Positions 1-25,705 of a stretch of 25,705 nucleotides of DNA are shown here, piece by piece (position 1 is the stretch's first letter; every line of letters begins with the position of its first letter). The notes under the pieces are model-generated. The model ran no database searches. It was not told the DNA's origin and worked only from the letters and a program-made list of their open reading frames with translations. The stretch lies in the IMG/VR virus record IMGVR_UViG_3300025848_000174, positions 1-25,705 of that record. One strand, given 5' to 3'. The stretch is from a virus (lineage: Duplodnaviria; Caudoviricetes). The position numbers were made by a program, and so were the translations under genes.

Positions 1-2
1 CC

Positions 3-659
3 CTGATTCGTCCCGAACACAACACCGACCGATACTTTGACGCTATCGTGGACACCTCGGTGGAATGGTTTGCTCCATACGCCAAAAACATTCTGCTGAT
101 AGGCTACGGCAATCATGAAACCGCTATCATCAAGCACGGGGAAACGGACCTCCTGCAACGCTTCGCCAGTACCCTGAACTACGCCACAGGGTCAGCGGTT
201 CAAGTTGGCGGTTACGGAGGAACTATTGATATCCGAGTGCTTCACGATACAATCCGTGGAGTCAACTTCGTAGTGCATTATTTTCATGGGCATAGTGGGG
301 GAGGCGCGGTCAGCCGCGGAGTAATTCACGATCAGAGGCTCCTTGCCGGAACCGAAGGCTACGACTTGACTTGGATGGGCCATGTCCACGAATTGTACTA
401 CCATCAAAACATGATTCACCGCTATGACCGCTCAACCAAGACTCTCATTCAAAAACCTATTCACCAACTGCGTACGGCTACTTACAAGGAAGAATGGGAC
501 GGAGGCTACATGGGCTTTCATACTGAGCGAGGAAGAGGCCCGAAGCCTTTGGGAGGCTATTGGTTGAAACTGGAAACATCACGGAATACCAGCAAAGACA
601 ACAAGGGTCCCGAACTTCAAGTTCACGCCACCTTCACCCCAGCGGATAGGTTGTACTAA
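3..659 (+). CDS. Calcineurin-like metallophosphoesterase (5' end truncated by the window edge)
   Basis: Frame is open from position 3; motifs GNHE, HGH and GHVH are typical of metallophosphoesterases. Confidence 0.75.
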   Translation: MIRPEHNTDRYFDAIVDTSVEWFAPYAKNILLIGYGNHETAIIKHGETDLLQRFASTLNYATGSAVQVGGYGGTIDIRVLHDTIRGVNFVVHYFHGHSGGGAVSRGVIHDQRLLAGTEGYDLTWMGHVHELYYHQNMIHRYDRSTKTLIQKPIHQLRTATYKEEWDGGYMGFHTERGRGPKPLGGYWLKLETSRNTSKDNKGPELQVHATFTPADRLY

Positions 660-1072
660 CCGGCAGCGGTCAGGTATAGGTAGCCGTACTCTTTCTCGGC
701 ATTAAACTGCGGACAGGCCTTGGTAACGCCCGGAAAGTCCCTGTGTCCGCATATCCTTGCGGTAGGGTACTTCTTAAGCCAATCAAGCAGCACCACGGCA
801 ATCGCTTGACGTTGGCCGATAGTTCGGTCATCTTTGTCTTTGCCTCCGATATAACTCACGTGAAGGCTCGTAGCGTTGTGTCCCTGCACTCCGTTGGTTA
901 CGGCTGAATCAGGAGCCAAGACCGTTACATTCCCGGTTGAGTCAATGATGCGATGATAGCCAACGGACTTCCATCCAAGGGCCTCCTTCCAATGCTTGCG
1001 GATGGAGGCAATGGTCGTATGCTTGGGCGTGGCCGTGCAATGGACGACGAGGTGAGTGATGGTTCTGCTCAT
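656..1072 (-). CDS. N-acetylmuramoyl-L-alanine amidase (T7 lysozyme-like endolysin)
   Basis: Amidase_2 zinc-site motifs VVHCTAT, VGYH, GHN, GHRDF and KACP. The ATG at 1072 overlaps the upstream stop (ATGA). Confidence 0.9.
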   Translation of the reverse strand: MSRTITHLVVHCTATPKHTTIASIRKHWKEALGWKSVGYHRIIDSTGNVTVLAPDSAVTNGVQGHNATSLHVSYIGGKDKDDRTIGQRQAIAVVLLDWLKKYPTARICGHRDFPGVTKACPQFNAEKEYGYLYLTAAG

Positions 1073-1326
1073 TCTTCGGGGTTTAAGGCGTGGAAATAAC
1101 TGACCTGCACTTGGTCTGCGAGGTTCTGCTGACTTGCGATGCTGACCTCCTTGGTCCCGGCCCATTGAGCCATAGCCGGGTCATACCCAAGTAACTCGCA
1201 GGCTTTCCGGTATTCGAGCAGGAGGGCGTGGTTGCCTTCAAGGTCAGCGTTGTCAATGGCTATCATCAGCCGTTCCAAGGCGTTCGTGAGGGCCTTGGCA
1301 GGTCGGAGGGAGTGGTATTCGTGCAT
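1069..1326 (-). CDS. Hypothetical protein, co-transcribed with the endolysin
   Basis: 85 aa ORF (MHEYHSLRP...) coupled to the amidase and preceded by the ACATTTAC-N4-ATG motif. Confidence 0.65.
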   Translation of the reverse strand: MHEYHSLRPAKALTNALERLMIAIDNADLEGNHALLLEYRKACELLGYDPAMAQWAGTKEVSIASQQNLADQVQVSYFHALNPEE

Positions 1327-1330
1327 GGGT

Positions 1331-1359
1331 GTAAATGTACAAAAACCCCTCCAATGCAA
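1331..1359 (-). promoter_or_regulatory. Putative late promoter TTGCA-N16-ACATTTAC
   Basis: Same motif and spacing as at 21964-21992; lies 4 nt upstream of the ATG at 1326. Confidence 0.55.
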
Positions 1360-1419
1360 TCCAAAGGGGGTTAAATAATTTTTTTGCTACGAGGTGGCAC
1401 AAAATGGAAAAAGTTGTTT

Positions 1420-1427
1420 TACCTTTG
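1420..1427 (+). promoter_or_regulatory. Bacteroidota-type -7 promoter element (TACCTTTG)
   Basis: Matches the TAnnTTTG consensus; intergenic and upstream of the early operon. Confidence 0.65.
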
Positions 1428-1458
1428 TCATACAAACCAACCACTAAACCTCAAAACC

Positions 1459-1644
1459 ATGAACAATCAAGCCATCCTCCAAAAAAATTTAGCAATCGTA
1501 AGTCGTGGTCAGAACTTCGGAATGCTGTTCGGCAAGTTCACCAAGAATAGCGAAATCCACTCGGTAATCTTTAAGGCCATCAAGGCAGGCAAGGCTACCA
1601 AATTAGTCGATACCGAGTTTACCCTAATGTATCTCATCAACTAA
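1459..1644 (+). CDS. Hypothetical early protein
   Basis: 61 aa ORF starting in the repeated AAACCTCAAAACCATG initiation context. Confidence 0.65.
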   Translation: MNNQAILQKNLAIVSRGQNFGMLFGKFTKNSEIHSVIFKAIKAGKATKLVDTEFTLMYLIN

Positions 1645-1651
1645 ACCCAAC

Positions 1652-1676
1652 CGAGGGGTGCGACTCGCCAACGCAC
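1652..1676 (+). other. Candidate H-type RNA pseudoknot (intergenic)
   Basis: CGAG(1652-1655)/CTCG(1664-1667) and GTGCG(1658-1662)/CGCAC(1672-1676) form two interleaved stems. Confidence 0.45.
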
Positions 1677-1703
1677 ATTCTTTTAACCTCAAACCTCAAA
1701 ACC

Positions 1704-1823
1704 ATGAACCACGAAACCAAAGCCACACTCAAAGCAGCCCTCGCAACGGGCTACATCCTGCTGACCGCCTGCCTCGGCATCGCCTTCTTCGGCAGATTCA
1801 TCTTCGCACTCATCACCAACTAA
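1704..1823 (+). CDS. Small membrane protein (39 aa)
   Basis: MNHETKATLKAALATGYILLTACLGIAFFGRFIFALITN; one hydrophobic helix; same initiation motif as its neighbours; not listed in the ORF track. Confidence 0.65.
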   Translation: MNHETKATLKAALATGYILLTACLGIAFFGRFIFALITN

Positions 1824-1844
1824 ACCCAAACCAAACCTCAAACC

Positions 1845-2483
1845 ATGAAAAACCTCACCCCGGAGCAACTCGCCAAGATTGCCGAGCCTCTACCACCCGA
1901 AGCCATTGCGGCCCACCCTCGCATGGCTGGCCTCTCAACTATCAAAGGAATCTTCGTAACCGAGCGACTGAACCAAGTCTTTGGTGTAGGTGCTTGGGTA
2001 GTCAAGACCGACCTTTCCAGTCCCATCACAACAGTCCACACGACCACCAATGCAGGCCGTGAGCGGATTGAATACACGGCAGTAGCCAAGACCATCTTCA
2101 CGGTTCCTGCCCACGATATTCACTACGAATGCATTGCGTCCTCCACCAACTCCGACCCGGGCGACGCAGCCAAAGGAGCGACCACCGATGCCATCACCAA
2201 AATCGCTTCTTGGATTGGGATTGGGATTGATGTGTACAAGGGCAAGCACGGAGCAGCCCCCAAGCCTGCCAACGCCAATTTGCTGGACCTCAACGACAAA
2301 CTCGGACTGGTTCCTTGCTACGAAGAACGGATTACCGCAACGCTCAAGGCCGACTTCCTTGCTCTTGTGAAGAAACTCCCAGCCGAGCAACAGGCGAAGT
2401 TCATGAAGGATATCGACCAAATGACCCCTGCACGCTTTGAGAAAGGCATCCAATTCATCCAAAACCAACTCGCAAAATCATGA
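1845..2483 (+). CDS. sak: Rad52/Rad22-like (Sak) single-strand annealing protein
   Basis: ERLNQVFGVGAW and AAKGATTDAITKIASWIGIGIDVY match the Rad52-family pattern. Confidence 0.8.
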   Translation: MKNLTPEQLAKIAEPLPPEAIAAHPRMAGLSTIKGIFVTERLNQVFGVGAWVVKTDLSSPITTVHTTTNAGRERIEYTAVAKTIFTVPAHDIHYECIASSTNSDPGDAAKGATTDAITKIASWIGIGIDVYKGKHGAAPKPANANLLDLNDKLGLVPCYEERITATLKADFLALVKKLPAEQQAKFMKDIDQMTPARFEKGIQFIQNQLAKS

Positions 2484-2701
2484 ACCTACTCGAACAAATG
2501 AACGCTGACGAGTTTCGTAAACTCCTTGAGTTCAAAGAGAAATTCCCGTTAATTGGCCTTGACTTGGTAAGGGCCTTGACCGAGAAAACCCTCCCCATCC
2601 AACTGACCTTGGGCGAGTGCATCGACCTGTCAAATGCCATCGGCATCCCTTACGGTCAGTACTGCAACCAAATCTTCGACACCTTCAAATCCAAACCATG
2701 A
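2480..2701 (+). CDS. Hypothetical protein
   Basis: 73 aa ORF with ATGA overlaps at both ends. Confidence 0.7.
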   Translation: MNLLEQMNADEFRKLLEFKEKFPLIGLDLVRALTEKTLPIQLTLGECIDLSNAIGIPYGQYCNQIFDTFKSKP

Positions 2702-3147
2702 CCTATCCTACACTCATAACCATCCCCAAGAGCGACATCTGCAAGGCAGAAATCGCCCAAATCGCCCAGCAACTGACCGACCGAATCAACGACGGAGAGG
2801 TCAACCCGGTGGAGGCCCACATCAAGTTAAAGGCCATCGTCAAGGCTTTAGAGGCCACCATCAAGGCCACCGAGCAGACCGTTGCCGACGAAGCCAGCAA
2901 GCACGGCAAGACTTTCCAAGCCTTTGGTGCAGAGATTACCCTCAAGGAAGGGAGCCTGACCCCGAACTACGAGGAAGACGAAGTGTATGCCGACCTCAAA
3001 GCACAAATGAAAGCGAGGGAGGAACTGCTCAAGATAGCCTTTCGGCAAGCCGGCAAGACCGCTATCTTTGACGAATCCACAGGCGAGCAGGTTCCAGTCT
3101 GCACCGCCAAGGCCACCAAAGCGTCCATAGCCGTATCGTTCAAATGA
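2698..3147 (+). CDS. Hypothetical phage protein (helical, recombination module)
   Basis: 149 aa from the ATG at 2698; coupled to both neighbours. Confidence 0.7.
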   Translation: MTYPTLITIPKSDICKAEIAQIAQQLTDRINDGEVNPVEAHIKLKAIVKALEATIKATEQTVADEASKHGKTFQAFGAEITLKEGSLTPNYEEDEVYADLKAQMKAREELLKIAFRQAGKTAIFDESTGEQVPVCTAKATKASIAVSFK

Positions 3148-3356
3148 GAAGAGCCTCCGATGCCGTAAGGGTTTACAGGTTGCTATGCGACCGCCCATAC
3201 CGAGCCAAGCAGATTGCTGAACTGCTGGGCAACAAAGAACGCTACACCTACCGGGTGCTGCACGACCTCCTAAATTCCGGCTATGTCGGAGTAACCAAAT
3301 CGTACTATCACAAACTCGAAACCCCAACCCCAACCATTTACAACCCCCAACCATGA
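3144..3356 (+). CDS. Putative winged HTH DNA-binding protein
   Basis: AKQIAELLGNKERYTYRVLHDLLNSGYV is an HTH-like pattern. Confidence 0.6.
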   Translation: MRRASDAVRVYRLLCDRPYRAKQIAELLGNKERYTYRVLHDLLNSGYVGVTKSYYHKLETPTPTIYNPQP

Positions 3357-3589
3357 GTTACACACCCCAACCCAACACTTTCACTCTCTTCGCCAACGAC
3401 AAGGGCGACAACCCGAAACGCCCGGACTACCGTGGCGACGTGATTCTCCCCGATGGAACCAAGATGCGCCTATCCGGGTGGGTCAAGGAATCCAACGGCA
3501 AGCGGTTCATCAGCGGTAAAGTAGAGCCAATCCAGCAGCAGACAAGCGGTGGAAATTTTGCACCACAAGACGGTGATATGCCTTTTTAG
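3353..3589 (+). CDS. Putative phage single-stranded DNA-binding protein (DUF736-like)
   Basis: LFxN..KRPDYRG..LSGW core, acidic DGDMPF C-terminal tail, and position in the same operon as the annealase. Confidence 0.6.
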   Translation: MSYTPQPNTFTLFANDKGDNPKRPDYRGDVILPDGTKMRLSGWVKESNGKRFISGKVEPIQQQTSGGNFAPQDGDMPF

Positions 3590-3591
3590 TG

Positions 3592-3599
3592 TAAATTTG
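3592..3599 (+). promoter_or_regulatory. Bacteroidota-type -7 promoter element (TAAATTTG)
   Basis: Consensus match upstream of the structured leader of the primase-helicase gene. Confidence 0.65.
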
Positions 3600-3684
3600 C
3601 ACCCAACATACATTTACATACATAGCCCATTTGTAATTGCAGCCAAATGGTGCTACCGATAAAGGGTTCATTCTCTAACCCCTG

Positions 3685-3718
3685 CCCCGGCTGCTGCAAT
3701 CAGTCGGGGTTTTTTTTT
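3685..3718 (+). terminator. Intrinsic terminator/attenuator in the primase leader
   Basis: Stem CCCCGGCTG/CAGTCGGGG followed by 9 T, ending 8 nt before the ATG at 3727. Confidence 0.75.
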
Positions 3719-3726
3719 CTTATCCT

Positions 3727-5961
3727 ATGGCAGAAATATCAATGTTCAAAGCGTCCACCAATGGCGGTGTGCGAAACAATGTTCCCGAAGACCATATGCC
3801 GTTTGTGCAGTACATTCAGGACATAAAAGACGGCATCTACTACACGGAGGTCATGGCCTACCGCAAAGCCAAGACCGAAGAAACCAAACGGAGGCTTTCA
3901 GCCGTAACTCCTTCCGGCAAGTTCAAGAAGCAAGGAAAGGAAGGCCTCGAAACGCATTCCGGTATCATCTGCATCGACATCGATGCCAAGGACAACGATG
4001 GTATTGACGTACTTGCAATCCGCCAGGACGAACACCTCTACGCATTACACCAAAGCACCGGGGGCCAAGGCTATGCAGCCTACTACCGCATCGAGCCGGA
4101 CCGACACCTGGACGCTTTCTTTGCTTTGGAGAAACGCCTGGCAGACCGTTATCACATCATAATTGACCCGGCTTGCAAGGACGTAAGCCGTTTGCGGTTC
4201 GTCAGTTTTGACCCGGACGCATTCATCACCGACAAACCCGTTCCAGTATTTAAGACCTACCTACCCAAGGCCAAGGCTGCACCAGCCCCAAAGTTCTACC
4301 CACACGGTGAACACGATGTTGAACATATCCTCCAACAAATCGAAGCCAAGCGGATTGACCTGACGGATTCCTATGCCGATTGGGTCAAGATTGGCTTTGC
4401 CATTGCAAGCAAATACCACGAGCCAGGTGCGGACCTGTTCCATCGGGTTTCAGCACTATCCCCGAAGTATAACCCGGAAGCCTGCGACCGCAAGTACAAG
4501 CAACTCTGCAACTCCAAGCAGAACCAAGTGACCTTTGCTTCGTTCATGTGGCTTGCCAAGAATGCAGGGGTCGAGATTCAAACCAAGACCACTAAGCACA
4601 TCGTTTCCACAACCAAGTCCCACCGCATGCGTGTCGGGACCAATGGCGGTCCCAAGGACATCAACGCGGCAACGGAAGCAGCGGTCCGGGTACTTCGGGA
4701 GATAGACAACATCGACATAGATGGCCTTGAAGAAATCGTCGCCAACACGATGGCTCTTGATACAACGGAACTAAAGTCCGCTGATACCGAAGACACACCG
4801 ATAAAGCAAATAAAGGCTTTCTTGCGTTCATTCGACCTAAAACGCAATGCCGTAACCCGTTGTATTGAATACAAAGGCCAACCCATTACCGACGTGGACC
4901 TGAACAACATTTACGTTGACTGCCTCGAAGCCTTTGGCAAGAAGGAGGTCAGCATGCAACTCGTTGGGGCCATCGTGGATTCGGACTTTACACCGACTTA
5001 CAATCCATTTACCCAATTCTTTGCCCGGCACGGCCATCGCAATCCTACCGGGTGCATCGAAGCCCTGACCAATACCATCCGAACAACCAACCAGGACCAC
5101 ACGTTTGTGCAACTCTGCATCCATAAATGGCTCTGCTCGGTCATCGCAAGTATGCACGGGGAATACTCGCTCTCTATACTGGTCCTTTGTGGCGACCAAG
5201 GCATCGGAAAGACCAACTTCTTTCGTAACCTCCTGCCCGATGAACTTCGGGCCTATTACGGGGAATCCAAACTGGATGCCGGGAAGGACGATGAAATTCT
5301 CATGTGCAAAAAGATTATCCTCTGCGACGACGAGTTCGGTGGCAAATCCAAGCAGGAAGCCAAGAAACTCAAGGAACTATCCTCCAAGCAGACATTCAGC
5401 ATCCGCAAGCCCTACGGTCGGGTCCATGAGGAACTGAATCGGTATGCGGTCCTTTGCGGTACAAGCAACGACGAGGAAGTCATCAACGACCCAACGGGCA
5501 ACCGTAGGATTCTGCCTATTGTAATCAGCGAGATTGACTGGGATGCCTATGCAGCCGTCGATAAGACCGACCTGTTTATTGAGGCCCTACATTCCTACAA
5601 ATTAAACGGAGCCGATGCCTGGCAACTTTCCAAGGCTGAAATCAAGATGCTGAACAATCACACCATGCACAACGTGCAGCCGGCTATCGAGAAAGAAATG
5701 CTCCTGAACCTGTTCACCATCCCGTTGGACTATAGCGACCCCTACGGCAAGTGGATGAGCAATACCGAAATCAAGGACCTCATTGAAACTTGCACCAAGC
5801 AGCACATCAGTTCGCACAAACTTGGAGCGGTCCTAAAGTCCCTTGGCTGTAAGAAAATGACACGTCGGGAGCGGAATTTTCTTCCGTGCTACTTTTTGGT
5901 GAAAAATGCCGATAAAAGTGACTACGCCCAAAAGGTTGATAATAAGCGATATCCGTTTTAG
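3727..5961 (+). CDS. Primase-helicase (BT4734/VirE-N, PriCT-2 and VirE-like P-loop ATPase domains)
   Basis: N-terminal SGIICIDID and DPACKDVSRLRFVSFDP; PriCT-2-like YADWVKIGFA; Walker A GDQGIGKT; DPTGNRR. Confidence 0.88.
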   Translation: MAEISMFKASTNGGVRNNVPEDHMPFVQYIQDIKDGIYYTEVMAYRKAKTEETKRRLSAVTPSGKFKKQGKEGLETHSGIICIDIDAKDNDGIDVLAIRQDEHLYALHQSTGGQGYAAYYRIEPDRHLDAFFALEKRLADRYHIIIDPACKDVSRLRFVSFDPDAFITDKPVPVFKTYLPKAKAAPAPKFYPHGEHDVEHILQQIEAKRIDLTDSYADWVKIGFAIASKYHEPGADLFHRVSALSPKYNPEACDRKYKQLCNSKQNQVTFASFMWLAKNAGVEIQTKTTKHIVSTTKSHRMRVGTNGGPKDINAATEAAVRVLREIDNIDIDGLEEIVANTMALDTTELKSADTEDTPIKQIKAFLRSFDLKRNAVTRCIEYKGQPITDVDLNNIYVDCLEAFGKKEVSMQLVGAIVDSDFTPTYNPFTQFFARHGHRNPTGCIEALTNTIRTTNQDHTFVQLCIHKWLCSVIASMHGEYSLSILVLCGDQGIGKTNFFRNLLPDELRAYYGESKLDAGKDDEILMCKKIILCDDEFGGKSKQEAKKLKELSSKQTFSIRKPYGRVHEELNRYAVLCGTSNDEEVINDPTGNRRILPIVISEIDWDAYAAVDKTDLFIEALHSYKLNGADAWQLSKAEIKMLNNHTMHNVQPAIEKEMLLNLFTIPLDYSDPYGKWMSNTEIKDLIETCTKQHISSHKLGAVLKSLGCKKMTRRERNFLPCYFLVKNADKSDYAQKVDNKRYPF

Positions 5962-6164
5962 TGTAGTCACTTAGTCACTTAAAATGCGTTTTTTCTTTAG
6001 GGGCTTATATGTGCATGTGTGTGTGTGTGTGTGTGTGTATAATATATACTCTAAAGAAAATAGTAACTAAAGTAACTACAGTGACTACAACCCCCTTGAC
6101 GCTATCAAAAACGCAGATTTTGGTAGTCACTTCACTCAAATTCAAAGTAACTACAAGTGACCAC
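5917..6164. repeat. Putative replication origin with nine AGT(G/A)ACTAC-type iterons in both orientations
   Basis: Copies start at 5917, 5963(rc), 5972(rc), 6062, 6071, 6080, 6123(rc), 6146 and 6156; inverted repeat 5991-6000/6051-6060; AT-rich; directly after the primase-helicase gene. Confidence 0.7.
6017..6038. repeat. (GT)11 microsatellite
   Basis: Read directly from the sequence. Confidence 0.95.
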
Positions 6165-7590
6165 ACTTAGACCATACCAACAAACCGCTATTGACCAAAT
6201 GCGGACAAGTATTGCCGAGGGCAAAAGACGCTTGATACTCTGCTCCCCAACAGGGAGCGGTAAGACGGTCATGTTTACCTACATGGTTGCAAGGGCCTTA
6301 GAGAAAGGCAAGCAGGCCATCATCTTCACGGACCGGGTGGAACTGCTCCGGCAATCCAACGGGGCCTTGGACCAGTTCGGTATCAAGCCGACGCTGATTG
6401 AGGCCAACCGCACCAGGCTCGATGTTTCAGGCAACTGCTTCATTGCCATGGCCCAAACATTCAGCCGAAGGAAGGACTCTGCCCAATACACGGACCTCTT
6501 GGCACGGATGGACCTGGTCATCATTGACGAAGCCCACAAGCAGACATTCAACCCCCTGCTGCCATACATCAACCCAAAGGCCGTGGTCATCGGTGCGACC
6601 GCAACGCCATTGCGGAGGGGAAAGCAGGAATGCCTCTCGAAATTCTACAAGGCTCTCCATGCACCGGTTCAGGTGCAGGAACTAATCAGCCAAGGCTACC
6701 TGGCCGAACCAACGACCTACGGAATGACGCAGGACCTTTCCGGTATACGAATGAAGGGCGATGATTACGACACCGAGCAGATGGCCCAACGATTCAGCGA
6801 GCGAAAGGTCTTTGCCGGGGTGGTGCAGAACTACGCCAAAGTCTGCCCAGGCAAGAAGGCTATCGTCTTTGCCAGCAACATCGCATCAAGCAAAGAGGTC
6901 TGCGATGCTTTGCAGGGTGGAGGGTTCAACGCCCGGCACGTTGACGGAGACATGCCTAAGTCCTTACGAGCCGAAACCCTTGCGTGGTTCAAGCAGTCCA
7001 ACGATGGAATCCTTTGCAACTGCGACCTTATGACCACGGGCTTTGATGAACCATCCATCGAGGTCGTCATCCTCTACCGGGCGACTGCGAGCCTACCCTT
7101 GTTCATGCAGATGGTTGGCCGAGGGTCCAGGGTAACGCCAACCAAGACCCGGTTCACGGTGCTGGACTTCGGAAACAATGTGCAGACCCATGGCTTTTGG
7201 GAAACGAACCGGGAATGGTCCTTGAAGAAGAAACGAAAACGTGAGTCCGCTGGCGTTGGTGGGGTGAAGAACTGCAAGAAGTGCGAGGCCATTATCCCGG
7301 TGGCTGCCATGGAGTGCAAGCATTGCGGGTTTGAATACGAGCGAAAGCCAAAGCCTCCAGGGGAAGTCGTAAGTTTGCAGATGCTGACCAAGGCCCAAGG
7401 CATGGAAATGGCAAAGCAAAGCACGATGTACCAAAAGGCTCAACTGGCAAAGGCCAAGGTCATCAGCCCGTTTTGGGTGCTTCACAACTGCAAGACCAGG
7501 GCCGAGGCCGAAGAGTTTGTTAGTTACATGGGATGGCGGAGGGGTTGGCTTTACCACAACGCAAAACGATTCAAAGTCTTTCAATCATGA
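6157..7590 (+). CDS. Superfamily 2 DEAH helicase (RadD/YejH-like) with C-terminal zinc finger
   Basis: SPTGSGKT, DEAH, TAT, TGFDEP, QMVGRGSR and CKKC..CKHC. Confidence 0.92.
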   Translation: MTTLRPYQQTAIDQMRTSIAEGKRRLILCSPTGSGKTVMFTYMVARALEKGKQAIIFTDRVELLRQSNGALDQFGIKPTLIEANRTRLDVSGNCFIAMAQTFSRRKDSAQYTDLLARMDLVIIDEAHKQTFNPLLPYINPKAVVIGATATPLRRGKQECLSKFYKALHAPVQVQELISQGYLAEPTTYGMTQDLSGIRMKGDDYDTEQMAQRFSERKVFAGVVQNYAKVCPGKKAIVFASNIASSKEVCDALQGGGFNARHVDGDMPKSLRAETLAWFKQSNDGILCNCDLMTTGFDEPSIEVVILYRATASLPLFMQMVGRGSRVTPTKTRFTVLDFGNNVQTHGFWETNREWSLKKKRKRESAGVGGVKNCKKCEAIIPVAAMECKHCGFEYERKPKPPGEVVSLQMLTKAQGMEMAKQSTMYQKAQLAKAKVISPFWVLHNCKTRAEAEEFVSYMGWRRGWLYHNAKRFKVFQS

Positions 7591-7913
7591 TGTCCGAGTT
7601 CAAACTCCAAGCCGAATGCTTCCAGTGGCACTGGAACAACTTTCCCAACGACCGGGGCCGATTGTTCACGGTCAACAACAACGCACCGAATGCCTATGCC
7701 GGCAGCGTGATGAAGGCCATGGGCGTGGTCGCAGGGGTCAGCGACATGATATGGCTCTCGCCCACCGGTGCGGTGATGCTGGAGTTCAAAGCAGAGAAGG
7801 GCAAGCAGTCCCTCTCGCAGAAGTGGTGGCAGGGAGTGGTGCAAGAGGCAGGGTACAGGTACGAGGTCATCAGGAGTATTGAGGATTTTCAAAGAGTGGT
7901 TGCAAGTGTGTAA
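7587..7913 (+). CDS. VRR-NUC domain nuclease
   Basis: SEFKLQ, GVVAGVSD, LEFKAEKGKQSLSQ and YEVIRS form a PD-(D/E)xK pattern. Confidence 0.85.
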   Translation: MMSEFKLQAECFQWHWNNFPNDRGRLFTVNNNAPNAYAGSVMKAMGVVAGVSDMIWLSPTGAVMLEFKAEKGKQSLSQKWWQGVVQEAGYRYEVIRSIEDFQRVVASV

Positions 7914-7929
7914 TTCGTGTGTAAATTTG
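7900..7929 (+). promoter_or_regulatory. Bacteroidota-type promoter TTG-N19-TAAATTTG
   Basis: Both the -33 and -7 elements are present with typical spacing. Confidence 0.7.
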
Positions 7930-7940
7930 CGCTATACGCA

Positions 7941-8000
7941 ATCGGGTATAATGAATGATAAATCAGTCAATAAGTACCATTATCGGGTATAATGAATGAT
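7941..8000 (+). repeat. 19-bp direct repeat ATCGGGTATAATGAATGAT (2 copies)
   Basis: Copies at 7941-7959 and 7982-8000. Confidence 0.9.
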
Positions 8001-8061
8001 GAATCATACCGCTTTAGTCAGTTCAAACCTGACAATGAACCTACAAATCGTCAGCCCATAC

Positions 8062-8268
8062 ATGAAAACGATATACTTTCAACCAAAGGGAATAAACCCA
8101 AAATTTTGCGAAGCAGGTATCATTCACGAAAGCGACAATGAATCTATCTGCTACTTAGGTGAACCTTGCAAAATATCAATTAATGATGTAAAAATCATAC
8201 CAAACGAGAGCGTCACTTATGATGAAAAAAATGGGCTATATCTTGTTCGGGAAAGTACTCATTCGTGA
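8062..8268 (+). CDS. AT-rich hypothetical protein flanked by 14-bp direct repeats
   Basis: MKTIYFQPKG..., 68 aa; ACAAATCGTCAGCC at 8043-8056 and 8269-8282; start position uncertain. Confidence 0.6.
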   Translation: MKTIYFQPKGINPKFCEAGIIHESDNESICYLGEPCKISINDVKIIPNESVTYDEKNGLYLVRESTHS

Positions 8269-8375
8269 ACAAATCGTCAGCCTCTGGTCTTACCAAACCT
8301 CGACCAGCGTCAGCCTATAAGTTGACATAAATTACCCAAACCCACGCAAATTGTCCCATATAAACCCCAAACCCA

Positions 8376-8579
8376 ATGAAACGATTTTTAGTGTTTGCAG
8401 GTGATTGCTATTATCCCTATGGTGGGATGAATGATTTTCAGGAGGACTTTGACACCTTGGAAGAGGCAAGAAGTTTTGAAGCAAAAATCAAAGAAAAGTT
8501 TAAACTTTTATGGAAGGATAACTGGAAGGATTTCAATTGGACCGAGATTTGGGATTCGGAAACACGAACCCATGTGTAA
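8376..8579 (+). CDS. Hypothetical phage protein
   Basis: 67 aa (MKRFLVFAGDCYYPYGG...), with an A/C-rich initiation context. Confidence 0.7.
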   Translation: MKRFLVFAGDCYYPYGGMNDFQEDFDTLEEARSFEAKIKEKFKLLWKDNWKDFNWTEIWDSETRTHV

Positions 8580-8622
8580 AGACCATTTCGTTGACACCAC
8601 CAAAATGCTAAACCCCAACCCC

Positions 8623-8775
8623 ATGAAAACCACACCAACCGATTTCCGACGCTGGCAACTCCACATTCGCAAGGAGTGCGTCAACTGCAACCGACCCGAT
8701 AAATCCGAAACCATCAAGGCTTGGTCCGTCAACTGGACCCTGCTCGGTCGCATCCTCCAAGCCAAAAACGCTTAG
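8623..8775 (+). CDS. Hypothetical protein (CxxC)
   Basis: 50 aa (MKTTPTDFRRWQ...), with an AAACCCCAACCCC-ATG context. Confidence 0.6.
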   Translation: MKTTPTDFRRWQLHIRKECVNCNRPDKSETIKAWSVNWTLLGRILQAKNA

Positions 8776-8777
8776 TC

Positions 8778-8957
8778 ATGGAATGGATTAAATGCTTGGA
8801 CCGGATGCCGGAACCTTACGAGCCTGTCCTGATTTTTACGACCGACATGAATCAAGCCTACGCATGGCTGGGCGATGGCCGTTGGTACTACGAGCATCAA
8901 ACTTGGTTCCTAATTGAAGTCAGCCATTGGATGCCCCTACCCCCAAACCCTTTTTAA
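8778..8957 (+). CDS. DUF551-like phage protein
   Basis: Signature MEWIKCLDRMPE...VSHWMPLP. Confidence 0.8.
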   Translation: MEWIKCLDRMPEPYEPVLIFTTDMNQAYAWLGDGRWYYEHQTWFLIEVSHWMPLPPNPF

Positions 8958-8967
8958 TTCAAACAAA

Positions 8968-9366
8968 ATGAAAAACGAATTTATCCCTTACGAACAAGCC
9001 CTTGCACTCAAAAAACTTGGATTTGATGAATCATGCTTAGGGTACTATGATATAGAAGGATTAAAAGTAAGTTATGATAGATATTTAAATAGCGAGAACA
9101 AAAACAGTTTGTTCCCACATCCATCTATCACGAATAATCCAAAAATATCTGCCCCCCTTTACCAACAAGCGTTCAGGTGGTTCAGGGAGAAGCATGTATT
9201 CTACATTAATTCGGCTGCAAGCGACCTTTTTTACTTTGTGTATTACTATAAAGTAGGGCCGCCACATGACCCTAATGATGTATTTATAAGCGGAGTGTGG
9301 AATACCCACGAAGAAGCAGAACTCGCCTGCCTTAAAAAACTAATTGAACTAACCAAGACGGCATAA
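8968..9366 (+). CDS. Hypothetical phage protein
   Basis: 132 aa (MKNEFIPYEQALALKKLGFDE...APLYQQAFRWFREKH...EEAELACLKKLI). Confidence 0.75.
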   Translation: MKNEFIPYEQALALKKLGFDESCLGYYDIEGLKVSYDRYLNSENKNSLFPHPSITNNPKISAPLYQQAFRWFREKHVFYINSAASDLFYFVYYYKVGPPHDPNDVFISGVWNTHEEAELACLKKLIELTKTA

Positions 9367-9368
9367 AC

Positions 9369-9668
9369 ATGGACCTAATCACTCGCACCATCCTCGGCTA
9401 CACGGCAGAGGTCGTTGGAGTCAACCCCGACCAAATCACAAGCGAAGTCAAGACCCGTGAACTGGTGCTGGCTCGGTCAATCTTCGCAGACATCGCCTAC
9501 TCCGAATACCTCTACACCTACTGCCAAATCGGGCGAATCATCAAGAGGAACCACGCAACCGTCATGCACAACCTCGAAATCCTTGCCAAAAACATGAGGG
9601 CGAGGCCGGACATTAAGTTTCTTCGTACACAGGTTTTGAACAGGACAAGAGATTTTTTGCAACATTAG
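9369..9668 (+). CDS. DnaA C-terminal-like HTH DNA-binding protein
   Basis: TRELVLARSI...QIGRIIKRNHATVMH resembles DnaA domain IV. Confidence 0.75.
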   Translation: MDLITRTILGYTAEVVGVNPDQITSEVKTRELVLARSIFADIAYSEYLYTYCQIGRIIKRNHATVMHNLEILAKNMRARPDIKFLRTQVLNRTRDFLQH

Positions 9669-9694
9669 CAAGAACCCCCTCCATCTTTGCGTCA

Positions 9695-10243
9695 GTGAAC
9701 GCAGAGAGCATCGTCCTTGACCTGTACCGCAGCGGAGAAATCCGCAAGGCTTGCCTCACCATTACGGGGGGCAATCCGCTTTGGAAGGACCTCGAACAAG
9801 AGGTCGTCCTGATTCTGCTCGAAAAAGACCCCGACAAGATTACCAAGATGCAGGTCCAAGGCTACCTGCGCTTCTACATCGTTCGGCTCATCATGAACCT
9901 ATACCGGGGCAACAACAACCAGTTTGCGAAGAAGTACCGTCATCACGACGAGCGGGTCGAAGTGGACCCCGAAACCCAAGAACTAAGCAAGGACTACGAC
10001 ACCCTGCTCGACGACCTTTGGGCCATCGCCCAGCAAGAGATGGACTCTTGGGCCAAGGACGGAGCCTTCCCGTACGACAAAGAACTTCTCAACCTGCTCA
10101 TGCAGACTGGGAACATGAAGGCGATGTCCCGGGAAACGGGCATCCCGTACCGCTCCATCATCTACTCCATCGAACAGGCCAAGGCCAAAATCAAAACCGC
10201 AATCGAGTCCAATGGATATACTGGTTTTTCCAATCCTGATTAG
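9695..10243 (+). CDS. Phage-encoded sigma-70/ECF-like sigma factor
   Basis: Region 2-like DLEQEVVLILLEK..LRFYIVRLIMN and region 4 HTH MKAMSRETGIPYRSI; the GTG start follows CATCTTTGC. Confidence 0.75.
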   Translation: MNAESIVLDLYRSGEIRKACLTITGGNPLWKDLEQEVVLILLEKDPDKITKMQVQGYLRFYIVRLIMNLYRGNNNQFAKKYRHHDERVEVDPETQELSKDYDTLLDDLWAIAQQEMDSWAKDGAFPYDKELLNLLMQTGNMKAMSRETGIPYRSIIYSIEQAKAKIKTAIESNGYTGFSNPD

Positions 10244-10463
10244 CGCTTTAGCGACCCTTGCGGTCGTGGAGTTCCGGGTCCTGCCTTCGTGGTTCTACGC
10301 TTTGCCCTTTGCGAAGCGGAAGCCGTTTTCGTGCATGACCTGCTTCGGGTTTTGGCTTGGAGTCCTCCTGACCATCCCGACCTGCCAATGGTACTTGGCC
10401 CCTATCCTCGGCCTTGCTTCATCCGCCACCGCAATCATTATCCGGGAATGGACCTTCAAATGA
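10212..10463 (+). CDS. Small membrane protein with CxxC (DUF1360-like)
   Basis: Hydrophobic segments and KPFSCMTCFGFWLG. Confidence 0.65.
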   Translation: MDILVFPILISALATLAVVEFRVLPSWFYALPFAKRKPFSCMTCFGFWLGVLLTIPTCQWYLAPILGLASSATAIIIREWTFK

Positions 10464-10729
10464 CCAACGACCAGTTCATCGTGGCCCAAAAGCATCGCAA
10501 GTACTGGGACCAGTACATCGCATCCCTGACCATGCGACTGCCACCCGATGCGGTTGGTGAACTGCAAGCCATCTTGACCGCTCACGGACGACCACCTACG
10601 AATTGGTGGTGTGCGGACTGCGTAAAATCAGCCCTCCAATACATTTACCTACAAGCGGACCTGTTCCTCGAAGTCAACCAAAACACCATAACCCACCCCC
10701 TGAATGCCCCTGCCAATCCCGAAGGATAA
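10460..10729 (+). CDS. Hypothetical protein (CxxC)
   Basis: 89 aa from an ATGA-coupled start; contains WWCADC. Confidence 0.65.
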   Translation: MTNDQFIVAQKHRKYWDQYIASLTMRLPPDAVGELQAILTAHGRPPTNWWCADCVKSALQYIYLQADLFLEVNQNTITHPLNAPANPEG

Positions 10730-11168
10730 CGAAAGCAGAGAAGGCTTTATCGGTCGTTGTATGTCCAACAACAGCGTCAACACGGAGTTCCCTGATACGG
10801 CTCAACGGCTTGCGGTTTGTGGCTCAACGTGGGAGAATCACAAGAGGCAGCAATTCGAGTCTTATTCGGATTACGGCCAAGAGATTCGGGCCAATGCCAA
10901 GCGGGGAATTGAATTGAACGAACGCAACGGGAACAAGTGTGCGACGCAGACGGGCAAGGTCAGGGCAGCCACTTTGTCCAAGGGCGAACCCATCTCGGTG
11001 GAAACCATCAAGCGGATGCACTCCTACCTGTCAAGGGCAGAAACCTACTACGACAACGCAGACGACACCAGCGACTGCGGTTACATCTCCTACCTCCTGT
11101 GGGGCGGTAAGTCGGCTCTCTCTTGGAGCAGGAATAAACTCCGGGAACTTGGCGAACTCGAAGGCTAA
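10704..11168 (+). CDS. Hypothetical phage protein, possibly head-morphogenesis associated
   Basis: 154 aa (PLPIPKDNESREGFIGRCM...TIKRMHSYLSR...YLLWGG); just upstream of the terminase genes. Confidence 0.7.
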   Translation: MPLPIPKDNESREGFIGRCMSNNSVNTEFPDTAQRLAVCGSTWENHKRQQFESYSDYGQEIRANAKRGIELNERNGNKCATQTGKVRAATLSKGEPISVETIKRMHSYLSRAETYYDNADDTSDCGYISYLLWGGKSALSWSRNKLRELGELEG

Positions 11169-11199
11169 AGACGAAGACGAAGCCCAAGTGCAGGCTCGG

Positions 11200-11340
11200 A
11201 TGGACTCGCTGATGATGGTCATAACGACCCTGTGCGACTGCATCGGAGCGGTGGACGATTCCAATGCCCCGAACCAGTACGAAGTGAAAATGAAAATCGT
11301 AAACAAGATTAGCGACCTAATCGACAAAATCGAATACTAA
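11200..11340 (+). CDS. Small hypothetical protein
   Basis: Fills the gap before terS; stop overlaps the terS ATG (TAATG); may start earlier at TTG 11149. Confidence 0.5.
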   Translation: MDSLMMVITTLCDCIGAVDDSNAPNQYEVKMKIVNKISDLIDKIEY

Positions 11341-11762
11341 TGGGAACCAGCAAGGGCAACGGCAAGTACATCGAAACCCCCGAAAAGATGTGGGAGTATT
11401 TTGAGGCATACCGCAGTCAGGTCAAGGCAAACCCAAGGACCAAGACGGTATTTCCCGGCAAGGATGCTATCCCCCAGCATGAGCCTTTGGAGCGACCCTT
11501 GACCTTGGAAGGCTTTGAGAACTGGTGTGCGGATGCAGATATAATCGAGGACCTTGGGGCCTATTTTACAAACAGGGACAAGCGATATGACGACTATATA
11601 GCCATCTGCTCGCGTATAAGGCGAACCATCCGCCAAGACCAAATCGAAGGGGGCATGGTTGGTCAGTACAACCCATCCATCACTCAACGCCTCAACAACC
11701 TTGTTGAGCGTCAGGAGAACACGGTCCACATCGAGCAACCCCTATTCCCCGACAATGACTAA
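11340..11762 (+). CDS. terS: Terminase small subunit (P22 gp3-like)
   Basis: TPEKMWE..YF, RPLTLEGF and QIEGGMVGQYNPSITQR; coupled to terL. Confidence 0.85.
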   Translation: MGTSKGNGKYIETPEKMWEYFEAYRSQVKANPRTKTVFPGKDAIPQHEPLERPLTLEGFENWCADADIIEDLGAYFTNRDKRYDDYIAICSRIRRTIRQDQIEGGMVGQYNPSITQRLNNLVERQENTVHIEQPLFPDND

Positions 11763-12958
11763 TGCCGGTAAAAGAGCAGGAGAAGTTCATCCGAACCACG
11801 GCCGTAAATAAGGTCCGTGAGTTAAAGCGGTTCGTCAAAGGGGTACAAGGCGGCTCGTCCGCATCCAAGACGTACTCTATCCTTGCCGTTGAGATTGACC
11901 ATTGCACCAAGAACCCGTACACGGAAACAAGCGTTGTAGCCGAGTCCATCCCACACCTGAAACGTGGGGCCATGAGGGACTTCATGAAGATTATGACCGT
12001 TACTGGGCGATTCAATGCTGCCCGATGGAACGCCACCGACTTTCGGTACAAGTTCGCCAACGGCTCATACATTGAGTTCTTTTCGGCTGACGATGATTCC
12101 AAGTTAAGGGGTGCAAGGAGGGACAGGCTCTACATGAACGAGGCCAACAACCTATCCTTCCACGCTTACACGGAACTGGCAGCACGGACCAAGCAATCGG
12201 TTATCCTTGACTGGAACCCGGTCAACGAGTTTTGGTTTCACTCCGAACTGATGCAAGACGAGGACGTGGACTTCCTCATTCTAACCTACAAGGACAACGA
12301 AGCCTGCCCCAAGAGTGCGAGGGACTTCATCGAGAAAGCACGGGTCAAGGCCGAAACTTCGGAGTATTGGGCGAACTGGTACAAGGTCTATGGCCTCGGT
12401 CAGGTCGGGATGCTTCAGGGGGCCATCTACGAGGACTTCGAGGTCGTGGAGGGTATCGATGTCAGCCGAGCGAAATTCGTCGCCCTTGGGCTTGACTGGG
12501 GCTTTAGCAACGACCCAACGGCCTTGGTTGCTATCTACCGCCAAGGGGACTGCCTGCTCATTCAGGAACTGCTCTACGCTACGGGCCTGACCAACCAAGA
12601 CATCGCAGACAAACTGCGGTCGCTGGGGATTACAAGGGCTTGGGAAATCGTGGCGGATTCAGCCGAACCGAAGAGCATCGAAGAAATCTACCGACTTGGC
12701 TTCAACATCAAGCCAGCGGAGAAAGGCCCCGACTCGGTTCGGAACGGCATAGACATCCTCAAGCGGTTCAAATTGCAGGTTACCAAGGATAGCACAAACC
12801 TCATCAAGGAACTGCGCTCCTACACATGGGCGACGGACAAAGAAGGCAAGAACACGGGGGTTCCGATTGATTCCTTCAACCACGCCTGCGATGCGATGCG
12901 GTATGTGGCACTCAACAAGTTACGGGTCAGTAACTCAGGGAAGTATGTTGTGGTTTAA
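11762..12958 (+). CDS. terL: Terminase large subunit (PBSX/SPP1-like)
   Basis: Walker A QGGSSASKT, Walker B LYMNEA, and nuclease motifs GLDWGFSNDPTA, DSAEP and NHACDAMRY. Confidence 0.95.
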   Translation: MPVKEQEKFIRTTAVNKVRELKRFVKGVQGGSSASKTYSILAVEIDHCTKNPYTETSVVAESIPHLKRGAMRDFMKIMTVTGRFNAARWNATDFRYKFANGSYIEFFSADDDSKLRGARRDRLYMNEANNLSFHAYTELAARTKQSVILDWNPVNEFWFHSELMQDEDVDFLILTYKDNEACPKSARDFIEKARVKAETSEYWANWYKVYGLGQVGMLQGAIYEDFEVVEGIDVSRAKFVALGLDWGFSNDPTALVAIYRQGDCLLIQELLYATGLTNQDIADKLRSLGITRAWEIVADSAEPKSIEEIYRLGFNIKPAEKGPDSVRNGIDILKRFKLQVTKDSTNLIKELRSYTWATDKEGKNTGVPIDSFNHACDAMRYVALNKLRVSNSGKYVVV

Positions 12959-12963
12959 CTTTG
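12956..12963 (+). promoter_or_regulatory. Bacteroidota-type -7 element (TAACTTTG) heading the glycosylation cluster
   Basis: Consensus match 4 nt before the ATG at 12968. Confidence 0.55.
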
Positions 12964-12967
12964 AGGC

Positions 12968-13069
12968 ATGAACCCCGAACGCATCCTTGACCTGCTAATC
13001 GAAATCGGCAAGACGGTTGCAGCCGTTTTCTTCATCCTCACCCTTCTAACCCTCCTTTGGGCCTTATGA
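12968..13069 (+). CDS. Small membrane peptide (33 aa)
   Basis: MNPERILDLLIEIGKTVAAVFFILTLLTLLWAL; ATGA-coupled to the next gene; not listed in the ORF track. Confidence 0.55.
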   Translation: MNPERILDLLIEIGKTVAAVFFILTLLTLLWAL

Positions 13070-13719
13070 AAGTCATCCACTACTACCACATCTACTGCGG
13101 TGGCAACTGGCAGTTAATTCTGAACCAACATATGATGGCCGTGTGCAACTACGGCCTCATCAACGTCTTGGATGAAATCCGGGTCGGCATCGTTGGACCA
13201 CCCGAACAACGCAAGGCGGTCAAGGAGGTGCTGGAAGGCTCGATGGTGGCCGATAAGGTCAAGGTCGTAGTAACCCGGACCAATGCTTGGGAGCAGGCGA
13301 CGCTGACTGAAATGTACCGGGCAAGTCAGGAAGAGGAAGCCGTGTACCTGTACGCTCACACGAAGGGGGCTGCGAATCCATCCTTGACCACCCAACTTTG
13401 GGGGAGGTCAATGCTATTCTTCAACGTCGTCGCTTGGGAGCGGTCCATGCAACTGCTCGAAGGAGTGGATGCGGTGGGATGCCATTGGATTACCAAGGAG
13501 CAGTTCCCTCACATGGCTGACCAAAACAACCCCGAAGGCTACCCATACTTCGGGGGCAACTTTTGGTGGTCTAAGTCGAGCCACATCAAGGAACTGGGCG
13601 AACCAGTACGGGACCACCGATTCCAAGCCGAGCATTGGATTGGGAAGAAACCCGACACCAAAGTCTTTGATTCCAACCCCGGTTGGCCTTCACCCGAACG
13701 CTTTGTCATAACCTTCTAA
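13066..13719 (+). CDS. Putative glycosyltransferase-like protein
   Basis: YLYAHTKG, YFGGNFWW and AEHWIG resemble glycan-synthesis (RgpF-like) proteins; supported by cluster context. Confidence 0.55.
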   Translation: MKVIHYYHIYCGGNWQLILNQHMMAVCNYGLINVLDEIRVGIVGPPEQRKAVKEVLEGSMVADKVKVVVTRTNAWEQATLTEMYRASQEEEAVYLYAHTKGAANPSLTTQLWGRSMLFFNVVAWERSMQLLEGVDAVGCHWITKEQFPHMADQNNPEGYPYFGGNFWWSKSSHIKELGEPVRDHRFQAEHWIGKKPDTKVFDSNPGWPSPERFVITF

Positions 13720-13720
13720 T

Positions 13721-14230
13721 ATGAAAAAACACATCGACCAACTCAAGGCTTTGGACTACTCCCACATCTACACGACTGCGGTGGACCATATCATTGAAAT
13801 CTATGAGGAAGCCAAGAATCACAAAGGAGGCCACGCTTTAGAACTGGGTTCCTACCTCGGACACTCAACGCTCGCTATCGCCTTGGCTGGGCTTGACGTG
13901 GTGGTTTACGATACCGACACAACCGTAGAAGACAAACGCAAAGCCCTCCTATCCAAGTTCAAGGTCGAATGGAACAACCAACCGAGCCACATGGCCCTGC
14001 AAGAGGTCAGGACTTTTGACTTCATCTTTCACGACTCGGACCACGGGGACGGCATGATTCCCGAAATGGTCGCATTGTTCAACAAAGCCCTCAACCCCGG
14101 TGGGACGATGGTCATCCACGATGCAGAACTGCTGACGATGGTCAACCTTACGAGCCAACTGGAGCCACACGAAGCCAAGGGGTCAACCGACCAACGAGGC
14201 AGAATGCTTTTAACTCTTTACAAGAAATGA
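13721..14230 (+). CDS. Class I SAM-dependent methyltransferase (Methyltransf_24-like)
   Basis: ALELGSYLGHST, FDFIFHDSDH and LNPGGTMVIHD. Confidence 0.85.
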   Translation: MKKHIDQLKALDYSHIYTTAVDHIIEIYEEAKNHKGGHALELGSYLGHSTLAIALAGLDVVVYDTDTTVEDKRKALLSKFKVEWNNQPSHMALQEVRTFDFIFHDSDHGDGMIPEMVALFNKALNPGGTMVIHDAELLTMVNLTSQLEPHEAKGSTDQRGRMLLTLYKK

Positions 14231-14850
14231 AGGCAAAAACTTACATTTTCTGCCACGATACCGACATCGTGAAGCAATGCGAAGCCGAAGGAAGGTTCAG
14301 GGACTTCTTCCCCTACACTTGGGTCATGCTTGGGTTCAAGGACTTTAGTGGAATGGCTGGGCTTGACCACATTATCGCAAGGGACGAACCCGACAACATC
14401 GAGAGCCACCGAAACCTCGTCGCTTGGACGGGTTGGTATGCTTTAGCCAAGAACGGCTACATCAAGAACGGAGATGTCGTGAACCTGTTTGAGTACGACC
14501 TAACCAAGAACGGGGACTTTGACCAACGAGCCTACTGCGCCTATTTCCGAGTCCCTGTGGACGTTGTGCCTTACTGGTCGTGTGGTGATAACTACGAGCC
14601 ACATATCAAGCAGTTGACTGGAAGGGGTGTAAAGGAGTTCTATCAACCCGTCGTGCCTGTAACTTCCAATTACACGCTTACTTGGGACGATTCCTACCTT
14701 GACCTGACCATCGCTTGCATTGAGCAGAAGTTGGTCGCTATTCCTCACGTCGGCCACATCCTTGAACGAGCCTACTCGCAGAGGTTTGCTGACATTCCTT
14801 ACAACGTGGCTGCATTCAAGCACGCCTTCGCCAACTCTCACGGGTTCTAA
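14227..14850 (+). CDS. Putative glycosyltransferase-like protein
   Basis: 207 aa; LFEYD and C-terminal GHILER resemble GT-A-fold enzymes; supported by cluster context. Confidence 0.5.
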   Translation: MKAKTYIFCHDTDIVKQCEAEGRFRDFFPYTWVMLGFKDFSGMAGLDHIIARDEPDNIESHRNLVAWTGWYALAKNGYIKNGDVVNLFEYDLTKNGDFDQRAYCAYFRVPVDVVPYWSCGDNYEPHIKQLTGRGVKEFYQPVVPVTSNYTLTWDDSYLDLTIACIEQKLVAIPHVGHILERAYSQRFADIPYNVAAFKHAFANSHGF

Positions 14851-14851
14851 G

Positions 14852-15466
14852 ATGTACTTAGTCGGGGTCAACTACGCAACGAGTGAATACCTTCCAGCAG
14901 CGAGGGCGCAGGCTAACCAGTATCCGTTCCCGATTACAACGACCGAGGACGAGAAACGACCGGGCAGGGGCAACAACTGGTGGAGGTGGAAGCCTCAAAT
15001 CATCCTTGACGCTCTCTTTGACTTGCAGGAGGACGAAGCCCTGCTTTACCTTGACGCTCAAGACCTTCACGGAGATGGCTGCTTTGAGTTTGCCAAGCAA
15101 TACTTGCAGGATAACCCCATCCTGTTGCATCAAAACTTCCACAACCATATCTCATACACCAAGGGCGACTGCTACGCATTGATGGACTGCCTTCAGTTCT
15201 TTAACGAGAAACCGATGCAGATAGAGGCAGGGTTCCTTGGCTTACGCAAGACCGACTTCACGATTGACCTCATGTACGAGTGGTCCAAGTGGCTGCACGT
15301 TGACAAGGCCGTGAATGACGACCCAAGCGAGTATCCGAACCATCCATCGTTTATTGACCACAGGCACGACCAAAGCATCTTGACAAACCTTGCGCTTTTG
15401 AATGACCTGCCTATGGTTGTTGTCCCTGAAATCCGTTGCAACTCAAGACCCAAGTTATGGCTATGA
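14852..15466 (+). CDS. Putative GT-A glycosyltransferase
   Basis: WRWKPQIILDAL, LLYLDA and HRHDQSIL motifs. Confidence 0.7.
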   Translation: MYLVGVNYATSEYLPAARAQANQYPFPITTTEDEKRPGRGNNWWRWKPQIILDALFDLQEDEALLYLDAQDLHGDGCFEFAKQYLQDNPILLHQNFHNHISYTKGDCYALMDCLQFFNEKPMQIEAGFLGLRKTDFTIDLMYEWSKWLHVDKAVNDDPSEYPNHPSFIDHRHDQSILTNLALLNDLPMVVVPEIRCNSRPKLWL

Positions 15467-16032
15467 AACTCCAAGACCTCACCATTGACCAGTTCCAGCG
15501 CATTGGAGCCATTGAGTTCAGCAGCGTCCTTGGGGACTACGACAAGCGCGCAGGAGTCGTCGCAATCGTTGAGGGGGTCGATATATCCCTCGTTCGAGAG
15601 ATGCCCGCCAAGAGCGTCCTAAAGCGTTACAAGGCCATTATCAGCGAGTGGAATGCATTGCCTGCGTTGGGTTACAAGCGAAAGTTCAAAGCCGGGGGCA
15701 AGTGGTGGATTCCGACCGTGTTTACGGATGAACTCACCGCCGGGCAGTTGATTGAACTCATGGACGCAAACACGACCGACGAGAAGCAGTTGTTGCAGAA
15801 CCTCCACCGAATCATGGCGACCCTCTGCCGGGAAGGCGGTCTATTCGGATTCTTCCCGAAAAAGTACGACGGGGCTGCCCATGCGGAGCGAGCCGAACTG
15901 ATGAAGAAGTACGCCAAGGTGGGCGACGTTTGGGGGGTTGTCAGTTTTTTTTTGCTAAGTTCAGAATCCTACTTGAAAGTTTTGAGCGACTATTCCAAGC
16001 ACCTGATGACGAAGGCCGAGGGGCTGACGTAA
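15463..16032 (+). CDS. Putative tail assembly chaperone (gpG-like)
   Basis: 189 aa; slippery T9 run at 15945-15953 with an open -1 frame extending to 16208. Confidence 0.7.
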   Translation: MKLQDLTIDQFQRIGAIEFSSVLGDYDKRAGVVAIVEGVDISLVREMPAKSVLKRYKAIISEWNALPALGYKRKFKAGGKWWIPTVFTDELTAGQLIELMDANTTDEKQLLQNLHRIMATLCREGGLFGFFPKKYDGAAHAERAELMKKYAKVGDVWGVVSFFLLSSESYLKVLSDYSKHLMTKAEGLT

Positions 16033-16208
16033 GCCCGCTTGCCGGGTACGGCTGGCTGATGGTGGTGTGGCGGATGGCAAACAAAGACGTGCTGAAATTC
16101 GATGCCATCTTCGCCATGAAGGCGGTAGAGTTCTTGAACTACGCCCTACTGATTCACGATATTTTGGAGGCGGAGAGGATGGAGGCTGAAAGAGCAAGAA
16201 GAAGGTAG
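15945..16208 (+). CDS. -1 frameshift extension of the tail assembly chaperone (gpGT-like)
   Basis: The -1 frame reads FAKFRILLESFERLF...GWLMVVWRMA...; it has no convincing independent start and fills the space up to the next promoter. Confidence 0.65.
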   Translation, partial: FFFAKFRILLESFERLFQAPDDEGRGADVSPLAGYGWLMVVWRMANKDVLKFDAIFAMKAVEFLNYALLIHDILEAERMEAERARRR

Positions 16209-16216
16209 TATATTTG
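16209..16216 (+). promoter_or_regulatory. Bacteroidota-type -7 element (TATATTTG) for the tRNA-like RNA
   Basis: Consensus match 4 nt upstream of the acceptor stem. Confidence 0.65.
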
Positions 16217-16220
16217 CATT

Positions 16221-16380
16221 AGTCAGGTGGCGGAATGACGGTACAAAGAGTAATGGTATGTGCCTGATACGGTAGACGCTACGAGTTGGATTTAGGTCTC
16301 AAACATTCCCGTTCGAGTCGGGCATAGTGGGCCAACTAGGAGAAACTAAGACCATACAGGTTCGAATCCTGTCCTGACTA
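16221..16380 (+). ncRNA. Expanded tRNA-like RNA (160 nt) with a Leu-type D-arm
   Basis: Acceptor stem AGTCAGG/CCTGACT; T-arm ACAGG-TTCGAAT-CCTGT; TGGCGGAATG...GGTAGACGC D-arm interrupted by an insert; non-canonical anticodon region. Confidence 0.75.
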
Positions 16381-16398
16381 CACATTCCAGCACGGGGG

Positions 16399-16406
16399 AC
16401 ATTTAC
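16399..16406 (+). promoter_or_regulatory. Putative late promoter element ACATTTAC
   Basis: 4 nt upstream of the ATG at 16411, as at two other operon starts. Confidence 0.5.
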
Positions 16407-16410
16407 CCGT

Positions 16411-17058
16411 ATGGAAACAACCATACTTGCGAATGGCCAACCCGTAGGTAAGTTCGGTAGCGGTTCGATGAAGGGTATCGACCAAACCGCCTTGGAGGGC
16501 ATTGGTTCAATCGTAGGTCCCAAGGGTGGAGGCAAGTCCCCAGCCCATGATGTCTTGGTCAAGTGGATTGAACGGGTCATCGAACTTGCGAAGAAGAACC
16601 TCGAAGCAGCGAACGCAAATGCAGGGGGAACGCTATCCGCATCCATCGCCCCCGAAGACATCGAACTATCGGCAAAGCAAATCGTCGTGGCTATCATGGC
16701 CAACCCCTATTGGAAGTATGTTGACCAAGGGGTGCGAGGCAAAACGTCAAGCGTAAAGGCTCCGAGGTCGCCATTCCAATACAGGGACAAGTTCCCACCC
16801 GCTCAAGCCATGGCTGATTGGATAGCCAACAAGGAAAAAGCAGTTGTGCCAACCTATTCCCGTGAACTCAAGCGGATGCGGACGAAGCAGGAGCAGGGAT
16901 TGGTCGATGGCAGGTCGGTAGCCTATTGGGTATTCCAGCGAGGAACACGGGCCACGAACTTCATGTCTAACGCCCTATCCCCCGAAATGATAGACGTTTT
17001 GGTGAACACAATCGCTGAAACCCTTGGCAAACCCATAAGCGTAGCAACCAAACTATAA
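16411..17058 (+). CDS. Putative tail completion/neck protein (HK97 gp10-like)
   Basis: GGTLSASI, YWKYVDQGVRG and GTRATNFM pattern; basic protein. Confidence 0.6.
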   Translation: METTILANGQPVGKFGSGSMKGIDQTALEGIGSIVGPKGGGKSPAHDVLVKWIERVIELAKKNLEAANANAGGTLSASIAPEDIELSAKQIVVAIMANPYWKYVDQGVRGKTSSVKAPRSPFQYRDKFPPAQAMADWIANKEKAVVPTYSRELKRMRTKQEQGLVDGRSVAYWVFQRGTRATNFMSNALSPEMIDVLVNTIAETLGKPISVATKL

Positions 17059-17059
17059 A

Positions 17060-18253
17060 ATGGCAACAACCGTCCTATCAGGGTCGCCCCAAGCAGCGAC
17101 ACCCGTTTACAACAAGATGATATTCAAAGTCAGCGGTTCGCTGATTGCACAACCCAACTACCGTTACGTCTGCGATGTGAAGAACCCAGCAGGGACGACC
17201 CTTGCACGGCTCAAGTGCGACAAACTGCCCACCACCAACTTCGGGTTCTTTGACGTTGCCAAGGTCGTTGAAACGCTGATTGCACCGACCAAGCCAACCT
17301 TGACCCAAACGGGCTTCGTTGACCATGCCGGGTATTATGCTGGGTACCGATTGGACTTCATGGAGGAATACGGAAACACTCCAGTCGTTTACACGGGAAC
17401 GGTTACAACCGTGTCGGGGAATGTTGCCTTTGCAGGAAACTTGGAGCAACTCGAACTTGCGACTTGGAGTGGTGGTCTGTACTTTCCGAGCGGTGCTATC
17501 GTCAACGAAACGACCCGGATGCTGACAACCCCGACGACTCGCACGGTCTATGCGGACGGCTACGGATGGCTTTCCATTGGGCAGTTCAACTATGGGGTCA
17601 ATAACGCTTACGTTCAGTATTGGAACGCAACAGGAGCGACCCATGCAAGACAGTTCGAAGTGTTAGCGTCGAATGTATCGGGTTCGAATGTCATCCGCTT
17701 CGGGGTCGGGCCGATGAACCTCAAAGCCCTCACGTCGGGGCAATGCTCGGACGGATTGGCAGGGTCGGTCAACTTCCAAGGCAATGCAGGGGACTTCTAC
17801 GACGTTTACTTCCAAAAGGGGGCGAACATCACGATTCGTCAGAGGTACGTCATCGGGCAATGTCAGCGATTCAACTCCATCCCGGTACACTTTCAAAACA
17901 AGTACGGAGGTATTGACTCCTACACCTTCACGCTGAAAAACCGCAAGAGGGCCAACATCAGCAGGCAGACGTTCGGGTACAACTCGGACGTTTATGCGAC
18001 CACTACCTACGACAAAGTGTGGGCAGGCGACTTTGACTACGTTTACGCACTCAACTCGGATTGGCTGACCGATGCCGAATCGGCTTGGTTGATTGAGATG
18101 ATCCGATCCGGGCAAGTATGGCTTGAACTGGATGGGCAGTTAGTGGAAGCAATTGTGAACGCCAACACTTACCAATTCACGACTCGCAGGAACGACCGCC
18201 TCACCCAGTTGCAGGTTGAGGTTGCAATCGCTTACAAGAACAACATCCTATGA
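17060..18253 (+). CDS. Putative minor tail/structural protein
   Basis: 397 aa, beta-rich and T/S/G-rich; FQNKYGGIDSYTF and LNSDWL; located in the tail module. Confidence 0.65.
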   Translation: MATTVLSGSPQAATPVYNKMIFKVSGSLIAQPNYRYVCDVKNPAGTTLARLKCDKLPTTNFGFFDVAKVVETLIAPTKPTLTQTGFVDHAGYYAGYRLDFMEEYGNTPVVYTGTVTTVSGNVAFAGNLEQLELATWSGGLYFPSGAIVNETTRMLTTPTTRTVYADGYGWLSIGQFNYGVNNAYVQYWNATGATHARQFEVLASNVSGSNVIRFGVGPMNLKALTSGQCSDGLAGSVNFQGNAGDFYDVYFQKGANITIRQRYVIGQCQRFNSIPVHFQNKYGGIDSYTFTLKNRKRANISRQTFGYNSDVYATTTYDKVWAGDFDYVYALNSDWLTDAESAWLIEMIRSGQVWLELDGQLVEAIVNANTYQFTTRRNDRLTQLQVEVAIAYKNNIL

Positions 18254-20475
18254 GCGTCACGCTGATTGCCTACCCTCTCAACGATTCCGACGTTGAGGTT
18301 CCCTATGTGGTTGACACAATGGGTGGCACGGACATCGCCATCACGTTCAGCATCGACGACATAAACGACATCACTAAGCGGAGAGGGTCATTTTCCAAGA
18401 CCATCACGTTGCCTAATACGACAACCAACGCAAGCCTGTTCAAGTTTGCCTACAACGTGCAGTCCTTCGTGGGTGGATTCCAACCCAACAAGAAGATTCG
18501 TGCTGCTATGTGGGAGGATGGGGTCCAAGTGTTCAGCGGTGCGATGCAACTCCTCTCGATGTCCAAGACCAAAGATGAAGTAACTTATGAAGTCGGCCTG
18601 TTCTCCGAGGATGTGAGCCTATTTCAAGACATCCAAAACAACCTGCTTGTGAACACGGCTGGGGTTACAGGGATGAACCACACGCTGACCTCTGCTCATG
18701 TTTCTGCGACTTGGACCGCATCGGGTGCGAGCGGTTACGTTTACGGCTTGGTGGATGCCTACGGGGCCACCGATGTAATCACGCAAGGTTGGTTTGCGGT
18801 TCCTTATTGGAAGATGGGGCCGTCCATTTACGTCAAGAAGATGGTAGACCTGATTTTTGCACAGGCAGGCTATCGGTACTCTTCCAACTTCTTCAACTCG
18901 ACCCTATTCAAGAAACTGGTCATCCCCTACTCTGCCGGGACGATACCCGTTACCCTGTCCGGGTCGAACATCTTTGCCCAAACTACTGGCAATATAAATG
19001 CATTCGGGACATCGTTTACAAAAGCGTTTTTCCAAAACGATTCCGTTGCTCCCTATTATGACCGAAGCGGTTATTGGGTTGCATCGTCCAGCACGTTTGT
19101 CGCTCCTACATTGCCGACAAGATGGAATGTCAGTTTTAATTTCAAACCAGCAACGGCATCGCCAATAAACAGGGATTCTCAAGGTGTTTTGAGGTTGTTG
19201 GATATTGACACAAGCGGAACCATTGAAAGCCAAACGGTCATCCTGTCAATCACTACAAACTCGTCCGCAGTTTTTCAAAACGTGCAATTAAACGAGAATC
19301 AGCGTGTCATTGTAGAATACAGGGAGGATAGAAATGCATTGACCACTTTGCCATCTGGCTCTACAATTCTTTGGGAGTGCCTTGAAAACCCCCAAAGCAT
19401 CGGAGTCGTTGATATGCGGACCGCACTCCCTGCTGACGTGAAGCAGAGCGACCTGCTCGTTGACCTGCAAAAGATGTTCAACCTTTACTTCATGCCCGAT
19501 GCACAGGACCCCAAACTCCTGTACATCGAGCCGTTTAAGGACTTCTACTCAAGCGAAGCCATTGACTGGACGCAGAAGGTTGACGAGAACCAAGAGCAAG
19601 TGCTGACCAATGGCGACCCCAACCAATACAAGTCGCTTGTGTTTAAGTACAAAGACATGGGCGATTACTTGTCCAAGACCTACAAGTCAAGCAATCCGCT
19701 TGCGAAGGAAGGGTACGGAGGCCGTCAGTTCTTGACGCAGAACTTCTACGGCAAGTCCGAGTTTGTCTGCGAAACAATGGCCGGTACGCTTATACCGGGG
19801 TCGTTCACGACCGACAAGGTCATCGGCAGGGCTTGGGACTTGGAAGGCAGCACGGCAAGCGGTACGGTCAAGCAGTTGAACACGGGCTACCGATTAGCGC
19901 AGTACAACTCCATTGCTCAAGGCACAACGTCTTGGTTCTATCAAACAGGCGTGAGCGGTTCGTTTGCTACGGGTGAATACGTCGCCAACGTACCATTCGT
20001 GAGCCACATCGACAACCCCTATGCACCGACCGAGGACCTTGCCTTTGGTATTCCGAGGCAGGTCTTCTACAATGCGGTCAACGCAAGCGGTACGCCAATC
20101 ACCTACACGAACAACAACCTTTACAACAAGTATTGGCTGAATTACATCACCGAAACGACCTCCAAGGAAGCCTTGCAGTTGGAGTTGACGGCGGTCTTGA
20201 ACTGCGTGGACATCTATCAACTTGATTTCCGAAAGCCGATTTATTACAACGGAATACGATGGAGGTTGCTTGAGATTCGGGACTATACCGTAGGCGAAGC
20301 AAAGCCTTGCCGGGTAACGCTCCGAAGGATTCTCAACCTTGCAGAATTCGTGCCTGTAACGAGCGTCCCAATAACGAGCGACCCTGCTGGATTACCGAAC
20401 GGACCTATCGACCCCGACCCAGCAGACCCCGACTACGAAGCACCCATCAACCCTGAATTACCAACCCCCGGATAA
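18250..20475 (+). CDS. Putative tail tip/baseplate protein
   Basis: 741 aa; N-terminal ITFSIDDINDITKRRGSFSKTITLP; adjacent to the tape measure; Pro/Asp-rich C-terminus. Confidence 0.7.
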   Translation: MSVTLIAYPLNDSDVEVPYVVDTMGGTDIAITFSIDDINDITKRRGSFSKTITLPNTTTNASLFKFAYNVQSFVGGFQPNKKIRAAMWEDGVQVFSGAMQLLSMSKTKDEVTYEVGLFSEDVSLFQDIQNNLLVNTAGVTGMNHTLTSAHVSATWTASGASGYVYGLVDAYGATDVITQGWFAVPYWKMGPSIYVKKMVDLIFAQAGYRYSSNFFNSTLFKKLVIPYSAGTIPVTLSGSNIFAQTTGNINAFGTSFTKAFFQNDSVAPYYDRSGYWVASSSTFVAPTLPTRWNVSFNFKPATASPINRDSQGVLRLLDIDTSGTIESQTVILSITTNSSAVFQNVQLNENQRVIVEYREDRNALTTLPSGSTILWECLENPQSIGVVDMRTALPADVKQSDLLVDLQKMFNLYFMPDAQDPKLLYIEPFKDFYSSEAIDWTQKVDENQEQVLTNGDPNQYKSLVFKYKDMGDYLSKTYKSSNPLAKEGYGGRQFLTQNFYGKSEFVCETMAGTLIPGSFTTDKVIGRAWDLEGSTASGTVKQLNTGYRLAQYNSIAQGTTSWFYQTGVSGSFATGEYVANVPFVSHIDNPYAPTEDLAFGIPRQVFYNAVNASGTPITYTNNNLYNKYWLNYITETTSKEALQLELTAVLNCVDIYQLDFRKPIYYNGIRWRLLEIRDYTVGEAKPCRVTLRRILNLAEFVPVTSVPITSDPAGLPNGPIDPDPADPDYEAPINPELPTPG

Positions 20476-21983
20476 TGGCAGTAACTAAAGAAATCGTCCT
20501 CGAAGTAGGGCTGAAAGACTCAACCGCACAAGGCACGACAAGTGCTAAGCAACGGCTCAGGGAACTTCAAAAGACGCTGACCGAGATGGCCTTGGCTGGG
20601 GAATCCGGGACCAAGGCTTTCAAGCAAATGGAGCAGGAGGCAGGGAAACTCAAGGACCAAATCGGGGACACCTCGCAGCGAATCAAAAACCTTGCATCGG
20701 ACACACGCAACATTGACACCTTCGTCGCTGGAATCCAAGGAATCACCGCTGGCTTTCAAATCGCTCAAGGTGCAGCAGCGTTGTTCGGGTCCGAGAACGA
20801 GGACTTGCAGAAGGCGTTGTTGAAGGTCCAAGGGGCGATGGCTTTGGCTAACGGAGTGCAACAGGTCGCCAACCTGCTGAACAAGGATAGCATCCTCATA
20901 ACCCAAGGCCAAACAGCAGCACAGGCACTCTACGCAACCGCAGTCGGGGCAAGCACAGGGGCCATGAAGGCGTTCCGAATCGCTTTGCTTGCTACGGGTA
21001 TCGGTGCAGCAGTCGCAGCCGTAGGGCTTTTGGTCGCCAAGTGGGATGAACTCACCGCAGCGGTCCGAAGGTTCCTGAACCTACCCGACCCAGCCATTGC
21101 AGCGAAGGCGAGGGAGGACGCAGCCCTTCGTGAAGAAGCAGCCCTCTCCAATTACCGGGATGCATACGAAGCCCATACAAACGCTCAAATCGCAGCAGAC
21201 CAAAAGAGGGAGGCACAACTCAAAGAACGCCAACGCAAGGAAGCAGAGGCCACCCAAAGGCGTTTGGAGCGGTTAAGGGAGGAAAACAACGCAATCATCA
21301 AGTTCGTGGAGGACTTGAACCTGCAACTATACGAAATGGAGTTGGATAGGTTGAGCCAACAGGAGCAACTGCAAATCAAGGCCATGCAAGCCGAAGCCAA
21401 GCGGCGGATGCAGGTGGACACGGCTGACGCAAAGTCCAAGATGGGCCAAGCCCAGCGTGAGGAAGACCTCGCTGGACTGCGTGAGAAATACGTTGGTCAG
21501 TCGTTTGCGGTCATCAACGACATCATCATCGCATCGGCAGGCAAGAGCGAGGCAGCGCAAAAGAGGGCCTTCAATGTCGCCAAGGCTGCATCCATCGCCC
21601 AAGCCATCGTGAACACCTACCTTGCCGTAAGTTCGGCACTTGCTTTGAAGCCGACTGAATCCGTATTCCCCGGACAAAGGTTTGTGGAGGCAGGTCTTGC
21701 CCTTGCTGCCGGTCTTGCAAACGTCGCCAAGATTAAGGCTCAACAATTCCAAGGCGGTGCAGGTGCAGGCTCTCCCGGTGCAGACGTAACGGGTGCAGGA
21801 GCAAGCGTTGCACCCCCTCCCATCTTTGCGAACCCACAAACGACCAACCTCGGCACGGGCGAACTCTCGGCAGGCCAAGGCCAAGGCTCATCCCCGATGC
21901 GAGCGTATGTGGTCGAGAGGGACATCACCCAAAGCACTCGGAGGGTTCGGAGGTTGGAGGAATTTGCAACTTTGGGGGCATAG
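20475..21983 (+). CDS. Tape measure protein (short)
   Basis: Ala/Gln-rich helical protein with hydrophobic segments (IALLATGIGAAVAAVGLLV) and coiled coils. Confidence 0.75.
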   Translation: MAVTKEIVLEVGLKDSTAQGTTSAKQRLRELQKTLTEMALAGESGTKAFKQMEQEAGKLKDQIGDTSQRIKNLASDTRNIDTFVAGIQGITAGFQIAQGAAALFGSENEDLQKALLKVQGAMALANGVQQVANLLNKDSILITQGQTAAQALYATAVGASTGAMKAFRIALLATGIGAAVAAVGLLVAKWDELTAAVRRFLNLPDPAIAAKAREDAALREEAALSNYRDAYEAHTNAQIAADQKREAQLKERQRKEAEATQRRLERLREENNAIIKFVEDLNLQLYEMELDRLSQQEQLQIKAMQAEAKRRMQVDTADAKSKMGQAQREEDLAGLREKYVGQSFAVINDIIIASAGKSEAAQKRAFNVAKAASIAQAIVNTYLAVSSALALKPTESVFPGQRFVEAGLALAAGLANVAKIKAQQFQGGAGAGSPGADVTGAGASVAPPPIFANPQTTNLGTGELSAGQGQGSSPMRAYVVERDITQSTRRVRRLEEFATLGA

Positions 21984-21992
21984 GACATTTAC
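21964..21992 (+). promoter_or_regulatory. Putative late promoter TTGCA-N16-ACATTTAC
   Basis: Same motif and spacing as the lysis-unit promoter; 4 nt before the ATG at 21997. Confidence 0.55.
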
Positions 21993-21996
21993 CACT

Positions 21997-22596
21997 ATGG
22001 AACTACCCATTTACAGGATGACCGTGGACGAGGTGGATGAAGGGGTGCAATTCGTGGCCCTGACCGATATGCCAGCCATCGAGCGACCATTCCAAGCCTT
22101 TGCAAAAGCCAAGCAGCGATTCACCGAAACAGGCGAACGCAGGGTCCTGACTGGGCCTCTCATGCTTGCAGATACCCCTATCTTCCGCAAGGACGAAACC
22201 TATGGCGAGTACTACGTCGTGTTTGACAAAGCGACCATCCGCAAAATCGTGCAGAAGTACTTTAAGCAGGGCAACCAGCATAACGTCAACGCCTACCACA
22301 ACGCAGAACTGGATGGGGTGTTTATGTTCGAGTCATTTATAACCGACTCCGAGCGTGGTATCATGCCACCGAAAGGATACGAGGATACACCCGACGGCTC
22401 TTGGTTCGGCTCCTTCAAGGTTGAGAACGACGAAGTGTGGGACAACCGCAACCTGTTCCGGGGTTTCTCCGTTGAGGGCCTGTTCGGAATGGATAAAACT
22501 GAATCCGAACTGGAGGTCGCACTCGCTGGCCTTGCCGATGAACTTACCGCTTTTTTGCAACAATTAACCCCCACCTACAAATCCAATCAACTATGA
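21997..22596 (+). CDS. Prohead serine protease (XkdF-like)
   Basis: VALTDMPAIE, LTGPLMLAD, NAYH, GSWFGSFKV and RGFSVEG; upstream of the scaffold and capsid genes. Confidence 0.82.
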   Translation: MELPIYRMTVDEVDEGVQFVALTDMPAIERPFQAFAKAKQRFTETGERRVLTGPLMLADTPIFRKDETYGEYYVVFDKATIRKIVQKYFKQGNQHNVNAYHNAELDGVFMFESFITDSERGIMPPKGYEDTPDGSWFGSFKVENDEVWDNRNLFRGFSVEGLFGMDKTESELEVALAGLADELTAFLQQLTPTYKSNQL

Positions 22597-23213
22597 ACCT
22601 AAAAAACGCAATCGAATCCCTGCGGACTGAACTCCGCAAATTCAGCACCCAAAAGCAGTCCTTCGCTGACTACAAGTTGACCGATGGCACGGTTGTCCGT
22701 GTTGACGGGGACCTCGTTGCCGGGACTGCCGTTTACGTCGTTGCCGAAGATGGCACACTTCCTGCACCCGATGGCGAACACGTCGTTGAGGGAGTTGGAA
22801 CAATCAAGACCGAAGGAGGCAAAATCGTTGAGGTCATCGCTGCCGAAGTACCAGTCGCTGCCCAAGAGGTTGAGATTGAAGTGGCTCCCGAAGAACCCGA
22901 AGCCCCCGAAATGCCCGAAGCCCCAATCGCTATGACTCCTGATATGGTCGAGGCCATCGTCGCCAAGCATCTTTCCGCTATCATGGAAGAACTCAAAGCA
23001 GCCTACGCTGAAATGGGAAAGATGAAGGAGAAAATGTCTGCATTCGCATCGCAGGTTGAAACGATGGCCGACATCGTTGAAAAGGTCAGCGAACTCCCAG
23101 CCGAAGCCCCCAAGGCAAGCGGTTCCGCAATCGTTGAGCAACGCAAGGCCCAAGCATCGCAGAACTTCAACGCACTCGCACAAGCACTCCAATCACTCAA
23201 ATCCAAAAACTAA
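22593..23213 (+). CDS. Putative capsid scaffolding protein
   Basis: Acidic, with APDGEH and a coiled-coil C-terminus; between the protease and capsid genes. Confidence 0.7.
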   Translation: MNLKNAIESLRTELRKFSTQKQSFADYKLTDGTVVRVDGDLVAGTAVYVVAEDGTLPAPDGEHVVEGVGTIKTEGGKIVEVIAAEVPVAAQEVEIEVAPEEPEAPEMPEAPIAMTPDMVEAIVAKHLSAIMEELKAAYAEMGKMKEKMSAFASQVETMADIVEKVSELPAEAPKASGSAIVEQRKAQASQNFNALAQALQSLKSKN

Positions 23214-23234
23214 ACCCCTAAACCCCCACTAACC

Positions 23235-24155
23235 ATGGCATTTACTTTTGCAGGATTAACCTCCTACACCGACCAAGAGAGGCTTCCTCTCATCACCAAA
23301 GCGGTATTTTCCGCTCGCTCTGCGTCTTTGTTCACCAAGCAGGTGGGCATCAAGTTCGCTGCTGCCCTCAACCTCATGGACACCGATGCAGTTCTGCAAG
23401 GCGGCGACCTTTGCGGTTACACAAGTTCAGGCACGACTGCGTTCACCCAGCGTAACATCACCGTTGGTCGTATGAAAGTGCAAGAAACCCTGTGTCCTCG
23501 TTCCTTGGAGCAATACTGGATGCAGACCCAGTTGACTGCTGGCTCTACCTACGATGGCGTTCCTTTCGAGCAGGCTTTCTCCGAGCAGAAGGCTCTCCGT
23601 ATCGCTGAGGCTTTGGAGAATGCAATTTGGCAGGGTAACGCTTACTTCAGCGGTATCAACCAACTTTTGAACGCTGCTTCGGGTTCTACCATCAGCGGTA
23701 ACACAGGTGCGGTTTCTGCGTCCGTTGGTATCACCGCATCGAATGTCATCGGCATCTTTGACGCTATCTACAACCAAATCCCACAGGCCATCCTGACCCG
23801 CAACGACCTCGTCATCTTCTGCGGGTGGAACAACTTCCGTACCTTGATTGGTGCTTTCAAAGCCTCTACAGGCGTTATGTACAACCAAGTTGACTTGGCT
23901 GGACTTGCTGACGGGGACATCATCTACCCCGGCACAAACGTCCGTGTAATCGCAGTTCCCGGCTTGACCAACACGAACCGCATCGTTGCGACCTACCTCG
24001 GCAACCTGTTCTACGGAACCGACTTGTTGAGCGACGAGGAGCAGTTCTCAATCTGGTTCAGCAAAGACAACGACGAAGTCCGCTTCCAAGCAGCCTTCAA
24101 AGCAGGTGTCCAGTTCGCTTATCCCGACCTGATTGTAGACTTCCGCTTGACCTAA
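23235..24155 (+). CDS. Major capsid protein
   Basis: 306 aa after the protease and scaffold; IAEALENAIWQG backbone-helix-like motif; strong codon bias; followed by a terminator. Confidence 0.82.
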   Translation: MAFTFAGLTSYTDQERLPLITKAVFSARSASLFTKQVGIKFAAALNLMDTDAVLQGGDLCGYTSSGTTAFTQRNITVGRMKVQETLCPRSLEQYWMQTQLTAGSTYDGVPFEQAFSEQKALRIAEALENAIWQGNAYFSGINQLLNAASGSTISGNTGAVSASVGITASNVIGIFDAIYNQIPQAILTRNDLVIFCGWNNFRTLIGAFKASTGVMYNQVDLAGLADGDIIYPGTNVRVIAVPGLTNTNRIVATYLGNLFYGTDLLSDEEQFSIWFSKDNDEVRFQAAFKAGVQFAYPDLIVDFRLT

Positions 24156-24162
24156 TGTGTAG

Positions 24163-24190
24163 GGGGGAGGGAAACCTCCCCCTGCTTTTT
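24163..24190 (+). terminator. Intrinsic terminator after the capsid gene
   Basis: GGGGGAGG-GAAA-CCTCCCCC stem-loop followed by TGCTTTTT. Confidence 0.8.
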
Positions 24191-24221
24191 GTTCCTTGAA
24201 ACTTAAAACCCAAATACACAT

Positions 24222-24749
24222 ATGTCCTGCTCCTTAACAACTGGCTACGCCCTCGGCTGCCGTGATTCCGTAGGTGGAATCAAAACAATTTACGTCCAAG
24301 GCTGGAATGCTACGGGAACCGTTAACACCAATGGCTCCGGTACTGTTACAGGCTTCACAGGTTTCTCTTCGGGTTTCTACGAGTACGACTTGACCAAGGC
24401 TACGTCATCTTTGACTGAAACCTTAAACGCAAGCATTGAGAACGGCTCGATTTACTACACCCCTGAGGTTACCTTTACCATCAACAAACTGCAAGTCGCA
24501 GTCCGCAACGAACTCCGTCTGCTTGCTCGCAACCGCTTGCTGGTCATCGTCCAAGACAACAACAACCGCTATTGGGTGTTGGGTGCTGCTAACGGCCTTG
24601 AGGCAACTGCTGGAACCGCTGGAACTGGTACTGCCTTCGGAGACCGAAATGGCTACGAAATGACGCTGACAGGGATGGAACCCGACCCAATGCTTTTGAT
24701 TGCGTCAACAACTTTTACACCGTTGGCAACACAAATAGCAGGCTCGTAG
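24222..24749 (+). CDS. Putative major tail (tube) protein
   Basis: 175 aa, T/G-rich; CRDSVGGIKTIY and DRNGYEMTLTGMEP; follows the capsid gene. Confidence 0.65.
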   Translation: MSCSLTTGYALGCRDSVGGIKTIYVQGWNATGTVNTNGSGTVTGFTGFSSGFYEYDLTKATSSLTETLNASIENGSIYYTPEVTFTINKLQVAVRNELRLLARNRLLVIVQDNNNRYWVLGAANGLEATAGTAGTGTAFGDRNGYEMTLTGMEPDPMLLIASTTFTPLATQIAGS

Positions 24750-24759
24750 TACATTCGCA

Positions 24760-24820
24760 TCAGGTTTTCATCATCTGAGGTTTGGGAGGGCAGTCAGTAA
24801 TGGCTGCCCTTCTTATTTTT
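24760..24820 (+). ncRNA. Candidate antisense sRNA ending in an intrinsic terminator
   Basis: Preceded by TACATTCG (near-consensus -7 element); 24762-24786 is complementary to early-gene start regions. Confidence 0.4.
24787..24820 (+). terminator. Intrinsic terminator
   Basis: AGGGCAGTCA-GTAA-TGGCTGCCCT stem-loop followed by TCTTATTTTT. Confidence 0.75.
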
Positions 24821-24826
24821 ACGGCC

Positions 24827-25705
24827 ATGAAGATTTGCATCGTTTACAACGCTCACCCAACGGGTTGCAGTTTCTATCGCCTTGAAATGCCGAACGCTTA
24901 CCTTGGCGACAACTACCCGGAGTTCGATTACGTCTGCGTGGAAAATATCACGACCATCAGCGATGAAGGACTCAAGTCCATTGACCTCTTCCTGTTCAGC
25001 CGGCTTTGGTGTCAGGGAACCATGGAGCAGGTTGAGAATGTTTATAAAGCCCTGACGCAATACGGAGCGAAAATCATCCTTGACTTGGACGATTATTGGG
25101 TCCTTGAATCGGGCCACATCATGTACCGCCACTATCACCAAACCAAACTTGCAGACGTGATTCGCAAGCACATCAAATTGGCTGATTGGGTTACCTGTAC
25201 CACCGAACACCTTGCTGCCCGCATACGGCCTCTAAATGCGAATGTGAGCATTTTGCAGAATGAACCCTACGAGGCGTATCAGCAATTCATCCCCAACCCC
25301 GAAGAAGAACCCGACAAGCACCTCGTCAAGTTCGGTTGGTTCGGTGGGGCGCAGCACGGGGAGGATATGGAACTGCTCCGGGAATCTATGCAGCAGTTGA
25401 GGTGGGACGCAAACTTGGATGGCAAATACCGCCTCTATCTCGGAGGCTGGAACGACAACAACCCCGTGTACGAGGGCTACGAAAAGATAATCAGCGACCA
25501 AGGGAACAACCCGAACTATGGCCGAATCCAAGCAGCGGATATTTACTCCTACGTGGGGGGTTACAACTTCGTGAACGCTACCCTTGCACCTTTGCGAGAT
25601 ACCAAGTTCAACAAACTCAAGTCCGAGTTGAAGGTGGTCGAGGCAGGGTGGATGAACAAGGCCATCATCGCATCCGAAACCATCCCCTACACCGATGTAA
25701 TCAAG
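24827..25705 (+). CDS. GT-B fold glycosyltransferase (3' end truncated by the window edge)
   Basis: Open frame MKICIVYNAHPTGCSFYRL...ILDLDDYW...ADWVTCTT...FGWFGG...LAPLRDTKFNKLKSELKVVEAG; not listed in the ORF track. Confidence 0.82.
   Translation, partial: MKICIVYNAHPTGCSFYRLEMPNAYLGDNYPEFDYVCVENITTISDEGLKSIDLFLFSRLWCQGTMEQVENVYKALTQYGAKIILDLDDYWVLESGHIMYRHYHQTKLADVIRKHIKLADWVTCTTEHLAARIRPLNANVSILQNEPYEAYQQFIPNPEEEPDKHLVKFGWFGGAQHGEDMELLRESMQQLRWDANLDGKYRLYLGGWNDNNPVYEGYEKIISDQGNNPNYGRIQAADIYSYVGGYNFVNATLAPLRDTKFNKLKSELKVVEAGWMNKAIIASETIPYTDVIK

Follow-up and report, generated by a model that had tools for sequence, protein, structure and literature searches.

Near the end of the window—the whole stretch of DNA analysed here, a single virus record of 25,705 bases and 52% G+C (IMGVR_UViG_3300025848_000174) with lysis, early, replication, packaging, and structural modules—a tail-tube-like gene is followed by a compact unit made up of a Bacteroidota-type promoter, a 22-nt segment predicted to be single-stranded, and a strong terminator. 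The features of this locus are the following:

24222–24749, + strand: tail-tube-like gene (phrog_19091, function unknown), directly 5′ of the element and after a capsid-like gene
24750–24757, + strand: variant TACATTCG of the sigma-A −7 box, immediately after the tube-gene stop codon
24762–24820, + strand: predicted small RNA of ~59 nt, running from the inferred +1, where sequence invariance begins, to the U tract
24762–24771, + strand: 5′ module AGGTTTTCAT, complementary to AUG and the following codons, present in 38/38 clade-A loci
24776–24783, + strand: 3′ module, complementary to the early-leader motif AAACCTCA, invariant in 38/38 clade-A loci
24784–24820, + strand: intrinsic terminator, a 13-pair stem (24784–24813) plus U tract
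24827–24836, + strand: start of the next gene, encoding a glycosyltransferase (phrog_7162), a possible cis partner of the 5′ module when transcription reads through

We infer the label of the tail-tube-like gene from its position and from weak fold matches: its AlphaFold model has a pLDDT of 69.6, and its Foldseek rows are mostly tail-tube-type folds, none of them at E ≤ 0.001. As for the host, we infer a member of the Bacteroidota from the TAnnTTTG boxes, the leaders devoid of Shine–Dalgarno (SD) sequences, the annotated relatives—in the phage collection, solely the Nonlabens phages P12024S/L (four records, 32–33% identity)—and the titles of the genome-collection matches, which name Bacteroidota in five of six cases. 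Bacteroidota start regions have been described as lacking SD sequences and being tuned through upstream adenines (PMC6847099). Complete relatives have genomes of 30–37 kb, and one of them (G014) looks lytic, with no Pfam match to an integrase, repressor, or antirepressor in the 43 of its 48 called genes that were scanned (genes <50 aa were excluded). A distant relative, G045, is classed as a provirus.

The −7 box of Flavobacterium promoters, with the consensus TAnnTTTG, occupies positions −12 to −5 (PMC9723704); on this spacing, the +1 of the unit is predicted at 24762, the first base of a 25-mer (24762–24786) highlighted by the first-pass annotation. Promoters of this type fall outside the coverage of the sigma-70 promoter scan. 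The box is perfect in 8/38 clade-A and 39/39 clade-B loci, and variation is found at position 7 and both N positions of the box and in the 4-nt spacer. The terminator folds with a z of about −4.4 against shuffles, and the first 22 bases from the +1 are unpaired in the centroid fold of the short, promoter-driven RNA, whereas in the longer 3′ end of the tube mRNA the seed is predicted to be hairpinned with upstream bases. Thus, of the two forms originally put forward, an RNA of about 60 nt or the 3′ end of the tube mRNA, the folds favour the former, as an independent RNA of ~59 nt, in clade A. The unit combines the sequence-level hallmarks of a trans-encoded sRNA, its own promoter and an intrinsic terminator in non-coding DNA, with a second, computed one: a conserved, accessible seed predicted to pair imperfectly, over short stretches, with several distant mRNAs.

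No Rfam family matched the window at its gathering score, three weak unrelated matches being found in 23000–25705 (E 1.5–7.1), and ARAGORN reported nothing for the element. In lake metatranscriptomes of long RNA, 24 runs contained a small share of the region, and contigs of seven distinct runs covered the capsid and tube genes of relatives. One run provided a single low-depth contig from 24744 into the next gene, a type of assembled contig that cannot show start, strand, or level; the other six had little or no contig cover over the element, which, for assembled contigs, counts neither way.

Conservation of the unit was followed in the best 80 IMG/VR loci, 77 of which were usable (38 of clade A and 39 of clade B). 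Within clade A, both modules are invariant (38/38 each) and the linker between them occurs in two forms (26 and 12 loci); 0/12 columns vary at +1 to +12, compared to 6/12 in the promoter and spacer. The seed is also more conserved than the adjacent third codon positions at the end of the tube gene, 19/29 of which vary. Clade-B phages, with 88% tube identity to clade A, carry a different seed, and their 3′ module (invariant in 39/39) corresponds to the ACCACTAAACC leader of the first gene in these same phages; gene 1459 of the window bears both the A motif and the B motif. Across 17 genomes of clades A–C, the clade motif occurs in antisense exactly once per genome. Several clade-B phages have identical 12 bases in the promoter of the RNA and the early promoter, and one pair of the clade-B hairpin is changed on both sides in 7/23 sequences, a weak support for the hairpin.

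The first-pass annotation had aligned the reverse complement of the 25-mer in register with the start region of the annealing-protein gene sak (1831–1855), and all of these coordinates check. The early promoter and the predicted targets are listed here:

1420–1427, + strand: early promoter −7 box TACCTTTG, a pattern match found at the same place in relatives
1446–1465, + strand: start region of the first early gene (ATG 1459), −11.3 kcal/mol, rank 4/41, leader unstructured
1691–1710, + strand: start region of the second early gene (ATG 1704), −11.9 kcal/mol, rank 3/41
1831–1855, + strand: start region of the Sak/Rad52-like annealing protein gene, the best target, −14.5 kcal/mol, rank 1/41, 18 pairs
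8608–8631, + strand: start region of a 50-codon gene (ATG 8623), −13.1 kcal/mol, rank 2/41

These ranks derive from accessibility-corrected energies over 41 hand-set starts, one of which (7554) is mis-set. The four best partners coincide with the starts pointed out by the first-pass annotation and are all non-structural, with the fifth-best start at −8.7 kcal/mol and the ten listed late genes between 0 and −5.8. An earlier run with automatic starts placed the targets at ranks 1–3 of 40, with 0/40 shuffles per gene. Raw duplex energies over all ATGs, computed without accessibility, gave noise (sak at rank 4/847) and were replaced. The computed duplexes with 1845, 8623, 1704, and 1459 are bipartite, the 5′ module pairing with ATGAAAA of sak and with ATGAAAACC at 8623; the latter is a real start, as proposed, since the orthologue in a relative starts at the same Met. 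For sak itself (1845–2483; Pfam Rad52_Rad22, E = 6.9e-5, better than the curated cut-off), the alignment holds while the original count of 10 bp plus 7 bp does not, because G24784 and G24785 belong to the terminator stem and the computed duplex is 8 + 7 + 3. Similarly, the distance of 23 kb given for sak is that of the linear record; on the circular map the early targets, which lie on the same strand as the element, are ~9.6 kb away (early promoter at +9552 in G002).

Five copies of AAACCTCA are found on the + strand (1446, 1691, 1833, 1850, and 12796), of which the first three precede ATG 1459, 1704, and 1845—those at 1446 and 1691 bearing out the earlier report of the pattern before these two genes—and the copy at 1850 is inside sak. 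The only copy on the − strand is the one in the element. The predicted pairing also exceeds the shuffled and A/C-rich controls that the first-pass annotation had proposed: 2/216 dinucleotide shuffles of the segment reach its top-three mean over the 41 starts, 0/216 reach its mean score on the first three early genes, and 0/150 A/C-rich target shuffles, with composition and AUG kept, reach the score. Contiguous match alone gives a modest signal in the clade-A window genome (p = 0.025).

Co-variation of the RNA and the early start motifs in related phages, also suggested in the first-pass annotation as a check, is present across lineages. The diversity of tube proteins was drawn from five viral scans and one genome scan, and 47 contigs were analysed with a purpose-made gene caller, which missed some first early genes (G020 was left out, its stretch ending at the tube gene); the segment from the tube stop, or the +1, to the terminator was scored against 200 shuffles. 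In 26/47 contigs, the segment beats its shuffles at the starts of its own genome (p ≤ 0.05), and 21/47 give no signal at the tube site, several of these being fragments without an early region. Among 23 lineages, with one representative each chosen by gene count, the mean z is 1.37 for the own genome and 0.44 for foreign ones (permutation p = 0.00035), whereas the sense-orientation control yields a null mean z of 0.05. In AT-rich phages, such shuffle tests are inflated by low-complexity U/G repeats. Contiguous matching is not specific to the own genome in clade A, whose representative G002 ranks it 4/23, and nine lineages place theirs at rank 10 or worse. By energy, the clade-A RNA reaches −12.9 to −13.6 at clade-A early starts versus −5.4 to −10.3 elsewhere.

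The top-three targets fall within the first six early genes in 23/33 cases for clades A–C (4.8 expected), 16/45 for elements at a second site described below (5.3 expected), and 13/51 for other tube segments (6.3 expected). In clade F, the segment is an exact complement, over 12–14 nt, of ACGCT-ATG-AAA starts in 4/5 genomes; in these same four, the gene of the ERF annealing protein gives one of the four longest matches. The cultured Nonlabens phage P12024S shows a 13-nt match to one of its own starts. Among distinct tube segments, 9/37 contain T[TC]CAT (2.5 expected, p = 0.001) and only 4/37 contain an internal promoter. The clade-D tube segment fits best the gene after the terminase, not an early gene, which counts against the early-gene reading; an 11-nt complement to the start of this gene is seen in two clade-D genomes (L209:13445-14104 in G025 and L211:18199-18384 in G026), and the gene matched differs between genomes. 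Two further cases concern the tube locus itself. G041 (L186:8875-9500) and G037 (L177:10001-10650) have tube proteins 94% identical and unrelated segments, the segment type and early region of G041 being those of clade C, despite 56% tube identity; linkage with the downstream block may explain this mismatch. Two tube-gene copies with different downstream segments are found in G052 (C1:2969-3460 and 36626-37120), which may be a chimeric assembly.

A first control, in which 23 tube terminator leaders were compared to 41 other terminator leaders, did not separate the two sets (p = 0.20), because many lineages carry the same kind of unit before the early promoter. These second-site units lie at the end of the late region, ~90–330 nt before the first early gene, and often have their own promoter box. 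Among plus-strand non-coding leaders of 33 genomes, z ≥ 2 is reached by 18/33 tube, 1/14 capsid, and 15/70 other terminator leaders, compared to 18/217 coding leaders, in a tally of uncorrected z from 30 shuffles where the second site was picked after seeing the scores, and from which minus-strand self-matches and one plus-strand self-match (G045) were excluded. As read, 14/15 of the positive other terminators are at the late–early boundary, G033 being the least clear. At least one element, at the tube or the second site, is present in 27/33 genomes, and 6/33 have it at neither site; G002 and P12024S are among these six, yet both are positive in the 200-shuffle test. Several tube-negative lineages are positive at the second site, and in G046, G047, and G057 both sites are occupied with the same anti-motif. 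The unit thus relocates while keeping its seed logic, which speaks for a function residing in the RNA and not in its location.

Other parts of the window deserve mention in their own right. The annealing-protein gene (1845–2483) is exchanged in place among close relatives (L089, L090); the protein at this position in G004 and G014 matches over its C-terminal half only (54–65%), and G004 retains the clade-A leader. Between early genes 1 and 2, a conserved 30-nt element (1650–1680) persists in clades A and B despite exchange of the flanking first gene, and is possibly a processing or recombination signal. Immediately before the primase gene, a box TAAATTTG, ~100 nt of intergenic sequence, and a terminator (3592–3725, alike in relatives; leader z 1.6 against start regions) form a candidate attenuator or second non-coding RNA. 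The primase–helicase gap (5955–6160) resembles a replication origin in having a (TG)n run, an AT-rich stretch, and several GTAACTA/GTCACT units. At 16209–16360, a perfect box TATATTTG after a stop codon precedes a tRNA-like sequence with long insertions, for which ARAGORN and Rfam report nothing and which is possibly a non-canonical tRNA-like RNA. Finally, some genes are apparently leaderless: TAACTTTG stands four bases 5′ of ATG 12968 (12956–12970), and an ACATTTA box, a candidate late promoter, is found just 5′ of ATG 16411 and 21997 (16400–16413 and 21986–21999), conserved in relatives.

Comparative sequence analysis indicates that the element is real, conserved, and co-evolving with the early starts. 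The interpretation proposed here, with a probability of about 0.68, is that 24762–24820 encodes an antisense RNA of ~59 nt, which would act in trans by pairing with the early starts of its own phage and blocking their translation. Host sigma-A polymerase would start at 24762 and end at the terminator, and the RNA would accumulate during infection because of its host-type promoter and protected 3′ end. In genes 1459, 1704, sak, and 8623, the AUG and the leader motif ahead of it would be occupied by the two modules, so that ribosomes would be unable to load at these unstructured, A/C-rich, SD-less starts. Once accumulated, the RNA would cap the output of early and recombination genes, acting as a timer toward the late phase. 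Where relatives lack an internal promoter, the 3′ end of the tube mRNA, which would be made late, would supply this seed. With regard to timing, some late genes have the ACATTTA-type box, whereas the sRNA unit has a host-type box like the early promoter, which favours production of the RNA from early on. The first-pass annotation is supported in its candidate RNA directed against early starts, while a strictly late switch is not established, since the promoter is of the host type.

Among the alternatives, one retains the RNA and changes its main job to the silencing of early genes of co-infecting related phages, with self-repression as a side effect. Exclusion of this type would fit the host-type promoter, which permits expression from the start of infection, the presence of both A and B motifs in gene 1459, and the prediction that clade-B and clade-C RNAs reach clade-A early starts (window genome and G004) with ~−12 to −14 kcal/mol, near the resident RNA; C4 RNA has been reported to act in such a way (PMC5320573). 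However, the reverse does not hold, as the clade-A RNA is weak on clade-B and clade-C starts (−7 to −10), most RNAs fit their own lineage best in the cross table, and nothing points to a lysogen in need of protection, given the lack of integrase or repressor matches in the 43/48 genes of G014. Exclusion as the main function is accordingly regarded as improbable, although the wider claim that the RNA acts on phage early starts, be they its own or those of a co-infecting relative, can be held with appreciably more assurance than self-repression by itself.

It has also to be considered that the segment encodes no regulatory RNA, being instead a minus-strand gene (a relic or a real start), an inverted DNA-binding site, or a U/G-rich spacer. 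The segment does read as a leader plus ATG on the minus strand, clades A and B have a real minus-strand unit with a similar leader before the early promoter, and the first terminator control was negative (p = 0.20). Nevertheless, the minus-strand frames span 2–45 codons without a common length, and the start of a minus-strand gene, the outcome that the first-pass annotation had set against its own proposal, is here reduced to a frame of 3–4 codons. Moreover, a minus-strand promoter adjoins 1/43 elements, an inverted gene since deleted would have left its ATG on the other side of the terminator, only the antisense orientation gives a match (sense control z 0.05), the capsid leaders are null (1/14), and the seed is conserved beyond the neighbouring third codon positions, which makes this explanation quite unlikely.

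A purely cis-acting role, where fold-back of read-through RNA would insulate the gene downstream (in the case of the second site, the first early gene) from translation, draws on the 10 pairs formed by the 5′ module and the glycosyltransferase start in the predicted fold of 24762–24870, on the location of second-site elements ~90–330 nt before the first early gene, and on the 8–9-nt match of the clade-D tube segment to the leader of its next gene. It is very improbable, since the pairing with the next gene is not conserved, the leaders matched by the 3′ module are ~10 kb distant and do not include that of the next gene, matches to distant genes reach 12–16 nt, and an anti-early seed is kept in clades B and C, although the next gene there starts differently and has its own promoter. 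Equally hard to sustain is a shut-off of host mRNAs with A/C-rich AUG-AAA starts, whose style the phage leaders would copy: the SD-less, adenine-tuned starts of Bacteroidota (PMC6847099), the generic anti-AUGAAAA module, which would fit host mRNAs too, and the almost equal fit of the clade-A segment to starts of other phages by contiguous length speak in its favour, but the lineage-private ACGCT-ATG and AAACCTCA motifs are few per genome and located at own non-structural starts, and even between relatives as close as 88% tube identity the seeds differ, each following the leaders of its own phage.

Returning to the antisense RNA against the phage's own early starts, a more general proposal can be advanced tentatively, at somewhat less than even odds: a very large family of aquatic, apparently lytic Bacteroidota siphoviruses may use, as an RNA analogue of T4 RegB/RegA, a minimal and relocatable "anti-start" RNA, made up of a seed and a terminator and expressed from its own promoter or as the 3′ end of the tube mRNA, that closes the early and recombination programme and sets exclusion groups, driving the start motifs of each lineage. 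In such a scenario, the exclusion groups among co-infecting phages would arise from the cross-reaction of seeds among relatives. The family is estimated at ~6,500 IMG/VR stretches. If true, the mechanism would provide a simple early shut-off for small lytic phages in which neither a repressor nor an early-mRNA nuclease is obvious, especially in hosts that do without Shine–Dalgarno pairing, would explain the repeated leaders common to early genes, and might represent a natural design for gene silencing in Bacteroidota. It also offers a general search rule, namely to look for a terminator preceded by a single antisense copy of the start motif. No description of the element was found among the open-access titles and abstracts searched; two surveys, one with 10,006 candidate viral RNAs (PMC10690425) and one with six phage non-coding RNAs (PMC5335546), may list such hairpins. 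The existence of a cultured member, Nonlabens phage P12024S, makes the claim directly testable.

Several phage antisense RNAs, such as sar from P22, OOP from lambda, aQ, and STnc6030 from BTP1, are cis-encoded. The cis-encoded class, as exemplified by sar, OOP, and aQ, was considered for the element and discarded, the predicted targets of the element being ~9.6 kb off on the circle and on the same strand. Like the element in its proposed role, these four RNAs lower phage gene expression, and some of them act in superinfection exclusion (PMC12197685); they have a single target, whereas here several imperfect targets are predicted ~10 kb away. A joint shut-down of early mRNAs through a common feature of their starts is also known from the RegB nuclease and RegA repressor of T4, which are, however, proteins, and RegB requires the GGAG SD motif, absent from the phage mRNAs here (PMC3014915). 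The start-associated sequence (SAS) of cluster K mycobacteriophages, with another host and another sequence, shares the arrangement of a motif at non-structural starts plus one unexplained inverted copy, and its authors left an RNA or a protein partner open (PMC3203893). In Anaya, the single inverted SAS copy (L358:31871-31883) matches at 12/13 positions and lies in non-coding DNA close to the right end of the genome. It sits in a GC-rich fold, no clear terminator is seen over the 120 nt inspected, and the copy is a possible antisense RNA.

A close parallel is C4 RNA from P1/P7, which has been described as using two short seeds, one occluding the ribosome-binding site and the other, upstream, conferring specificity (PMC5320573). 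A bipartite seed over the start and the upstream region, and the co-variation of seed and target between related phages, are found in both (PMC5320573). The differences are nonetheless clear. The three-stem fold of C4 is absent here, where a single hairpin is present and no Rfam match was obtained; the element has its own predicted promoter, while C4 is processed by RNase P; its predicted targets are several early genes, including that of the annealing protein, in place of the antirepressor unit; and its setting is a host without SD sequences and a phage whose relative G014 gave no match to temperate-immunity genes. By this comparison, the element would resemble C4 RNA in the way it works, without being a member of the C4 family.
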